A stretch of DNA of 64,000 bases from a virus: the IMG/VR virus record IMGVR_UViG_3300025928_000007, positions 5,114-69,113 of that record. One strand, written 5' to 3'. Both the position numbers and the translations under genes were made by a program. This document shows, one piece after another, positions 1 to 64,000 of the stretch. Below the pieces are notes generated by a model that worked only from the letters and a program-made list of their open reading frames with translations, was not told the DNA's origin and searched no databases. Within the stretch, counting starts at the first letter, position 1; each line of letters starts with the position of its first letter.

Positions 1-107
1 GCTAGCCGGATCACCACGCCCGCGCTGGGGTGGACCTCCGACTCGATGATGGCCCGGCGGACGAAGTCCGTCTCCTCAGCCTCGACGGTCTGGATGATGA
101 TCCGCAT
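1..107 (-). CDS. Hypothetical protein, partial (runs off window start)
   Basis: ATG at 107 overlaps the upstream stop (TGATG); open frame MRIIIQTVEAEETDFVRRAIIESEVHP... to the edge. Confidence 0.55.
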   Translation of the reverse strand, partial: MRIIIQTVEAEETDFVRRAIIESEVHPSAGVVIRL

Positions 108-727
108 CAGCCCACGTCACATGCTGAGGAACTGATCGTCCTCGACCATGCGCATGGCGGCAGGTTCCCGCCGTTGTCCGTCGCCAGGGAGTCCATCGCG
201 GCGGCGAAGGCGTCATAGCTGGCCTGCTGCTTGCTGGTCATCGCGTGGACGTTGCCGTTGGTCTCGCACTGGTTCGGGTTCTGGTCATAGCCCGGGTTGA
301 TGACGGTGCAGAAGTCCTGGCCATGACCGATGCCAACCCAGAACGCCTGGAAGTTCTGCGGTGGGTTGCTGGTCGCGTTCGGCACGATGGTGGCGGCCTC
401 TACCCAGTCAAGGCCGTCAGCCGGGTGCTTGTCCCAGTTATATGAGTTGAGGTTGTGCGACCAGTACAGCGCACCACCCGACACCGACTGGTTGATGCAC
501 TCGTAGGCCACATGGGTGGACAACTGCACGCCGTGGTAGTCGAAACAGCCCTTGAGGCTGGGCAGGGAGTTCGCCTGTGCCCGGGTCAGGGTCTGGCTGG
601 CCATCGCCTGCTGGACTGTCTGGCCATGTGCCGATGGTGCGAACATGGACTGGGCTGATGCGGCGATGACCATGATAGCCGCGAGGGCAAGAAGGAACTG
701 TAGCGGGTGCCTGACTGCCTTGTGCAT
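107..727 (-). CDS. Secreted hypothetical protein
   Basis: 206 aa; basic N-terminus, hydrophobic stretch and AxA sites (Sec signal); several Cys in mature part. Confidence 0.75.
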   Translation of the reverse strand: MHKAVRHPLQFLLALAAIMVIAASAQSMFAPSAHGQTVQQAMASQTLTRAQANSLPSLKGCFDYHGVQLSTHVAYECINQSVSGGALYWSHNLNSYNWDKHPADGLDWVEAATIVPNATSNPPQNFQAFWVGIGHGQDFCTVINPGYDQNPNQCETNGNVHAMTSKQQASYDAFAAAMDSLATDNGGNLPPCAWSRTISSSACDVG

Positions 728-730
728 TGT

Positions 731-1429
731 CTACTCCGTGGATCTCTCGCTGATGCCAAATGGCTTGGACTGCATCGTGGCCATTATACCCTTGGCCGCT
801 TCGAACACCCTCAGGCGATCCTCTCGCAACTCCGTCTCGCGTGGGCCGGGCGGGTTTCCCGCACGGCGGGCTGGGCTATGGGTATAGCCTTCAATCTGCC
901 TATCGAGGCTGGCGAGTCTCCCGAGCAGTTTCTCGATGCGCTGCTGGAGGACGACCTCGGCGGCCCTGGCGAGCATTTCCCGGTTTGCGGCACGGACCAT
1001 ACCGATGCCCTCGACGTAATACGAGACGCGCGGATCACCAAAGGTGCGGATTTCTTCGATGCGTGGTGGGTCGCCCAGGATCATAGGTGGGACCTGAGCC
1101 TGTGCGAGATAGCGCTTGCGGATTTCGTTGATTGTCTGCTGAGTCGCCGGGGCAGGAACGGTGATGATCTGCGGGCGGTCCTCGGGGAACGCCATATAGT
1201 GCTCCTGCTGTGCCTGGTCCTCGGCCTTAAGGATCAGGTCCAGGACCGGGACACCGGCCCAGTTGTCCGCGTAGCGGTATAGCTGTGCGTGCGGGTTGCC
1301 GGGTGGTGTGACCACGCGAACCGACATCGCCCGAATCGCCTGGCGAGCCCGGACCACCCTCAGCCAGGCCCAGCCGGTGGCGTACAGGAAGATGATCAGA
1401 GGGATGAAAATCCGGAAGTATTCGACCAT
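731..1429 (-). CDS. Hypothetical membrane-anchored protein
   Basis: 232 aa; N-terminal TM (IFIPLIIFLYATGWAWL); GAGG RBS; ends 3 nt before next gene. Confidence 0.7.
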   Translation of the reverse strand: MVEYFRIFIPLIIFLYATGWAWLRVVRARQAIRAMSVRVVTPPGNPHAQLYRYADNWAGVPVLDLILKAEDQAQQEHYMAFPEDRPQIITVPAPATQQTINEIRKRYLAQAQVPPMILGDPPRIEEIRTFGDPRVSYYVEGIGMVRAANREMLARAAEVVLQQRIEKLLGRLASLDRQIEGYTHSPARRAGNPPGPRETELREDRLRVFEAAKGIMATMQSKPFGISERSTE

Positions 1430-1501
1430 GGCCTCACCCTATCAACCGGGACCGGCGGGTACCTCAGCACCGGTATGCTACCCTTGCCTGTGCCGGGGCA
1501 C

Positions 1502-1693
1502 AGTAGTTAATGATCATGAACTACTAGCCCTATAGAAGAAAAACCGGCTCCGCCGGTTTTTCTTAAGAACTTCTATTACTCTTAAACGGATCATGAACAG
1601 AGTTCATGATCCTCAAAGAACTCTATAGCTCTTGTTCTTTATAAGTATAACACCCACCGTTCTATAACCAACGGTTCTCTCTCTTAGAACCGG
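1502..1693. other. AT-rich non-coding cluster of inverted repeats (candidate replication origin or control region)
   Basis: 38% GC by hand count (73/190 over 1501-1690); stems at 1502-1525, 1536-1564, 1588-1612, 1615-1640, 1656-1675, 1672-1692; lies between divergent genes. Confidence 0.6.
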
Positions 1694-1787
1694 TCCTCGG
1701 GCTATCGCCCTCGTCCCGGCCCCTATGCTAGACTAGCTTCGAGACGGTGGCGATCAGCCACCACCGAGGCACGAGAGGCGAGCCACC

Positions 1788-1943
1788 ATGGCCAAGGACC
1801 CCAAGCCCACGACGCTGACCAACGTCCACGTCAACGTCACCAACCTCCGCAACACGAAGGGGTCGGGCAAGGCGACCCAGATCCAGCGATCCGGTGCCAC
1901 CGGCACGGGCGAGGTAACACCAAGGAAGGCGAGGCGCGCATGA
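1788..1943 (+). CDS. Small basic hypothetical protein (51 aa, not in ORF track)
   Basis: AGAGG RBS; MAKDPKPTTLTNVHVNVTNL...RKARRA; stop overlaps next start (ATGA). Confidence 0.55.
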   Translation: MAKDPKPTTLTNVHVNVTNLRNTKGSGKATQIQRSGATGTGEVTPRKARRA

Positions 1944-3355
1944 GGAAGATCGTTCTAACCATTCTGATGGGCGTGGGACTGCTCACTGGAATCGGCATGC
2001 AGGCGGCACCGGCATTTGCGGGCACCGCCGCACACCACGCACCGCACGCCACAACCCGCGTGGCTCCGCCACTCCCGGCCGCTCAGACGGCCTCGTGCAC
2101 ACAGGGGCACCTCGACTACGGCGTCGGCAGTGTGACCATCAGTGCCGACTGGGAACCACCGGGTTCCTGTGGCTGGCATGTCCGCACGTGCTCGCTGGAC
2201 TCGACCAACACCTCCCGGTGTGGCGGGTTCGTCAAGGCGACCGAACTGGTCACCACCAGCCCGCAGGCGAATGGCACCATGGCCGATGGATGGCTTCAGC
2301 AGTACCTCGACAGCACACACCCGCAGCGCTGGTGCTGGGATGTGCTGGGGCAGGTATCCACCTCATGGCACAAGTGCAGCGGCAAGGGGTTCGGCCCTCC
2401 GGTGCACACCACCGCCGCTGGCATGACGCTCCAGCCAGCCGGGCACACGACCGTCGATGGCAAGCGCGTGTCCTGGTTCCACATCTGCCTGACGCACTCC
2501 AACGGAAGTCACTGCATCACCGCCAATGGCGTCGGCCGTGACCTGTCACTCGCCGCTGGCAGCGGCAACAAGTGGCAGGCCATTCCTGAGCGCTCAGACG
2601 GCAGAATCGCCTGGCAGAATGGCAGTGGCAACTGCATGACGGTTGACGGTTCCACTGGTGGCGTGCAGGCTGCGGGCAGCGGGTGTGCGGACGTTACGTC
2701 GGAGGAGTGGTTTGTGGGCGGGAGTGGCAATCTCACCTTCAACAACGTCGGCACCCAGAACTACATGGGCACCAATGGTGACGCCGCCGGGAAGCTGGTG
2801 TACGCCCACCCGGCACACACCGGGTTCTTCCGTGGGTGGACAACCTTCTCCTGCTGCCTGAAGACCACGGCGGCACACACCACCGGCAAGGCAGCGGGTA
2901 TCACACTCGATGCCTTCACCGCACGCCGTGTGCCTCAGTCGGGCCACCTGAAGGAGTCCTTCGGCGCGGGTTACTACGTCGGCACGCCATCGCTCAACTA
3001 CGGCTCAGGCGTCAGCGAGGAGTTCGGCGGACGGCAGATGACCTTCTTCCCCGATGGCAACTACTGCGCACCGGACGGGAACTGCTACACGCGCGGAGTG
3101 CTCGACTTCACCAGCGGCGCGAACAACTGCGCACAGGCCAGCGGGACCTCAGTCCTGGTAGCCGAGTGCTCTGGCGTTCCCGGCATCGAGTGGGCCGAGA
3201 AGATCGTCAGCGGCCATATCCACTTCATCAACGACAACGAGTCCTCGGCTGCGGGTGCGGACATCTTCATGGGTGGCCTACAATGCGGCTGCCCGCTGAC
3301 GATGGGCCGGGCGGGTGTGCCGTCAGGCGTCCTGCAAGCCTGGGACTTCCTGTAA
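1940..3355 (+). CDS. Secreted multi-domain protein with ricin-B/beta-trefoil lectin-like domains
   Basis: Signal peptide MRKIVLTILMGVGLL...APAFA; ricin-like patterns (NGSGNCMTVDG...CADVTSEEW; NNCAQASGTSVLVAECSGVPGIEW; QAW); Cys-rich. Confidence 0.7.
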   Translation: MRKIVLTILMGVGLLTGIGMQAAPAFAGTAAHHAPHATTRVAPPLPAAQTASCTQGHLDYGVGSVTISADWEPPGSCGWHVRTCSLDSTNTSRCGGFVKATELVTTSPQANGTMADGWLQQYLDSTHPQRWCWDVLGQVSTSWHKCSGKGFGPPVHTTAAGMTLQPAGHTTVDGKRVSWFHICLTHSNGSHCITANGVGRDLSLAAGSGNKWQAIPERSDGRIAWQNGSGNCMTVDGSTGGVQAAGSGCADVTSEEWFVGGSGNLTFNNVGTQNYMGTNGDAAGKLVYAHPAHTGFFRGWTTFSCCLKTTAAHTTGKAAGITLDAFTARRVPQSGHLKESFGAGYYVGTPSLNYGSGVSEEFGGRQMTFFPDGNYCAPDGNCYTRGVLDFTSGANNCAQASGTSVLVAECSGVPGIEWAEKIVSGHIHFINDNESSAAGADIFMGGLQCGCPLTMGRAGVPSGVLQAWDFL

Positions 3356-3399
3356 GCCGGGAGTAGCTTCGAGGTAAGCAAACCCTAACCATCTAGCCA

Positions 3400-3441
3400 G
3401 TTGTGGCCCTCCGCTCGATCCTGTAGCGTGGGGGCCACAAC
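3400..3441 (+). terminator. Strong stem-loop without U-tract (terminator or processing site)
   Basis: gttgtggccctc ... gggggccacaac, between the 3355 stop and the RBS of the 3459 gene. Confidence 0.5.
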
Positions 3442-3458
3442 GTTCTGGAGGAACAGAC

Positions 3459-3704
3459 ATGAAAACATTCGAGCAGTACGTGGAGGCGGCGGAAGCCGAG
3501 GCCACGCACTCCGGACATGCCGACGCCGGGCGGATCTACGCAGAGCTTGCCAAGGCGATGGCCCTGCGCATGTCCGCCGCGACCGCCACCATCGTGGAGC
3601 AGCGGGACACCGAGCGGCTCCGCATCCAGGATGCCCAGGCAGCCCGCCAGGCGTCGGGCAGGCGGCGCACGATACCACCACCATGGGAAGCGGGGCACAT
3701 CTGA
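3459..3704 (+). CDS. Hypothetical protein
   Basis: GGAGG RBS, 81 aa, operon spacing. Confidence 0.7.
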   Translation: MKTFEQYVEAAEAEATHSGHADAGRIYAELAKAMALRMSAATATIVEQRDTERLRIQDAQAARQASGRRRTIPPPWEAGHI

Positions 3705-3705
3705 C

Positions 3706-3969
3706 ATGAACGACGCCGAACGCGAGGCACTGGCCCGCATCGAGCGCAAGCTGGACTGGCTGCACCGGTACCTGACCACCCGTATCGCCAAGCCCGGTGA
3801 CAGTCTCCCCGCCTGGTCCGAGACCGAGCACCCGCGCACCTGTGGCTTCCAGTGCCAGGGCTGCGGGCTGACCATCGCCCACGGCCCTGCGTGCGAGTCC
3901 ATCGTGGCGGTCCACAAGAACTTGCACGGCCTCGTGATCAACCTGGCCACCGGGCGGGAGTGCGGCTGA
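3706..3969 (+). CDS. Small Cys/His (zinc-finger-like) protein
   Basis: ATG 1 nt after previous stop; CGFQCQGC...HGPAC. Confidence 0.65.
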   Translation: MNDAEREALARIERKLDWLHRYLTTRIAKPGDSLPAWSETEHPRTCGFQCQGCGLTIAHGPACESIVAVHKNLHGLVINLATGRECG

Positions 3970-3970
3970 C

Positions 3971-4234
3971 ATGATGACCCCACAGCAGGAACTGATCCTC
4001 GGCGCGGAGCGCGAGGCACTGATGGACAACGACCCCGAGGGAGCGGTCACCGCCTACGAGACGATCCGTCATGCTGCCATCGAGGCGGGGTTCTGCCCCA
4101 TGTGCGGTTACCCGCTCATCAACCGTTCGTGCTACAACCCGAAGTTCTGCGCGATAGAGGGCCGTGGCGTGTACTGGACACCGAACGGTGATGCGCTCAT
4201 ACTGCCCACGCCGCTCGCGCCAGACAAGCCCTGA
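3971..4234 (+). CDS. Small CxxC protein
   Basis: CPMCG...CYNPKFC; 1 nt after previous stop. Confidence 0.65.
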   Translation: MMTPQQELILGAEREALMDNDPEGAVTAYETIRHAAIEAGFCPMCGYPLINRSCYNPKFCAIEGRGVYWTPNGDALILPTPLAPDKP

Positions 4235-4243
4235 CCTGCACGT

Positions 4244-4273
4244 TTGACGACTGTCGTACCCATCCTGTAAGCT
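4244..4273 (+). promoter_or_regulatory. SigA/HrdB-type promoter upstream of rIIA
   Basis: TTGACG-N18-TAAGCT. Confidence 0.65.
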
Positions 4274-4304
4274 CGTCTCAACTTCACCGGACAAGGAGCA
4301 TCAC

Positions 4305-6386
4305 GTGAAGCAGAGCAAGGTCAGCGTCACCGCCATCAGCAACATGACTGGCGCGAAGGTGATGGGCTTCGACCCCCATGGGACCGCCCACATCTTGTCG
4401 ATCCTGAACAACATGTACTCCGACCCCGGCCTGGCCGTCGTGCGGGAGTACGCCGCCAACGCACGCGACTCGCATGTGGAGGCTGGCAACACCGACCCGA
4501 TCCTGATCACCAGCCCGTCCTACCTGAACCCGATCCTCGTGGTGCAGGACTTCGGCACCGGCCTCAGTCCCGATGAGGTCGAGAACGTCTTTGCCGTCTA
4601 CGGCACATCCACCAAGCGTGGTGTCGAAGGCCAGATCGGCTACTTCGGCATCGGCTCGAAGTCCGCCTTCACCATCGGCTCCCAGTTCACCGTGACCGCC
4701 GTCAAGGACGGCGTCATGTCCGTCGCGCTGTTCGCGCTGGACAACGATGGGAACCCGACCGTGAACATCGTCAGCGAGACCGGCACCGACGAGCCGGATG
4801 GTGTCAAGGTCGAGGTAGCGGTCAGTGATGTGGACAACGTCACGAACGCCATCGAGCGCCTGTTCGCCACCTGGCCACAGGGCTCCGTCCTGGTGGATGG
4901 TGTCGAGCCAACCTCGATCTGGGACGATGTGGAGGAACTGGCCGAGGGCGTGCACCTGGGCTGGCGGCCTGCCGCCCACACCAGCGATGGCTTCGTGGTC
5001 ATCATGGGCGGCGTGGCCTACTCCCTGCCGACCTCCGTGGTCGAGACCCTGGACTACCGCCAGAAGACCATTGTCAACAATGTGCGCGCCAGCTACGCCA
5101 AGGTGTACCTGACCGTGCCCCTCGGCGCGGTGGACCTCACCCCGTCGCGTGAAGACCTGCGCGTCACCCCGATGACCACGGCCACGCTGAATGACATGGT
5201 GGACCGTTTCCACAACGCCCTGACACCGTGGATCACGAAGCAGATTTCGGACGCACCGACCCTGATCGCGGCAATCATCGCGGCCGACGACCTGCGCCGG
5301 AAGCTGCCGAACCGGATGTTGTCGGCCGGGCAGGGTCCGACCTGGCATGGCAAGCCGCTGCCGTCGAGCACGGTGAAGATTCCGGCCGAATGGTTCCACC
5401 TGGCCCGGCGTGGCTACTCATCACCAATGAACGCCCGCCGTGAGAGGACTGACTTCGAACTAGTCGCATCCCACACGATGAGGCAGGCGCTGTTCGTGAC
5501 CGGCGTTCCGGAGCGCCGGGTCCGTACCGTCCAGCTAGCGGCGAAGGAGTACATGCTGGCTCACAAGGACAAGGACGACCCGGAGTACACGAACCGGGTT
5601 GTGGCCCTGACCCAGCCCGATGCCGCCTATGCCCGGGAATGGTTCACCCTGTCGGACCCGCTGATCCGGACGATGGACTATGACACCTTCGCGAAGTTCC
5701 GCCCGCTGCGTGCACCTGGCTCCCACCGTGCCGAGATCAAGTATGAGGTGCACGGCTCGAACCTGCGCCAGGCGATGACGGTGCCGGAAATCAACGCACA
5801 CACCGGCAACATCTACTACCTGACCCACTACGAGCGCCCGAACTACACACCGGGCAGCCCGTTCGTGGCGCACGTGGTCGGTAACGGGCTGCTGATCGTC
5901 CTGTCCTCCACCCAGAAGGTCGAGCCCCTGCTCAAGCGGGTGCCCCGCGCGGCCAGCCTGGTGGTCCAGGCACGGGCCGAGGCTGACCGCATCCTGAACA
6001 GTGTCACCCCGGCTGACCTGGATGCGCTGGACGCGGCTAGCTTCCTGCGCAGCATCGACCAGGGCGTCTGGAACTTCCTGGCGGCGAACGAGACGGACAT
6101 CACCCACCAGGCCGTGCTGGATGCGCTGGACATGTTCACCCGCGCTCGCGTGCTGGAGCGTGGCGACCAGTCCCGCGTGGGACTCATCCAGGCCGCCCTG
6201 CGCATCACGCAGCGTAACGCCTCCACCCTCGGCACGTCCACGCTCAACCGGGCCAGCATCGATGTAGTCCTCAACGGCCTGCCCCTGCTGAGCCGGTACT
6301 TCGACCGCGACTGGCTGCGCAGCCCGCTGGGCAACCAGCACGTCATCGCCTACGTCAACATGGTCGGCCAGTCGGCCACCGACTAG
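4305..6386 (+). CDS. rIIA: rIIA-like protein (N-terminal GHKL/Hsp90-like ATPase)
   Basis: MYSD..AVVREYAANARDSH, VQDFGTGLS, YGTSTKR, IGYFGIGSKSAF motifs; followed by rIIB-like gene. Confidence 0.85.
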   Translation: MKQSKVSVTAISNMTGAKVMGFDPHGTAHILSILNNMYSDPGLAVVREYAANARDSHVEAGNTDPILITSPSYLNPILVVQDFGTGLSPDEVENVFAVYGTSTKRGVEGQIGYFGIGSKSAFTIGSQFTVTAVKDGVMSVALFALDNDGNPTVNIVSETGTDEPDGVKVEVAVSDVDNVTNAIERLFATWPQGSVLVDGVEPTSIWDDVEELAEGVHLGWRPAAHTSDGFVVIMGGVAYSLPTSVVETLDYRQKTIVNNVRASYAKVYLTVPLGAVDLTPSREDLRVTPMTTATLNDMVDRFHNALTPWITKQISDAPTLIAAIIAADDLRRKLPNRMLSAGQGPTWHGKPLPSSTVKIPAEWFHLARRGYSSPMNARRERTDFELVASHTMRQALFVTGVPERRVRTVQLAAKEYMLAHKDKDDPEYTNRVVALTQPDAAYAREWFTLSDPLIRTMDYDTFAKFRPLRAPGSHRAEIKYEVHGSNLRQAMTVPEINAHTGNIYYLTHYERPNYTPGSPFVAHVVGNGLLIVLSSTQKVEPLLKRVPRAASLVVQARAEADRILNSVTPADLDALDAASFLRSIDQGVWNFLAANETDITHQAVLDALDMFTRARVLERGDQSRVGLIQAALRITQRNASTLGTSTLNRASIDVVLNGLPLLSRYFDRDWLRSPLGNQHVIAYVNMVGQSATD

Positions 6387-6442
6387 ACTTCTGTCAGACC
6401 CCCGTGGTACTGTGGTACCAAACAACAGGAAGGATCGAGGAC

Positions 6443-7348
6443 ATGCTTCAGATCATGTTCAGCTTCACCCAGGCCGAGAACGGCTCCCAGACCCTCGTAC
6501 TGCTGGGCTCGCTGGGACCGCGCCTGATCCCCGAGTCGCACGCCAACTTCAACGTCATCAAGGACGCCCTGCTTCAGGTCAGTGGGCTCACTCACCTCAC
6601 CGAGGCCGAGGTCTACGAACTGGCCGATGCGGCGACCACGGTCACCGCAACCCTCCAGCGCCTGTCGGAGCGTGTGACCATCCGTGGCAACACGATCTTC
6701 TTCGATGGTGACGCGATGAACTCGCGCCTGACCCGTCACATCATCGCGATGGTCCGCGAGGGCGACTCGAACTACGAGGGCTTCGTCCAGTTCCTGGAGA
6801 ACATCCAGTTGAACCCGTCCGAGGCCAGCCGGGTGGCGCTGTTCGAGTTCCTTGAGCGGAACGACCTGGTGATCACCTCCGATGGCCAGTTCATCGGCTA
6901 CAAGGGTGTCGGTGCTGACGGTAAGTCCATCACGGCGGGCCGCGAGGACGTGACCGTGACCCTGGCGGACGGCACCGTCGAGGTCCACAAGGGCCACATC
7001 CCGTACCCGGTCGGTGCGACCGTCGAAATGGCCCGCAGCCAGGTGGACCCCGACCGGGCCAGCGCCTGCTCCGTGGGTCTCCATGTCGGTACCTTCGACT
7101 ATTCGGGCGGCTGGGCGACCGGCAACGGCAAGCGCCTGACCGTCGCGGTGAACCCCCGCGATGTGGTGGCCGTGCCGTCCGACTCCGGTGGCCAGAAGCT
7201 CCGCGCGCACCGGCTGACGGTGCTGGAGGTCAACGAGACCGGCCAGTACACCGGTACCAGCTACGCCTTCGAGCCCGATGAGGGTACGGAGGACGACTGG
7301 GACACCGAGGTCGAGTGGGACTCCGACAACGAGTACGGCTCGTTCTGA
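6443..7348 (+). CDS. rIIB: rIIB-like protein
   Basis: FLENIQLNPS...LFEFL...ITSDGQFIGYKGV, VEMARSQVDPD...CSVGLHVG, VNPRDVVAVPSD...KLR; ATG with RBS at 6443. Confidence 0.85.
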   Translation: MLQIMFSFTQAENGSQTLVLLGSLGPRLIPESHANFNVIKDALLQVSGLTHLTEAEVYELADAATTVTATLQRLSERVTIRGNTIFFDGDAMNSRLTRHIIAMVREGDSNYEGFVQFLENIQLNPSEASRVALFEFLERNDLVITSDGQFIGYKGVGADGKSITAGREDVTVTLADGTVEVHKGHIPYPVGATVEMARSQVDPDRASACSVGLHVGTFDYSGGWATGNGKRLTVAVNPRDVVAVPSDSGGQKLRAHRLTVLEVNETGQYTGTSYAFEPDEGTEDDWDTEVEWDSDNEYGSF

Positions 7349-7354
7349 CCAGTG

Positions 7355-7396
7355 GCACCGGGGAGCGGCCAGAGTGTCGCCCCCCGGTGCTAAACT
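7355..7396 (+). promoter_or_regulatory. Stem-loop after rIIB overlapping an extended -10 (TGcTAAACT)
   Basis: gcaccgggg...ccccggtgc hairpin 7355-7390; TAAACT at 7391-7396. Confidence 0.45.
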
Positions 7397-7423
7397 GGCA
7401 CTACCAACACAGAGAGGCACGAC

Positions 7424-7699
7424 ATGATCGGGACACACCGCAGGGGCTACAAGATCATCGCAGCCCTGCCGGTCAACGGCAACAGCGAGGGCCACATGAT
7501 CGTCGTGGGCCAGTCGCTCCCCCAACTCAAGGGCCGCCATCAGGCCACGTTCGTGACATGGTTCACGGATGGCCAGGGCGTACTCGACTCGCCGGTCCAC
7601 TACAGCGCGCATGACATCAGCGTCGGCACGCTGCGGAACATGGCCATCGGCAACATGATCAGGCGGGCGGGTCACACCCTCTCGCCCCTGAACGCCTAG
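7424..7699 (+). CDS. Hypothetical protein
   Basis: AGAGG RBS, 91 aa. Confidence 0.7.
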   Translation: MIGTHRRGYKIIAALPVNGNSEGHMIVVGQSLPQLKGRHQATFVTWFTDGQGVLDSPVHYSAHDISVGTLRNMAIGNMIRRAGHTLSPLNA

Positions 7700-7770
7700 C
7701 CATGGAAGACGTAGAGGGCATCCCCGATGATGTCCTGTTCCCCGTACTACCCGCACTCAGGAGGCGCAAG

Positions 7771-8190
7771 ATGACCACCACCGCATTCTCACGGACCTTC
7801 GTCGGCCAGGGCGACCTGGTAGCGGTCGAGGTTCTCGGGCTCCCGAACTCATCCACCGACCCTGTGTTCACCTACCGGGCACACGCTGACCTCGGCGTGG
7901 GTGACCTAGTGCTCGTGGAAGCACCCGCCTGGTCCGTCCGTGTGACCAAGCACACGCAGCTTCCCGGCTTCGTCCTTGGCCCCGCCGACCTGGCTACGGT
8001 GGCGGATCTGGACCCCAGCCAGATCAAGATGACGCTGGCACTCCCGGGTACTCCCGAGGCCGTGTCCTACCTGAACGGCCACGCAGCCGCTACCATCGCC
8101 ACCTGGGATGCCCAGGCCACCGCACTTGAGGGTGCGGCGGGCCACATCCGTGAGGCGATAGCGCTGCTTGAGCAGGCATCGAAGCGCTGA
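7771..8190 (+). CDS. Hypothetical protein
   Basis: AGGAGG RBS before ATG 7771 (MTTTAFS). Confidence 0.7.
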   Translation: MTTTAFSRTFVGQGDLVAVEVLGLPNSSTDPVFTYRAHADLGVGDLVLVEAPAWSVRVTKHTQLPGFVLGPADLATVADLDPSQIKMTLALPGTPEAVSYLNGHAAATIATWDAQATALEGAAGHIREAIALLEQASKR

Positions 8191-8191
8191 C

Positions 8192-8431
8192 ATGGCTGAC
8201 CTGGACGCACTGAGGGCGGAGGCGATGGGTTTGGCCCGTGGCCTGACCGACAAGGCTGCTCTCGGAACTCTCACCCTCCGTGAGGGGCACACGGACATCG
8301 GCCGTATCGGGGAGATCGTCACCGAAGCCTTCAGTGCTGGCCGCCGCGAGGCTCTCGCCCAGCGCGAGACCGCCCTGGCCAACAGCCTCCGTTCAATCCT
8401 GGACGGCGAAGCCATCGCCTACACGCCATAG
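8192..8431 (+). CDS. Hypothetical protein
   Basis: ATG 1 nt after previous stop (MADLDALRAEA). Confidence 0.65.
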   Translation: MADLDALRAEAMGLARGLTDKAALGTLTLREGHTDIGRIGEIVTEAFSAGRREALAQRETALANSLRSILDGEAIAYTP

Positions 8432-8436
8432 GAGAC

Positions 8437-8823
8437 GTGATGGAGAATCCGGCTAGCTGGAAGCGCACGGAACTGATCATCGACCGGGCTATCACCGAGC
8501 ACCGATACATGACCAGCCGGGGAGCCATCGGCCCGAGCCTCGCTCACCTGATCGCTCAGCGTCTGCGTGCGGCGAGTGCCGTCCATGACGATCAGCTACC
8601 GGAGGTAGGCTGGGACCGGCTACGTCGGCACCTGGCCGAGACGGAGGAAATGTTCCCGGCGAATGGTGACATCGAGCGATGGGAGAACGAGGGTGGAGCA
8701 GTCCCACAGTCAGGACGACTACGCGCTGCGCCGCGCCCAGTTCCACCACGCGGTCACGACGGCGGAGCCGAGTCCGGACGATCTCCACAAGACCATGCTG
8801 ATGAACATGACGACCAAGCCTGA
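8437..8823 (+). CDS. Hypothetical protein (WENEGG motif)
   Basis: AGGAG RBS; C-terminal part overlaps the next ORF. Confidence 0.55.
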   Translation: MMENPASWKRTELIIDRAITEHRYMTSRGAIGPSLAHLIAQRLRAASAVHDDQLPEVGWDRLRRHLAETEEMFPANGDIERWENEGGAVPQSGRLRAAPRPVPPRGHDGGAESGRSPQDHADEHDDQA

Positions 8824-8935
8824 GGTGAACCGCGCCATGCTCGCTTTCACCTGGATGCAGCGCTCACCGGACAAGTGGGCTGGCTGGCATCCCGAGCGGT
8901 GCATGGACGTGGCCGAGCAGATGGGGATGACATGA
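8693..8935 (+). CDS. Hypothetical protein
   Basis: Probable GTG start; stop overlaps next start (ATGA). Confidence 0.5.
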   Translation: MEQSHSQDDYALRRAQFHHAVTTAEPSPDDLHKTMLMNMTTKPEVNRAMLAFTWMQRSPDKWAGWHPERCMDVAEQMGMT

Positions 8936-9222
8936 CCTGCTCAGTTAGCCTGATGCACGTGGTGCGCTGCCGTGCGAAGATCGCGGGTGGCTGCCTGGAT
9001 GGTGACACCACCACCGAGGCATTCGGTGAGGATGTGTCGATCATGAATGACTCCACCTTCGTGATGGACGACGATGGCGGCACCATCGTCTGTGACGCCT
9101 GCCTGGTGCGCCTGACCCCGATCCTCGGCACGCTCACCGCGTCCAATGACGAGATTTCTTCGGCGCTGGCGAAGTTTGTCACGCTTAGGGATGGACACCG
9201 TCAGCCCGATCCCCTAGACTGA
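8932..9222 (+). CDS. Small Cys-containing protein
   Basis: ATGA coupling; C..C and CDAC motifs. Confidence 0.6.
   Translation: MTCSVSLMHVVRCRAKIAGGCLDGDTTTEAFGEDVSIMNDSTFVMDDDGGTIVCDACLVRLTPILGTLTASNDEISSALAKFVTLRDGHRQPDPLD
9192..9220 (+). promoter_or_regulatory. SigA/HrdB-type promoter
   Basis: TGGACA-N17-TAGACT, followed by a C/A-only leader. Confidence 0.55.
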
Positions 9223-9267
9223 GTATCAACACAACCAACACAACACCACCAACACAGAGAGGCGAAC

Positions 9268-9720
9268 ATGGAGGACTTCGAGGACGTGACGCCCACCCGG
9301 GCGATCCGTGAAGGATTCCGCTGGTTCCCCGCCGTCGTCATCCTGGGCGTCCTGGCTAGCGCCGTCATCGCGGTGCTGGTGATCGGCTGGCTGTTCCTGG
9401 GCTGGTTCACCGGCCAGCAGGCCGCGAACCGGGACTACTCCATCACGGTCCACAGCCAGGGCTATCAGACCACGCTGATCCAGACGATGACCAGCAGGCT
9501 CCAGGACATCAGCGACATCGGCGTGACACGATCCGGCGAACCGGCCAACTCCCCGATGCAGGCACCCCAGCGCGCACAGCAGTTGTCCGCGCTCCGGACG
9601 TTCTGCACCGACGCCGCACAACTCACCAGCGGCAACCCCGCCGCATCCCAGTTGTACCCCATCGCGGCAGCCAACTGTCTCGCTGGGACCGTCATCCCCA
9701 ACCCACCGCTCGTGAAGTAG
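9268..9720 (+). CDS. Single-pass membrane protein
   Basis: Long hydrophobic helix (AVVILGVLASAVIAVLVIGWLFLGWF); RBS. Confidence 0.8.
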   Translation: MEDFEDVTPTRAIREGFRWFPAVVILGVLASAVIAVLVIGWLFLGWFTGQQAANRDYSITVHSQGYQTTLIQTMTSRLQDISDIGVTRSGEPANSPMQAPQRAQQLSALRTFCTDAAQLTSGNPAASQLYPIAAANCLAGTVIPNPPLVK

Positions 9721-9733
9721 AGAGGCACCACTG

Positions 9734-10420
9734 ATGAGGTACGTCAACAGAAGGTCAATCAGCGCAGGTCTCGGTGTCCTGGCCGCCGTTGCGTTCATCG
9801 CCGGATGTAACAGCGGAAACAACGACACCACCGCCGAGAACGCCCAGGCCACCGCCGGGATCAGGCAGATCCTCCACAATCAGCCCGTGCCCGTGTTCCC
9901 GAGGTCGGACATGCGCGCATCGCTGACAACCGTGGAGGCCGTGCAGGCGCTGGGCGGCCCTACTACGTCCTTCATGATGCCGATGGGCTCAGGCGGCACG
10001 GGGGTTGACCCCATCGATGCCTGCGCATCCGAGGGTTTCCCGATCCCGTTCGGGACCGAACTGTCGAACCCGACCCAGATCAGCAACATCGACACCGCGA
10101 CCAACAAGGATCTGGGCGGCACCGGTAACGTGATCGACCAGATGGACCCGAACGGGGTCTATGCCGGTGGCAACTCATCCGGCACCTACGTCATGTGCGT
10201 CACCGCCAGCGGCAAGGCATCCCCGCGCTACTGGGAAGGCCCCGTCGAGACCGTGCCAGGCTCCGCCAACTGGAACACGACGACCCACTCCGTGGTCACC
10301 TTCGGCCCGCAGAATCTGCCGATCTGCACCCTTGAGGGCAGCGGCAAGGGCGCTCACTACAACTGCACGCTGCCGCCTGGCGCGAAGCAGAACCGTCACG
10401 TTCCCACCATCCACAGCTAG
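9734..10420 (+). CDS. Lipoprotein
   Basis: Lipobox FIAG-C; NQPVP, PIPFGTELSNP, MDPNGVY motifs. Confidence 0.8.
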   Translation: MRYVNRRSISAGLGVLAAVAFIAGCNSGNNDTTAENAQATAGIRQILHNQPVPVFPRSDMRASLTTVEAVQALGGPTTSFMMPMGSGGTGVDPIDACASEGFPIPFGTELSNPTQISNIDTATNKDLGGTGNVIDQMDPNGVYAGGNSSGTYVMCVTASGKASPRYWEGPVETVPGSANWNTTTHSVVTFGPQNLPICTLEGSGKGAHYNCTLPPGAKQNRHVPTIHS

Positions 10421-10465
10421 TCACACACCAGCCCATCCGGGCACGACAGAAACGAGGCACGTACG

Positions 10466-10906
10466 ATGGCAACCGCCAAGGCAGGACCCCGCAAGACCGC
10501 CCGCAACGTCACCCTCAAGCTCACCGAGGGCGAGGCAGAGCTTCTGCTCGCACTCACGAGCATGGTGGGCGGACGCCGCTCACACAGCCCGCGCAAGTAC
10601 GCGGAGCGCGTGCGTGTGGCCCTCGAAGCCGCCCTCGGCTACAACTACGAGAGCACCGACGCCTACCACCTGGGTCTGGGATCGGTCGAGTTCTTCGACT
10701 ACGACAACCACCCGCACATCACCGAGGGCATGCGGCACCGCGCTCTCCTGGAGTCGGCTGGTGTGCAACTGCATGCCGAGTTCGACCCGAGGTTCGAGGA
10801 CGTAAGGACTGTCCTCGACCACACCACCGAACTGGTGGAGTTCCTGGAGAGCCTGGCAGCGAGTGTCGGCGGCCAGAACGCCGGGGTCGTGTACCTGCCT
10901 GCCTGA
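10466..10906 (+). CDS. Hypothetical protein
   Basis: 146 aa, GAGG RBS, typical codon usage. Confidence 0.7.
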   Translation: MATAKAGPRKTARNVTLKLTEGEAELLLALTSMVGGRRSHSPRKYAERVRVALEAALGYNYESTDAYHLGLGSVEFFDYDNHPHITEGMRHRALLESAGVQLHAEFDPRFEDVRTVLDHTTELVEFLESLAASVGGQNAGVVYLPA

Positions 10907-10939
10907 GTCGATCCCGCAACGAAGTACACGGAGGACGCC

Positions 10940-11293
10940 ATGACAACCCCACCTCGACCACCGAGAGGGGAAAGCGATCTGGAACGAGAGCGCGACGAGC
11001 GCGCTACCTGGACGCCGCCCCCGGGTTACGTGGCTCCTGGTGTCCTTGATGGTGTAGCCGACCCGGACGAGCGCGATCCGGTGTTCGGCTACCCACCAGG
11101 GATGCCCTCAGGAAGCCCTGGGATGGACCCTGAGACCCTCGCAGAGCTTACGGGTGTCCTGAGTAACGCCCGCCACGTGTACAGCGCAGCGCGCGTCTCA
11201 GGCTTCTCCGATGACCAGGCGTTCCGGTTCGCACTGCACCACTATGAAATGATGGTCCGGATCAGCATGGAGGCGGCACGTGGACGGGATTGA
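10940..11293 (+). CDS. Hypothetical protein
   Basis: GGAGG RBS, 117 aa. Confidence 0.65.
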   Translation: MTTPPRPPRGESDLERERDERATWTPPPGYVAPGVLDGVADPDERDPVFGYPPGMPSGSPGMDPETLAELTGVLSNARHVYSAARVSGFSDDQAFRFALHHYEMMVRISMEAARGRD

Positions 11294-11468
11294 GTGCCCA
11301 TGCCAGTCGCGCCTGGAAGCGCTGGAGAAGCGGCTGGCCGCTCTGGAGGAAGGCGCGAAGGGGATTGACCCCTCAGGTACCACCACCATGACCACCCAGA
11401 CCACCTGGAAGCCATCCTTCGGGTTCACGAACGACCTGAAGCTTACCCCACCGGATGTGAGGGCATGA
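11280..11468 (+). CDS. Hypothetical protein
   Basis: GGAGG before GTG; short coiled-coil; ATGA-coupled to a 41-aa ORF (11465-11590). Confidence 0.5.
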   Translation: MDGIECPCQSRLEALEKRLAALEEGAKGIDPSGTTTMTTQTTWKPSFGFTNDLKLTPPDVRA

Positions 11469-11728
11469 CGATGAAGATACCTAGTGTCACTACCCTGGCC
11501 ATCAAGCTCGACATGGGCCAGATCGTCAGAGTGCTCCGTGCCACCGCGAAGCACCTGGCGGCACTGGCCGATGACCTGGAGGAAGCATGATCGACACACC
11601 CTCGACCGGAGCCTGGACTCAGGGCATCCAGCCAAGCGAGAATGTGCTGAGCGTATTGGAGACCCATGACGTGCTGCTCTATGACGAGCAGATGAGGCCG
11701 TTCGCGGTACTCGTTAAGGTTGACCGGT

Positions 11729-12253
11729 ATGTACCCAATAGTTGACCTGAACGACATCATCTGGCCAGCGGACCTGCGCTGGCACCTGGGTGTCACCGGC
11801 ACCCGCAAGCGCACCGAGGACGGTCACCACTTCCCAAGCTACGAGCAGACCTGGGCGATGGAGCAAGTAGTCAACCTCGCCGTCTCGCATGGTGCCTTCT
11901 GGGTACATCATGGCGCATGCACCGGATGGGATGAGGCGGTGGCCCGCTATGTGCGCCATGCCTTCCCGGGGCTGATCACCATCGCGCACCCGCCGATCAA
12001 GGAAGATCACCTGTCCCGGGCTGCCATCGAGGCTAGCCACATTGTCCACGAGCCCAAGGGCTACCATGTCCGCGACCGTGACATCGCTGAAGCCAGCGCC
12101 TTCCTGCTGGGCGGCCCCGCCTTCGCGGAGCACCACCCACGCTCGAAGTATTCGGGTACCTGGATGACAATCCGCATGGGGCAGAACCTCCGCGTCCCCG
12201 TCTATGCTTGTGATACGGAAGGAAACGTCCACAACGTCACGGAGGCAGCATGA
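11729..12253 (+). CDS. SLOG-superfamily (YspA/DprA-like) nucleotide-binding protein
   Basis: GVTGTR, VHHGACTGWD, HPP, VRDRDIA, SGTWMTIRMG motifs. Confidence 0.7.
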   Translation: MYPIVDLNDIIWPADLRWHLGVTGTRKRTEDGHHFPSYEQTWAMEQVVNLAVSHGAFWVHHGACTGWDEAVARYVRHAFPGLITIAHPPIKEDHLSRAAIEASHIVHEPKGYHVRDRDIAEASAFLLGGPAFAEHHPRSKYSGTWMTIRMGQNLRVPVYACDTEGNVHNVTEAA

Positions 12254-13035
12254 CAGCGCCCGATATGAGCGTCAGGACCAACGAGGGCCGGTTCTACCGA
12301 CGCCCTGGCAGTCAACTCCTGGTGCCCTCGATCACGAACGTGATCGGCATGAAGAACAAGCCCGGGATTCCCTACTGGGGCTACAAGCAGATCGGCATGT
12401 TCGTGGCCGACAACCTGAGTGCGATCAACCTCCTGGATGGTGACAAGCCTGCGATCATCGACCTGGTGAAGGGTGCGCCGCATCGTGCCACGGACAAGTC
12501 GTCTAACCGTGGCGACCTCGTGCATGACTGGATCGCCCAGCGCATCCACTCCAACGGCGAGTCCCCGACCTTCGAGGACATCGCCGCGAGCGGTGATAAG
12601 GGTGCCATCGGCATGTGGGAGGCATTCCTGCGGGTCGAGGAGACCTACAAGATCAGGTGGCTGTTCGCGGAGACCACCATATGGTCGGACAAGTACGAGT
12701 ACGCCGGTACCATCGACTGGATGGCTGAGGTCTTGGGTGCCGTCACCCTCGGAGATACCAAGACCGGCAACAACATCTACCCCGAGGTAGCCATGCAGGT
12801 TGCCGCCGCCGCCGAGGCTGACTACGCCTTTGACGACAACGGCAACAAGTTCCAGCTACCCACGCCCGAGCGATTCGCGGCGCTGCATCTGCGCCCGACG
12901 TTCGGCCGACTGCACCCACTGGAGAACATCGAGGAAGCATTCAAGGCGTTCCTCGGCCTGCGTGCCGTGTTCCAGTGGGACACTGAGTTCGCAGAGCAGA
13001 CCGTCCGCTACAGTCCCAAGATCGAAGTGAGGTAA
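12250..13035 (+). CDS. PD-(D/E)XK exonuclease (Cas4/RecE-like)
   Basis: VPSITNVI, RGDLVH, E-T...YAGTID...GDTKTG...Q motifs. Confidence 0.85.
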   Translation: MTAPDMSVRTNEGRFYRRPGSQLLVPSITNVIGMKNKPGIPYWGYKQIGMFVADNLSAINLLDGDKPAIIDLVKGAPHRATDKSSNRGDLVHDWIAQRIHSNGESPTFEDIAASGDKGAIGMWEAFLRVEETYKIRWLFAETTIWSDKYEYAGTIDWMAEVLGAVTLGDTKTGNNIYPEVAMQVAAAAEADYAFDDNGNKFQLPTPERFAALHLRPTFGRLHPLENIEEAFKAFLGLRAVFQWDTEFAEQTVRYSPKIEVR

Positions 13036-13042
13036 CAGAGGC

Positions 13043-13549
13043 ATGCCAGAGTACACAGTAGCCATCAACATCGGTGGTGTCCAGGTAGGGGTAGTCACCG
13101 CGAGCGTGAACGAACTGACGGAGCAGCTTGCGCTCCTGGAGAAGAACCGTGAGAGGATCGCGGAGCAGTTGGGTGTGCAGGACTCAGCACCGGCCGCCGA
13201 GGACATGCCCCAGAACGAGGCTGAGACGGCTCCTAAGCGCGTAGACCCATGGAGTGGTGACCCAGTACCGGATGACACTCCGAGGCGCTCAGCGGCCCGC
13301 TCAGCGCCGTCTAGGGGCACTTCTGGCGGGGGCTCGGGCAGCGCGCAGGGCACTCGCCAGGACACCGACCGGTTCGGCAACCGCTGGACCTTCGGCCTGC
13401 CGGATGCGCCATCCTGTGAGCACGGTCCTACGGCCCGCGTGAACGGCACGAGCCAGCAGGGCCGGAAGTACACCGCGTTCAAGTGCGCGCTCGGCGGCCC
13501 GGGTGGTGACTGGCGCAACAAGTGTGACTTCTTCCAGTACCCGGATTGA
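13043..13549 (+). CDS. Recombination-associated protein with C-terminal GRF-like zinc finger
   Basis: APSCEHG...GRKYTAFKC...CDFF; adjacent to the exonuclease. Confidence 0.65.
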   Translation: MPEYTVAINIGGVQVGVVTASVNELTEQLALLEKNRERIAEQLGVQDSAPAAEDMPQNEAETAPKRVDPWSGDPVPDDTPRRSAARSAPSRGTSGGGSGSAQGTRQDTDRFGNRWTFGLPDAPSCEHGPTARVNGTSQQGRKYTAFKCALGGPGGDWRNKCDFFQYPD

Positions 13550-13567
13550 AGAAAATGTCAGGTGTGC

Positions 13568-13597
13568 GCGAGAGCGGTGTGTGAGTGCCGCTCTCGC
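13568..13597 (+). terminator. Perfect 10-bp stem-loop
   Basis: gcgagagcgg-N10-ccgctctcgc, intergenic. Confidence 0.45.
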
Positions 13598-13679
13598 TCC
13601 GCCTAGGAGGACATAATGACGCCCGAGCGTGCAAGCATCGAGTTCCAGCTACTTCTGCTGGGACATGGAGCGCAGATTC

Positions 13680-14522
13680 GTGAGAACACTGGCAAGAGCG
13701 GTCAAGCGGGAGCAGTCCACCGGCCTGGTCCTGCCCACGGTCTACCCCAACCTGGAAGCGGCGACGATCCGGCTGAGGACCGGAGTGGTATCAATGGTCG
13801 TGGGCGAGCCCGGGTCATACAAGTCAACATTCGCCCTGAACTACATGATGGGACTGGTGGATCACAAGATCACCGGCCTGTATGTCAGCGCCGAGGACGA
13901 CGAGACGATTGTCGCCACACGGGTGGCCGCTCTCACCACCGGAGACCCCACTGAGGTTGTCGCCGCTAGTGTTCGTGAGGGTGGCTACGACCATGTCCTG
14001 AAGGACATGTCTCAGTATGTGGCCTTCGAGTTCCGCACGCTGAGTATTGAGCAGATCGCGGAACGGCTGCAAGCCTTCCGTACGGCGCATGGAGCCTTCC
14101 CGGGGGTACTCTATATCGACAACCTGATGTCGATGGTGGATGACCCCACCGACTACCACGGCCAGATGGTGTTCCTGCGTGACCTGTCCCAGATTGCTCA
14201 GACTGCTCCGGACCCGATAGCCATCATGGTGCTGCACCACACCCATGAGCACCCGCCCGAGAAGGAGAAGAAAAAGGACGGCCCGGTGGTTCGGTCACCG
14301 AAGCCACCACCACGCTGGGCGATTCATGGCAAGGTCAGCCAGTTCCCGAAGCTTATCCTCAGCATCGACACCATCGACATCCAGGGCAATACCTGGAAGC
14401 ACATGGGTGCCGCACCCGTGAAGAACAACTACGGCTTCCAAGACAAGACCGGCCAGTCGTTCGAGGACTTCTGGGTGGTTCCGGAGTCTGCTAGGATAAG
14501 ACCAATGAACGAGTCCGCCTAG
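13680..14522 (+). CDS. DnaB-like (RecA-fold) replicative helicase
   Basis: Walker A GEPGSYKST, YVSAE, LYIDNL, VLHH, VKN motifs; GGAG RBS before GTG. Confidence 0.85.
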   Translation: MRTLARAVKREQSTGLVLPTVYPNLEAATIRLRTGVVSMVVGEPGSYKSTFALNYMMGLVDHKITGLYVSAEDDETIVATRVAALTTGDPTEVVAASVREGGYDHVLKDMSQYVAFEFRTLSIEQIAERLQAFRTAHGAFPGVLYIDNLMSMVDDPTDYHGQMVFLRDLSQIAQTAPDPIAIMVLHHTHEHPPEKEKKKDGPVVRSPKPPPRWAIHGKVSQFPKLILSIDTIDIQGNTWKHMGAAPVKNNYGFQDKTGQSFEDFWVVPESARIRPMNESA

Positions 14523-14544
14523 GGCTCAAGACAAGGAGACGAAA

Positions 14545-14889
14545 ATGCCAGCAACTGCACCGACCGCAGCGGAGAAGAAGACCGCAGCCGCAGCACCGAA
14601 GGTGTCACCAATCGATGAAGCAGCCGATCTCCTCGCGCGGTATGTCGCCTACCGGCGCAAGCAGCTACGCGACCAGCTTGGTGGCACGGGCCAGCAGCGC
14701 AGCGGGGCCGCCATGATTCAGGCACGCGAGCGCGAGTCCTTCCTGGCGGAGCTTGATGCCTTCGGCCAGTGGCTGGCTGATGGTGCGCCCTCCGCTGAGA
14801 ACGTGCTCACACGGGCGGACAGAGAACTCTACCTGGCGATGCGGGAGCGCGGGCTGCCCCTTCCGGAAGGGATCGAGGACCAGCTATGA
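14545..14889 (+). CDS. Hypothetical protein
   Basis: AAGGAG RBS, 114 aa. Confidence 0.7.
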   Translation: MPATAPTAAEKKTAAAAPKVSPIDEAADLLARYVAYRRKQLRDQLGGTGQQRSGAAMIQARERESFLAELDAFGQWLADGAPSAENVLTRADRELYLAMRERGLPLPEGIEDQL

Positions 14890-15095
14890 GGTATACGGAT
14901 GGCGGCGTGACCTACGAGGACGCTCCCGTCGCGCGGGAGCCAGCCAACCCGAACTGCCGCCATTGCAAGACGCGGGAGATCGTCAGCGACGGCCATGGAG
15001 GGTGGGTACATGCCGATGACTACAAGTACCAGTGTGACCCTAACCCTAAGAGTGGACGCAACACAATGGCGGAGCCAGGTCACCGCCGTGCGTAG
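14886..15095 (+). CDS. Small Cys/His protein
   Basis: ATGA coupling; CRHC...WVH...C. Confidence 0.6.
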   Translation: MRYTDGGVTYEDAPVAREPANPNCRHCKTREIVSDGHGGWVHADDYKYQCDPNPKSGRNTMAEPGHRRA

Positions 15096-15099
15096 GAGA

Positions 15100-15306
15100 A
15101 TGCTCGTGGGCGAAATGGAGGACGCCATGCGCAGGCTCACGCCGTGCATGGTTGTCGTGGCCAGCGGGTGGCGTGGTCTTCGTCAGCACTATATCGACGC
15201 CGCCGCAGAGATCATGCTGTTCGTGGAGGCGGGTGACAATGCAGCCGGTCAAGCGGAAGCGCAGGACCCAGGCACAGATGATGGAGGCACGGCGGAAGGC
15301 GCGTAA
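15100..15306 (+). CDS. Hypothetical protein
   Basis: Fills the gap; start uncertain. Confidence 0.4.
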   Translation: MLVGEMEDAMRRLTPCMVVVASGWRGLRQHYIDAAAEIMLFVEAGDNAAGQAEAQDPGTDDGGTAEGA

Positions 15307-15709
15307 CGCCCGCCGTCACCACCTCAAGACTCAGCACCATATGACCCAGGAACAGTACGACGCTCTACTGGCGTTCCAGGGTGGCGTGTGTGCGATGTGT
15401 CACAGGCCGCCGCAGCCGAACAAGAACCTGCATGTGGATCATGACCATGGTCCTGCCAAGCGCGGCGACCCACTGTGTGACCACCCACATGAGCAGTCCT
15501 GTTCGAACTGCTGGCGAGCCCTGCTGCACCGGCATTGCAACGACGTGCTCAGCCGTGTGAGGGACTCCCAGGAGACACTTCTCAACGCGGTGGATGTCCT
15601 GCGCAACCCGCCCGCGCAAGCCTGGAGAGCCGCCGTGCCAGGTGCTACGATGGTAGTGCTGACGATGGAGGTAGACGATGCCGGAACTGGTCAAGCCAGA
15701 CCTGGCTAG
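15239..15709 (+). CDS. Endonuclease VII (Holliday junction resolvase)
   Basis: TQEQYDALLAFQGGVCAMC...LHVDHDH...RALLHRHCN. Confidence 0.85.
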   Translation: MQPVKRKRRTQAQMMEARRKARNARRHHLKTQHHMTQEQYDALLAFQGGVCAMCHRPPQPNKNLHVDHDHGPAKRGDPLCDHPHEQSCSNCWRALLHRHCNDVLSRVRDSQETLLNAVDVLRNPPAQAWRAAVPGATMVVLTMEVDDAGTGQARPG

Positions 15710-16028
15710 GATTCTCGAACACTACGGAGCGGACGTAAGCCGTCTATCACGAATAGGATGGTCGAGGCACAAGGTCAGATGTGTGGTGCATGATGATCAC
15801 AACCCGTCGATGTCTGTCAACCTGGGAACAGGGAAGGTCCATTGCTGGTCGTGTGATATGTCAGGCGACGGTTACGACATCATCATGAGGAAGGAAGGAC
15901 TGGGTTTCAGTGAAGCAAAGCAGTGGGCAGCCGATAACCTTGGAATCGAAGGCACAGAAGTACGCAGCACATCTGATGGGGGAAAGCCTGGACGATGGGT
16001 TCCTCCCTGGGTGGCGCAGAACGATTAG
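15678..16028 (+). CDS. DNA primase, CHC2 zinc-binding domain (split primase part 1)
   Basis: CVVHDDHNPSMSV...HCWSC...GD. Confidence 0.85.
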   Translation: MPELVKPDLARILEHYGADVSRLSRIGWSRHKVRCVVHDDHNPSMSVNLGTGKVHCWSCDMSGDGYDIIMRKEGLGFSEAKQWAADNLGIEGTEVRSTSDGGKPGRWVPPWVAQND

Positions 16029-16656
16029 CTACCTGCGCTCGCGCGGCCTGGATGGTGATGAGGGACGGCGTATCGCGCAGAAGTACCAGCTTGGGTTCGT
16101 GAATCCTGCCGAGCCCGCTGACCGTCGCTTCGCGGAAATGCTTGCCATCCCGTATTACACCCAGGCCGGTGTCGTGGACATCAAGTACCGCTGCACCCGT
16201 GACCATGACTGCAAGGCGTACGCCCGCGAGCACGACCCGTCCCATGCCAAGTACGGCAAGGCCACCGGCAGCGAGACCTGGATTTTCAACCCGCGCGCCT
16301 TCTTCGAGGCTGATGACACACTCGGCGTGGCAGAGGGTGAGATCGACGCCATTGTCGCGACCGAATACCTGGGCATCCCAACTATCGGAATCCCGGGCGT
16401 AGAAGCCTGGACCGCCTATGGCAAGGTGTGGAAGCACCTGATGCGGGAGGACTATGCACGGGTGCTCGTATTCGTGGACGGCGACGAGCCCAGCCAGAGT
16501 CATCCAGAGGGCGCGGGGTATGAGTTTGCCCGTGCCGTAGCGCAGGATGTTGGCCCCGTGACTCATCTGGTAAGATGTCTTCGTGGTGAGGATGTGGCCT
16601 CAATGGTCGCATCAGGCCGTGGTGACATTCTACGAGAGAGGGCTGGGCTGATCTAA
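15910..16656 (+). CDS. DNA primase, catalytic TOPRIM part (split primase part 2)
   Basis: YLRSRGL, LAIPY, KYR, AEGEIDAI, DGD motifs; start uncertain. Confidence 0.85.
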   Translation: MKQSSGQPITLESKAQKYAAHLMGESLDDGFLPGWRRTISYLRSRGLDGDEGRRIAQKYQLGFVNPAEPADRRFAEMLAIPYYTQAGVVDIKYRCTRDHDCKAYAREHDPSHAKYGKATGSETWIFNPRAFFEADDTLGVAEGEIDAIVATEYLGIPTIGIPGVEAWTAYGKVWKHLMREDYARVLVFVDGDEPSQSHPEGAGYEFARAVAQDVGPVTHLVRCLRGEDVASMVASGRGDILRERAGLI

Positions 16657-16860
16657 ATGCCTGATAACGGTTGCAGAGAATCCGACTGGAATAAGTGTGA
16701 CGCGCACGCGCGGCATGTAAGCGACAGCGGTCATGAGACGGTGGTGACCTGCGACCTGGAACGCCATGCGGCACCCATGGACACGGACGCGCAGCACCAT
16801 GACCCGCACCTCGGGATCAACTGGACCTATGATGACGATGAGGTCCGGTTTGACGACTGA
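16657..16860 (+). CDS. Small Cys/His protein
   Basis: Abuts primase stop. Confidence 0.55.
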   Translation: MPDNGCRESDWNKCDAHARHVSDSGHETVVTCDLERHAAPMDTDAQHHDPHLGINWTYDDDEVRFDD

Positions 16861-17035
16861 GGACTGGCGTCCGTTCTGCGGGTATGAGTACCCGGCGTAT
16901 CTAGTAGCCGGTGACCCGCCCGTCTGTGTGCGCCCGCTGCACGATGTAGTCTTGGAGAAGCATCAGGACGCAGCCGGGTTCACCTGGTGGCAGACACAGG
17001 AAGTTACAGGAGGCAGACGTGACGACGATCATTAA
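16850..17035 (+). CDS. Small Cys/His protein
   Basis: TTG start overlapping the previous gene; C...C..H...H pattern. Confidence 0.5.
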   Translation: MTTEDWRPFCGYEYPAYLVAGDPPVCVRPLHDVVLEKHQDAAGFTWWQTQEVTGGRRDDDH

Positions 17036-17249
17036 CGGTGTGCAGATGATGGACCGAGGCGAAATTTGGTCCGTGAAGCGCACCTCAACGGATGGTGTGG
17101 AGACCGAGGTCGCCTGCCCGGAGGGCGAGGACGAGGCACGGCTGCTACATAGCGCATTCGGTGGCAAGCTCTGGAAGCGTATCATGTACGTCACCGAGGG
17201 TGAGGAAGTATCGCCCGAGCCAGCAGTGCCCGCTGACGACCTTCTCTGA
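17019..17249 (+). CDS. Hypothetical protein
   Basis: AGGAGG RBS. Confidence 0.65.
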   Translation: MTTIINGVQMMDRGEIWSVKRTSTDGVETEVACPEGEDEARLLHSAFGGKLWKRIMYVTEGEEVSPEPAVPADDLL

Positions 17250-17256
17250 GGCGGTC

Positions 17257-17670
17257 ATGAAGACGATCCGCCCTGAGTCGGAGTTCTCGATACTGGTCGA
17301 GTTCCCCGCCAGCCCGAGCGGGGTGGTGCCATCCCACGGGATCAAGCTATGGCGAGTGCAGCCGGATGGCACACTGACGGCGATCACCACCTGTGGCGGC
17401 CTCACCCTCTATGCCAGCGCGGAGTCCGTTGTCTGGGCGGAGCTAGAGCTATATGTGGACGCCTGGGGCCAGCCGATATTCGACGGCCGACCACTCATAG
17501 GCGCGGACCATCAGGTCATCACCGGAATCTTCTCCGCCGACGTAGCGGGGATACGATCCACCACCAGCTATTCACGCGGTTATGCGAGCGCCCTGATAGA
17601 TACACATCAGCGGGTGCCCACCACACCGTTCAAGGACACACCGGACAAGGTAATCGAGGCAAAGTCATGA
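17257..17670 (+). CDS. Hypothetical protein
   Basis: GAGG RBS; ATGA coupling to vWA gene. Confidence 0.6.
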   Translation: MKTIRPESEFSILVEFPASPSGVVPSHGIKLWRVQPDGTLTAITTCGGLTLYASAESVVWAELELYVDAWGQPIFDGRPLIGADHQVITGIFSADVAGIRSTTSYSRGYASALIDTHQRVPTTPFKDTPDKVIEAKS

Positions 17671-18698
17671 GGCAGGACGAGTACACCCCCAACTACATCA
17701 ACCACATCGGCTTCGTGGTTGACATGTCACAGTCGATGCTGAAGCACATGGCAGGGCTGGTCGCCGCCGTGGATGCGGAGACGGCCCGGCTCGCCCGGCG
17801 CTCGAAGGAACTTGACCAGGAGACACGGATCACGGTCTACCTGTTCAACTACACGACCACATGCGTGTTCTACGACAAGGACGCGCTACGGCTCCCGTCC
17901 ATCCGGGGCCACTACCACCCAGCCGGTCGCACCGCACTGCGTGACGCCATGGGCCGCGCCATCAACGACATGAAGCAGACCGCCACGCTCTATGGTGACC
18001 ATGCCTTCCTGCTCTATGTCTGGACCGATGGCTGGGAGAACGAGTCCCACCTGGTATCTCAGCTTGGCCTGCGCAGCCAGATTCAGGCACTGCCGGATAA
18101 CTGGACCATCGCCGGTCTTGGCCCGAATGCCAACTCCGTTCATGAAATGAAGGGTCTCGGAATCCCCGCCGGAAACATTTCGGTCTGGAACACTCAGGCC
18201 GATGATGGTGCGGAGGGCGCGGTCGGCCAGATGTCCACCGCTACGGACAACTTCATGCTCGGCCGGGCGAAGGGCGTGCGTGGCACCCGGGACCTGTTCA
18301 GCACCGGCCCGGAGGCCGTGAACGCCGCCACCATCCGGGGTGCGGGTCTCGGCAGGCTGGCCCGGAGCAGCTACTACGTCTGGGACGTGCTCGCGGCTAG
18401 CGAGATCCGCCCGTTCGTGGAGGCTCATGGTCATACGTACTTCATCGGAAGTTCCTACTACCAGCTAACCCGGCGCGTGAACATCCAGAAGCGCAAGAAG
18501 ATCGCTATCCGTGACAAGCGCACGGGCGATGTCTATTCCGGCCAGGAGGCACGCAGCCTACTGGGGCTGCCGGATATGGACGTGACCGTTACCCCGTCCG
18601 ACAACCCGGACTACGAAATCTTCGTCCAGTCCACGTCCGTGAACCGCAAGCTGGTGCCGAACACACGGCTGCTCTACATCAAGCAGGGATCGCTGTGA
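17667..18698 (+). CDS. von Willebrand factor A (vWA) domain protein
   Basis: MIDAS motif VVDMSQSM, GRTALRDAMG, WTDGWENES. Confidence 0.85.
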   Translation: MRQDEYTPNYINHIGFVVDMSQSMLKHMAGLVAAVDAETARLARRSKELDQETRITVYLFNYTTTCVFYDKDALRLPSIRGHYHPAGRTALRDAMGRAINDMKQTATLYGDHAFLLYVWTDGWENESHLVSQLGLRSQIQALPDNWTIAGLGPNANSVHEMKGLGIPAGNISVWNTQADDGAEGAVGQMSTATDNFMLGRAKGVRGTRDLFSTGPEAVNAATIRGAGLGRLARSSYYVWDVLAASEIRPFVEAHGHTYFIGSSYYQLTRRVNIQKRKKIAIRDKRTGDVYSGQEARSLLGLPDMDVTVTPSDNPDYEIFVQSTSVNRKLVPNTRLLYIKQGSL

Positions 18699-19036
18699 CG
18701 TACGAGGTACACCTAGCCGATGACTGGACCTTCGACGGCGTGAAGATTTGGGTGGGTGACCGTAGAGGGCATGATGTCGATGTCCTGCATTACGGCGGTC
18801 AGTTCGCCCTGGAGCGTCAGAGAGTTGACCCAGCCGCCAACGTGGAACCCACCATCATTATCCCGCGCGAAGCCGCCAGAGCACTCCTAGAGGCGCTCCT
18901 GCGGCATTACGACGGTGCCAGTGATCTGCACACTGTGCGGCAAGACCTACTGCATGAGCGGGACCGCAGGGGCAAGCTAGAGGATGCCATGACGGAGATA
19001 GCGGTCGAGCTAGCCACGAGGCGGGTGGTATCATGA
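18695..19036 (+). CDS. Hypothetical protein
   Basis: GTGA coupling. Confidence 0.65.
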   Translation: MTYEVHLADDWTFDGVKIWVGDRRGHDVDVLHYGGQFALERQRVDPAANVEPTIIIPREAARALLEALLRHYDGASDLHTVRQDLLHERDRRGKLEDAMTEIAVELATRRVVS

Positions 19037-19326
19037 GGGTACTGGTAGTAGATGGCCCATACAAGGGTCAGGTGCTAGACATAATGGGCACGACCTTTCA
19101 GGCGGTCCAGAATAGCCCGATGAGCATGACCAACTACCTTGACTTTCACATGAGTCCCGCTGAGCAGATGGCCGTGAACTTCGATGTGGTTACCTACCAC
19201 GTGCATCGGCTCCAGTTCCTGGATGAGACAATCGCAGTCGCGAGCACCGCACCAATCGAGCCGAAGTATGCGGACGTGAAGCGGGCGATACTAACCCGTA
19301 AGGCAAAGCAAGCAATCATGAAATGA
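19033..19326 (+). CDS. Hypothetical protein
   Basis: ATGA coupling; VVDGP..G motif common in small phage proteins. Confidence 0.65.
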   Translation: MRVLVVDGPYKGQVLDIMGTTFQAVQNSPMSMTNYLDFHMSPAEQMAVNFDVVTYHVHRLQFLDETIAVASTAPIEPKYADVKRAILTRKAKQAIMK

Positions 19327-19332
19327 GGACAT

Positions 19333-19728
19333 GTGGCACGCAGAGACCCAGAGCGAGGGCGTGACCGCCTAGAGCGGCTTATGACCGCCAAGCTCAAGGA
19401 AATCCGGCTTGGTGACCGCACCGTAGCTGAGGCATCCGGCCCGCAGCTTGTTGTCATTGGCGAAGGTCCGCAGCAGCAGTTGAAGCTCGGCTGGATTCTT
19501 TCCGTCTGGCTGGAGCATGAGAAGCTGATTGGCATGCCGCCGATCATCGCGGGCCTGCCGGTCTCGGAGATATACCCGGCTGATGCCCTGGTGGACATGA
19601 TCACGGCCAAGCTGCTCGACCAGGCTAGGACCGTCAGGGCACAGGCCGAGAACCCGCAGCCACCGGATGCGGCGGCGATGATGGCAGCGCTCCAGGCCCA
19701 GCAGGGGAATGGCCAAGCCTCGTCATGA
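19333..19728 (+). CDS. Hypothetical protein
   Basis: GAGG RBS, 131 aa. Confidence 0.65.
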   Translation: MARRDPERGRDRLERLMTAKLKEIRLGDRTVAEASGPQLVVIGEGPQQQLKLGWILSVWLEHEKLIGMPPIIAGLPVSEIYPADALVDMITAKLLDQARTVRAQAENPQPPDAAAMMAALQAQQGNGQASS

Positions 19729-20057
19729 CCCTCCCATTCGGCCCCGCCAGCAGCAGAACACGCGCACAATGGGCACTGCTGCATGCGGGGGTCGAGTTCC
19801 TTCCGCCGAAGGACCGGCGGATCATCTGGGAGCGTGCTGGGGGCTCGACTATTGAACTCCTGGCCAAGACATATGAATTGACGGAACTCGAAGTGGAGCG
19901 CTCGATTGGGCGCTCCGCTCGCACATTGGCCACCTGGGAGCGCAATGCCTGTAAGTGGGCAACGAGGTATGTAGCACGGGAACCGATGGCACTCGCGCCG
20001 GGAGCTTCCCCGGAACGCGAGGGCAGGAACCGTGATGTGGCCGTGGCGGAGACCTAG
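19725..20057 (+). CDS. Stand-alone sigma-70 region 4-like HTH protein
   Basis: LPPKDRRIIWERAGGSTIELLAKTYELTELEVERSIGRSARTL resembles sigma region 4. Confidence 0.6.
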   Translation: MTLPFGPASSRTRAQWALLHAGVEFLPPKDRRIIWERAGGSTIELLAKTYELTELEVERSIGRSARTLATWERNACKWATRYVAREPMALAPGASPEREGRNRDVAVAET

Positions 20058-20115
20058 AAAGATGAGGCACCCTAACCCGGGGCCTCCGCCTCCCCTAATG
20101 ACACCGGGAGGAAGA

Positions 20116-20349
20116 ATGGGAAAGCTAGCACCCAGCCGGGGCAAGGCAGCGCCCGCCGCTGAGAAGCTTCAGCCACTCAACGAGCACTGTGACCGTTGCG
20201 GTGTCAGCAAGATCGACGGCGGCAGGATCGCCATGGCCAAGTACGAGATCACGACTGACTCCGGTCCTATCTTCCTCTGTGCGCACCACTACTGGCTGCA
20301 CCGCTTCCATGTGATCAGCCGCCACTACCCGGTGAAGGTCGGGGGTTGA
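20116..20349 (+). CDS. Small zinc-binding protein (CDRCG...CAHH)
   Basis: Pattern common in actinobacteria and their phages; GGAGG RBS. Confidence 0.65.
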   Translation: MGKLAPSRGKAAPAAEKLQPLNEHCDRCGVSKIDGGRIAMAKYEITTDSGPIFLCAHHYWLHRFHVISRHYPVKVGG

Positions 20350-20375
20350 CACCCGTCCGGGCGAGGGTGTAAGCT
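20346..20375 (+). promoter_or_regulatory. SigA/HrdB-type promoter (leaderless transcript)
   Basis: TTGACA-N18-TAAGCT; ATG 6 nt downstream. Confidence 0.7.
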
Positions 20376-20381
20376 GTCTTC

Positions 20382-20534
20382 ATGCGCAAGTGGAAGTACG
20401 ACACCGCACATCCTGGCCGCCGCTGCGGTCACGACTACTGCTCCGCCTGCAAGACCCGGCGCGGTCGTAACCGTGGCAACCGCAACGCCCGCCGGATGGT
20501 GCGCCTTGAGCTACGGAGGCTGACCACCCGATGA
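20382..20534 (+). CDS. Small Arg-rich Cys/His protein (50 aa, not in ORF track)
   Basis: Leaderless ATG after promoter; MRKWKYDTAHPGRRCGHDYCSACKTRRGRNRGNRNARRMVRLELRRLTTR; ATGA coupling. Confidence 0.6.
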   Translation: MRKWKYDTAHPGRRCGHDYCSACKTRRGRNRGNRNARRMVRLELRRLTTR

Positions 20535-20875
20535 AGGCTGACGCACCACGCTGTACCAACCCGAAGTGCAACAAGCCGATGCTGAACAAGCGCAGCGATG
20601 CCAAGTTCTGCTCACCGGCCTGCCGTGCTGCGGTCAAGGCCGCCGAGAAGGCCGAAACACCTGATCTGTGGATCAGTTCGGCATGCCGCTACCCGTATCA
20701 GCAGCAGGCAGAGATAGCCGATGGTGACCGGTTGCACCGTCATCCCGCTAAGGGCAGGCGTCCCGACTGGTCGGGCTACTGTGTCCTGCCGGATCGGTGT
20801 GGCTGTGACACCGAGGGCTGCCATGGCGTCGGTGAGTTCGCGGAGCCACTGGAGCCCGTGGAGGCGATGGTATGA
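20531..20875 (+). CDS. Zinc-finger protein
   Basis: CTNPKC...FCSPACR plus a second Cys cluster. Confidence 0.65.
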   Translation: MKADAPRCTNPKCNKPMLNKRSDAKFCSPACRAAVKAAEKAETPDLWISSACRYPYQQQAEIADGDRLHRHPAKGRRPDWSGYCVLPDRCGCDTEGCHGVGEFAEPLEPVEAMV

Positions 20876-22599
20876 CGCTACCCGGCATGGTGGGGTTCGA
20901 CCTCGAAACGCAGAGCGCGAATGATCTGTGGACAGCCGGTGACGGCTTCATGCGGCTCGCTGGCTATACCAGTGGGGATGATGTGGCGATCACCACGGAC
21001 CCGCAGGAACTGATCAAGGTTCTGACGGACGCGGAGTGGATCTACGGCCACAACATCCTCGGCTTCGACCTTCTCGCGCTCGCGCACATATACGGTGCCG
21101 ACTGGAAGACGCTCAGCGCTAAGTCGCTGGACACGCTGATTCTCGACCGGCTGGACTTCCCGCCGAGGGCGAGAGACACGGGCGGCAGCGCGGACAAGTA
21201 TGACCTGGATCATGTGGCGGAACGCCGGGGGCTACCGGGCAAGACCGACAGCCTCGCTGAGCTAGCCAAGCAGCATGGTGGATATGGGGCTATCCCCGTG
21301 GACGATCCCGCATACCGTGCGTACCTGACCGGTGACGTGAACGCCATTCGCCGTCTGATCGATGTCCTGCCTAAGAATCCCTACGCCCGGCGTGAGCACC
21401 AGGTGGCATCCCTGGCTGGGCAGATGACCCTCAACGGTTTCCGGGTTGATCTCCCACTGCTGGCCCGGCGCATAACCGAAGGACAGAAGCGCAAGGGCCA
21501 GGCCCTGCGCATCCTTGCCGATGACTACAACCTTCCCCTGGGCCGGTTCGAATGGTCAGGCCGTGGCAAGGACAAGGAGGAAGTCTGGCTTGACTTCGAC
21601 AATCCGCTAGCCGCGCTAGAGGGCCGTCAGTGGCTCATCGAGGTCTACAATGCATACGGCATCGCCAACCCTCCGGTCACGGAGAAGGGACGCCTGGCCA
21701 CGTCTGCTGAGGCTCTTGAGGGCCTGGACTCAGACGCTAACCATCCGGACCTGCGCCGCATCATCGCACTGATGCAGATCGTCACGACGACCAGGACCGT
21801 GTATCAGACCGTGGAGGACCACCTGGCGGGAGACCGTGTTCACCCGAGCGTGAGCATGAGCCAGGCATCCGGCCGGTGGAGCGTCACCAACCCGGGCCTG
21901 ACCGTGTTCGGGAAGCGCGGGGAGCGCTGGCATGAGCGAGAGGTATTCCTGCCCGAGGAGGGCCACGTCATCATCACGTCCGACATGGCCCAGCTAGATA
22001 TGCGCGCCGTTGCCGCGCTCAGCCAGGACCCCAACTACATGGCCATGTGTGCACCGGGCAAGGACTTGCACACCGAGATAGCCATACAGGTCTTTGGTGA
22101 TGCGTCCTACCGTCAGGACGCCAAGGCAATTGGTCACGGCTACAACTACGGCCTCGGCGCTAACAAGATGATCGCCAACGGGTTCGACCCGGAGAAGGTG
22201 GACACCTTCTTCCGGCAGATGCAGCGCTCATACCCAAAGCTGGAGCAGTGGAAGTCTCAGGTTCGCGCCATTGGCTCGGCGGGGCAACTGCTGGACAACG
22301 GCTTCGGGCGCAGGATGCGATGCGAGCCACAGCGGGCGTATACCCAGGCACCGGCACTCATGGGTCAGGGCGCGGCCACCGATATCATGAAGGAAGCGCT
22401 TCTCCGCTTGCCGGATGAGTTCCGCCCATACCTGCGGCTGTACGTCCATGACGAGATCGTCATGAGCGTGCCGAAGGAGGATGCGGAGGAAATCGGCAGG
22501 GAAGTGCGCAAGGCGATGACCTTCGACTGGAAGGGCGTCCCGATCCTGTGTGACCAGTCCAAGCCAGGCGCGTCCTGGGGCGAGGTGAGTGCGAAGTGA
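20872..22599 (+). CDS. polA: Family A DNA polymerase with 3'-5' exonuclease domain
   Basis: Exo I FDLET, GHNILGFD; SGRWS; motif A DMAQLDMR; motif B RQDAKAIGHGYNYG; motif C VHDE. Confidence 0.92.
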   Translation: MTLPGMVGFDLETQSANDLWTAGDGFMRLAGYTSGDDVAITTDPQELIKVLTDAEWIYGHNILGFDLLALAHIYGADWKTLSAKSLDTLILDRLDFPPRARDTGGSADKYDLDHVAERRGLPGKTDSLAELAKQHGGYGAIPVDDPAYRAYLTGDVNAIRRLIDVLPKNPYARREHQVASLAGQMTLNGFRVDLPLLARRITEGQKRKGQALRILADDYNLPLGRFEWSGRGKDKEEVWLDFDNPLAALEGRQWLIEVYNAYGIANPPVTEKGRLATSAEALEGLDSDANHPDLRRIIALMQIVTTTRTVYQTVEDHLAGDRVHPSVSMSQASGRWSVTNPGLTVFGKRGERWHEREVFLPEEGHVIITSDMAQLDMRAVAALSQDPNYMAMCAPGKDLHTEIAIQVFGDASYRQDAKAIGHGYNYGLGANKMIANGFDPEKVDTFFRQMQRSYPKLEQWKSQVRAIGSAGQLLDNGFGRRMRCEPQRAYTQAPALMGQGAATDIMKEALLRLPDEFRPYLRLYVHDEIVMSVPKEDAEEIGREVRKAMTFDWKGVPILCDQSKPGASWGEVSAK

Positions 22600-23198
22600 G
22601 CGACCTCCTGATAGGGCTTGACCTGGATGGTGTGTGCTACAAGTGGGACGAGACTGCCCGCTACATGCTGCGCCAGAGGATCATGGCCAAGGGCGCTAAT
22701 CCACCAGCGGAATTGTTCTTTCCCTCTCAAACCTACAATTCCATCCAGGAGATTGTTAGTCCCGGCGACTGGAAGTGGTTGTGGACCGGCGCGATCAGCG
22801 AGGGGCTGTACCGCTATGGCCATGTGGTCAATGGAGCCATCGAGGGCGTGCGGGAGCTTAACCTCCTGGGCGACGTTGTGGTGATAACACACAGGCCCCA
22901 GGCTGCCGTCCACGACACCCTCGCATGGCTCACCTTCATGTTCGACAAGGCACCATTGACTGGGGTGGTGATCCAGTCCAATGGCCAGGGCAAGAGCGCG
23001 GTCACGCCAACGCCCGACATCTACATAGACGACATGCCACATGTGGCCAACGACATCCTCCTAAACACGGCAAGCCAGATGGTTCTATTCGACCAGCCAT
23101 GGAACCAGGGATTCGAACCTAGCGCGCGGCTTGTCCGCGCGAAGGGCTGGCGTGACGTGGTAACGGCAGTCGAGTACGCACGAAAGGGGCACCGATGA
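22596..23198 (+). CDS. HAD-family 5'(3')-deoxyribonucleotidase
   Basis: GLDLDGV, ITHR, IYIDD, FDQPWN. Confidence 0.85.
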   Translation: MSDLLIGLDLDGVCYKWDETARYMLRQRIMAKGANPPAELFFPSQTYNSIQEIVSPGDWKWLWTGAISEGLYRYGHVVNGAIEGVRELNLLGDVVVITHRPQAAVHDTLAWLTFMFDKAPLTGVVIQSNGQGKSAVTPTPDIYIDDMPHVANDILLNTASQMVLFDQPWNQGFEPSARLVRAKGWRDVVTAVEYARKGHR

Positions 23199-23593
23199 GG
23201 CAATTCGAGGGCGGGGCAACCCGCGATAACGACACGGACAAGCTGGACTACGAGGGCTTTCTGTCTCCTGTAGTGCTGGAGCGCTACGCGCGCTACATGC
23301 ACAAGAACCGTCAGACCGCCGATGGCCTGCGGGACTCCGACAACTGGCAGGACGGCATCCCGAAGTCCGTCTACATCAAGTCCGCCTGGCGGCACTTCAT
23401 GGACCTGTGGCTGCACCACCGTGGCCAGGGCCACAAGGCTCGCGAGAACCTCGAAGATGCGCTCTGTGGCGTGCTGTTCAACGTGATGGGCTACCTGTTC
23501 GAGGTATTGCGGGAGCCAGAGGTTCAGCCACCGAAGGACATGGGCTGGATGATGCGTTACCTGCACCGCCGCTATGGGCCACCGGAGGGGTAA
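23195..23593 (+). CDS. dATP/dGTP diphosphohydrolase-like protein (DUF5664-like)
   Basis: FEGGATRD..K.DYEG, DNWQDGIP...SAWRH, LCGVLFN. Confidence 0.75.
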   Translation: MRQFEGGATRDNDTDKLDYEGFLSPVVLERYARYMHKNRQTADGLRDSDNWQDGIPKSVYIKSAWRHFMDLWLHHRGQGHKARENLEDALCGVLFNVMGYLFEVLREPEVQPPKDMGWMMRYLHRRYGPPEG

Positions 23594-23913
23594 TGTCGCC
23601 GGATAACGAATCACCAGGCCATGACTGGAACATGCCGCATGACGTTCGCAAGATCGAGGCGCACACCGATGGATGCCCGCCGAACTGCCCCTACCGGCGC
23701 TGGGTGGAAGCACAGCCGCAGCCGGTACCGGTGACGCGCCCGGGTGAGTACATCTACCGGGTGACCCTGAAGTACGCACCCCGGAAGGTGCGGGTTGGCG
23801 GTTCTCGCCAGCTAGCAGCGCTCAAGGGTGCTCACCGTATTCATGGTGGCATCGAGAAGGTGGAACGGGTTAGGGTGGAGGACTGGGAAGATGTCACTAG
23901 CCAGCACGTGTAG
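23593..23913 (+). CDS. Hypothetical protein
   Basis: TAATG coupling, GGAGG RBS. Confidence 0.6.
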   Translation: MSPDNESPGHDWNMPHDVRKIEAHTDGCPPNCPYRRWVEAQPQPVPVTRPGEYIYRVTLKYAPRKVRVGGSRQLAALKGAHRIHGGIEKVERVRVEDWEDVTSQHV

Positions 23914-24079
23914 ACGCATCTGGCGCGCACGCTGCCGTGTGGGACTGCGCCGTCACTGGTACGGGCTGGTGATCGACAAGGCACGGCTCCTGTCCGTGGA
24001 TCTGCGAACCATGTCCTGGATGGGCGAAATCGAGGCATCACATCGAGCCTGCATGTATTGCGGGAAGCCCGCAAAGTGA
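23891..24079 (+). CDS. Small Cys/His protein
   Basis: C..G.R.HW...CMYCG. Confidence 0.45.
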   Translation: MSLASTCRRIWRARCRVGLRRHWYGLVIDKARLLSVDLRTMSWMGEIEASHRACMYCGKPAK

Positions 24080-24227
24080 TCACACGGCCATGCGGCTGCC
24101 AGTGGCGGCTATTCGAGATTCATAAGACAGACGTGTTTGGCGATGTGCTAAGCTGGTTGTCATTCCGGCAGATCACATGGTGTAACAATCATCGATACAT
24201 GGAACTGTGGAGACGGAGAAGGATTAC

Positions 24228-26306
24228 ATGAAGGACTGGGCGGCAATCAGGGCAGCACAAAACGAGGCACGAGAGAGGGATGACGAGTTTTCGTTTCTGA
24301 GCTTCAGGTTGCCGGATCGGTTCCTCGATTCCTACCGCACCCAGCAACCCGACTGGGGCTACCCTATCGGCGCGGGCAACACCCTTGGCGAGTGGGTCTG
24401 GCTGACCCGCTACAGTCGCCTGAAGGCTGACGGCACCAAGGAACGGTTCTGGGAGGGTCTGCGCCGGGTGATCGAAGGTATGTACTCGATCCAGAAGGAT
24501 CACGCCCTGCGCCATCGTCTCCCATGGAATGAGTGGACCGCACAGAAGTCCGCCGAGGAAGCCTATGCACGCGCATTCGCGGGCAAGTGGTCACCACCGG
24601 GCCGTGGCTTCTGGATGATGGGCACCGAGTTCGTCAACGGGCGCAATGATTCGAGCGCGTTGCAGAACTGCGCCTTCTTGTCCACCGCCCACATTGCCGA
24701 GGACAGCGATCTTCCGTCCGCCCCGTTCACCAAGCTGATGAACATGTCCATGCTCGGCATCGGCGTAGGCTTCGACGTGCTCGGCGCTGGCAAGGTAGAG
24801 CTTCACGATCCCAAGCCGCATGCGGGGCGGTCCTGGAAGATCGAGGACAGCCGTGAGGGCTGGTGTTCGTCGGTGGACCGTCTCCTGATGAGCTTCTTCG
24901 AGCCGAACCGTATCCTGCCTGACTTCGACTACTCAGCGATCCGCAGAGCCGGTAGCCCGATCAGGGGGTTCGGGGGTACCAGTGCTGGCCCAAAGCCGCT
25001 TAGGAGGCTGCACAGCCAGCTACAGAGGCTACTGAGCGGGCGTGCCGGGCAGACACTGTCCAGCACCGACATCGTGGACATCATGAACTTGATCGGCAAG
25101 TGCGTCATCGCCGCGAACGTGCGCAGCAGCGCCGAAATCGCACTGGGCTATGCGGACGATCAGGCATTCCTGGACCTGAAGAACTGGGAAGTCAACCCGG
25201 AGCGCATGGGACCGAACGGCTGGGGCTATACGTCGAACAACTCCGTCATTGCCCGCCCGGGTGAGGATTTGAGCCACCTGGCGGGGCTAATGGCCGCCAA
25301 TGGAGAACCCGGAGTTGTCTGGCTGGATGTGGCGCGAACACGGGGGCGGCTCGCAGATCCCCCTAACAACAAGGACCGTCGCGTCATGGGCACCAACCCC
25401 TGTGGTGAGCAGCCACTGGAGGACAACGAACTCTGCACCCTGGTCGAAACCTACCCGACCCGGTGTGACTCAAAGGCCGACTACCTCCGGACGCTGAAGT
25501 TCGCCTACCTCTATGGCAAGTCCGTCACGCTCCTGATGACCCGGTTCCCTCAGACGAATGAGGTCATGATCCGCAATCGCAGGATCGGCACGAGTATGAC
25601 CGGTATCGCATCGTTCGTGGAACAGCATGGGTGGTCCACCCTACGGGAATGGCAGGATGAGGGCTACCGGGTGATCCGTAACTGGGACGAGGTCTACTCC
25701 GAATGGCTGGGTGTGCGCGAGTCCGTGCGCGTGACCACGGTCAAGCCGAGCGGTACCGTCAGTGTGATGTTCGGCGTTACCCCCGGCGCTCACTGGCCGA
25801 CGAATGCGGGTGCTTTCATGAGGACGGTGCGGGAATCCGTGCACAGTCCCATGGTGGATGTGATGCGTATCGCCGGATACAGGGTTGAACCCAGCGTGTC
25901 CAACCCGGAGACGACCATGGTGATCTATCTTCCGGTCGAAGGCCCGGATGTCCGTCCGCAGGCCGATGTCTCGGTCTGGGAGAAGGCAGCCCTCGCCGCG
26001 CACTGCCAGCGGTACTGGTCGGATAATTCGGTTTCAGTCACTCTGACCTTTAACCCAGAAACGGAGTCCAGCCAGATCGGTTCCATCCTGCGCGCATTCG
26101 ATGGCCAGCTAAAGAGTGCGTCATTCCTGCCAGCGGTCGAGGGTGTCTATGAGCAGGCTCCGGAGCAGCGGGTGTCCATGGACGAGTGGGAGGCCGCACG
26201 CCGGGATGTGACCCCGATAGCATGGGACCTGCTATATGATAGCGGTATGGCACCCGACGCCGCAGGAGAGAAGTATTGTTCGACCGACGTATGTGAGGTG
26301 AAGTAG
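24228..26306 (+). CDS. nrdJ: Class II adenosylcobalamin-dependent ribonucleotide reductase
   Basis: SPPGRG, ALQNC, GVGF, TNPCGEQ, TVKPSGT, C-terminal CSTDVC; ATG 24228 has RBS and ATGA coupling to a 51-aa ORF (24076-24231). Confidence 0.93.
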   Translation: MKDWAAIRAAQNEARERDDEFSFLSFRLPDRFLDSYRTQQPDWGYPIGAGNTLGEWVWLTRYSRLKADGTKERFWEGLRRVIEGMYSIQKDHALRHRLPWNEWTAQKSAEEAYARAFAGKWSPPGRGFWMMGTEFVNGRNDSSALQNCAFLSTAHIAEDSDLPSAPFTKLMNMSMLGIGVGFDVLGAGKVELHDPKPHAGRSWKIEDSREGWCSSVDRLLMSFFEPNRILPDFDYSAIRRAGSPIRGFGGTSAGPKPLRRLHSQLQRLLSGRAGQTLSSTDIVDIMNLIGKCVIAANVRSSAEIALGYADDQAFLDLKNWEVNPERMGPNGWGYTSNNSVIARPGEDLSHLAGLMAANGEPGVVWLDVARTRGRLADPPNNKDRRVMGTNPCGEQPLEDNELCTLVETYPTRCDSKADYLRTLKFAYLYGKSVTLLMTRFPQTNEVMIRNRRIGTSMTGIASFVEQHGWSTLREWQDEGYRVIRNWDEVYSEWLGVRESVRVTTVKPSGTVSVMFGVTPGAHWPTNAGAFMRTVRESVHSPMVDVMRIAGYRVEPSVSNPETTMVIYLPVEGPDVRPQADVSVWEKAALAAHCQRYWSDNSVSVTLTFNPETESSQIGSILRAFDGQLKSASFLPAVEGVYEQAPEQRVSMDEWEAARRDVTPIAWDLLYDSGMAPDAAGEKYCSTDVCEVK

Positions 26307-26548
26307 TGCTGACCGCGAGAGAAATAGTGTTCCTGCTAGGCAAGGCTAGCTGGGAGTATGACTGGGATATGGGCATGCACATTCCGTGCTGCTCGGGCTG
26401 GAAGGTTGGCCCCACAGGGAATGTCATTCGCTGTAGCAATGGCCCCCTGAACCAGTCCCAGTTCACGGATGGCCTCTGCGACGAGAGTCCGCACGTTCAC
26501 CCAGCCTCCATCACCCCACGGGTTGACGCCCGGTCAAGACAATGCTAA
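26306..26548 (+). CDS. Small Cys-rich protein
   Basis: Overlaps nrdJ stop. Confidence 0.5.
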   Translation: MLTAREIVFLLGKASWEYDWDMGMHIPCCSGWKVGPTGNVIRCSNGPLNQSQFTDGLCDESPHVHPASITPRVDARSRQC

Positions 26549-26551
26549 GCT
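26523..26551 (+). promoter_or_regulatory. SigA/HrdB-type promoter
   Basis: TTGACG-N17-TAAGCT with extended TGn. Confidence 0.65.
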
Positions 26552-26582
26552 GCCTCTGACAGCACGACCATGAGAGGATGAC

Positions 26583-26762
26583 ATGAGCTTCACTACAGGT
26601 AACACCGAGTACCGCAAGATTTGTGATCACTGTGGCAACGCCCAGGGGCGCACCCGGGATGACGCTGGCCCCACGATCCAGGCCCAGTGCAGCAACTGCG
26701 GCGGCACGATCACAATGAACCGGATCGGTTCCGGCCCGATCACCGTGCAGGGGCGACTATGA
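26583..26762 (+). CDS. Small zinc-ribbon protein (59 aa, not in ORF track)
   Basis: GAGG RBS; CDHC...CSNC; ATGA coupling. Confidence 0.6.
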   Translation: MSFTTGNTEYRKICDHCGNAQGRTRDDAGPTIQAQCSNCGGTITMNRIGSGPITVQGRL

Positions 26763-27310
26763 CCGGCACGACCAAGAGGATCGATCCCAACCGCACATGC
26801 TCCGAGTGTGGCGGGCCGATCACCGTCAAGAACGAGACGGGTATCTGCACCCGGAACCAGGCATGCCGGTCAGCGCTCCAGCGCAGGATGACCGGGGGAG
26901 CACAGAACGGGGCGAACAACGGCAGACCGGAAAACAGCAAGTACCTGCTGCCGCCCGCATACGAACTGTGCTGGGGCCAGCTTGACGAGGTGTGTGATGA
27001 GTTCGGCTACGCGCTGGACGAGAACGACAACAAGATCGAGATCATCGATGAGATCGCCATAGACATTGCCGTCCGGGGTGACCGGCGCGTCGGGCTCACC
27101 GAGCGCGAGCGCGTGGAGGTCATCAGGCGCATGATCGCCGGTGCCTGGTCTCCGACCGAAATGGCACACCACTGTGGTACCATCGTTCCACGGATCGAGC
27201 CCATCCTGAGGGCTCTCGGCTACGAGGTCGTGGAGTACAAGGACCAGGGACCGCACCGCAACAAGAGTTCGAAGGCGAAGGCCCTTCGCAGGATCAAGGA
27301 GACTGTCTGA
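26759..27310 (+). CDS. Zinc-finger plus HTH DNA-binding protein
   Basis: CSECG...C...C; DEIAI...LTERERVEVIRRM...SPTEMAHHCG HTH-like C-terminus. Confidence 0.6.
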   Translation: MTGTTKRIDPNRTCSECGGPITVKNETGICTRNQACRSALQRRMTGGAQNGANNGRPENSKYLLPPAYELCWGQLDEVCDEFGYALDENDNKIEIIDEIAIDIAVRGDRRVGLTERERVEVIRRMIAGAWSPTEMAHHCGTIVPRIEPILRALGYEVVEYKDQGPHRNKSSKAKALRRIKETV

Positions 27311-27501
27311 TGGCTAGCGGAACACGCCAGGGTGCGCACGGGAGCACCAGGCGCAACGGCCTGCCGCGAGTGCACTCGATGGAGGGCGTGCAGGCGAGGT
27401 TCGTCCAGCGCCGCGCCCATGTACCGACGACCGCCGACAAGTTCCGGGGTGGCTTCAAGGTTCCGGGCAGCCGCAACCTGAGGAAGGTCGGCCGGGGATG
27501 A
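27310..27501 (+). CDS. Small basic protein
   Basis: TGATG coupling, AGGAG RBS. Confidence 0.6.
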   Translation: MASGTRQGAHGSTRRNGLPRVHSMEGVQARFVQRRAHVPTTADKFRGGFKVPGSRNLRKVGRG

Positions 27502-27621
27502 GCACGTGGCTGTTCCGGATCATGCTGGACACCGTGCTCGTGTTCATCGCTGTCCTATTCTTCATCGCCATCTACATGATCCTCCGGATCAACCCCACCG
27601 ACGTTTACGCAGGAGGCTGAC

Positions 27622-27861
27622 ATGCCTGACCCACAGTACAAGTCGATGATCGAGACCGCGCTACTCAACGTGCTGTATCGCACCCTGCGGCCCGGCGAGA
27701 GGCTGAACACCGGCCACCCGGGGTCCAAGTCACACCGCAAGGCCATGGGCAGCGCCAAGCAGCGCCGCCGTGACCTGCGGATTCGACAGAGGTCCGCCCT
27801 AGCTGGTAGAGTAGCTACGGTACGAGCACATGACCCAATGATCACGGAGGACGAGGCGTGA
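27622..27861 (+). CDS. Hypothetical protein
   Basis: AGGAGG RBS. Confidence 0.6.
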   Translation: MPDPQYKSMIETALLNVLYRTLRPGERLNTGHPGSKSHRKAMGSAKQRRRDLRIRQRSALAGRVATVRAHDPMITEDEA

Positions 27862-28127
27862 AGACCGGCGGCAGGCAGCAGGGCATCCACAGGCTGCACA
27901 AGGGCGACCATGTGTACCAGCGCATGAACCCGCAGCACCGGGGTACGGTCACGAAGATCGACACCCTGAGCTTCACGGTGGCCTATGACGGCCCGAGGGT
28001 TCTGGGGGAGCGGGTACGCTACACGTACCCGATCAGCCGGATGGATGACTTCCTGGTTGGAACACCTCACCCGGACCTACTGATCTGGGACAAGGAACTG
28101 AGCGAGCCCCGCGATGGCACTGACTGA
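27858..28127 (+). CDS. Hypothetical protein (SH3-like barrel pattern)
   Basis: KGDHVY...GTVTKID...VAYD; GTGA coupling. Confidence 0.6.
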   Translation: MKTGGRQQGIHRLHKGDHVYQRMNPQHRGTVTKIDTLSFTVAYDGPRVLGERVRYTYPISRMDDFLVGTPHPDLLIWDKELSEPRDGTD

Positions 28128-28323
28128 GGAACAGCTTGCGGAGGCGCAGACGGAACTCGCTCGCCGCGAGAAGGAACGTTTCGACCGGTACAGCCGCGAG
28201 TACGCCGAACGCCAGCGGGCAGCAGAGGATGCCTTCTGGGAGCGCATGAAGGCCAAGTACCCTCAGCTTGACAGGGACACCATGTACGACATATGGTCGG
28301 AAGTAGACGACTTCTTCCACTGA
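28114..28323 (+). CDS. Hypothetical helical protein
   Basis: 69 aa, operon context. Confidence 0.6.
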   Translation: MALTEEQLAEAQTELARREKERFDRYSREYAERQRAAEDAFWERMKAKYPQLDRDTMYDIWSEVDDFFH

Positions 28324-28332
28324 GAGGCAACT

Positions 28333-29502
28333 ATGAAGCAGCTAGCACCCAAGCTCTTTAGCTGGGCATCGATCCTGGACGACCAGACCCGAATCCAGGC
28401 CGAGCAGCTATCACGCATGCCGTTCATCGACCCCTATGTGGTTCTCGAAGGTGACGCGCACTTCGGAAAGGGTGCGAGCGTTGGCACCGTGATCCCGACC
28501 AAGGGAGCGATCATCCCGGCTGCGGTTGGTGTTGACATCGGATGCGGCATGATCGCGCACCGGACCCAGTTCTATGGTCACGACCTGCGTGGCATGGACC
28601 TGACAGCATTGCGTGTCACCGTGGAGGACGCGATCCCGTCCTCAGCGGGGCGCTACAACACACACCTGACCACTAGCGCACGCCGCCGTGTCGAGGAACT
28701 TGAGGCTATGCCGGGTGCGCAGGCGGCATACGAGCTAGCGCAGAACTGGCCACTTCAGCTTGGCTCGCTGGGCTCGGGTAACCACTTCATCGAGGTAACC
28801 CTTGACGACCAGGACCGGGTATGGCTGTTCCTGCACTCCGGTTCTCGTGGCGTCGGTAACAAGCTGGCCATGAAGCACATTGGCATCGCCAAGATGATGA
28901 TGCGGCATGATGACATCCACCTGGTCAACCCGGACCTGTCCTACCTGACCGAGGGCACGGGCGAGTTCGATGACTACATCACCGATCTGCTCTGGGCGCA
29001 GCACTTCGCACTGCTGAACCGCCAGGAAATGATGCAGCGCCTGACCTATGAGTTTGGGCTGTGGATCGGTGAGCCAGTCCATGTCAGCCATGCGATTCAG
29101 TGCCACCACAACTACACAGAGCGTGTCATCGACGTGGTCAATGGCGGCATGACCTGGCTGTCCCGCAAGGGTGCCATCAACGCGGAGCGCGGGGTGCTTG
29201 GCCTGATCCCGGGCTCCATGGGCGTGGCTAGCTATGTCGTGGAAGGTCTTGGCCATGCGGAAGGCTTGAACTCAGCGCCGCATGGTGCGGGACGCCTGTA
29301 CTCTCGCGGCGCGGCGAAGCGCACCTTCACCATGGATGACATGGCGAAGCAGATGGTGGGTGTCGAGTACAAGCACGACAAGTCGCTCCTGGACGAGATT
29401 CCGGGTGCGTACAAGCCGATCACACAGGTGATGGAGGACGCATCAGAGGTGGTGCGCCCGTTGTACGAGCTTCACCCGCTGGTGAACGTCAAGGGGATGT
29501 GA
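28333..29502 (+). CDS. rtcB: RtcB-family RNA ligase
   Basis: DAHFGKG, VGVDIGCGM, GSGNHFIE, HSGSRG, HHNY, RKGA, PGSMG, HGAGR, DEIPGAYK. Confidence 0.95.
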   Translation: MKQLAPKLFSWASILDDQTRIQAEQLSRMPFIDPYVVLEGDAHFGKGASVGTVIPTKGAIIPAAVGVDIGCGMIAHRTQFYGHDLRGMDLTALRVTVEDAIPSSAGRYNTHLTTSARRRVEELEAMPGAQAAYELAQNWPLQLGSLGSGNHFIEVTLDDQDRVWLFLHSGSRGVGNKLAMKHIGIAKMMMRHDDIHLVNPDLSYLTEGTGEFDDYITDLLWAQHFALLNRQEMMQRLTYEFGLWIGEPVHVSHAIQCHHNYTERVIDVVNGGMTWLSRKGAINAERGVLGLIPGSMGVASYVVEGLGHAEGLNSAPHGAGRLYSRGAAKRTFTMDDMAKQMVGVEYKHDKSLLDEIPGAYKPITQVMEDASEVVRPLYELHPLVNVKGM

Positions 29503-29503
29503 C

Positions 29504-29755
29504 ATGCAGGACGATAGCCTGGGCGCGAGCCTGCTCGTCTACATCATTGAGCAGCGGTGCCCAGATCCTCCCTGTGTATGGCGCATGAACGGGGAGTGGT
29601 GGAACGAGTGCAGAAGGCTGATAACAGCCGGTGGCCGGGCACTTATTCTGCCACCCCTGCATCCGAGCAGTGAGATCCTCCTCTACGGCTTTCCTGTGGA
29701 GGTAACTAACGAGGCGACGGTACCAGAACTGGTACCACAAGGAGGTACGGCATGA
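29504..29755 (+). CDS. Hypothetical protein
   Basis: W.MN.EW...LLYGFPVEV pattern; 1 nt after rtcB. Confidence 0.6.
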   Translation: MQDDSLGASLLVYIIEQRCPDPPCVWRMNGEWWNECRRLITAGGRALILPPLHPSSEILLYGFPVEVTNEATVPELVPQGGTA

Positions 29756-30012
29756 TTATCCTGGCCCTGCTCGCGCAGGTAGCACTACTGGTGCTTCAGT
29801 ACGGGGCACATGTCATCAACGTGAGTTTGTGGATCGTGCTTCTCCCGGCGATCCTGCTGTCAGTGCTGTGGGTATTCGTGGTTGTACTGCTCGGGCACAT
29901 GGTGTCCGTAGATACCATCAACCCCGTCAGCCCGTCACTCAGTTCCTTCGGGCACCACCGTGAGCGTGAGGCCCGAATCGCCGCGATGCGCCGCAGGACG
30001 ACCTTGCGATGA
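29752..30012 (+). CDS. Small membrane protein (2 TM)
   Basis: AAGGAGG RBS; two hydrophobic helices. Confidence 0.65.
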   Translation: MIILALLAQVALLVLQYGAHVINVSLWIVLLPAILLSVLWVFVVVLLGHMVSVDTINPVSPSLSSFGHHREREARIAAMRRRTTLR

Positions 30013-30105
30013 TCTCGTTCATCGCGCAACTGATCACCTTCGGGGTACTTACCCCGTTGGCCATCCTGGCAAGGACACCAAGAGCGGGAGAAGAATCCGG
30101 GGTAC

Positions 30106-30354
30106 GTGATGAAGTGCGACCATGGAACGAATGACCGCGTAATCGTTCCAGGCGACCAGCAGCCGGATGGGGTGCAGTTCCCGCGTTGTGGCGGGTGCTA
30201 CCACCGCACCGGCTATGCTGGTTCACAGCCGACCTCCACACGGAGGATCGCGATAAGGCATCCGTCCTACGTCTGGACGGAGATCAAGGGCCGATGGAGA
30301 GCGAGGCAGATGATGAAGGAAGCCCGTGAACGGGAAGGAACATGGCCGCTATGA
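30106..30354 (+). CDS. Small Cys/His protein
   Basis: CDH...CGGC. Confidence 0.55.
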   Translation: MMKCDHGTNDRVIVPGDQQPDGVQFPRCGGCYHRTGYAGSQPTSTRRIAIRHPSYVWTEIKGRWRARQMMKEAREREGTWPL

Positions 30355-30530
30355 TCATCGAGGTAATAGCCACGATCCTGATCCTCGTCATCGTGGTTCC
30401 TATCGCGGTGCATATGGTGATAGTTCACCACCGCGAGCGGCATCGTGCCCGCATGGTCGCCCGGTTCATGGCCAGCTACTCACCGCCACGGCCCGGGTCC
30501 GAGCCGATCTACGGCCAGGATGATGACTAG
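30342..30530 (+). CDS. Small single-pass membrane protein
   Basis: Hydrophobic N-terminus; RBS. Confidence 0.6.
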   Translation: MAAMIIEVIATILILVIVVPIAVHMVIVHHRERHRARMVARFMASYSPPRPGSEPIYGQDDD

Positions 30531-30544
30531 ACAAGGAGGAAGTT

Positions 30545-31534
30545 TTGAAGTTCCGACGACTACTGCTACTGCTGCCAGTGCTCGGATTCCTGTGGGCGTT
30601 CATCCCGCAGGGAGCTAACGCCGGATCAGTACCGAGCCAGGACTTCTGGATCGTCTGCCCTTACACGGGGATCACCGCGACGGTGGACCCCATCGTGGAC
30701 CCGGGCTCAACAACCACGGCCCACTTCCATGACTTCTATGGGAACACGACGATCAACGAGAACTCCACACCGGCCTCACTGCAAGCTGCGGGGGCTGGTG
30801 CCACATCGTGTACCACCGCGACGGACACGGCGGCCTACTGGGCTCCGGAGCTTCTGTTGCAGCCGAACGAGACCCAGACCTATGGCCCACCGGGCGCTCC
30901 ATGCACCACGCTGGCGAGCGGGTTGCAGGCATGCCACTATGCCTATATCCGTGCCTACTACAGCAATGGCTCAGTGCCGGTGTCCAACCTCCCGTTCGGG
31001 ATGTCCACCGTGGGTGGCAACTCAGACGCGACCGGAGTGCAGCCGATGTCTCAGGTCACATTCTCCTGCGGCAGTGGCACACCGTTCGAGACACACCCCT
31101 ACAGTTGTGCGGGCCACATCAACCTGGCGACCGGCAATGATGGCATCGTCGCCCGCGCGATCATGCCCCGATGCTGGAACGGCCAGGACGCCACCAACCG
31201 GGCGAACTTCCACTACCCGCCGTGTGCGGCCAGCGATCAGGTGCTGCCGGTGGTCAATGTCCGGTTCCACACCGGGATCGTCTCACCATGCCCCGGCTCG
31301 ACATGTGCGGCTGGCAACACCCAGACGCCCGCATTCGGGTTCCGGAATGCTGATGACTCGCTGAAGCCGTGGTACCAGTTCCATGCCGACTTCATGAACG
31401 GCTGGCAGTATGGCGACAGTGGCACGAGCGACAACATGGGTGGCGTGGATGACCTGGTGCAGGACTGCCTGATCAGCGCGCTTGCCTGCCCGCCGAACCC
31501 GCACACCACGCCGCACAACAACATGCCGACATGA
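30545..31534 (+). CDS. Secreted DUF1996-like protein
   Basis: Signal peptide; DPIVDPG...HFHDFYGN, SC...DTAAYWAP, P.CWNG, HADFMNGW. Confidence 0.85.
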   Translation: MKFRRLLLLLPVLGFLWAFIPQGANAGSVPSQDFWIVCPYTGITATVDPIVDPGSTTTAHFHDFYGNTTINENSTPASLQAAGAGATSCTTATDTAAYWAPELLLQPNETQTYGPPGAPCTTLASGLQACHYAYIRAYYSNGSVPVSNLPFGMSTVGGNSDATGVQPMSQVTFSCGSGTPFETHPYSCAGHINLATGNDGIVARAIMPRCWNGQDATNRANFHYPPCAASDQVLPVVNVRFHTGIVSPCPGSTCAAGNTQTPAFGFRNADDSLKPWYQFHADFMNGWQYGDSGTSDNMGGVDDLVQDCLISALACPPNPHTTPHNNMPT

Positions 31535-31743
31535 TGAACCGGTTCCGGAGGTGGCTCCAGCGAGGGCTGACCCCGTTTGGCGATATCCAGTTGGGCGAGG
31601 TCCGATGGCATGGTGACCGGCCCCTCGTGCTGATCTCCGTGAACTACAGCCTGGAACCGCATTCTCCCGCGATGCTGACCCTCACCTATGTGGATCAGGT
31701 CGATGCGGAGGACCGGGCCACGGAAGGAGTAGTAACAACGTAA
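31531..31743 (+). CDS. Hypothetical protein
   Basis: ATGA coupling; last gene of the + arm. Confidence 0.55.
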   Translation: MMNRFRRWLQRGLTPFGDIQLGEVRWHGDRPLVLISVNYSLEPHSPAMLTLTYVDQVDAEDRATEGVVTT

Positions 31744-31786
31744 CTAGCGCTCTGCGGCTCTGAGAGCAAATCTGAGCGCATCCTAA

Positions 31787-31820
31787 AACGGGCCACCCTG
31801 AGATACTGGGGTGGCCCGTT
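31787..31820. terminator. Terminator at convergence of the two arms (probably bidirectional)
   Basis: 12-bp stem aacgggccaccc/gggtggcccgtt; A-run on the left gives a U-tract on the - strand. Confidence 0.75.
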
Positions 31821-31827
31821 CGCTCGT

Positions 31828-32175
31828 CTACGTTGCGCTCAGGGCCGTCCAGACGGTATCTGGGTTGGGAGCGCCGTCGTGGTGGTATAGAATCCTTTCT
31901 TCGAGCGCCCTTCTCCTGAAATCCGCGCCTCCACCGGAGGCTCGCCTATACCGGTGGAACCATTCGCCACGATAATGGAGCTTCTTGAACTTTTCGTGTA
32001 GCTCCTTTTCTTGTTCCATCCCTCCCCGTAGCACTCCGAAGCAAACTAGCTCATCGGGGTTACCGATCTGTAGGCTGCTGATCCGCTCCTTTAGGTTATC
32101 TCCCATACAGTACCCAATCTTGACATACTTGCCATATTCCCCACGTTCGTCTATGGTGCCCACCAGATAGATCAT
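31828..32175 (-). CDS. GIY-YIG nuclease (T5orf172/MUG113-like)
   Basis: IYLVG...VKIGY...RISSLQIGNP...EKELH..F...RGEWF; AGGAG RBS. Confidence 0.8.
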   Translation of the reverse strand: MIYLVGTIDERGEYGKYVKIGYCMGDNLKERISSLQIGNPDELVCFGVLRGGMEQEKELHEKFKKLHYRGEWFHRYRRASGGGADFRRRALEERILYHHDGAPNPDTVWTALSAT

Positions 32176-32191
32176 CGATTCTCCTAAAAGA

Positions 32192-32225
32192 AGTACCCCC
32201 ACACGCGGCCACGTATGGGGGTACT
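32192..32225 (-). terminator. Intrinsic terminator after the lysis genes
   Basis: - strand agtacccccatacg/cgtgtgggggtact followed by TCTTTT; G-U pair only on the - strand. Confidence 0.7.
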
Positions 32226-32272
32226 GGTTCTTCACCTGTGGCCGCAGGTCTATTTAGTTGTCTAGGAGAATG

Positions 32273-32566
32273 TCAGAGCCCGCGAGCCCTGTCACCCACT
32301 GTCGTGCCCGGCTTCGGCACGATAGCGAGAACCTGCTCGGCCTCGGCCACCCATGCCTCGACCTCCTGGACGGTCGCCTTGTGGGTTGCGAGGAAGCCAC
32401 TGGTGAAGTAGCCCAGCGCGCCAACGCCAGCGGTGATGATGGTCGCTACCTCGGGCGGCAGTGCTGAGTGCCATGCCGGGACGAGTGCGACAAGCAGGGC
32501 GGTGATGAGACCACTCAGGCCGCCACCAAGAGTTCCGAGACTTACCTTTCCGCTAATCATGTTCAT
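32273..32566 (-). CDS. Holin
   Basis: 97 aa, two TM helices, directly after the endolysin. Confidence 0.75.
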   Translation of the reverse strand: MNMISGKVSLGTLGGGLSGLITALLVALVPAWHSALPPEVATIITAGVGALGYFTSGFLATHKATVQEVEAWVAEAEQVLAIVPKPGTTVGDRARGL

Positions 32567-32578
32567 GATCCTTTCCTG

Positions 32579-33502
32579 TCATGCCGACAGCTTTGCTCCC
32601 ATGGCCGCTACCACATCGGCTGCCAGGGTCGGTGGGAGCCCAGCAAGGACATGCTGGGCGATGGTGTCCGCAGTCTCGCCACTAGCGGCAAGCTGCGATA
32701 CAACGGCGGTAGCGACCGCCGCCGGGTCTACCTGATGCGACACTGCGGTCATGATGGTCGCAACATTGCGGGCTACAGCCTGAAGATCAGTCTCGGCCGC
32801 TAGCGTGGGAATGTTGCGGTCTGCACGCCGCAGCACGCCGTTGATGGTGGCATTCGTGGAGGAGTCCACCACCTGTGCGCCAACCGCCGCCGCGATCTTG
32901 GCGGCGTCTGCATCTGTGATTGCCATATCTCCTGCCTCCCATAGAGGAACTCCGTCCTTGACCCATGACAGGTCGAAGGAACCAGCAAAGTCGAATTGCG
33001 TGGCGACCGCATCGCCCATGGTGATCGGGAAGGCTATCCCCGGAGCCGCGATGAAGGTGCCACCGCTTGTCTTCGGGTTGTTCCAGATCGATCCCTGTGA
33101 TCCGTACTTGGTCGTTGTGTAGCCAGCCGCCGTCAGAATCGCGTTGAACGTGTTCACGTATCCGGTAGCGACCGCTGTCTCCAGATCGAGAATGCAGCTA
33201 ACACCCTTCGGCACACCGAGCGCCTTCAGCGTAGACACGCATGCGTTCGCGTCAGCACTCGCGCTAACCTGTGACGGGTTGGACCGTACCCAGCATGGCC
33301 AGATCAGCGGCGTGCGTGCTGCCGCATCCTTAATCTCCGTACCAGTCCAGACATGAACGGTATCGCCGCCGATGTACGCGAGCGTGATAGTCGCGCCATG
33401 CAGCGTCACCGTGTTAGCCGGGAATGCCGAGTCGATCATTACCTGATACCCGGTGGGTGTGGCGGAGAAGTTACGGGCGATGAGCCCTTGGTGCATTGCC
33501 AT
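32579..33502 (-). CDS. Endolysin (GH25-like/DUF1906-like glycoside hydrolase)
   Basis: AYIGG.T.HVWT..E, LGVPKG...LDLET, YGS, Q-F...DLS; position between tail genes and holin. Confidence 0.75.
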   Translation of the reverse strand: MAMHQGLIARNFSATPTGYQVMIDSAFPANTVTLHGATITLAYIGGDTVHVWTGTEIKDAAARTPLIWPCWVRSNPSQVSASADANACVSTLKALGVPKGVSCILDLETAVATGYVNTFNAILTAAGYTTTKYGSQGSIWNNPKTSGGTFIAAPGIAFPITMGDAVATQFDFAGSFDLSWVKDGVPLWEAGDMAITDADAAKIAAAVGAQVVDSSTNATINGVLRRADRNIPTLAAETDLQAVARNVATIMTAVSHQVDPAAVATAVVSQLAASGETADTIAQHVLAGLPPTLAADVVAAMGAKLSA

Positions 33503-33530
33503 AACTTACCCTCCCTTCCCATTATACCAT

Positions 33531-34163
33531 TCATGAACCTATGCGGAGCCAGCGGCCGGTGAACTGCATGGACATCCGGCCATTCGTGTACACGGACGGC
33601 TGGCCAGAGTTGTCATTCGGCTCCCAGATTCCTGTGGCGGTCATGAACACCATCACCTGAAGCGTGTCACCCGGGTACATCGGTACGGGAGTGATAGCAG
33701 ACATCACACCAACCTGGCAGGCCGAGCCCGAGCCGGTTACACCCGTGGTGGTGCCCCTGAAACCGAACCAGCCCGGTGACTGTGCGGAGTAGGGTGATGC
33801 TGATCCCGCGATCCACTTGAACGCCGTGCTGTATCCCAGGCGTGCAGCCGTGTTCTGGACCTGGGTGCATGCCTCGACATGGTAGGTGCCCTGTGTCACA
33901 ATCGTAGCGCTCGGCCAGGTGGTACCTGCGGTCTGCACACTGTCGCTGTCGAAGATGTTCGTGTCATAGGTGACGGGAGTCCAGGTATTGGCCGTGATGG
34001 AGCCACTGACCGTGTGCGCGATGAACTTCCAGGTTGGCCGTGTGTTGTGGTTGATCAGAAATGAGGCCGCATAGCTGAGTTCGTTCAGGTCAGTAATGGC
34101 TGGTGCACCCTGAGACAACCCCAGGGGCAGCGTGGGAACGATGTTGCCTGCGCCATCAGCCAT
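33531..34163 (-). CDS. Minor tail / receptor-binding protein (C1q/TNF-like domain)
   Basis: WTPVTYDT..FDSD, TIVTQGTYHV, YPGDTLQV. Confidence 0.7.
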   Translation of the reverse strand: MADGAGNIVPTLPLGLSQGAPAITDLNELSYAASFLINHNTRPTWKFIAHTVSGSITANTWTPVTYDTNIFDSDSVQTAGTTWPSATIVTQGTYHVEACTQVQNTAARLGYSTAFKWIAGSASPYSAQSPGWFGFRGTTTGVTGSGSACQVGVMSAITPVPMYPGDTLQVMVFMTATGIWEPNDNSGQPSVYTNGRMSMQFTGRWLRIGS

Positions 34164-34795
34164 CAGATACTCACCAACTCTAGCTCGAAGTAGGACCCGG
34201 CCGTACTGCTGCCGGTAGGCCCTGTGATACCCGTGCTCGCTCCCGCGCTGTCGGCCTGGATGAAGACCTCAAGGTAGTCGCCCTGGTACAGGTAGAACGG
34301 CCAGTCGCCGCCGCCCGTGGCCCAGCCGAAGTTGCCCGCGTTCAGGTCACTGTAGCCGCCCCAGTAGTTACCGGAGGCCACACCCGTGCCCACCGGGTTG
34401 TTCGCACCAGACGTAGACGCCACGCAACTGTTGAACGACTTGCCCACGGTGCCACAGTTGATGCCATAGCGCACTGAGTACCAGCCGGGGGTCTGGACCG
34501 TCAAACGTGTCGGGTGCGCGATCACCCACATCCCGTCAGGGTCGAAGATGCGGCCGGTGAAGGAGACCGCCACGAAGGTCGTCGTGATCGCCTGGCCACC
34601 CGTGGTATCGCTGACCTTCACAATCGGCTTGTTGAGTGCGAAGCTCGCGGCGTTCACCAGCGCTTGCAGGTCCGCTAGCTGCACCACATACCCGGCTGGC
34701 AAACTGGGCAGCACAGGAATGGCCATGCCCGTGCCTGCCGTACCCGGAAACAGGAGACTGCCGGGAAATGTTCCTCCGCCTGGGACAGCACTCAT
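34163..34795 (-). CDS. Minor tail / receptor-binding protein (C1q/TNF-like domain)
   Basis: ATG at 34795 (TAATG coupling); FDPDGMW...TVQTPGWYSV...LYQGDYLEV. Confidence 0.7.
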   Translation of the reverse strand: MSAVPGGGTFPGSLLFPGTAGTGMAIPVLPSLPAGYVVQLADLQALVNAASFALNKPIVKVSDTTGGQAITTTFVAVSFTGRIFDPDGMWVIAHPTRLTVQTPGWYSVRYGINCGTVGKSFNSCVASTSGANNPVGTGVASGNYWGGYSDLNAGNFGWATGGGDWPFYLYQGDYLEVFIQADSAGASTGITGPTGSSTAGSYFELELVSI

Positions 34796-35460
34796 TACCA
34801 GATCGCTCCCCAGTAGGTCTGTGATGTCTGGGTGATGCTGCCAGGCGTGATAGATGCGGGGATCGAGTTCTGGCCCGTGAGAATTGAGCCGTACTTCGAG
34901 TTGGCGGCGGTCAGCTTGCCATTGGCGAAGCTGGCGGATAGGTTGGTGGTACGGGCAAAGGACGGCCCGGTCGTGCCGTTGAACACGATAGTGATCCAGC
35001 AGAATGGTGGCTGAATGGTGAATGGCCCGCCCGTGAGGGTCATGTCGATGACGCCTGTCGCACCGCCCCATGCGCTGGTCTGGTCGGCGGTAGTGGCGAT
35101 CTTGGTGCCCGTGGAGTCGATCAGCCCGGCGAAGTTCTGGGCTGTGGTCAGTGTGACGCCCGCCGTCACCAGGTAGCTGCGAATGGTCGTCACAGATACC
35201 GGCACCGCTACCGGCACCTTCCACAGGAATGCGACACCAGCGTTTGGAATGGCCACACCAGCGATACCTGCGGGCAGAATATGCGGGTCGTACGTCCAGC
35301 CCGCATATCCCTGCGCGGCGGGACCGTTAGCATTGATCCCCTGGATGGCGTTCATGCCCGTGTCGTAGTTCGTCAGGGACGCCGCCGTGATCGGTGTTGC
35401 CGTGGACGGGCTATCCGCCCAGCCGGTGCCATAGAACGGGTTGAAATAGGTGTTGCTCAT
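34795..35460 (-). CDS. Minor tail protein
   Basis: WADSPSTATPITAASLTN N-terminal motif typical of tail fibre/baseplate proteins. Confidence 0.7.
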   Translation of the reverse strand: MSNTYFNPFYGTGWADSPSTATPITAASLTNYDTGMNAIQGINANGPAAQGYAGWTYDPHILPAGIAGVAIPNAGVAFLWKVPVAVPVSVTTIRSYLVTAGVTLTTAQNFAGLIDSTGTKIATTADQTSAWGGATGVIDMTLTGGPFTIQPPFCWITIVFNGTTGPSFARTTNLSASFANGKLTAANSKYGSILTGQNSIPASITPGSITQTSQTYWGAIW

Positions 35461-38400
35461 GCCGTGTTCACCACCAGGGTCCAGGCACCTGGGCCACCCT
35501 TCCAGGTTCCGTAGTAGTCGAGGTTGGTCGTCGTGCTGTCACCCAGCACGAGGGCGGTAGCCCCTCCTGTAACGAATGGTGTAATCATCGATGTCGGGAT
35601 CGAGAATGTCAGGTTCTGCCGTGGGTTGAACTTCTGATGGATCACATCAAGGGTGTCCGTTGAGGAGTCAGGCTGGTACGAGGATGCGCCAGGGGTCTGC
35701 GTGGTGTAGCCAAGCATCAGCTTCGTGCCGGTGTTGTACCAACTCGTCAGGTTCGAGCAGTGCAGTGTCGCGGACTTGATCGTCTTGCCGGTAAGCTGGC
35801 TGGCGATGAAGGCGGCATTGAACTTGACCTGTGCCGTCTGCGAGCCCTCCGAGTCCTGCGTGCCCTTCACGCCCTGGAAGCAGTCCAGGTCCGTGTTACG
35901 GCGGGCATATGGAGAGAAGCCCTTCTTGCCCTGGTATGAGTATGTGTGCGTGTTGTTGAACGTGAACGTGTTCGGTGCCGGAACCGGGTTCAGGTTGACC
36001 GTACCACCGAATGCCAGTGAGGAGTTGATCTCCGTGCGGTCATCCTTGGTGGCCAGCCCCACGAAGCGGATCGACATATGGGAGCCGACGCTGCCCGTAG
36101 AGGTCCCACGGGATGATGTGTAGTTGTGCTCGCCACACAGCGCTACCATGTCACCGATACCCAGGTACACGCGGTGAACCGCATTCGATACCGGGGTCAT
36201 GCTGTTGCCATTCCAGCGGGTCTGTTCCCCCACCGGGCAGATATAGCGGCCAATGTTCAGTGGTGTGCCGAGGCCCGCGCCGAGTGCCTGCGCGGCACCC
36301 TGTGCGATAGCGATCCACCCCATGCCAGTATAACCCGCCTGAGCAGTCGTCAGTGACCACACCAGGGACGCACTGATCTCATAGAAGCCGGGAACGGTGC
36401 ACACATACCAGTTCGGGTATCCCGGGATCAGGCCCATACCGCCCGTGGTATCGACATGAATCACGTCCCAGTTCATCGCCGGGTTCGCCAGCGCACCCGT
36501 GCCAAAGCTCTGTGTCTGGCTCGTCGCGGAGACAATACACATCGGTGGCTGGAGGACAAGCCGCAGCGACTCGTTGATGCCACGCATGTCCTGCGCGCCG
36601 ACGAAGAAGTTTCCGCTGCCGCTCGGGTTGTTCATGCCGATGGAGAACACAGGCGGCCAGTATGGCGGTCCCGCGTCGTGTGACACATCCTTGCCATCGG
36701 CCTGCGGCGTTGAGACATCGGCCTGGCTGATACCAATCCTGGTCGTCTCACCCAGCACACCGTAGACCGGATCACCCGGAATCCAGGCTCGCTGCGCCTC
36801 AGCCGGTGACACATAGAACTGGAGGGTCCAGCTATTCTCCGTCTTGGTCTCGGTGATGCCCTCGATGAACCACTCCGTTGACCCGGTATCGCTCGGGAAT
36901 GGCACCGGCAATACCTGGGTCGTATCCGGCGCGATCAGGTCATCGATCTCTAGGCCGTAGAAGAAGCTCACACCCAGTGGGACCGTGACCGGGTTACCCT
37001 GGGGGTCGAGCGTGGTGATCGTCCAGGTTGGGTCAAGGGTCATGAGGTCAATCGTCAGCGAGGCCGGGAACAGCCATGGGTCACTGCGGGAGTTCGAGTT
37101 CCATGCGGCGACATCGATCAGGTTTGGGTCAGGCCAGAATGACAGCGACGGAATGCCAAGCTGTGCATACGCCCGGGACCAGGTGATCAGCGGCAAAGAC
37201 ACCGGAGAGCTTACCGGGTTCGAGGCATAGATGCCATACTGCTCCTGGGAGGCGGTGTTGATGAAGCCGGTCTGGATGTTGGCGGAGTTCACCGCATCCG
37301 TGGGCTGCTGAACATCGCCCGTGTTGGTGCTCAGGCTTGCGCCCTGCTGGCCACTGGCACCCGTGGTCGCCGTTCCTGCCACTCCCATCTCATTGCACAT
37401 GAACTGGTCGATGACGGCGAAGTTCAGGTCGGGGCTGTATGAGCCCGGCGGCAGGACGAGGTCCGGAGGCCCATGCCCCATTCTCCAGTCCCTGGTATGG
37501 AAGTTCACCGCGCCGCTGGAATCGGTGTAGACGAATCCCTGCTCCGCCTGCGCGATCATCTGCATCGCGGTTAGTGCATTCGTGCCCGTGATGTCCATGT
37601 ACTCCATCAGGGTCAGGCCGACGTGGTTCGCGGACAGGTTCGACCAGAACGCGGGCAGGTTCGCATAGGACGATACCTGGGCAAGGGTGTCGTCAGCGGT
37701 CTGTTCCCACATCCCGTACTGGCCAAGCTGGGTGTGCAGTAGAATGGTCTGGGGTGCTAGCGCCTGTGGGTATACCGACACCAACTGGATGCCACCGAAG
37801 TGTGCGCCCGCACCGCCATAGGCAGCACCCACGGCGATGGTGTCGAAGACCTGGCCCTGCACCAGGTTGACCTGGCCCAGCAGGACACCATCCAGATAGA
37901 CCTGCACAAGCCCAGGACCGGTCTTGCCCAGCACGTTGAGCACAAGATGATGCGGAATGCGAACGGTGTCAGCCGGTAGCGGGATAGACGCGGAACTAAG
38001 CGCCGCTGGCGCGGAGGCGCTCGGCCAGTTCAGCCCTAGGAATGCCGGTGGCTGGTTGTAGTTCGCTACTTCGTACTTCAGCGCGCCCGCATTCAGGAAC
38101 ACACCGGAGACAAGCGTGGCCTTCTGGCGGGAGGAGCCGAGGCTTAGCTGGATGTATGGCCCGTAGTTGGCGCTCATGTGCTGGCCAATGTATGGGTCCA
38201 TGGTGAACCAGCACTCGAAGGCATAACTCACGGCTGGGTTGTTGGTCGCCAGAGTCTGCGGAAGTTCAGCCTGCAAATAGTACCCGTTGTTGCCGATGAA
38301 CTGATTCTGGCTGGACTGCGCCGTGGTCACCGGGGTCAGGTAGATGCCGCCCAGCGGTGTTGTGAATGGACCGACCGTGTTCGAGTCCAGCCCGCGAATC

Positions 38401-41400
38401 GGGCTCGCTGGCTGGTTGACCCCCGGGGTCCAGAACTCACTGCCATCTGGGGCGTTAACCCTCACCGCGTTGGCAAGAGTTTCAACGCCTCCGCTGGTGT
38501 CCTGCCAGGCAATCGTAGCCACGTTAGTAGAGTCCGTGTCCACCAGCCGCATGGGCGGCCCGTTCGATCCGGCTGTCTCTGCGGCGGCCCCGAATGCTCC
38601 CGCACCCGCGACTCCAGTTCCTCCAGTATTGCCGGGGTCGTCAAGGGTCCAGTGCCAGGTAGGGCTGTCAGCAAGTACCTGTTCCTTCGTCCAGCAGAAT
38701 AGCGGGTCCTGGCGGTTGAGCGCGGCCAGCACGTCCGATACCTGAATCCCGGCGGTGCTGGTGTTGCCTGTCGCGTCGTATGTGTAGTCGATCTGGCTGA
38801 TGGAACCGTCGAACCGGGTGGTCCAGTCCCCATTCTCGTCCGCGATGTTGATCTGCACCCGCTGCTGAAGTGACACAACGCCACCGGTGGCTGCCGGGAT
38901 GCTGATGTTCGACATCCGTGTCCAGCTTCCCTGGTCATTCTGCAACACAAAGGATGCGGAACCCGGCTGAACCTGGCTGAATGCGTCCTGCCGCCCACGG
39001 GTGTAGTTGATACCTACATCCATGCGGACGAATGCGGACACGTCCATAAACAGCGACCCGGCCCCGCCGCCCTGCACGTATGTCGGCAGTACCCAGTCGA
39101 TGAGCACCTGGGTGTCCGCCTGTGCCAGATAGGCCAGGTCGAAGTAGAACGACTGGCCGAAGGACGCACTGAACACGGTCGGCACGATAGCCGCGAAGGC
39201 CGCGCCCTGTGGCGCTACCGTCGCGAAGTTGAGCGGTGTCCAGCCACCCGCGACCGTGCTGGTCACGCCACCCTGTGCCACGTCGGCAATTAGCACCTGG
39301 TTCGAGTCATACCAGGCGATCCCCATATCAGCGATGAGTCCCTGGTTGGAATGCAGGAACCCGGACATGATGTAGTTCTTACCGCCCTGGACCGGGTACA
39401 GCCCGCTGATGATCTGCGAGTCACCAGCGGACAGTGTGGACCACATTGTGGAGTTGGTGCCATCCACTGAGAAGTCAGTGCTGAGCGCTGGCTGGCTCGC
39501 GTTGGCGAATGGCTGCCAGGTGTAGGTGCCACCGGCCTCGCCATCCGAGTCCTGACGGGACAGCAGGTTGTTAGGAAGGGCCGTAGGAAGCGCTGGGCCG
39601 CCCGTAGGGCCACCGCCACCGCCGCCCCCACCTCCGGATGGGGCAATCGACTGTGTGACGTTCAGCGTGCCCTGGAGCCCCAGCCCGTCAGTGACGATCA
39701 AGGTCCAGCTATAGGTACCCGCCACGATAGGCGTACCGCTCAGCACGCCAGAACTGGACAGCGTCAGCCCCGGTGGAAGGCCACCGGTCTCGCTCCATAC
39801 CAGGGTGCCTGACCCGCCCGTGGCGGTCGCGGTGAATGAGAATCCCTGGCCCACGGTTCCATTGCCCGGTCCCGCGACAATGATCGGCACGTTCTGCTTG
39901 TGGGTGACGACGCCTACTGACCATGACGTAGATGCGGCGATGGTCGCATTCGGCGTGTCACTGGCGGTGGAGGTAACCGCCTTGAATCCTGCCTTCAGCA
40001 TCGGCCCAGCCGCACCCGCCTGCACGCCCGTACTCGCTGCGGACAGGCCATCCCCAAGGGTTGGCTGGCCACCCGCTGGCAGGTCGGTGAAGAAGGCAAT
40101 AATGTGCTCGGTAGGCTGGGCAAGGGTACCCGTTGCCACGCTGGGATTCGTGCCCGTCGTGCCCGTGGCACCAACCGCCTTGTCCGCCGGGCTCTGCACG
40201 TTCTTGTCACCGATGACAATAGCGGCCTTGCGGCTTGCGGTACCGGAGTAGGCCACGTTGATGGTACCCGGAACGGACGGGGTAAGCTGCGTGTAGAGCG
40301 CCTGCAAGTACGGGATTCTCCAGTCACCCGGCAGGATGCAGTTGCCGTTCATGCCGTGATAACTGGAGTACCACATCACGTCGGAGTTGGCGAAGCCATC
40401 CTGGAGGTGCTGTGCCATCATGTCGGTGACGTACTGGATGTACGGGATGAACAGCGCGTCCGTCAGAGTCGCACCCGAGTTCCAGACCGCCTGGCCCAGT
40501 TCACCGAACCCGAACGGCTTCCCGTTGGTGTCCGCCAGGTTGCGCAGAGGTGCCACAGGGTCCAGGTTGGTCGTCCCACCCTTGGTCTGCACATTCCAGA
40601 CCGAGCCGTAATAGTCAACCACGATCTCATCGACAAAGGCATTACCGGGGTAGGCGGTCAGCCAGCGGGACTTCTGTGACCCCGCCGCGTCAAGAACAAC
40701 GGGAACGCCGAGGTTATGTGCGGTCGAGTAATAGTTCTGGTAGCACTTGATGAAGTCCGCGTCCGAGAGGGTTCCGTATTCCTGGTGGAAGACAACCTTC
40801 AGGATGGCACCCGGCGGCATGTTGTTCCTCCAGAAGAACAGCATGTTGTGCAGGGCGGTAGCGTCGGTGCCTAGCGGATCGGGCTTGACGTTCACCCATA
40901 TGCCGGTTCCGAGCGCCACAAGTGGGGCCAGAGTCTGGCTGTTGCTTGAGGTGAAGGAAGTCGGGAACACGCCCGGGTTGTTGTAGACCTTCTGCATACC
41001 CGTCGGTCCCGTAGCGAACGCGCCCGTGAAGCCATTGACCTGGAGAATGGAGTCCATGGTGGAACCCGAGCCAAGCTCTGTGACGGCACCAATAGCGCCG
41101 GTCATTCCGGTAGAGCTTCCGGTACCCCCGATAGCGGCACCCCCCGGAGACGCCGCGAGCTTGAAGTTCATACTCGTGGCGTAGTTCGGGTTCTGTACCA
41201 CGTAGTAGTCGGTGTTCAGCGAGAACCCGCCGGGCACGCCGCTAGCTCCCGCGACTGTTAGCTGAAGCTTCGTGCCGTTTGGGAATCCATGGCGAATGCC
41301 CGGGTTCGGCCCGTTGAGGGTGAACACACATCCGGTGCTCGCATTGTTGGCCGCATCACAGGTAAACTCGTACGAACGGTAGTCGGTGGTGGAACCTACC

Positions 41401-42323
41401 TTACCGGCCTTGGCGTTTGTTCCGGTGGATGACAATGGCAGTGAGCCGTACGACTCGTAGACATACAACTGGTCGCCCGTATTGACAACCTCCGACACCT
41501 TCAGCGCGTAGTCGTTACCCACCGTGTCGGTAACGCCCGTGACGGAACCGGACTCCGCGACCACACCCACACTCAGTGTGTCGTCCTGCGCCGTGTCGGT
41601 GGTAACCGGAACGGCCAGGGAGTTGGTGCCCGACGCGGCCGAGACCTGGCCCACCAGGTACAGGCCCGATGGCGGTGGCGCAGCCGGAATCTTGTAGGAA
41701 GTCATCAGGATGACGTTCTTGACGGAGGTCGTCCAGTTGGCCGTGACCGTCGATGACGCGGCCGACGAAACCTGCTTGTAGGCAACGGACACCCAGGGGT
41801 TACCGGCCTGACGGGCGGAACCAATCTGCGTGAACCCGGTAGCCCATGTCGGGCCGGTGGTCTGGTTACCGATAACGACCACCGCGATCAGGATTTCGCT
41901 AGCCTGAGCCAGGCCACCCGTGGTGATAGAGGCCGTAGTTCCGGTCGCCGCCGCGACGGGCGTTGGCGCAACATCATGCCCCGCCGTTACGCCCGGGATA
42001 CCTGTGGCCACCGCCGCCTTGACTCCGGTACCGTTGAAGGTCAGCGTGATGGTGTCACCGATATTCAGGCCCAGTGTCGCACCTGTTGTTTCCCATTCGG
42101 TGCCGACAACCTGGGTGACATCGGAGTTGATCACCGCATAGGTGTTACCCTTGGAGTCCGTGATACCGGTTACGGTCTGGGCCAGTGAGGATGTGTTAGC
42201 GGCAATGTGAATCTGGTCGCCCGCAGTCGTGGCGAGACCACCAGACGAGCCGACGGTAATCACAAGAGTGCTGCTGACGCCGGTCGCCTGCTGGTTGATT
42301 CCGATCAGATACGGGTTTGCCAT
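35457..42323 (-). CDS. Large tail-tip/hub protein with GH26-like hydrolase, Ig (He_PIG), CBM-like, LamG-like and C1q-like domains
   Basis: 2288 aa after the TMP; VFHQE...YPGNAFVDEIVVDYY...KPFGFGELG; LPPGLTLSSSGVLSGTP; TRGRQD...PGSASFVLQN hub motif. Confidence 0.85.
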   Translation of the reverse strand: MANPYLIGINQQATGVSSTLVITVGSSGGLATTAGDQIHIAANTSSLAQTVTGITDSKGNTYAVINSDVTQVVGTEWETTGATLGLNIGDTITLTFNGTGVKAAVATGIPGVTAGHDVAPTPVAAATGTTASITTGGLAQASEILIAVVVIGNQTTGPTWATGFTQIGSARQAGNPWVSVAYKQVSSAASSTVTANWTTSVKNVILMTSYKIPAAPPPSGLYLVGQVSAASGTNSLAVPVTTDTAQDDTLSVGVVAESGSVTGVTDTVGNDYALKVSEVVNTGDQLYVYESYGSLPLSSTGTNAKAGKVGSTTDYRSYEFTCDAANNASTGCVFTLNGPNPGIRHGFPNGTKLQLTVAGASGVPGGFSLNTDYYVVQNPNYATSMNFKLAASPGGAAIGGTGSSTGMTGAIGAVTELGSGSTMDSILQVNGFTGAFATGPTGMQKVYNNPGVFPTSFTSSNSQTLAPLVALGTGIWVNVKPDPLGTDATALHNMLFFWRNNMPPGAILKVVFHQEYGTLSDADFIKCYQNYYSTAHNLGVPVVLDAAGSQKSRWLTAYPGNAFVDEIVVDYYGSVWNVQTKGGTTNLDPVAPLRNLADTNGKPFGFGELGQAVWNSGATLTDALFIPYIQYVTDMMAQHLQDGFANSDVMWYSSYHGMNGNCILPGDWRIPYLQALYTQLTPSVPGTINVAYSGTASRKAAIVIGDKNVQSPADKAVGATGTTGTNPSVATGTLAQPTEHIIAFFTDLPAGGQPTLGDGLSAASTGVQAGAAGPMLKAGFKAVTSTASDTPNATIAASTSWSVGVVTHKQNVPIIVAGPGNGTVGQGFSFTATATGGSGTLVWSETGGLPPGLTLSSSGVLSGTPIVAGTYSWTLIVTDGLGLQGTLNVTQSIAPSGGGGGGGGGPTGGPALPTALPNNLLSRQDSDGEAGGTYTWQPFANASQPALSTDFSVDGTNSTMWSTLSAGDSQIISGLYPVQGGKNYIMSGFLHSNQGLIADMGIAWYDSNQVLIADVAQGGVTSTVAGGWTPLNFATVAPQGAAFAAIVPTVFSASFGQSFYFDLAYLAQADTQVLIDWVLPTYVQGGGAGSLFMDVSAFVRMDVGINYTRGRQDAFSQVQPGSASFVLQNDQGSWTRMSNISIPAATGGVVSLQQRVQINIADENGDWTTRFDGSISQIDYTYDATGNTSTAGIQVSDVLAALNRQDPLFCWTKEQVLADSPTWHWTLDDPGNTGGTGVAGAGAFGAAAETAGSNGPPMRLVDTDSTNVATIAWQDTSGGVETLANAVRVNAPDGSEFWTPGVNQPASPIRGLDSNTVGPFTTPLGGIYLTPVTTAQSSQNQFIGNNGYYLQAELPQTLATNNPAVSYAFECWFTMDPYIGQHMSANYGPYIQLSLGSSRQKATLVSGVFLNAGALKYEVANYNQPPAFLGLNWPSASAPAALSSASIPLPADTVRIPHHLVLNVLGKTGPGLVQVYLDGVLLGQVNLVQGQVFDTIAVGAAYGGAGAHFGGIQLVSVYPQALAPQTILLHTQLGQYGMWEQTADDTLAQVSSYANLPAFWSNLSANHVGLTLMEYMDITGTNALTAMQMIAQAEQGFVYTDSSGAVNFHTRDWRMGHGPPDLVLPPGSYSPDLNFAVIDQFMCNEMGVAGTATTGASGQQGASLSTNTGDVQQPTDAVNSANIQTGFINTASQEQYGIYASNPVSSPVSLPLITWSRAYAQLGIPSLSFWPDPNLIDVAAWNSNSRSDPWLFPASLTIDLMTLDPTWTITTLDPQGNPVTVPLGVSFFYGLEIDDLIAPDTTQVLPVPFPSDTGSTEWFIEGITETKTENSWTLQFYVSPAEAQRAWIPGDPVYGVLGETTRIGISQADVSTPQADGKDVSHDAGPPYWPPVFSIGMNNPSGSGNFFVGAQDMRGINESLRLVLQPPMCIVSATSQTQSFGTGALANPAMNWDVIHVDTTGGMGLIPGYPNWYVCTVPGFYEISASLVWSLTTAQAGYTGMGWIAIAQGAAQALGAGLGTPLNIGRYICPVGEQTRWNGNSMTPVSNAVHRVYLGIGDMVALCGEHNYTSSRGTSTGSVGSHMSIRFVGLATKDDRTEINSSLAFGGTVNLNPVPAPNTFTFNNTHTYSYQGKKGFSPYARRNTDLDCFQGVKGTQDSEGSQTAQVKFNAAFIASQLTGKTIKSATLHCSNLTSWYNTGTKLMLGYTTQTPGASSYQPDSSTDTLDVIHQKFNPRQNLTFSIPTSMITPFVTGGATALVLGDSTTTNLDYYGTWKGGPGAWTLVVNTA

Positions 42324-42324
42324 G

Positions 42325-45300
42325 TCATCCTATTCCTAGGGCCGCATTACCATGCCGCTGCTTGTACTTCCGCAGGTTCTGCACGATCCTGCGGGCGGCA
42401 CCATCCGGGTCACTGTCTCCCTGGACGGTGATGTAGTACACGTCGCCGCCTCCGCCACCACGGCCTCCTCCCAGTGGCCGCACGTTCACTACCTCCGGTA
42501 CGTCACCGACACCGATGAGGGTCGGGGTGTTGAACACGCCATTCTTCAGGCCGCCGCCATACCAACTCACGGCCCTTTCATGATTGGCCGCGTTGACCGG
42601 GTTCCCATACACGTCACGGATATACCCGAACATCCAGCCAAGCTGCGCTCCCGCATGGGAGCCGCCCGCCGCCTGTGCGGCGAATGGCATCTTCGTCGGT
42701 GGCAGTGCCTGAGGAATGCCGTATGCACCGCTGGTTGGATTCCGGGCGAAGCGGTTGAACCCTGCCTCGCGCATTTCCAGGTAGACGAAGGATGGCCACA
42801 TGGATGCTGGCCATGGGAACATCGACCTGGCAAGGCGCTCATTGGCAGCCGCATCGCCACCCAGGGCGTTCGAGCCACCGAACATTGACGACTGCGCCGC
42901 AGAGATAGCCGACTTCGTGGCGGACTGCATCGCCTTGACCATGGCGGTCGTGAAGACTGCCTGGAAGTCGTAGTCATAGTTCTGGCTAGACTGGCCAGAG
43001 ATAACGCCGAGGTCTCCCTGCCTGATAATACCACCCGCCGCGAACCCAGGAATCAGGCCGCGCAAATGGTCTACCGCACCCGCGTTAACAAGCCTGGTCG
43101 GGACGACAAGCTCACCCTTGGACGCGCGCAGCAGAACATCATCGGCCGTGGGCGTAGTGCCGGTGTTGATATACGCACCCCGGGCCGCTGGCCGAAGATG
43201 GAACAGCCCGGTGTTCGACGGGTTGGACTTGTTGCCACCGAAGATACCACCCTGACCGCTGATGGTGAAGCTGCCGACACCCTTCTCAACAATGGAGATA
43301 GCGCGGCTCAGCGGGATGTGCAGAATCTTTGAGATCAGCGCGGCCATGTCGCCCGTGGACTGGTGTGCACGAGTACCGGTCTCGATGATGCTCTTGATAA
43401 GGGCATCGGCCTTGGTCTTGGCCTCGACGCTGTTTCGGCCATACTGAGCGATGGCGGTACCATACGCCTTCGCCTTCGCCGTTACGCCGAAGTAGGCCAT
43501 TTCCGCCATCTGGATATCACGAATCAGCGTGTTCGCGATATAGGTGCCCTGCGCCTCCATGGCACCACTCAGCAATGCCTCCTGCGTGGTGGCCTGGTTG
43601 GTGATAGCCTTCACCTTGGCGGTGGCGTCATGCGTGTTGCCCAGCCACTTCACCAGGTTCTTCATGGCGATAGGACCCTTGTAGCCTGCCTGCTCCGCTA
43701 GCCCGATAAGCTGGGCGGTGGCTTCCTGGCTGCCGCGTGCGTAGCGCAGTAGCGGTGCGATGGAGTCCTTGACGCCCGTGGTGAACAGGTTGGAACTGAT
43801 ACCCGCCGTGCGCCAGGTAGCGATCAGGTTCGACGTGTTGCCAATCTGCTCGGTGAACGCCTGGTTCAGCGCGATATCAGACTTGGTCAGGCCGTCAATG
43901 GCTGCATGTGAGAAGGTGAAGGCATCCTTCAGCCCGCCAATACTGGTACGGACGGTCACCGCGTTCTTGCCCGTAGCGGCCATGTCCGTCTTCAGGGTTT
44001 GCAAGCCCTGCGCGGTGGTGTCAAAGGCCGACTGGGTGCCGGTCATGTCCGAGGTGAACTGCTGCCATGCCTGGTTCAGCTTCTGCATGGCGGTGTAGTT
44101 GTCCTGGACGAACCGGTCCAGCACCGACAGGTCGTTGCCCAGGGTGCCGCCGGTCTGGCCCATGGCCTTGTAGCCGCGAATGGTCGAGTTAATCTGGGTC
44201 GTGATGATGGCCCAGCCCTCGGCGGACTTGTCCTGCATCTCCTGCTCGGTGATACCGGCCGCATTCACCAGCGCCATCGCGTTCTTCTGGCCACCGTATG
44301 CCTTCGCCAGGCCGTTCATGCGGCCCGTGGTGAACTGAAGCTCCTGGTCGAATCGCGTGTACTGGCCCTGTGCGTCCTGTACCGCCTGTGCCTGCTCCCG
44401 GTATGCCGCGCTGACGACCTTGGTCTGGATGCCCGTGTGCAGGTTGACCTCAGTGGTGTACTTCTGGGTATCCGCCAGCTTACGCTGTGCCTGGGTCAGC
44501 CTAATGGCGGACTGCTGGACAGCCTCGTTCAGCCTGGTGATGCCCTGGCCCACCGTGGCGGAGTTGTCGATGTTCTTCTGTAGGACATCGCCCCACTTCT
44601 GGGCGGCGGTCTCACTGCGGCTCAGCCAGACGACCAGCGCCGCGAGACCACCGATAGCGGCACCGACCCACAGTAGGGGGTTGACCGCGCTGATGGCCTC
44701 CATGACACCCGCGAATGCGAATGCCGCACCCTCGGCCAGGCCAAACTCGATGACGATCTGACCCAGCGTGAACAGGAAGATGCCGATGTTCTTGATGGCC
44801 ATTCCAAGTGCGGTGTTACCCAGGAAGATAATGGCCTTGCCCAGCGCCCATGCGACGGTCGCTCCCAGGCCAGCCCAGACGAAGAACCCATGCACAGCCA
44901 GGCCCAGGCCAATGAACGGCTCGGCCACGCGAGAGACATACTCAGCCAGCTTCAGGAAGGCTGTGCCGAAGGTCAGCAGGTACTCAGCATAGCCCGGCAC
45001 CACATGCAGAATGTTGCCGATTATGCCGAACAGGCTGGCGAAGCCATCGGTGATCTTCGCAAGGTCAGGAATGGCGTTCGACATGAACTGGCCGAAGCCC
45101 TTGCCAGCGGTCAGTGCGACGGTCATGCGTGCGCCCAACTGCGTCAGCACGGTCGCCGCGCCCTTGGCCAGTGTCGCGAACAGCCCGGTGCGGTCGTTCA
45201 TCACGGTCAGGGCGTCACCGAATAGCTGGTACACCGCAGGCTGGACGGCCTTGTGCAGTTGCTCAAGGTGCCCGGTCATCGGCGGAATGGTCTTGCCGGT

Positions 45301-46047
45301 CGCGTCCATGACCGTGTGCAGGTTGGTCATATGGCGAACGACCGCTACCACGGCATCAGAGGCCGCGATACCGAATGCGGTCGCCGCTACCGTCGCGGGA
45401 ATCCAGACAGCCAGGACTTCGATAATGGCGTCAGCCAGCAAGTGCAGGCCACCGATGGTGGCTAGCCCACCGAACAGTGCCACCTTGCCAGTGAACAGGC
45501 TCAGCCAGCCCCAGCCCTGACCGCGCGTGAACATCTTCCCGACGCGGTTTCCGGTGGTCTCGACTTCCTTGGCGGTGCTGGTCAGCCCGCTGCGGACCCG
45601 GCTGAATCCGGTTACCAGTTCGCCCAGGCGTGCATTCGTGGTATCCGTCTGCTGCCGCAACGTAACCAGGTCATGGCTGAGCATGTCGAAGTTGTTGTGC
45701 AGGGTCCGGATCATGGCCGCCAGGCCCGCACCACCGGAACCGATGTTCAGATCAACCGGGTTCTGCTTGACGAAGGCGCGGATCGCCGCCAGTTCCGTCT
45801 TGATCTTCGCGAGGGCCTCGGTAAGTCCTTCGATATTGAACTTCAGCGGTATGTCGGTCTTGAACTTCGACAGCGCAGTCAGGTCGGCCTTGACCTTGGT
45901 GACGGATGCCTTGTCCAGGTCCACGCCGACGTGCACCATGACGCGGCGCTTCTCAAGCTTGTCCGCCTCCTCATTGACAACCTTCATCTTGGCAAGAGCA
46001 TCCTTGCTCTCACCAAGAATCCGGAGTGTCACTGAGCGGATCGGCAC
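42325..46047 (-). CDS. Tape measure protein with C-terminal lytic transglycosylase domain
   Basis: 1240 aa Ala/Gly helical; GELVVP/FAAGG motifs; REAGFNRFARNPTSGAYGIPQALP. Confidence 0.92.
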   Translation of the reverse strand: MPIRSVTLRILGESKDALAKMKVVNEEADKLEKRRVMVHVGVDLDKASVTKVKADLTALSKFKTDIPLKFNIEGLTEALAKIKTELAAIRAFVKQNPVDLNIGSGGAGLAAMIRTLHNNFDMLSHDLVTLRQQTDTTNARLGELVTGFSRVRSGLTSTAKEVETTGNRVGKMFTRGQGWGWLSLFTGKVALFGGLATIGGLHLLADAIIEVLAVWIPATVAATAFGIAASDAVVAVVRHMTNLHTVMDATGKTIPPMTGHLEQLHKAVQPAVYQLFGDALTVMNDRTGLFATLAKGAATVLTQLGARMTVALTAGKGFGQFMSNAIPDLAKITDGFASLFGIIGNILHVVPGYAEYLLTFGTAFLKLAEYVSRVAEPFIGLGLAVHGFFVWAGLGATVAWALGKAIIFLGNTALGMAIKNIGIFLFTLGQIVIEFGLAEGAAFAFAGVMEAISAVNPLLWVGAAIGGLAALVVWLSRSETAAQKWGDVLQKNIDNSATVGQGITRLNEAVQQSAIRLTQAQRKLADTQKYTTEVNLHTGIQTKVVSAAYREQAQAVQDAQGQYTRFDQELQFTTGRMNGLAKAYGGQKNAMALVNAAGITEQEMQDKSAEGWAIITTQINSTIRGYKAMGQTGGTLGNDLSVLDRFVQDNYTAMQKLNQAWQQFTSDMTGTQSAFDTTAQGLQTLKTDMAATGKNAVTVRTSIGGLKDAFTFSHAAIDGLTKSDIALNQAFTEQIGNTSNLIATWRTAGISSNLFTTGVKDSIAPLLRYARGSQEATAQLIGLAEQAGYKGPIAMKNLVKWLGNTHDATAKVKAITNQATTQEALLSGAMEAQGTYIANTLIRDIQMAEMAYFGVTAKAKAYGTAIAQYGRNSVEAKTKADALIKSIIETGTRAHQSTGDMAALISKILHIPLSRAISIVEKGVGSFTISGQGGIFGGNKSNPSNTGLFHLRPAARGAYINTGTTPTADDVLLRASKGELVVPTRLVNAGAVDHLRGLIPGFAAGGIIRQGDLGVISGQSSQNYDYDFQAVFTTAMVKAMQSATKSAISAAQSSMFGGSNALGGDAAANERLARSMFPWPASMWPSFVYLEMREAGFNRFARNPTSGAYGIPQALPPTKMPFAAQAAGGSHAGAQLGWMFGYIRDVYGNPVNAANHERAVSWYGGGLKNGVFNTPTLIGVGDVPEVVNVRPLGGGRGGGGGDVYYITVQGDSDPDGAARRIVQNLRKYKQRHGNAALGIG

Positions 46048-46050
46048 GGC

Positions 46051-46553
46051 TTATCCCTTCGGGCTGTTCTGCTTTGCGGCGGCCTCAACGTACAAAACCA
46101 TCTGCGCAAAGTCGGTCATGCGCAGATGGTCTATGCACGGTGGCGGACAATGGCAGTAGTGTGCGAGGTCACCAAGGTAACGCCGACGCAACTCGATGGG
46201 ACTACCTCCGTACAGCCTCACCGTATTCGGATCATGTCCGCGCCTTATTCGTCTTTTGGGCCGCCCGCCGCTTCCTTCTCGGCAGTCTCGGCGGCTTCCT
46301 TCGCTACGGCTTCCTGGACCGCATTAGTGAACTTAACGATCTTGAAGTTCACATCCTCGATCTGGATCTTCGGGTCATCCTGGGTGACGATCATCCAGTA
46401 GATCGCACGCAGGGCGTCCGGATTACCATCGATCAGGCCCTGGTCCAGCGCGAGCAGTGTCAGCCCGAGTCTCTTGTAGATGACCGTGGCCTGCTCAAGG
46501 GTCAGTTCCTCAAGATCGAAGTTCAGTTCCTTGCCCTCGAAGCAAATCTTCAT
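46051..46553 (-). CDS. Tail assembly chaperone, long form via -1 programmed frameshift
   Basis: Slippery C CCA AAA at 46254-46260; -1 frame open to TAA at 46051, 3 nt before the TMP start. Confidence 0.75.
46245..46553 (-). CDS. Tail assembly chaperone, short form
   Basis: 102 aa ending GPKDE, upstream of the TMP. Confidence 0.8.
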   Translation of the reverse strand: MKICFEGKELNFDLEELTLEQATVIYKRLGLTLLALDQGLIDGNPDALRAIYWMIVTQDDPKIQIEDVNFKIVKFTNAVQEAVAKEAAETAEKEAAGGPKDE

Positions 46554-46570
46554 GCCTCTTGCCTCCTGTG

Positions 46571-46999
46571 TTACCTGTAGCCAGACTCTCTGGCCCAGAC
46601 TGCGATTGCGATATCCGCATACCTCTCGCAGGCGTCCTGTCCTGCCTGCTCTGCGGCTTCCTCAAGGAAGGGGAAGAATGGCTGGTCATACCAGTTCAGC
46701 CATCCATCCGTTCCTGGTGGCCCATGCGCGAACAGGGGGTGACGTGCGCCCTTGGTCTCGAACATGTAGGCGTTGGGTGCCTGCTGGCCGCCGGGACCGC
46801 CCGCGCTCACGTATGCGATGGTTCTGGCCTCCGAGAATCCCGCCGTCAGGTAGGACTGGATTGACGGTGGAATCTTCTTCGAGCCGATATAGGGCCGGGT
46901 AGAGTTCGGCCGCGCCCGCACGATCTCCTTCGCCTTGCGGGCGATGACTCCAGCGGCGGCCCGCAACCCCATCCGGTCACCCTGGATGGAGATACCCAT
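46571..46999 (-). CDS. Neck/tail completion protein (HK97 gp10-like)
   Basis: A.M.E.G.RHP.F...W..Q...PFLEEAA. Confidence 0.65.
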   Translation of the reverse strand: MGISIQGDRMGLRAAAGVIARKAKEIVRARPNSTRPYIGSKKIPPSIQSYLTAGFSEARTIAYVSAGGPGGQQAPNAYMFETKGARHPLFAHGPPGTDGWLNWYDQPFFPFLEEAAEQAGQDACERYADIAIAVWARESGYR

Positions 47000-47376
47000 C
47001 AGGTCACTGCACCTGGCAGGAAGTAGGTGCCAGCAGTGCTGCCGGTGTAGACGGACAGCGTGAAGTTCACCAGCCCGTTCGTGTCGTTATATACAGACGG
47101 CTGGAATGGACCGAACAGGTAGACGCCGCTGGATGTCAGTGCACCCGAGGTGAATAGCGGAGTGCCGATCAGGCTGCCAAGGACACCGCGTTCGAACAGG
47201 AAGCTGATCGTCGGGGTGATCGCTCCTAGTACGAGCCGCAGCAGGATCGCGCCATTGTTCGGGAAGGTCACGCCACCACCAGCGGCGATGGATGTCGGCT
47301 CCGACGCCGGTAGCTGGGTAGGCGACGTAAAGCTGGTGGTGATGTTCGCTGTTGCTGCTGGCAGGGCGACGGCCAT
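46999..47376 (-). CDS. Virion structural protein
   Basis: F.NNG...L...GPF..S.YN pattern; tail operon. Confidence 0.6.
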   Translation of the reverse strand: MAVALPAATANITTSFTSPTQLPASEPTSIAAGGGVTFPNNGAILLRLVLGAITPTISFLFERGVLGSLIGTPLFTSGALTSSGVYLFGPFQPSVYNDTNGLVNFTLSVYTGSTAGTYFLPGAVT

Positions 47377-47391
47377 TTCTTACTCCTGGGG

Positions 47392-48468
47392 TCAGATTGT
47401 GTCGAGCGTCTGGTAGGTGATCTGAATCTGCGGGTTGGTCTCGTCGTCTAGGCCGGTGAAGCCGACGCTCTGGGTCACCAGCGCGGGACCGCCAGCCTTA
47501 GGAGACTCACCGTCCAGCTTGATGTTCGGGATGATGATGTCGAGCAGTTCCGGAGCACCACCAGAGGTACCCACGGTAGGACCGGTGAACTTCAGTTCCA
47601 GCGCCAGTGAGGTGTCGCCAGCGAAGGCGTTGTACATCGTCGCGGCGGCCAGCCATTCCGCCGTGAAGGTTCCGGTGATCTGGCGGAAGCCGTTCTCGAT
47701 GGGCTCCGCCGCGAAGCCTCCACCACCCAGGAAGTACCGGGTGTCATCGAAGGCGACCGTGTGCTTGATGCTCGCGTCCTTGATGTTCGCCAGGGTGGTC
47801 GCACCGGACAGGGATACCACACCGGAGGCCAGCGTCGGTGTACCCGTTAGCAGGTTCGCCTCACGGAAGTGGAAGATGTCCATGCCGGGGGTGACCGTGA
47901 AGGTGGCCAGTGCGGGCACGGAGCCGTTCAGCGGGTCGGAGTTACCCGCGCCGCCAAGCTCGTTCCTGCCGTCAATGGTCAGGTCAAGCTCAGCCAGCGC
48001 GCCAGAGGCGACGTTGATCGTCCATTCAGAAATCTTGCACCCGACGTATGTGAATGGCATGACGGTGCCATCGGTGGTCGGGATGCCCTTCTGGAAGGTC
48101 AGCGAGTGACCACCAAGGTTACCCGGCTGGTGAATGGCCTTCTGGACCGTGGTGGTGCCGATCTGGGTCAGGGTCGCGTTCGACTGGCCATAGGAGCCCA
48201 GCATGGCGAACAGGAGCTTGTTCAGCCTGCGAGTCTGGAGGTCCATCGTGATGCCGCCACCGGCATCATAGTTCGTCAGAACTCGACGCCCGGCACGGTC
48301 GTACAGGCCACCACCATGAAGGCCCTGGCCCTGTACCGTGGTCTTGGACAGAGCGAGCGTCTCCGACTTGAACTCCAGCGGCAGTGCTGAAGCAAGCGAC
48401 GGCGCTACCCCATATGTCGTCTCGTCTGTGTAGACAAGCTGGGAGGCGATGCCTGAGCCGATAGCCAT
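47392..48468 (-). CDS. Major tail (tube) protein
   Basis: SGIASQL...ETTYG, SLTFQKG, Y.GCKI, RQITGTF; no sheath gene present. Confidence 0.85.
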   Translation of the reverse strand: MAIGSGIASQLVYTDETTYGVAPSLASALPLEFKSETLALSKTTVQGQGLHGGGLYDRAGRRVLTNYDAGGGITMDLQTRRLNKLLFAMLGSYGQSNATLTQIGTTTVQKAIHQPGNLGGHSLTFQKGIPTTDGTVMPFTYVGCKISEWTINVASGALAELDLTIDGRNELGGAGNSDPLNGSVPALATFTVTPGMDIFHFREANLLTGTPTLASGVVSLSGATTLANIKDASIKHTVAFDDTRYFLGGGGFAAEPIENGFRQITGTFTAEWLAAATMYNAFAGDTSLALELKFTGPTVGTSGGAPELLDIIIPNIKLDGESPKAGGPALVTQSVGFTGLDDETNPQIQITYQTLDTI

Positions 48469-48470
48469 GG

Positions 48471-48752
48471 TCAGCCCTTACCCTTCCTTGTGGTCTTCGT
48501 GGTCTTCGCGGGCACTTCGTCATCCACGAAGTCATGTTCCGGCAGCGCCACAGGTTCGTCTTCCTTATCGGCTGGCGGCTCCGCTAGCCCCCTTGCCTCA
48601 TCCGATACTGTAGGCAGCGTGAAATCGCTTACGCGGTTACCGTCCTCATCCACCTCAGCGAAGTAGAGCGGAGAGAACTCGACACCATCGGGCACCACTA
48701 CGATCTCGCCCTTCTTATGAAGGCCGAAATCCTGTAGATGTACCAGTCTCAT
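48471..48752 (-). CDS. Hypothetical virion-operon protein
   Basis: AGGAG RBS; acidic/basic tail. Confidence 0.6.
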   Translation of the reverse strand: MRLVHLQDFGLHKKGEIVVVPDGVEFSPLYFAEVDEDGNRVSDFTLPTVSDEARGLAEPPADKEDEPVALPEHDFVDDEVPAKTTKTTRKGKG

Positions 48753-48760
48753 GTCGCTCC

Positions 48761-49246
48761 TTAGAACTTGGTGTCAACGCGCTGTGCGCCATGAATCTTG
48801 AAATCGATGGTGCCCACCGATCCGCCGCCGGTACCACTGCCGCCTGTGGTGGTGTCAGGCACGAACTCGTAGTCGGTCAGGTATGCCCACCGAACCGGGC
48901 CGGTATTGTCGCCTGGGTTAGCCGGTGGCACCGCGAGTGTGTAGTTGTTGGCAATCGCCTCGGTGAGGATGTTGAATGCGGCTAGGGCCTCAGTCTCGCG
49001 GGCATCGAAGTCGATATCTCCCTGCCAGCTTGAGACACAGCAACTGATGTCCCATTCTTCCTCGACCCGGTATGCCGGGCTGAGTTCCGCTGACGACTGC
49101 AATGCGGTCCAGCCGTATATCTGCACCGTCAGCGGGGCTGAGAACACGCCCATGCGCTTGCCGTACCAGAAGAAGGTGTCATCCGGAAGCAGCGGCTGCC
49201 AGATGGTGAGCAGGTTCTTCCGGGCCTGTACGACCTGAATGCTCAT
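48761..49246 (-). CDS. Probable tail terminator / completion protein
   Basis: Position before the major tail gene; R.EE..I.C.V pattern. Confidence 0.6.
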   Translation of the reverse strand: MSIQVVQARKNLLTIWQPLLPDDTFFWYGKRMGVFSAPLTVQIYGWTALQSSAELSPAYRVEEEWDISCCVSSWQGDIDFDARETEALAAFNILTEAIANNYTLAVPPANPGDNTGPVRWAYLTDYEFVPDTTTGGSGTGGGSVGTIDFKIHGAQRVDTKF

Positions 49247-49261
49247 GCCTCGTCCTTACTG

Positions 49262-49615
49262 TCAGAACTGCGCTGGCCACTGGGTCTTTAGCTGGTCCTG
49301 GACCGTGGTACCGCCGTACAGTTCTGGTGACTGGTTGTGGCCGGTTACGGTGATGGACAGCGAGCCGGATGTGGTGGTGCCTGCGGTGTCGGTAATGCTC
49401 AGGGTGAAGGTGAACTTACCCGTCGCTGTTGGCGTGCCCGATAGCCGCAGCTTGTCGGAGGCACTCACGGTGATCCCCGGCGGCAGCGCACCCGTAGCCA
49501 CGGTGGTGGCGGTAATAGCCGTAGCATTACCCGTAGTGGCGATACCCGCCTCGTATGCCTCGTTGACGCGGCCGGTCGGGAACTTGGTGGTCTGGATGAC
49601 GATGTCTGCTGCCAC
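49262..49615 (-). CDS. Ig-like (He_PIG) virion protein
   Basis: GALPPGI...LSGTPTATGKFTFTLSITDTAG. Confidence 0.75.
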   Translation of the reverse strand: MAADIVIQTTKFPTGRVNEAYEAGIATTGNATAITATTVATGALPPGITVSASDKLRLSGTPTATGKFTFTLSITDTAGTTTSGSLSITVTGHNQSPELYGGTTVQDQLKTQWPAQF

Positions 49616-49628
49616 TGGTTAACTCCTG

Positions 49629-49976
49629 TCAGAACTCAGTCGGCCACTGCACCTGAAGCTGGGTCAGCAACGGCGCGGCGCGGACCACGGACGGCCCCGG
49701 CTGGTTGTGGATGGTGATCTGGTAGGACGGTGATACCACCGCACCCGCCGTGTCGGTCAGTGACAGCGTGAAGGTGAACACTCCCGCCGTGGTGGGACGC
49801 CCCGTGATCCTGATGTGATCAGTGGCGTTCACTACAAGACCGGCGGGAAGCGCACCCGTGTTCACCGTGCCGACTGTCACCGCCGTGGCGGCCAGTGATA
49901 GCGCGAGCCCGGCCTCATAGGGCACGTTAACGAAGCCGTCCGGAAGAAGAACGGTCTTGTAGACGATGTCAGCCAT
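49629..49976 (-). CDS. Ig-like (He_PIG) virion protein, paralogue of the previous gene
   Basis: GALPAGL...ITGRPTTAGVFTFTLSLTDTAG. Confidence 0.75.
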   Translation of the reverse strand: MADIVYKTVLLPDGFVNVPYEAGLALSLAATAVTVGTVNTGALPAGLVVNATDHIRITGRPTTAGVFTFTLSLTDTAGAVVSPSYQITIHNQPGPSVVRAAPLLTQLQVQWPTEF

Positions 49977-49999
49977 TGATCAATCCTTCGGCGTAGTGG

Positions 50000-50245
50000 T
50001 CAAGCCTCGTCGCGGACGGAGCCCGGCCAGAGTCGTTCGATTGCCAGTTCGGCGTCGAAGTGCTCGCTGCCCGGATCGGCAGTCCTTAGCTCGCGCTGGC
50101 GGCTCTCATGTGCCCTCTCCAGGCGCTCCTTCAGTTCGTCGCGCTCCTTGCGGAGTGCGGCGGTGTCATCGGTCTTCGCAGCGGCCGGTGCTGCGGGTGC
50201 CTTCGCCTTCGCAGCGGCCGGTGCGCGCTCTGGGGTCTCGGTCAT
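50000..50245 (-). CDS. Hypothetical coiled-coil protein
   Basis: ATGA coupling. Confidence 0.6.
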   Translation of the reverse strand: MTETPERAPAAAKAKAPAAPAAAKTDDTAALRKERDELKERLERAHESRQRELRTADPGSEHFDAELAIERLWPGSVRDEA

Positions 50246-50457
50246 GACTCGTCTCCCATTCCAGCCGGGCTGTCTAGGCCATGCGCCCGGCGAATCTTCT
50301 CGTGATGCTCCACGTCCATGTACTCGCCACGCTCAATGGCGGCGAGCTTCGCCTCGGCCGCCGCTATGACGGGATGACGCGGGACGCTGTTCGCCTGGAA
50401 CTCGTCAGCCTCGCGCTGCTCGGCGCTCCTGGTGTCCGGTGCTTCCTTGTCAGCCAT
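50242..50457 (-). CDS. Hypothetical protein
   Basis: AGGAAGGA RBS. Confidence 0.6.
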   Translation of the reverse strand: MADKEAPDTRSAEQREADEFQANSVPRHPVIAAAEAKLAAIERGEYMDVEHHEKIRRAHGLDSPAGMGDES

Positions 50458-50470
50458 TGCTGTCCTTCCT

Positions 50471-51115
50471 TTATCCGATGATCGGGGCCGCGCGATACGG
50501 CTTGATCATTTCGAGAATCCTGTACGGGACTCCGTAGGTGGGCATTACGACGCCCGCCGCCGGTCCTGAACGGGCCATGTCCTGGTCAATCGCCGCATAG
50601 CCATACTGTGAGGTCTGCTGGGCTGAGCGCTGCATCGCACCCTGCCACCATTCAGCGATCAACTCAAGCTCGGCAAGCTGAATGATCGGCGGGACCGGGT
50701 TCCTGCCTGCGGTGTAGACCACCCTAATGTTCCCTGTGCCAGGAACGAAGGGGACTACCACATTGCCGGAACTTCGCCGGGTGATGTAGCCATCCTGCTC
50801 GGACTCAATCGAGTAGGCGTACTGGCTGCTCACGACCGGGCTATTCGCCTGGACATAGTCCAGTTCGAATGTGGCGAACCCCCAGCCTTCCTCGATTGAC
50901 TCGATGGAAATGATCGGGGTGTTCCAGAGGAAGATCGAGGTCTCTCCGCCGTCATAGCTCTCATCAAACAACTGCGGGACATTGTTGCCGGTCTCCCGGC
51001 GCATGACCTCATCAGCGGCGTCGATGTAAATCTGGAGGTGCAGGTCGTCAGCGGTGTCGGCAGGAGGGTACCTCAGATGTGCTCGCACCTGGTCAAGGGT
51101 GACGATGTTCGCCAT
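50471..51115 (-). CDS. Head-to-tail adaptor
   Basis: VTLDQVRAHL...DD..L..YIDAA; NIRVVYTAGR..VP..I..A. Confidence 0.85.
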   Translation of the reverse strand: MANIVTLDQVRAHLRYPPADTADDLHLQIYIDAADEVMRRETGNNVPQLFDESYDGGETSIFLWNTPIISIESIEEGWGFATFELDYVQANSPVVSSQYAYSIESEQDGYITRRSSGNVVVPFVPGTGNIRVVYTAGRNPVPPIIQLAELELIAEWWQGAMQRSAQQTSQYGYAAIDQDMARSGPAAGVVMPTYGVPYRILEMIKPYRAAPIIG

Positions 51116-51149
51116 CTGAGGCTCCCAACTGCGCTCCTACGATTAGTGA

Positions 51150-51193
51150 GACGGGATGGGCGAGGGCGAGGCATTCCACTCGCCCACCCCATC
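51150..51193 (-). terminator. Stem-loop after the major capsid gene
   Basis: 15-bp stem gatggggtgggcgag/ctcgcccatcccgtc with G-U pairs on the - strand. Confidence 0.6.
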
Positions 51194-51197
51194 CAGA

Positions 51198-52547
51198 TCA
51201 AGAGGCCGGTGACTTGTACTCGACCACGGCGCGAAGGTCGTTCGCGCGTGCGTCCATGCGGACGAAGCCAAGGAAGCCAACCTGGAGGAAGTCCGCATAT
51301 CGCTCATCGAGACGCATAACGGACGCCTGAGTCACCTGACGCACGACCATGCAGGTCTGGAAGTCACCGAACAGCAATCCGCCGACCGTGTTCAGGGTCG
51401 TGCTGATGTTTCCGGCGTTCTGGTCGATCTTCACCGGGTAACCGTAGACACGGTCATCGGCTCCGACCTGAACGTTCGGGTTCCACAGCGGGTGACCCTG
51501 GGTGTCGGTGATGGAACGAATGTTCCACAGAGTGGTGTCGTTCATCACCCAGGTGCAGCGACCGCTCGCGCGGTATGCCGGGTCCACCTTCGCGGTCATC
51601 AGGACGATGTCATCCCAGCCAGGCATTCCGGAAGTCAGCTTGTTAGCTGGCGTTGCGGAACCAAGCTTGGTGACGGTGCCACCAGCGGTCGGCTGGTACA
51701 GGCCGCCCTGCGCACCGGACTTGACGCCATAGGCGGTCAGTGCGGTGGTAAGGCCCATCAGGGCTGAGGTGCCGGTGCCGGTGTAAAGCTCGGACGCGAC
51801 GAAGCGGCCAATGCTTTCACCGATGCGCTCGCGGACGAAGCCCTCAACATCGAAGGCGGAGTCGTTGATCGCTTCGAGGCCAGCCAGTGCAACGTTGGAC
51901 GTGATCGTCCAAGCGTTCATCTGGCCCTGGCCGAAGACGTAATCCTGGAAGCCAAGCTGGCTACCCTGGGCTCCCACGTAGTTACCCACGATGGAAGTCG
52001 GGTCAACAGTCGGCCACGGCATCGGGTTACCGGTGCTGGTTTCGATGATCTTGGCCAGATCCAGAAGGCCACCGAACTGCTTCAAGGCAACCTGGAGGTT
52101 GTGCCAGAAGCCCTGCGGGACCAGGAACCCAGCGTTGGACGCGCCACCGACCGTGTACAGGGCGTTGGCGTCGTTGGTGGTACGGATTTCACCAGCAAGC
52201 AGGTTGCGGCGCTCCTCACCACTCAGCGCGGCGACACCACGGCGCAGGTACGCACCGAATGCGCGCTCGTGCTGCTCCTTCTGGGTACCCTCGTACTGGT
52301 CACGAGAGACGCCCTGAAGATCGGCAGCTTCCTCGCGTGCGTCGTTCAGCTTGTTGAACTGGACGATGCGCTCAAGGTCCTTGTCGAGCTTGCGCAGTTC
52401 CTTCTCGGCGCGGTCGTAGCTCTGCTGCTCCTCACCGGACAGCGAGCCCTCGTCGTTCCAGCGCTCCATCAGGTCGGTCATGTGACCGTAGACGGTTGCG
52501 CGCTGCTCGCGAATCGCCTTCTCGCGAACGGACATTACTCTAGCCAC
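51198..52547 (-). CDS. Major capsid protein (HK97 fold, N-terminal delta domain)
   Basis: Coiled-coil N-terminus; GFLVPQ, WVMND, YGYPV, LFGDF, VGFLGFVRMD. Confidence 0.92.
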   Translation of the reverse strand: MARVMSVREKAIREQRATVYGHMTDLMERWNDEGSLSGEEQQSYDRAEKELRKLDKDLERIVQFNKLNDAREEAADLQGVSRDQYEGTQKEQHERAFGAYLRRGVAALSGEERRNLLAGEIRTTNDANALYTVGGASNAGFLVPQGFWHNLQVALKQFGGLLDLAKIIETSTGNPMPWPTVDPTSIVGNYVGAQGSQLGFQDYVFGQGQMNAWTITSNVALAGLEAINDSAFDVEGFVRERIGESIGRFVASELYTGTGTSALMGLTTALTAYGVKSGAQGGLYQPTAGGTVTKLGSATPANKLTSGMPGWDDIVLMTAKVDPAYRASGRCTWVMNDTTLWNIRSITDTQGHPLWNPNVQVGADDRVYGYPVKIDQNAGNISTTLNTVGGLLFGDFQTCMVVRQVTQASVMRLDERYADFLQVGFLGFVRMDARANDLRAVVEYKSPAS

Positions 52548-52689
52548 AGCTAGCTCCTTTGACTCTGTGCCTCATGGATACTGACGGCCCGAGTGTCTGG
52601 AGACGGCTCGTGCTAGATGCCCCTGGACGGCGCTGTGCGTGTCCCTGCGGGGTTAGAACTATGGGGGTAGGGTGATCGTATGCCCTACG

Positions 52690-54339
52690 TCAGGATGCGT
52701 CTAGGAGAGCCTTACGGCGGTCCTCCGCGTCCTTCATGCGCTGGCGTGCCTCGGCCAGCGTCAGTCCGGTGAACTCCTCCTCGGCTGGCGGTTCCTCCGC
52801 CGCCCGCTCGGCCGCCTTCATGGCGGTCTCGGTCAGGTAGCCCTGTGCCAGGTCGAGAATCCGGAGTGAGGTTGTGGTCGGTGGCATCGACATCGCGAGG
52901 GTGTAAATCTCGTCCATGTCGCGCCTCACCTCATCGTTGACAGCGTCCCCGACACCACCAACACCGTTCCAGTGATCCGGCAACATGTCCGCCACGCCGA
53001 AGTCGGTCGCGCGCTGGATGATCTCCAGGCGGGCCTCGGTGTCCGGTGCGGTCTTGATGTCACGGGCCAGGGCGTTGATGTCATCAGCGCGGGATACACC
53101 CCCCGGCAGCACGCCACGGTCGCCAGGCTCCCAGCCTTCGGTCATCTCACGGAAGTCCGCAAGAGCTTCCCAGGCGTCCATGTTCGTCTCGGCGGCAACC
53201 TTCACACCGAACTTCGACAGGGCGGCCTTGATCTTGGACTTGATGGAGGCAAGCTGTGTAGCGGAGTATTCGCCAGCGTTCTTGGCCTTGCTGATGTAGG
53301 ACCAGGCGGCCTTTGCGTGCTCCTTGGTGTCAATCGGGTAGCGCTTCTTCTTGTCCGACTGGTAACCCGGGTCAGCATAGGCAACATCGCCATATGGTGC
53401 CTTCTTGTCATCAGCACGGACCTCGGTGCCACACTGGGCACATGCGCGTGTGCCACTCTGGAGAGCAGCGCCACAAGCGCCACAGTATTCGCTGGACGGC
53501 TTGTCACTTCTCATGCTCTCTCCGCAGGCGGTGCAGTAGGCGTCGTACTGGCCCGTAGAGCCGCACTCGCCACAGGTGGTTAGGTCGGTGTAGGTAGCGG
53601 CGGCGGCCCGGCCTGATCGGCCATTGGCGTTGGGCGCGGTGAATGCGCCATCCTTGCCTTCGCCAGGAGACTTGTCGCTGGTGTCCGCAGGATCGTCCTC
53701 ATCGTCGTCATCGGCCGCAGACTCCTGACCGGCAACATCTGCACCATGCGGTGACATGGCCATTATATCACCGATCTGCATAGAGGCGAACCGCTCCTGC
53801 TCCGGAGACATTCCACGAGCCGCACGGACCTGCTCCTTGGTGGATACCAGGGTGTCAGTGTAGGCCGGGAAGGTGCACACGCTGATCTCGTGGACCTTCA
53901 TTTCGAGAATCTCACGGATCTCACCATCCAGTGGCGTGGCGGGCGAGCCATCCTTCATGGTCCACTTCTCGCGGATCACCTCGAATCCGAATGAACAGCC
54001 ACCGTAGTTACCAGCCTTGACGTTCTTGCGAACATCATTACCATAGGTGGTGTCCACGATCTGAGCTTCCCAGTCACCACCCTGAGGACCGTCCGCCATG
54101 GTCAGGCTGCCCGCACTCATGCGGGCCAGTGGCAGACGGGTCTCATGGTTGTCGAGCAGGACGATGTCGCCATCGTTGATCGACTTCCTGCCCGCGCCAC
54201 GCCTGATGTGCTCGGTGAACCCATACGGCCCGGAGCCGATCTGAGTCCGCTTACCATATGGCCAGGCCCGGCCATGTAGCTTGCCATCGTCGCCCACCGT
54301 AGGAGCGGCCCTCTTGATGTAGCGATATTCCATGGCCAT
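52690..54339 (-). CDS. HK97-family prohead protease fused to a double zinc ribbon and a DUF6582-like domain
   Basis: L.NH, GCSFGF, EISVCTFPAY; four CxxC; YADPGY...KRYPIDT.EH..AAWSYI. Confidence 0.88.
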   Translation of the reverse strand: MAMEYRYIKRAAPTVGDDGKLHGRAWPYGKRTQIGSGPYGFTEHIRRGAGRKSINDGDIVLLDNHETRLPLARMSAGSLTMADGPQGGDWEAQIVDTTYGNDVRKNVKAGNYGGCSFGFEVIREKWTMKDGSPATPLDGEIREILEMKVHEISVCTFPAYTDTLVSTKEQVRAARGMSPEQERFASMQIGDIMAMSPHGADVAGQESAADDDDEDDPADTSDKSPGEGKDGAFTAPNANGRSGRAAAATYTDLTTCGECGSTGQYDAYCTACGESMRSDKPSSEYCGACGAALQSGTRACAQCGTEVRADDKKAPYGDVAYADPGYQSDKKKRYPIDTKEHAKAAWSYISKAKNAGEYSATQLASIKSKIKAALSKFGVKVAAETNMDAWEALADFREMTEGWEPGDRGVLPGGVSRADDINALARDIKTAPDTEARLEIIQRATDFGVADMLPDHWNGVGGVGDAVNDEVRRDMDEIYTLAMSMPPTTTSLRILDLAQGYLTETAMKAAERAAEEPPAEEEFTGLTLAEARQRMKDAEDRRKALLDAS

Positions 54340-55661
54340 TACGAAGGCCCTCCAAACCCGTTAGAGGCGGCGTTAACGGTGCCCGGTGATGGCAGGCCCT
54401 TGTCTCCCGCGCCCATGTTGAGCGCCAGCACTGGCTCGTCCAGACCTGGTAGCGGCACCATGTTCTCCTTGATTCGTGCTTCGTTTCGTGTCATCCATCC
54501 AGCGGCGATGCCCTGGGTGTATGCGGCAAAGCGCTCGGCCATGCTGCCCCTCATCAGGCGGTCTAGGTCGAACTCGCTGTACTGCTTGCGAATGTTGATA
54601 ACCTCACGGCTGATCCGCTGCTCCATGCGGCCCGTCCAGCCCGCGACCGTGTAGGATACGAATCCCACGTTCTGGGACTCGATACCCGCGCCCCAGGATG
54701 TTGAGCGCTCTACGTCACCGACCAGGTGCGGCGGAATGCCGAACAGGCGGGCGATCTCGTTGGTCTCCCATCTGCGGGACTCAAGGAACTGCAAGGAATC
54801 CGGCGGGATCGTCAACTGCTGGAAGTCCGTGCCAGCATCCAAGACGCCGACCTCGGCCGCATTGTCTAGGCCGCCCATCTTCTGGAGCCACTTGGCGCGG
54901 ACGGAGTCAGCCTGCTGCTGGTTGGCCAGCGGTGCCTTCACCTTGATGATGCCGGAAAGGATGCTGCCCTTGGCATAGAACTTCGCGGCCAGCTTGTCAC
55001 CCGCCATCGCCGTGCCCAGCGTGCGCGCGGCGAACTGGATAGGAGACAGGCCCTGGAGCCCGTCGTATCCGAGGCCCGGGATGTGCATGATCTCGTAGTC
55101 GGTGTAGATCACCGGGTTCTGCTCAAGCAGGTCGCCCTCATCGGACACGCGCTTGACCTCGAAAAGCTTGGTGCCGACCGGCACACCCGTACGTGCCGCC
55201 TCTCGCGGGTTAACACGGTGGACCTTCACACGGCCGGGGTAGATAGGCTGCAAGTCCACGATCATGTCGGTGGCCGGGTTCCGGATCTTCCGGACATAGG
55301 CATTGCCCCACAGGGCCAGATGAACCACGACAAGCTCCCACAACTCATACTGTGTGTAGACCATCGTGTTGTTCGACTTGTCCAGAATCTGCGGGAACTG
55401 CTCCACCTTGCCCGGATCGCGGAACGTCCTCAGCGGGCATCCCGCGATGACCGTGGCAAGCAGCCCTACGCAACGGTAGACCGTGGGAAGGACCATCGCG
55501 TTGTCAGGCGTGACCGATTCCCCAGAGTCCGTCTGCGTCAGGGAGTCGAAGATAGACCCAAGACCGACAGAGCTTAGCGGAACAGATGGATTCTCGAACG
55601 GGTTGATGATGCCCGTTCCGCTAGCACGCCGCTCCACGCCACGAGCGTTGAACAGCGTCAT
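54339..55661 (-). CDS. Portal protein (HK97 family)
   Basis: VYRCV, LWGNAY, IMHIPG..YDG..GLSPI, IARLFGIPPH, T.NEAR..EN. Confidence 0.95.
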   Translation of the reverse strand: MTLFNARGVERRASGTGIINPFENPSVPLSSVGLGSIFDSLTQTDSGESVTPDNAMVLPTVYRCVGLLATVIAGCPLRTFRDPGKVEQFPQILDKSNNTMVYTQYELWELVVVHLALWGNAYVRKIRNPATDMIVDLQPIYPGRVKVHRVNPREAARTGVPVGTKLFEVKRVSDEGDLLEQNPVIYTDYEIMHIPGLGYDGLQGLSPIQFAARTLGTAMAGDKLAAKFYAKGSILSGIIKVKAPLANQQQADSVRAKWLQKMGGLDNAAEVGVLDAGTDFQQLTIPPDSLQFLESRRWETNEIARLFGIPPHLVGDVERSTSWGAGIESQNVGFVSYTVAGWTGRMEQRISREVINIRKQYSEFDLDRLMRGSMAERFAAYTQGIAAGWMTRNEARIKENMVPLPGLDEPVLALNMGAGDKGLPSPGTVNAASNGFGGPS

Positions 55662-55664
55662 AGC

Positions 55665-55907
55665 TTATCCTCTCTGCTGCCTTTCGGCTACGAGTATGCC
55701 GCCCAGTCCCCCGACGATCAGTGCGACCGGGACCGAGAAGTATGAGATTCCGAACAGAACCGAAAAGGCGCAGACGCACTCGAAGACCGTGAGGACGGTG
55801 TTCCTCTCGGTCGCGATATCGAGGGTGGCCTTGGTGTAGGGCTTGACTCTGTCCCACAGGGTTGCCAGCCGGGTCTTTGCTGGGGCCATGAAAGCCAGAT
55901 TTGGCAT
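55665..55907 (-). CDS. Small membrane protein between terL and portal
   Basis: Two TM helices; usual position in HK97-like phages. Confidence 0.65.
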   Translation of the reverse strand: MPNLAFMAPAKTRLATLWDRVKPYTKATLDIATERNTVLTVFECVCAFSVLFGISYFSVPVALIVGGLGGILVAERQQRG

Positions 55908-55975
55908 GTTGCCTCATTCGATGATAAGTGCTACGCAATTATCATCGACGGCGGCAGTGCGTAGCTGCTGCCGCC

Positions 55976-57535
55976 TTAGTAGACGAAACCAATCTGAGAC
56001 ACCGGGGTTTCGTGCTCCTCTCCGGTGTACTCATCCTTCCACTTATAGGTCGGCTCGTCCCAAATCTGCTGAGTGAGCCAGTAGCCCGCGCGATCCACGG
56101 CCATGACCGCAGCCACGGCGAGGTCGATCTTGCGCGGAGACTGCCTGGCATCCTTCATAAGTCGTGCGCCACGGGCGTCAGTCTTTAGCTGAGCGTTCTC
56201 CAGGTGCCGTGCGAGACGCGGGTCACCGTTGTGGCTGATCTTCTGGGTAGTGACCGCCTCGTAGAAGCGCTGTGTCGCTGGACCCATCCGGCTGAGGGTC
56301 TGCGGATAGGCGACAACCGGGAGTCCTTCTTCCTCCAGTTCTTCGCCTGCATCCAGCCAGAACCATTCGTCCCATGCTATCTCGCGGACCTTGTACTTGT
56401 GGCAGGCTTGCCGGATCGCGGCCTTCACCGCACCACGTGGAACTCTCCAGTTGTCGTCCTCCGGTGGCTTCTCCCAGAGACCGATCACCTCTACCTGTGG
56501 CTCCTGTGACACCGTCACCGCTACCAGCGCGGTAGAGTCGCCATTCTTCGACCCGTCAAAGCCGAGAACGACACCCTTGGCTCCGGGGGTGAATGGTGTC
56601 TCAGTACGGCAAGAGTTCCAGCTTCCCTGTGGCAGCCATGCGACAGTCTGTGAGACCCACTGGTTCAGTCTCTTGGTCCGGTACTCGTTCTCGTGGACCT
56701 TCTTCACCACGGAGGAGAAGTCCTCGGTGTCGATCAGGTCACCATAGCCGGGGTTTGCGGCCTCCCAGACGGCGGGATCACGGTGGTCGCTCTTGGGTGG
56801 TGCGCCATACCAGGCCATGAAGAACGTGTCGTCCTCGATCTCGCCCCTGGCGATCTTCTCGCCATACTGGAAACGGCGGTAGCAGATCGAGTCGCCACCG
56901 GTTTGGTCGGTCCTGACGCCTGCGGTGGTGATGATGATGAGAAGCGGGTCACGGCGAGCACCGAAAGCCTGGACGATAACGTTGTAGAGTTCGTCGGTGG
57001 GTGCGGCATGAAGCTCGTCATAGATGGCGAGGGTAGGGTTCAAACCTTCCTTCGTGAACGCCTCACTGCTAAGCACCTTGTAGATAGAGCCCGTGTCGAG
57101 ATACTCGATGGCGTCACGGTAGACCTTGAGCATGCCGCTGAGTTCTTCGTCTAGCTCGACCATGCGCTTCGCGACATTGAACACGATGCGGGCCTGGTCC
57201 TTGTCGGCGGCCAGGGAGTAGACCTCGGAGCCGTCCGCGCCCATGACTAGGCCATGAAGACCGAAGCTGGAACCCAGCGCCGACTTGCCGTTCTTCCTCG
57301 GGAGGCCAATCAGGGCCTCACGGTGGCGGAGCCTGCCGTCCCATCGCCGGGCATACACACGGCTGGTCAGGTCCCTCTGCCATGGACGGGTCTGGATCAG
57401 TTCGCCAGCATGGCCGCCCCAGGACTCCTTGGTGATACGGCAGTAGCCCTCGATGAACTCATCGACATATGGCCCATCCCCGCGCTCGATGTCCTCCTGG
57501 GGAACGGGAGTCATCAAAAGGGGAACGGCGGTCAT
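55976..57535 (-). CDS. terL: Terminase large subunit
   Basis: PWQ, PRKNGKS, YDELH, ITTAG, GFDGS...DSTA, KIDLAVA. Confidence 0.95.
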   Translation of the reverse strand: MTAVPLLMTPVPQEDIERGDGPYVDEFIEGYCRITKESWGGHAGELIQTRPWQRDLTSRVYARRWDGRLRHREALIGLPRKNGKSALGSSFGLHGLVMGADGSEVYSLAADKDQARIVFNVAKRMVELDEELSGMLKVYRDAIEYLDTGSIYKVLSSEAFTKEGLNPTLAIYDELHAAPTDELYNVIVQAFGARRDPLLIIITTAGVRTDQTGGDSICYRRFQYGEKIARGEIEDDTFFMAWYGAPPKSDHRDPAVWEAANPGYGDLIDTEDFSSVVKKVHENEYRTKRLNQWVSQTVAWLPQGSWNSCRTETPFTPGAKGVVLGFDGSKNGDSTALVAVTVSQEPQVEVIGLWEKPPEDDNWRVPRGAVKAAIRQACHKYKVREIAWDEWFWLDAGEELEEEGLPVVAYPQTLSRMGPATQRFYEAVTTQKISHNGDPRLARHLENAQLKTDARGARLMKDARQSPRKIDLAVAAVMAVDRAGYWLTQQIWDEPTYKWKDEYTGEEHETPVSQIGFVY

Positions 57536-57570
57536 TAGGCGTCCTCGCTGCTATTATATCATCAAATGGA

Positions 57571-57984
57571 TCAGGACCCGGCGTCACTGCCTGAATCGTC
57601 GTCGGAAACCGCTCTTTGCGGGTTGGTGTCATACCGGCGAGTCTGTTGCTGGCGAATGCGGACAAGCTCCGTGCTGAGCTTGAAAACCTCTAGCTGAAGC
57701 TCCTGCGCCATGGTGTTGACGCGGCGCAGTTCTTCCTCTAGCTGGTCGATGGCAGCCTCGTAAATGCGCTTGGCACGGTCGAATGCCTCATCGTCTATCC
57801 GGCGCAGGTAGGCGCTCGGGGTCGCCTCGGACTTGGTAATGTTGCTGGCACGGGTAGACGCGATCCAGATCACGATGGAGATCACGGTACCGATGATGGC
57901 CAGCCCGATACCGAGAACCGTGCCGGGGTCAAGATGGAAACCATCAGCGCTGGGGGTTGCCAGGAGGCTATCAATTATCACCAT
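57571..57984 (-). CDS. Single-TM coiled-coil membrane protein
   Basis: VLGIGLAIIGTVISIVIWIA followed by heptad repeats. Confidence 0.7.
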   Translation of the reverse strand: MVIIDSLLATPSADGFHLDPGTVLGIGLAIIGTVISIVIWIASTRASNITKSEATPSAYLRRIDDEAFDRAKRIYEAAIDQLEEELRRVNTMAQELQLEVFKLSTELVRIRQQQTRRYDTNPQRAVSDDDSGSDAGS

Positions 57985-58390
57985 TGAAGTCCCCCAGGTT
58001 GAACGGACGGTGTTCCGGCCAGTAGGAGACGATAGCGGTAACCCCCGCGAAGGCATACCAAATGACAGCGGCTGCCCATTCCCTCGGCACGACTGGATGG
58101 ATCACCCAGCTATACAGGATCATGGACGCCCAGAAAATCTTCAGGGCGACCGCCGAGGTAAAGCCGATACGGTCCAGCCGGGCGAATGCCTGGACGAGGC
58201 AGACGAGGCCCACGAAGAACCACATAATTCCCCATGTCCGTGCCGGGATAACGGTGTCATACGCCTGGGATATCGGCGTTGGGTCGATATACACCGACCA
58301 CCCAAACAGGGTGTCCAGCAGCGCGAGAAACAGGAGAAAACTACCACGCCTGCCAATACGCCCTATCAGCCTCCGCACGGCGTTAGTCAT
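57971..58390 (-). CDS. 4-TM membrane protein
   Basis: GRRGSFLLFLA...WPEHRPF; paralogue of the next gene. Confidence 0.75.
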   Translation of the reverse strand: MTNAVRRLIGRIGRRGSFLLFLALLDTLFGWSVYIDPTPISQAYDTVIPARTWGIMWFFVGLVCLVQAFARLDRIGFTSAVALKIFWASMILYSWVIHPVVPREWAAAVIWYAFAGVTAIVSYWPEHRPFNLGDFNGDN

Positions 58391-58826
58391 GGTCGTCTCC
58401 ATCAAAATCTTCTAGCGTGAACGGCCGGTGCTCGGGCCAGTTTGAAACAATGGCTGTTACTCCTGCGAAGGCGAACCACTTGACCGCCATCGGGAAAGCA
58501 TTAGGGTTTGTGCCGGTGTAGGCCCAGGAGTAGAACAGGATCAGCGCCCAGGTGGTAATGAGGCCAACCGATGCGGAGAAGGCAATCCGGTCCTGCTTCG
58601 CGAACGACTGGATAGCGCACACGGCTGTCACGGCGGAGAAGATGACCGCCCATACCGAGTGGGCCAGGATGAGGTCTACGCCCGGCCCGGCGAAGGGTGC
58701 CGTGTTGGTCCACAGTTCCCAGGCTTGAACCGCACCAGCGATGGCGAGGAACATCAGGTATGCGCCCCGGCGGCCTACACGGCTGACGAGACCTGACTTT
58801 ATGCGCCCCCGTACGCGCGTGTGCAT
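58383..58826 (-). CDS. 4-TM membrane protein
   Basis: GRRGAYLMFLA...WPEHRPF. Confidence 0.75.
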   Translation of the reverse strand: MHTRVRGRIKSGLVSRVGRRGAYLMFLAIAGAVQAWELWTNTAPFAGPGVDLILAHSVWAVIFSAVTAVCAIQSFAKQDRIAFSASVGLITTWALILFYSWAYTGTNPNAFPMAVKWFAFAGVTAIVSNWPEHRPFTLEDFDGDDHD

Positions 58827-58833
58827 ACCACAG

Positions 58834-59439
58834 TCACCACACAGGAACCGGTCGGCTCATCCAGCCATTGTCGAGGCCCCAGCGCATGCAGTCAGCCGGG
58901 CACACATAGTCCGGGCTCTCCGTAGCGGCGGTCAATAGCGGGCCGATGTCCACATGCATGGCCTCCTGCTCGCGCACCACGGTACCGGAGCAGATGGCCA
59001 TCTTCTTGTTCGCGAATAGCTGCTCGAACGGAACATGAAGATGTGCCACCGTCGCCAGGTACCAGGCATAGGCGCGCACATCATAATGCATGCCCACCAT
59101 GCCCTTCGCCGCACCCACGCCCACGAGAAGCTGGGCGTCCGACAGTGGCTGCCCGGTAGCCCAGATCACATCGGACTGGGCCGTGGCCCGGCTGATCTCC
59201 ACCTTGGGCCATTCGGCCTGCACGATGGCCGGTGCGATATCCGGCTTTAGCTCGGTGCCGAAGTTGTGGTTACCGATGAAGATGACACAGTGCCCCGCCC
59301 AGGAGGCGTCCCTGTCACCATGCGGGAAACGTGCCTTCCGGGTCATGCGCATCTGCGCGTCACGAATGGCGGTGCCGAAGAAACCGGTACCGTGGGCGCA
59401 GCCCCACATGCCCGGCCTCAGATCACTTGGAAGCTCCAT
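58834..59439 (-). CDS. Permuted papain-like amidase (NlpC/P60, YaeF/YiiX type)
   Basis: LRPG...GHCVIFIG (His first)...GMHYD...ICSG (Cys last). Confidence 0.7.
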   Translation of the reverse strand: MELPSDLRPGMWGCAHGTGFFGTAIRDAQMRMTRKARFPHGDRDASWAGHCVIFIGNHNFGTELKPDIAPAIVQAEWPKVEISRATAQSDVIWATGQPLSDAQLLVGVGAAKGMVGMHYDVRAYAWYLATVAHLHVPFEQLFANKKMAICSGTVVREQEAMHVDIGPLLTAATESPDYVCPADCMRWGLDNGWMSRPVPVW

Positions 59440-59956
59440 CCTTGCTCCTGTTTGCTCGTGTCTTGTTTTGGAGATCGGCTATACCGGTCCTGGTCTTGAC
59501 CTCCACCAGGCCAAGACGAGCCCTATCCGCCGGGGAGAATCCAAGCTGAGACAGGCACTTGCGAATGGTAGCCTCCAGCATTCTCATTTCCTTGAGAAGC
59601 GGATTCGCCACCACCATACCCTTGACATAACCCTTGACCACAAGCCCTGTCTTGTTGACCTCATCGCGGAATGCCTCCAAGTCATCATAGGCGCGGGCGA
59701 TCTGCTCCACCCAGTGATAGTCCTCAGCGGGGTGCAGCCAGACGATGCCCGCCTCCCAAATCTTGTCCCACTCCCTCAGGCCACGCTCCTTCAGGCCCTC
59801 CGGAGCGGCCGGGATATCGATCACACGACCGGTAATGACACGCCCGGGAGTGGTGGCCACATCCGTGCCGGGCCTGCGGCCATCGGGCCTCCTGCCATCC
59901 CCACGTGCCTGCGCGGCCTGTCGCTCAAGAGGGATCGGCGGACGCCCCGCTGGCAT
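59423..59956 (-). CDS. terS: Terminase small subunit (P27-like)
   Basis: MPAGRPPIP, P..P..L...G.REW, NP.L, LGFSPADRARLG; TAATG coupling. Confidence 0.85.
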   Translation of the reverse strand: MPAGRPPIPLERQAAQARGDGRRPDGRRPGTDVATTPGRVITGRVIDIPAAPEGLKERGLREWDKIWEAGIVWLHPAEDYHWVEQIARAYDDLEAFRDEVNKTGLVVKGYVKGMVVANPLLKEMRMLEATIRKCLSQLGFSPADRARLGLVEVKTRTGIADLQNKTRANRSKDGASK

Positions 59957-60627
59957 TACTGCCCGATCAGCGCGGGAACCGTCTGCCAGTTCTGGGCGAA
60001 TGCCTGCTGAAGCTGGTGGATACGGATCATCGTCGCGTTTACATCCGGCATCAGGGCGCACATCCAGCGGTCAGCCGGAAACTCCGCCGTCACATCCTTG
60101 CGGTTCGGAATCGCGCCATCCTGCTCATCCCAGAGGTTAGCCGCGCTGTTAGTGCCACCCGCGAAGCGGGGGATCAGGTGGTCGAGTTCACCATTGACGC
60201 CACCTGACGGAATCCCATACAGGGTGGCGATCTGGCCGAACTTCAGCGCATTCGTCTCACTCTCCGGAGCGCGGAGATTGCGCCATGAGTCGCTCATCGT
60301 GTAATGGCCGGGGGTGCCAGTAGGCACGCACAGATCAGACGGGCCAATGGCCGGGTCATACGCGCCCGGGGTGCAGTGTGAATCCGGCAGATTACCCGAT
60401 GGTGTCGTCGTGATATGGCATGGTCCCGTAACCGGGAATGCCTGGACATGGCCGGTCTCCGTGGTCTGGACCGGGCCTGGCCCCGGTGAGACTGTCGCGG
60501 AGGGTGAGGCTGATACAGAGGGTGAGGCTGGTGGTGTGGTCGAGAACGTGCCCGAGGATGTATAACTTGAGCATGCCGTCAGCGCAGCCGTCGCGGCTGT
60601 CGCTATCGCCAGGAGGATGCGTCTCAT
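59956..60627 (-). CDS. Lipoprotein with HNH-like motif
   Basis: Lipobox LTA-C; Ser/Pro/Thr linker; LPD.HCTPG; ELDHLIP...GGTN...NLW...N.KD. Confidence 0.75.
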   Translation of the reverse strand: MRRILLAIATAATAALTACSSYTSSGTFSTTPPASPSVSASPSATVSPGPGPVQTTETGHVQAFPVTGPCHITTTPSGNLPDSHCTPGAYDPAIGPSDLCVPTGTPGHYTMSDSWRNLRAPESETNALKFGQIATLYGIPSGGVNGELDHLIPRFAGGTNSAANLWDEQDGAIPNRKDVTAEFPADRWMCALMPDVNATMIRIHQLQQAFAQNWQTVPALIGQ

Positions 60628-60793
60628 TGACTGCCTTTCGTATGAATATGGCTGATGCCCAGAACTCCTGTAGCGCGCCTTCCGGCATCATGCTCAGGGC
60701 CTCATCGGTTATGGACGATACTACGCGCCCTTCATCATCCGTGGCTTCCCACTGCTGTCTGCGGTCATTGTGCCGCCACGAGACGAGAGACAC

Positions 60794-61198
60794 CTATGCT
60801 TCTCCAACCCACGCAACTACATCTTCGACATGATCTGGTGGCATGAACCATTCACCATCCGGGCGAATACGGTGCCGCCCGAAGTGCTCATGGAGCCAGC
60901 GCTCCTCACCATAGGCGCTAGGGGTATAGGTGACACCCTTGACCTCCAGCCGCCACGGACAGCCCGTCTGGAGGGTCTGGAGGCGCTTCTGGAGGTTGTT
61001 AGTCACGCCAATCTTGATGGGCCTGATGTTCGGGTCCTCGAACCCGATGATGTAGACGCACAGGTTCGGGTCGGGCAATCTCTTGGCGGACCCATCGTGC
61101 GGGAACGCCCTCGATCTCTGCGGGGGTGGACGCCCTCTGCCGGGCTGCCGGGAGGCGTCTCGGAGCGCCCGGTCCCACAATCGCGCCCATGCGCCCAT
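60794..61198 (-). CDS. GIY-YIG nuclease (T5orf172/MUG113-like)
   Basis: VYIIG...IKIGVT...RLQTLQTGCP...E..LH..F...GEWF; GGGAGG RBS. Confidence 0.8.
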   Translation of the reverse strand: MGAWARLWDRALRDASRQPGRGRPPPQRSRAFPHDGSAKRLPDPNLCVYIIGFEDPNIRPIKIGVTNNLQKRLQTLQTGCPWRLEVKGVTYTPSAYGEERWLHEHFGRHRIRPDGEWFMPPDHVEDVVAWVGEA

Positions 61199-61457
61199 CC
61201 TGGCCTCCCGTCACTTCGACCCTATATGGCACTGTACCACCCATAGCGGACGGATGACCCCACCAGACATATGTCAGGTGCTTGTGCATGAAGTACAGGA
61301 CGCCCATGCTGATCGCGAACCCAATCCAGCTAATGACCGCCAGAACCACGAAGGCGACGAAGATGGCATGGGCGAGTACCCAAATAAGGGCCGCCGCGCC
61401 GATGGTTCCCAGGAGGGTTCCACCCGCTCCCTTCGGCTCACAACAGCAGCATGCCAT
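60999..61457 (-). CDS. Small membrane protein coupled to the translocase (Spd-like?)
   Basis: TAATG coupling; MACCCC N-terminus; two TM helices. Confidence 0.65.
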   Translation of the reverse strand: MACCCCEPKGAGGTLLGTIGAAALIWVLAHAIFVAFVVLAVISWIGFAISMGVLYFMHKHLTYVWWGHPSAMGGTVPYRVEVTGGQDGRMGAIVGPGAPRRLPAARQRASTPAEIEGVPARWVRQEIARPEPVRLHHRVRGPEHQAHQDWRD

Positions 61458-63274
61458 TACTTCGCCCTTCCTTCGAACCAGGTCTCGATCTCATCGCGCC
61501 AGTATTCCTTCGGACGGCCCTGCTGGTTCAAGCGTATACCACAGTGCTCGGGGAACTCCGGGTCACGGAAGGCGGCATTGCGGAGGGCCTTACCGTTCAT
61601 CGGGACGATGCCCTTGTCCGCTACCTCCTGAAGGGTTACCTTCTGGCGCTCCTGAACGATCTCCGCCTCAACAATCGCCTCGGAGTCAGAGCTTCCCCTG
61701 GTCAGCGCTGGGGCAGAAGGATCAAGGGTCCTTGCCTCGGGGTCAAGCCGTGGGTCGTTAACGGTGTCCTTCGGGAATGGTGTAATCTGGCCACTGGATG
61801 CGAAATCCCTAGCTTCCCGGCCGCCAACCATGGCTGCCTGGCACTCACGGACAATAGCGGTAACGACCTGGATATGGCCCGGCTTCATCGTGCGTGTGCG
61901 TGGCATGTCGAACTCCGGAACCAGCATACGCCAGTTGTTCTTGGTGTACCGGCCGAGGATTCGGACACCCATGTTCTCACGCGCTGCGCCCGAGCCAGCG
62001 GCGAGGGCGGTCATCATCTGTGCCACCGCGAAGATGTTCACGCGAACCTGGCGGCCCATGAACAGAGCGGTCTCCATAGCGGTGATAGCGGGTGACTTCT
62101 TCGGTGCTGTCGGAGCCCGGTTGTCATTCCACCATACGCGCAGGCGCGCGTTCATTTCGTTCAGTTCTTCTGCGATCACCAGAAGGCGGGGGCCGACGTT
62201 GGCGAGAATGTTGCCCTCGACATCATGGCTCCTGTCCGCGATACGAGTCCGGATTTCGATCTCATTGGACAGCCATATGAGGGCCGCATGAATCTCGTCG
62301 GTGCTTGCCGCATAGCGGACGTTTGGCAGGCCCTTAGCCCAGGCATGAGAAATGCGCTTCGGGTCAAGGATGAGTACGATACCGCCATTGTGAAGAACCT
62401 GTGCGGCAACGAGACGGGCGAGCACGGACTTACCACCACCCGCGCCGATGGAAAGGCCGAAGTGCGGCGAGTCAGCCGCGAGGCTAACCTTTACCGGAAG
62501 GTCACCACGGCCGAGGCCAAGCACAACGGCGTCCTCACCGGCCTTCTCGATTTCGAGGGCGATGTCGGCCAGACTCACCTCGGGCGGCGGGGCCTTGCGG
62601 TTCTTGATGTCCACATAGGAGTCGTCACCCTCTAGGTGCCATTCGGCATCGGACTCCGGGTGCCATCCCATCGTCTCAGTGACAACCTGAACAAAACGGC
62701 CCCGCTCCTCCGGGGTGCCATTCCAGTTCTTCGGCATCTGGAATCTGGCTGCCTGCCGCTTCGGGTCGGTAAACCTGATCCAGCGGCTTCCTCCCCGGCC
62801 GCCGTGGAGTGGCCTGTTCGCATGCGGGGCTACAGCCCTGTGAAGAATGGTCGCATGCTTGCGGTGGCCCCTGACCTTCTCCAGCCTGTACACTCTCCAT
62901 GCCGCCTCTAGCATGAGTCCTGCTCCCATCACGAATACGAGGAACCACAATGGCTGGGCATCCGTGAGGAATGCCATGCCGAACAGTGGCGGCCCAATGG
63001 TGAGGCCAGTCCTGATACCGGCTCTATGTGCGCGTGCCTTGAAATGATAATGGACGGAGCCCGGGTCGTACATGTGCCGGTAACGGCGGTCGGCGTCATT
63101 CCTTACCCATGGTGGAAGCCCTCCGGAGAACCAGCGCCAGAGCACGAACAAATGGCCGTGGTGGTTCATCATCGCCTTGATGTGGCCAATCCAGCCAGCG
63201 ATAAAGAGCACGATGATAACGAGGACGACGAGTGCCGCCACAAAGAGGTCCGCGTGTAGCTGTGCCATAGTCAT
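61457..63274 (-). CDS. Membrane-anchored FtsK/SpoIIIE-family (TraB-like) DNA translocase
   Basis: N-terminal TMs; SPH...GAGGGKS Walker A; LDPK; LLVIAEE Walker B; GRQ.....AQ; RENMG; C-terminal HTH-like tail. Confidence 0.82.
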   Translation of the reverse strand: MTMAQLHADLFVAALVVLVIIVLFIAGWIGHIKAMMNHHGHLFVLWRWFSGGLPPWVRNDADRRYRHMYDPGSVHYHFKARAHRAGIRTGLTIGPPLFGMAFLTDAQPLWFLVFVMGAGLMLEAAWRVYRLEKVRGHRKHATILHRAVAPHANRPLHGGRGGSRWIRFTDPKRQAARFQMPKNWNGTPEERGRFVQVVTETMGWHPESDAEWHLEGDDSYVDIKNRKAPPPEVSLADIALEIEKAGEDAVVLGLGRGDLPVKVSLAADSPHFGLSIGAGGGKSVLARLVAAQVLHNGGIVLILDPKRISHAWAKGLPNVRYAASTDEIHAALIWLSNEIEIRTRIADRSHDVEGNILANVGPRLLVIAEELNEMNARLRVWWNDNRAPTAPKKSPAITAMETALFMGRQVRVNIFAVAQMMTALAAGSGAARENMGVRILGRYTKNNWRMLVPEFDMPRTRTMKPGHIQVVTAIVRECQAAMVGGREARDFASSGQITPFPKDTVNDPRLDPEARTLDPSAPALTRGSSDSEAIVEAEIVQERQKVTLQEVADKGIVPMNGKALRNAAFRDPEFPEHCGIRLNQQGRPKEYWRDEIETWFEGRAK

Positions 63275-63492
63275 AGTCTTTCGCCTCTTATCTTGCGGAG
63301 CAAGAAAGGTGTGGGCAAAAGGATTGCGCTTTTACTCCGCGCGCTTTATCTCGCCTGCCTAACCTCTCGGCTCGCTAGCTTCTCGCTCGCCTTCCTTCTC
63401 GTCTGCCGAACTGATCTAATTTGGCGTTTACATTCCCGCCGGATTACTGGCCGGTAACTTCAAATCACATCCGTGTAACACGTCATTCCGGC

Positions 63493-63521
63493 TTGCCATT
63501 CCGGCCGGTGTCCTGTAAGCT
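63493..63521 (+). promoter_or_regulatory. SigA/HrdB-type promoter (leaderless transcript)
   Basis: TTGCCA-N17-TAAGCT, ATG 6 nt downstream. Confidence 0.6.
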
Positions 63522-63527
63522 GATAGC

Positions 63528-63824
63528 ATGACAACGAACCGGAAGCCCGCCATCCAGGTCAAGATCCACCATGGCAAGATCGTTCCCATCGTGAAGGCCG
63601 GTCACTGGCTGCACGTGGAAGGCTTCACCGCCCTGGTGATCATTGCCATTATAACAGTTGCCCGGATCGTCAAGATCATCGGCTGCCTGGTGTGGTCCGC
63701 TGGGTGCCTGATCGTTCCCCCGATTGCCCGGCTGGTCCCCCGCTATGCGCCCCGGCTTACCCGGCTCGTCCTCCGCTACGCGGCCGGGATCTACCTGGCC
63801 TTCCAAGCCTTCTACACACACTAG
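63528..63824 (+). CDS. Small hydrophobic/basic membrane protein
   Basis: Leaderless ATG; internal 33-nt (11-aa) repeat ARLVPRYAP / TRLVLRYAA. Confidence 0.55.
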   Translation: MTTNRKPAIQVKIHHGKIVPIVKAGHWLHVEGFTALVIIAIITVARIVKIIGCLVWSAGCLIVPPIARLVPRYAPRLTRLVLRYAAGIYLAFQAFYTH

Positions 63825-64000
63825 GGGTTACCGTGCAGTTCCTATGGTCACCAGCGTTCACGCGCCCAGGCGCACTAACCATCACCGCGCGAGACTGCGC
63901 GATCTGCTCCCGGCTTAACCCGGGTGAGGACTGCATTTGTGCCAGTGTCGAGTTCGGCAGCGCTGAATACTTCGCGCGCCTTGACGCGCTGCACGGTCGG

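Follow-up and report, generated by a model that had tools for sequence, protein, structure and literature searches.

A phage-borne membrane ATPase of the FtsK/TraB kind as a candidate DNA pump

Tra/TraB proteins such as pSVH1 TraB combine an FtsK-like ATPase with a C-terminal winged helix (PMC4447253). FtsK-like ATPases have also been annotated in the actinophages Geonosis, Mandalore, Naboo, Jaresh and AndoPrime and as ORF63 of the Thermobifida phage P1312 (PMC11536984, 10.1101/2024.02.16.580700, PMC13587820, PMC4569894); in these sources the assignments, that of ORF63 included, are annotation-based and the functions putative. One of these sources puts forward a putative link between the FtsK-like proteins of Streptomyces phages and host multicellular development, and the occurrence of such genes in Streptomyces phages, which a preliminary description of the DNA studied here had pointed out, was already on record (PMC13587820). 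Phage spread inside multicellular, compartmented bacteria is hardly known.

We analysed a window of 64,000 nucleotides, corresponding to positions 5114-69113 of a viral record of 69,113 b with an estimated completeness of 77% (CheckV), which comes from an uncultured phage, presumably one that infects actinomycetes. The contig ends showed no overlap and no tRNA genes were found in the contig. The gene of interest (61457..63274, minus strand) encodes a membrane ATPase of 605 aa with an FtsK fold and a C-terminal winged helix, as established from the ORF, its motifs, an AF2 model and Foldseek searches. It lies only 726 bases from the contig end, and its upstream context is absent from the record. 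The stop codon TAA overlaps by one base the ATG of the following ORF (TAATG; 60999..61457, minus strand), whose 152-aa product contains a strongly hydrophobic stretch (residues 13-58) that was read as two membrane helices from hydropathy (2-TM protein); the C-terminal third of this ORF, which overlaps the next one, may not be real. Further downstream we found a MUG113/T5orf172 (GIY-YIG-like) protein (60794..61198, minus strand; Pfam MUG113 2.7e-13, T5orf172 3.5e-11), the true start of which is probably internal, a doubtful 133-aa ORF and a lipoprotein with an HNH motif, and then the P27-type terminase small subunit (terS; 59423..60061, minus strand; Pfam Terminase_4 2.8e-13, phrog_83 1.1e-20) and the terminase large subunit (terL; 55976..57535, minus strand; Pfam TerL_ATPase 1.3e-24, TerL_nuclease 2.5e-20). 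The minus strand holds every gene from the ATPase down to terS and terL. The domain plan of the 605-aa protein (N-terminal TMs, FtsK-fold ATPase, HTH-like C-terminus), its overlap with a 2-TM gene and the shared orientation down to the terminase genes had all been reported in the preliminary description and were found as stated in the ORF, hydropathy and models, with several genes intervening before terS.

On its other side, the ATPase gene is separated from a divergent gene by an intergenic region (63275..63527, read from the sequence) that presumably holds the promoter and operator of the leftward late operon. A consensus promoter scan gave no match in this region, and the promoter/terminator scan returned 0 promoter-like sites and 5 terminator-like sites, against 5.0 expected. 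The divergent gene (63528..63824, plus strand) encodes a hydrophobic protein of 98 aa with no family in Pfam or PADLOC, which matched by tblastx the equivalent divergent ORF of a related contig, L008 (9451..9738, on the minus strand there).

The N-terminal membrane region of the ATPase (residues 1-126; 62897..63274, minus strand) was delimited by hydropathy, K/R-rich loops and long helices in the model. Hydropathy and charge distribution place a first transmembrane helix at residues ~8-32, followed by a less pronounced hairpin (85-103/108-126), and the intervening and following loops are rich in K/R (33-84, 9 K/R; 126-170, 11 K/R), so that the N-terminus is predicted to lie outside and the ATPase in the cytoplasm. 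The motor domain (residues ~225-500; 61775..62602, minus strand), defined by invariant columns and by alignments to pIJ101 Tra and FtsK, carries Walker A (SIGAGGGKS, residues 275-283), DPK (304-306), Walker B (LLVIAEE, 364-370), an invariant Q419 and G407-R408. Both Walker motifs had been described as variant; this holds for Walker B, in which the alignments have Glu-Glu against Asp-Glu in FtsK and pIJ101 Tra, but not for Walker A, which is canonical (GxxGxGKS). After the conserved Gln, FtsK has Arg and pIJ101 Tra has Lys, but the phage ATPase has Met.

The AF2 model of the ATPase (pLDDT 88.8) had the FtsK motor 6t8b as its top structural match in Foldseek (6t8b_D; E 8.5e-15, TM 0.56 on target, 363 columns), followed by TcpA (6o1w, E 9.7e-13) and EccC/EssC. 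Structures of HerA and VirB4 were far weaker matches (HerA at E 1e-4 or weaker). When residues 225-500 were modelled in three copies, the score was 0.50, while the best of 3 controls scored 0.14; among proteins of known structure, the mark applied to such models is attained by 20 of 30 that are one-chain pairs and 1 of 23 that are single chains. The runs shared at least 76% of contacts, with partner pLDDT of at least 82, and the contacts were head-to-tail, with the invariant G407-R408 close to the Walker B of the neighbour, which makes R408 a candidate arginine finger. As FtsK hexamers have already been solved, this pass may reflect no more than likeness to those rings.

The C-terminal domain (residues ~545-605; 61460..61642, minus strand) is modelled as a small winged helix (pLDDT 85.8), kept across the 14 aligned sequences and tentatively placed in the excisionase/MerR class by alignment, model and structural neighbours. 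Those neighbours comprised excisionases, TerS-type DNA-binding domains and MerR N-domains with VIA-align Z of 6.0-5.0, values of 5-6 being within the range that the tool calls common; the rows with Z of at least 5 had rmsd of 2.0-4.3 A over 52-66 aligned residues. Foldseek on the C-terminal model gave nothing at E <= 0.001, and Pfam detected HTH_17 in three of the 14 C-terminal domains (best E 0.044).

Pfam held no family above threshold for the ATPase: PF01580 (FtsK_SpoIIIE) gave no match at E <= 0.01, and DUF87 (PF01935; E 0.0023, 18.5 bits vs 23.2) and AAA_10 (PF12846; E 0.0019, 17.7 bits vs 27.5) stayed below their cut-offs. PHROGs assigned no family to the ATPase or the 2-TM protein, and PADLOC none to these two, to the HNH lipoprotein or to orf201; NCBIfam returned for the ATPase only TraD and EccCb matches, far sub-threshold, and the best hit of a PDB sequence search (TcpA, E 0.45) was not significant. 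Sequence comparison assigns the ATPase to a large, actinomycete-only family, here called pRL2-11-like, of membrane ATPases with a putative DNA-binding tail, for which Pfam offers no dedicated model and in which 16 of 39 members matched PF01580 weakly (best E 1.7e-6). With 8000 candidates scored, 185 homologues were recovered at E <= 0.001, most of them of ~600 aa, and a profile search recovered 869 clusters (at 50% identity) at E <= 1e-30. Invariant columns are spread over the full length of the proteins. All 80 genomic loci of the family were from actinomycetes, mostly of filamentous and mostly of sporulating genera, and relatives were present in 83 of 72,556 plasmid records (69 of the 83 from Streptomyces) and, by tblastn, in 1 of 50,697 phage records (Dagobah). 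Members occur on plasmids, both small ones and large linear ones, and in many phages, and the literature searched yielded no report of a member with tested function. In a Micromonosporaceae clade, a provirus and a locus of Actinoplanes italicus DSM 43146 had identical ATPase cores.

A survey of synteny, as the preliminary description had proposed, found the order ATPase, 2-TM, MUG113, terS, TM proteins, terL and portal again in four contigs (L008-L011) and partly in a fifth (L016); their ATPases were 45-47% and their terL 72-78% identical to those of the window. MUG113 likewise occupies this position in L008-L011, with 59-67% identity. The same-place 2-TM ORF measured 116-128 aa in L008-L011 and 211 aa in L016, where it is fused to HNH, and tblastn detected no sequence similarity among the 2-TM proteins at this shared position. 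The 97-kb record of L008 extends 10 kb beyond the ATPase gene upstream, with small ORFs on both strands. In a FastTree phylogeny, which had many long branches and was used only for the two supported clades around the window (3 of 134 rows, L129, L134 and L054, were left out as short or with stops), the ATPase of the window fell within an 18-row clade containing 15 viral rows (support 96). By its conserved synteny and its mostly viral clade, the ATPase gene is phage-owned, in line with the preliminary description; the integrase or Rep that it had noted as absent nearby was not found in searches of the record either, and tyrosine integrase, large serine recombinase domain and ParB were all absent from the hits over the 69,113-b record.

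Accessories of plasmid transfer were also searched for. There was no clt-like array, in that no 8-mer occurred four or more times within any 400 b across the 69 kb and the top 8-mer over-representation was z = 2.6, in a search that covered 77% of the genome and presupposed no particular word. Repeats near the ATPase gene had 2-3 copies only, here and in the relatives, and the relatives shared no repeat array near it. A 14-nt repeat family (63658-63770) was discounted as a clt: it falls within the divergent ORF, where it corresponds to a repeated peptide. No homologues of GntR/KorA, DUF2637, SpdB or DUF927 were found in the contig (best E 0.47), and pIJ101 KorA and pRL2 GntR gave a best E of 0.63 against it by tblastn. 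As for the Spd-type helpers mentioned in the preliminary description, a 2-TM gene overlaps the ATPase stop here and holds the same place in L008-L011 and L016, but no similarity to SpdB or DUF2637 was detected. The TM proteins of the terS-terL interval (tm147, tm144, tm161 and orf201), considered as a Spd-like spread module with the pump, were rejected as such. Of 49 viral loci, 10 had homologues of tm144/147 close to the ATPase homologue, and the same family was present in 8 Streptomyces phages, with the LazerLemon copy located between tail and endolysin genes, and in a single record of 11.85 Mb in the plasmid collection. We attribute this co-occurrence to the residence of both in actinophages, tm144/147 being a phage family and not a plasmid Spd.

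The findings support an FtsK/TraB-like pump in a phage. Most likely, the protein would use ATP to move double-stranded DNA at the membrane or a septum: the three N-terminal helices would anchor the ATPase in the cytoplasmic membrane, the motor domain would probably form a ring, and the excisionase/MerR-type winged helix would probably pick out a DNA site. More speculatively, the most likely use in a filamentous actinomycete host would be to carry phage DNA, once replicated, from one hyphal compartment or cell to another, as plasmid Tra does, filamentous growth of the host being assumed from the distribution of the family. That this phage-owned membrane ATPase of the FtsK/TraB kind moves phage DNA between compartments or cells is the reading that we tentatively favour, with doubt slightly outweighing belief. 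Against it count the lack of a Pfam family above threshold, the failure to find a clt-like array or homologues of GntR/KorA, DUF2637, SpdB or DUF927, the Met that follows the conserved Gln, and the distance of the gene from the packaging genes in other phages (19-26 kb from terL in four records). Virion-independent spread, which we infer from distant homology only, would go further. It seems unlikely, on present evidence, that a large tailed phage with no detected lysogeny genes uses a plasmid-type membrane pump, made with its late genes, to push replicated genomes through hyphal cross-walls without virions and that its temperate, integrase-adjacent relatives transfer like integrative conjugative elements. 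If virion-free intramycelial spread did occur, one virion entry would seed many compartments, and if the integrase-adjacent family members pump, prophages would transfer like integrative conjugative elements. Pumps that move phage DNA across septa or hyphae would open a particle-free route of viral spread and gene flow, and would make phages and conjugative elements harder to tell apart in the bacteria that are the main producers of antibiotics.

The ATPase might alternatively help replication or packaging, by holding or feeding replicating or concatemeric phage DNA at the membrane or by marking a terminase site through its TerS/Xis-like winged helix, with no movement between cells. In the clade of the window its gene stands first in the operon leading into terS and terL, and the structural neighbours of its C-terminal domain include 7lxs (TerS-type, Z 5.6) and 6hn7 (helper-phage packaging redirection, Z 5.8), although Z values of 5-6 are common by the tool's own scale. 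The phage, however, already has its own terS and terL, and adjacency to terL is confined to the clade of the window (G001, G002, G003, G006, G007): PF03354 is present in 14 of 49 viral records, and in four of the other nine, worked by hand (G004, G015, G037, G041), the ATPase gene lies 19-26 kb from terL. We consider such a helper role quite unlikely.

Integrase genes were found in 17 of the 49 viral records with a family member (14 tyrosine, 3 serine), and in 12 of these 17 the ATPase gene is 2.5-5.9 kb from the integrase, a usual place for prophage-expressed genes. This location would suit a conflict function, in which the ATPase excludes or expels incoming phage or plasmid DNA, or a service to the prophage state. 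PADLOC, on the other hand, had no match for the ATPase or its 2-TM neighbour, and in the clade of the window integrase was found in 0 of 5 records (the largest of 97 kb and 87% complete) and the gene sits among late genes, so that a role of this type is rather improbable.

A third explanation starts from the restriction of the family to actinomycetes (80/80 loci), mostly of sporulating filamentous genera, and from the link to host multicellular development proposed in PMC13587820: the protein would mimic a factor of host development, with a septal FtsK-like action that traps phage DNA in spores or disturbs segregation or septation. Against this, FtsK is no nearer than plasmid Tra in hhalign, and a domain of the FtsK gamma type seems to be absent from the phage ATPase by the comparisons made, its winged-helix neighbours reaching only Z 5-6; we regard mimicry as decidedly improbable. 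Finally, insertion of an AICE or plasmid as a separate element, or an assembly chimera, which the position just 726 b from a contig end and the relatives on plasmids might suggest, is extremely unlikely given that four independent contigs and partly a fifth share the gene order, that L008 continues 10 kb beyond the gene, that the clade is mostly viral, and that Rep, integrase, DUF2637 and GntR were not found nearby.

The favoured reading, movement of phage DNA between compartments or cells, draws on Tra/TraB and FtsK, and the HMM comparison proposed in the preliminary description sets out how near these are. pIJ101 Tra aligned with the phage ATPase over 331 columns (hhalign 94.2%, E 1.1e-7), including Walker A, DPK, Walker B, the conserved Gln and the N-terminal region before the ATPase, while BLASTP between the two was not significant (E 0.41). 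E. coli FtsK aligned over 100 columns including Walker A and DPK (hhalign 94.8%, E 5.4e-8). The phage ATPase thus appears only remotely related to pIJ101 Tra and about equally far from FtsK, so that of the earlier label TraB-like the architecture, FtsK-like fold and kinship with plasmid proteins stand, but membership in the TraB family proper is doubtful. pIJ101 Tra matches Pfam FtsK_SpoIIIE (9.3e-10) and a MarR-type winged helix, whereas the phage ATPase matches neither and has a winged helix of the excisionase/MerR class. Tra/TraB plasmids have genes for small membrane proteins downstream with overlapping stop and start, and the phage likewise has its 2-TM gene; Tra/TraB is, however, plasmid-borne, whereas the phage protein has a tailed phage as its carrier, in a contig where clt, TraR/GntR and Spd homologues were not found. 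FtsK/SpoIIIE is membrane-anchored, as predicted for the phage ATPase, yet the phage protein is much shorter and phage-borne, and its winged helix seems to belong to a different class. TcpA, the FtsK-like coupling protein of the Clostridium plasmid pCW3 and the second structural match, acts with a type IV secretion system; no genes of such a system turned up in the searches made here.

Among phages, Dagobah gp87 comprises an ATPase core of 309 aa with putative function, and its match covers 35% of the query. As Dagobah was the sole phage record with a relative by tblastn, the other actinophage FtsK-like proteins belong to other families. The idea of an FtsK/TraB pump in a phage is not new, having precedents in pZL12 and in the published FtsK-like Streptomyces phage genes. 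pZL12/ZL12 (GQ919031), a Streptomyces plasmid-phage, was reportedly described by Zhong et al. in 2010. A gene annotated by its depositors as FtsK/SpoIIIE-like, pZL12.71c, is on the strand of terL and 2.6 kb upstream of it, the same layout as in the window. Beyond the P-loop, however, no relationship between the two ATPases was detected (hhalign 9%, E 0.0037), the terL of pZL12 is of a different type (pZL12.67c, Terminase_6N 1e-14), and pZL12 has ParA/ParB and an integrase, none of which was found in the record of the window.

The family members on plasmids form clades separate from the phage ATPase in the tree. In pRL2 (NC_007927), pPR2 (NC_019291) and CP108772, the only genes matching the ATPase were pRL2-11 and its counterparts, which were never annotated as FtsK/TraB and carry the labels DUF87 or hypothetical; pRL2 also has a short paralogue, pRL2-14. 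No transfer test of these plasmid members was found in the literature searched. Plasmid members adjoin DUF2637, GntR and DUF927 replication genes, none of which was found in the phage contig: in pRL2 and pPR2 a DUF2637 membrane protein precedes the ATPase gene, and pRL2 also has a GntR regulator. The plasmid member of CP108772 shares 34% identity with the phage ATPase over 87% of the query (E 8e-63), the C-terminal domain included.

The window encodes, at 61457..63274 (minus strand), a 605-aa P-loop ATPase that has the FtsK fold, is anchored in the membrane and ends in a conserved winged helix. The reading frame, the SIGAGGGKS and LLVIAEE motifs and the TAATG junction to an ORF with two transmembrane helices (2-TM), all reported in the preliminary description, are present. 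Both motifs had been called variant, which is correct for Walker B only: Walker A (residues 275–283) is canonical, and Walker B (364–370) carries Glu-Glu where alignments give Asp-Glu in FtsK and in pIJ101 Tra, a classical Streptomyces plasmid transfer protein. Hydropathy indicated one strong membrane helix (about residues 8–32) and a weaker hairpin (85–103 and 108–126), which under the positive-inside rule places the ATPase domain in the cytoplasm.

In Pfam we obtained sub-threshold matches only (AAA_10, 0.0019; DUF87/HerA, 0.0023) and no match to FtsK_SpoIIIE, and neither PHROGs nor PADLOC had a family for the protein. AlphaFold, given 39 family members, produced a confident model (pLDDT 88.8, pTM 0.71) whose top structural match was to FtsK motor domains (6t8b, E 8.5e-15); matches were also found to TcpA, the FtsK-like coupling protein of pCW3 (E 9.7e-13), to EccC/EssC (1e-9 and weaker) and, only at about 1e-4, to HerA and VirB4. 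In profile comparison the family aligned with pIJ101 Tra, a proven transfer protein, across 331 columns that take in the stretch preceding the P-loop (94.2%, E 1.1e-7). With the motor of E. coli FtsK it aligned across 100 columns (94.8%, 5.4e-8), and pIJ101 Tra and FtsK were closer to each other (97.4%, 1.2e-11). Judged by these distances, the family appears to be its own branch of FtsK-like ATPases, outside TraB proper; of the earlier label "TraB-like", the FtsK-like kinship stands and the assignment to TraB itself is not supported.

Three copies of residues 225–500 modelled together scored 0.50 against 0.14 for the best control, a score that may reflect likeness only, because FtsK rings are solved; 20 of 30 proteins with a solved structure of two identical chains, and 1 of 23 with a solved single-chain structure, attained the mark applied. 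At least 76% of the contacts agreed between runs, with partner pLDDT of at least 82. The modelled contacts are head-to-tail and bring the invariant G407-R408 near the Walker B of the next copy, which would make R408 a candidate arginine finger. The arginine finger of FtsK is the Arg that follows a conserved Gln, a position occupied by Met in the ATPase family and by Lys in pIJ101 Tra.

The HTH-like C-terminus noted earlier was borne out: the last 60 residues are kept across 14 sequences (VTL.EA...R..FP..G.....Y....W) and, modelled alone, form a small winged helix (pLDDT 85.8). Foldseek returned nothing significant for this domain model. The top matches from an exhaustive aligner were excisionases (8c3t, Z 6.0; 2kvv, 5.9; 8dgl, 5.6; 4j2n, 5.3), a packaging-redirection entry (6hn7, 5.8), a TerS-type domain (7lxs, 5.6) and MerR N-domains (about 5.0), all Z values within the range that the aligner warns is common. 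The domain is read as a probable DNA-binding winged helix of the excisionase/MerR class, whereas that of pIJ101 Tra is of the MarR type.

The window spans bases 5114–69113 of an IMG/VR virus record that is linear, 69,113 b long and 77% complete by CheckV, and the end of this record lies only 726 b from the ATPase gene. A 253-b intergenic region separates this gene from a divergent hydrophobic 98-aa ORF (63528..63824, plus strand), so the ATPase gene is the first of a long leftward array. Its stop codon TAA shares one base with the ATG of the 2-TM ORF (60999..61457, 152 aa). Next on this minus strand come a GIY-YIG-like MUG113/T5orf172 gene (60794..61198, Pfam 2.7e-13), an ORF of 133 aa that is doubtful and, directly upstream of terS, the gene of a protein with a lipoprotein signal and an HNH-like motif (59956-60627). 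Between terS (59423..60061) and terL (55976..57535) are the genes, in this order, of a protein of 201 aa, a paralogous pair of TM proteins (147 and 144 aa) and a coiled-coil protein with a single TM helix (1-TM), together 57571-59439. The portal, protease and capsid genes follow on that strand, and the co-orientation from the ATPase through terS to terL was thereby confirmed. The divergent ORF contains three copies of a TTGCCCGGATCGTC-like 14-nt word (63658-63770, plus strand, spaced 66 and 33 nt) that coincide with the repeated peptide ARIV/ARLV/TRLV; this is probably a coding repeat, but one positioned some 400 b upstream of the ATPase gene. In PADLOC, the MUG113/T5orf172 gene has a match to the candidate defence family PDC-S57 (E 1.8e-8).

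Four related viral loci (L008–L011) keep the ATPase, the overlapping 2-TM ORF, MUG113 (59–67% identity, directly after the ATPase and 2-TM genes), terS, the TM proteins, terL, portal, protease and capsid, with identities to the window of 46–47% for the ATPase and 77–78% for terL. A fifth (L016) keeps the ATPase (45%), terS, terL (72%) and portal; its 2-TM protein is fused to an HNH domain (L016:960-1595), and the pairing of pump and HNH protein recurs in differing forms. A chimeric junction was ruled out by L008, from a 97-kb record (87% complete), which has the same order and in which the 10 kb covered upstream of the ATPase gene contains small ORFs on both strands, including the divergent small hydrophobic one. 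A FastTree phylogeny of the ATPase core covered 131 rows after 3 had been dropped. In it the window and L008–L011 formed one group (support 100), nested in a clade of 18 rows (support 96) that includes 15 viral ones and 2 MAG loci; this clade stands apart from those of the plasmids pRL2 and pPR2 and from a large Micromonosporaceae clade mixing 30 genomic and 13 viral rows. The conserved order, partial in L016, and the mostly viral clade uphold the earlier proposal that the phage lineage owns the gene, which belongs to a family shared with actinomycete plasmids.

A word-indexed search recovered 185 relatives, mostly of about 600 aa and nearly all unnamed (rarely "pRL2-11" or "helicase HerA domain-containing"). 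Among 1.84 billion cluster representatives, a profile search gave 3082 matches at E <= 1e-3, 1455 at <= 1e-10 and 869 at <= 1e-30; the majority of the 150 matches listed span most of the profile. Relatives were present in 83 of 72,556 plasmid records (Streptomyces, 69 of 83). In pRL2, pPR2 and the 18-kb linear plasmid CP108772, none of which has a gene annotated FtsK or TraB, matches were confined to pRL2-11, its counterparts and, in pRL2, the short paralogue pRL2-14. A DUF2637 membrane protein gene precedes the relative in pRL2 and pPR2, with a GntR regulator also in pRL2, the layout expected of a transfer gene. Both plasmids (pRL2, L005 10322-12252; pPR2, L006 8514-10330) carry the relative in two pieces, with the C-terminal part and its winged helix in the next annotated ORF or frame, owing either to a frameshift or to an error in sequencing or annotation. 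The literature searched reported no functional test of any family member. The 80 genomic loci are all from actinomycetes, most commonly Streptomyces and Micromonospora, with Actinoplanes, Dactylosporangium, Plantactinospora, Pseudonocardia, Streptosporangium, Planobispora, Actinomadura and others; a DUF927 replication gene lies within 10 kb in 16, a DUF2637 gene occurs in 9, a KorA-like gene in 7 and the phage's structural genes in none. Only one of 50,697 cultured phage records had a relative (Streptomyces phage Dagobah, a 309-aa core, 35% of the query matched), and 49 loci came from viral contigs.

A PF03354-type terL was found in 14 of these 49 viral records. Only the window's clade has it beside the ATPase gene; in G004, G015, G037 and G041 it lies 19–26 kb away (worked out by hand). 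Heading the packaging operon, as first described, is therefore a trait of the clade and not of the family, and we consider it improbable that the ATPase serves as a replication or packaging aid. Tyrosine integrases occurred in 14 of the 49 records and serine integrases in 3 (7 and 1 of the 15 records at least 90% complete), and the ATPase gene lies 2.5–5.9 kb from the integrase in 12 of the 17 bearing one, which recalls actinomycete integrative conjugative elements. The window's 69,113-b record (77% complete) had no tyrosine integrase, large serine recombinase domain or ParB, in line with the earlier remark that no integrase of an inserted element is nearby, and its five clade relatives had no integrase; an exclusion or prophage function is equally improbable. 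The phage encodes, all on the plus strand, a class II ribonucleotide reductase (24207-26306, RNR_Alpha 3e-20), an RtcB RNA ligase (28333-29502, 3.4e-100) and a 693-aa GHKL ATPase-domain protein (4305-6386, HATPase_c_3 2.3e-8).

The TM pair between terS and terL was excluded as Spd proteins, since its family occurs in eight Streptomyces phages, flanked in LazerLemon by tail and endolysin genes, and is nearly absent from plasmids. One paralogue matches phrog_4026, "minor tail protein" (E 1.2e-12), and in L013 homologues of the pair accompany those of the 201-aa protein and the 1-TM protein, and not near any terminase detected in that locus; the set resembles a mobile cassette of envelope or lysis type.

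The preliminary interpretation is partly supported. The ATPase would form a ring, bind a DNA site through its winged helix and move double-stranded DNA at the membrane or septum. The likeliest role, still speculative, would be to carry phage DNA between hyphal compartments or cells in the way that TraB transfers plasmids, a reading based on published work on TraB (PMC4447253). Mimicry of host septal pumps by this FtsK-like protein seems slightly less probable still than the two alternatives already weighed. Unlike TraB, which has clt repeats, GntR/KorA and Spd features, the phage contig has no homologues of GntR/KorA, SpdB, DUF2637 or DUF927; its 69 kb (77% complete) held no over-represented 8-mer (top z 2.6) and none occurring at least 4 times in 400 b, and no shared repeat array was found near the gene in relatives.

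FtsK-like genes, functionally untested, are described in PMC11536984, bioRxiv 10.1101/2024.02.16.580700, PMC13587820 and PMC4569894 for Streptomyces phages Geonosis, Mandalore, Naboo, Jaresh and AndoPrime and Thermobifida phage P1312. By tblastn, their proteins are not of the window ATPase's family. The plasmid-phage pZL12 reportedly makes virions and has a conjugal transfer locus. Its gene pZL12.71c (GQ919031), named FtsK/SpoIIIE-like by the depositors, shares its strand with terL and precedes it by 2.6 kb, the layout of the window. Outside the P-loop its product is unrelated to the window ATPase (hhalign 9%), and pZL12 also carries ParAB and an integrase, neither found in the window record. 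In pZL12 (L140/L141), 71c and its large neighbours 72c and 73c stand directly upstream of the terminase and structural operon on the same strand, and all three lack a Pfam match at E <= 0.001. New here, in a phage in which neither lysogeny genes nor TraB accessory features were found, are the divergent family, the winged helix of another class and the late-operon placement; already known are FtsK-like genes in actinophages and, in pZL12, the same layout.
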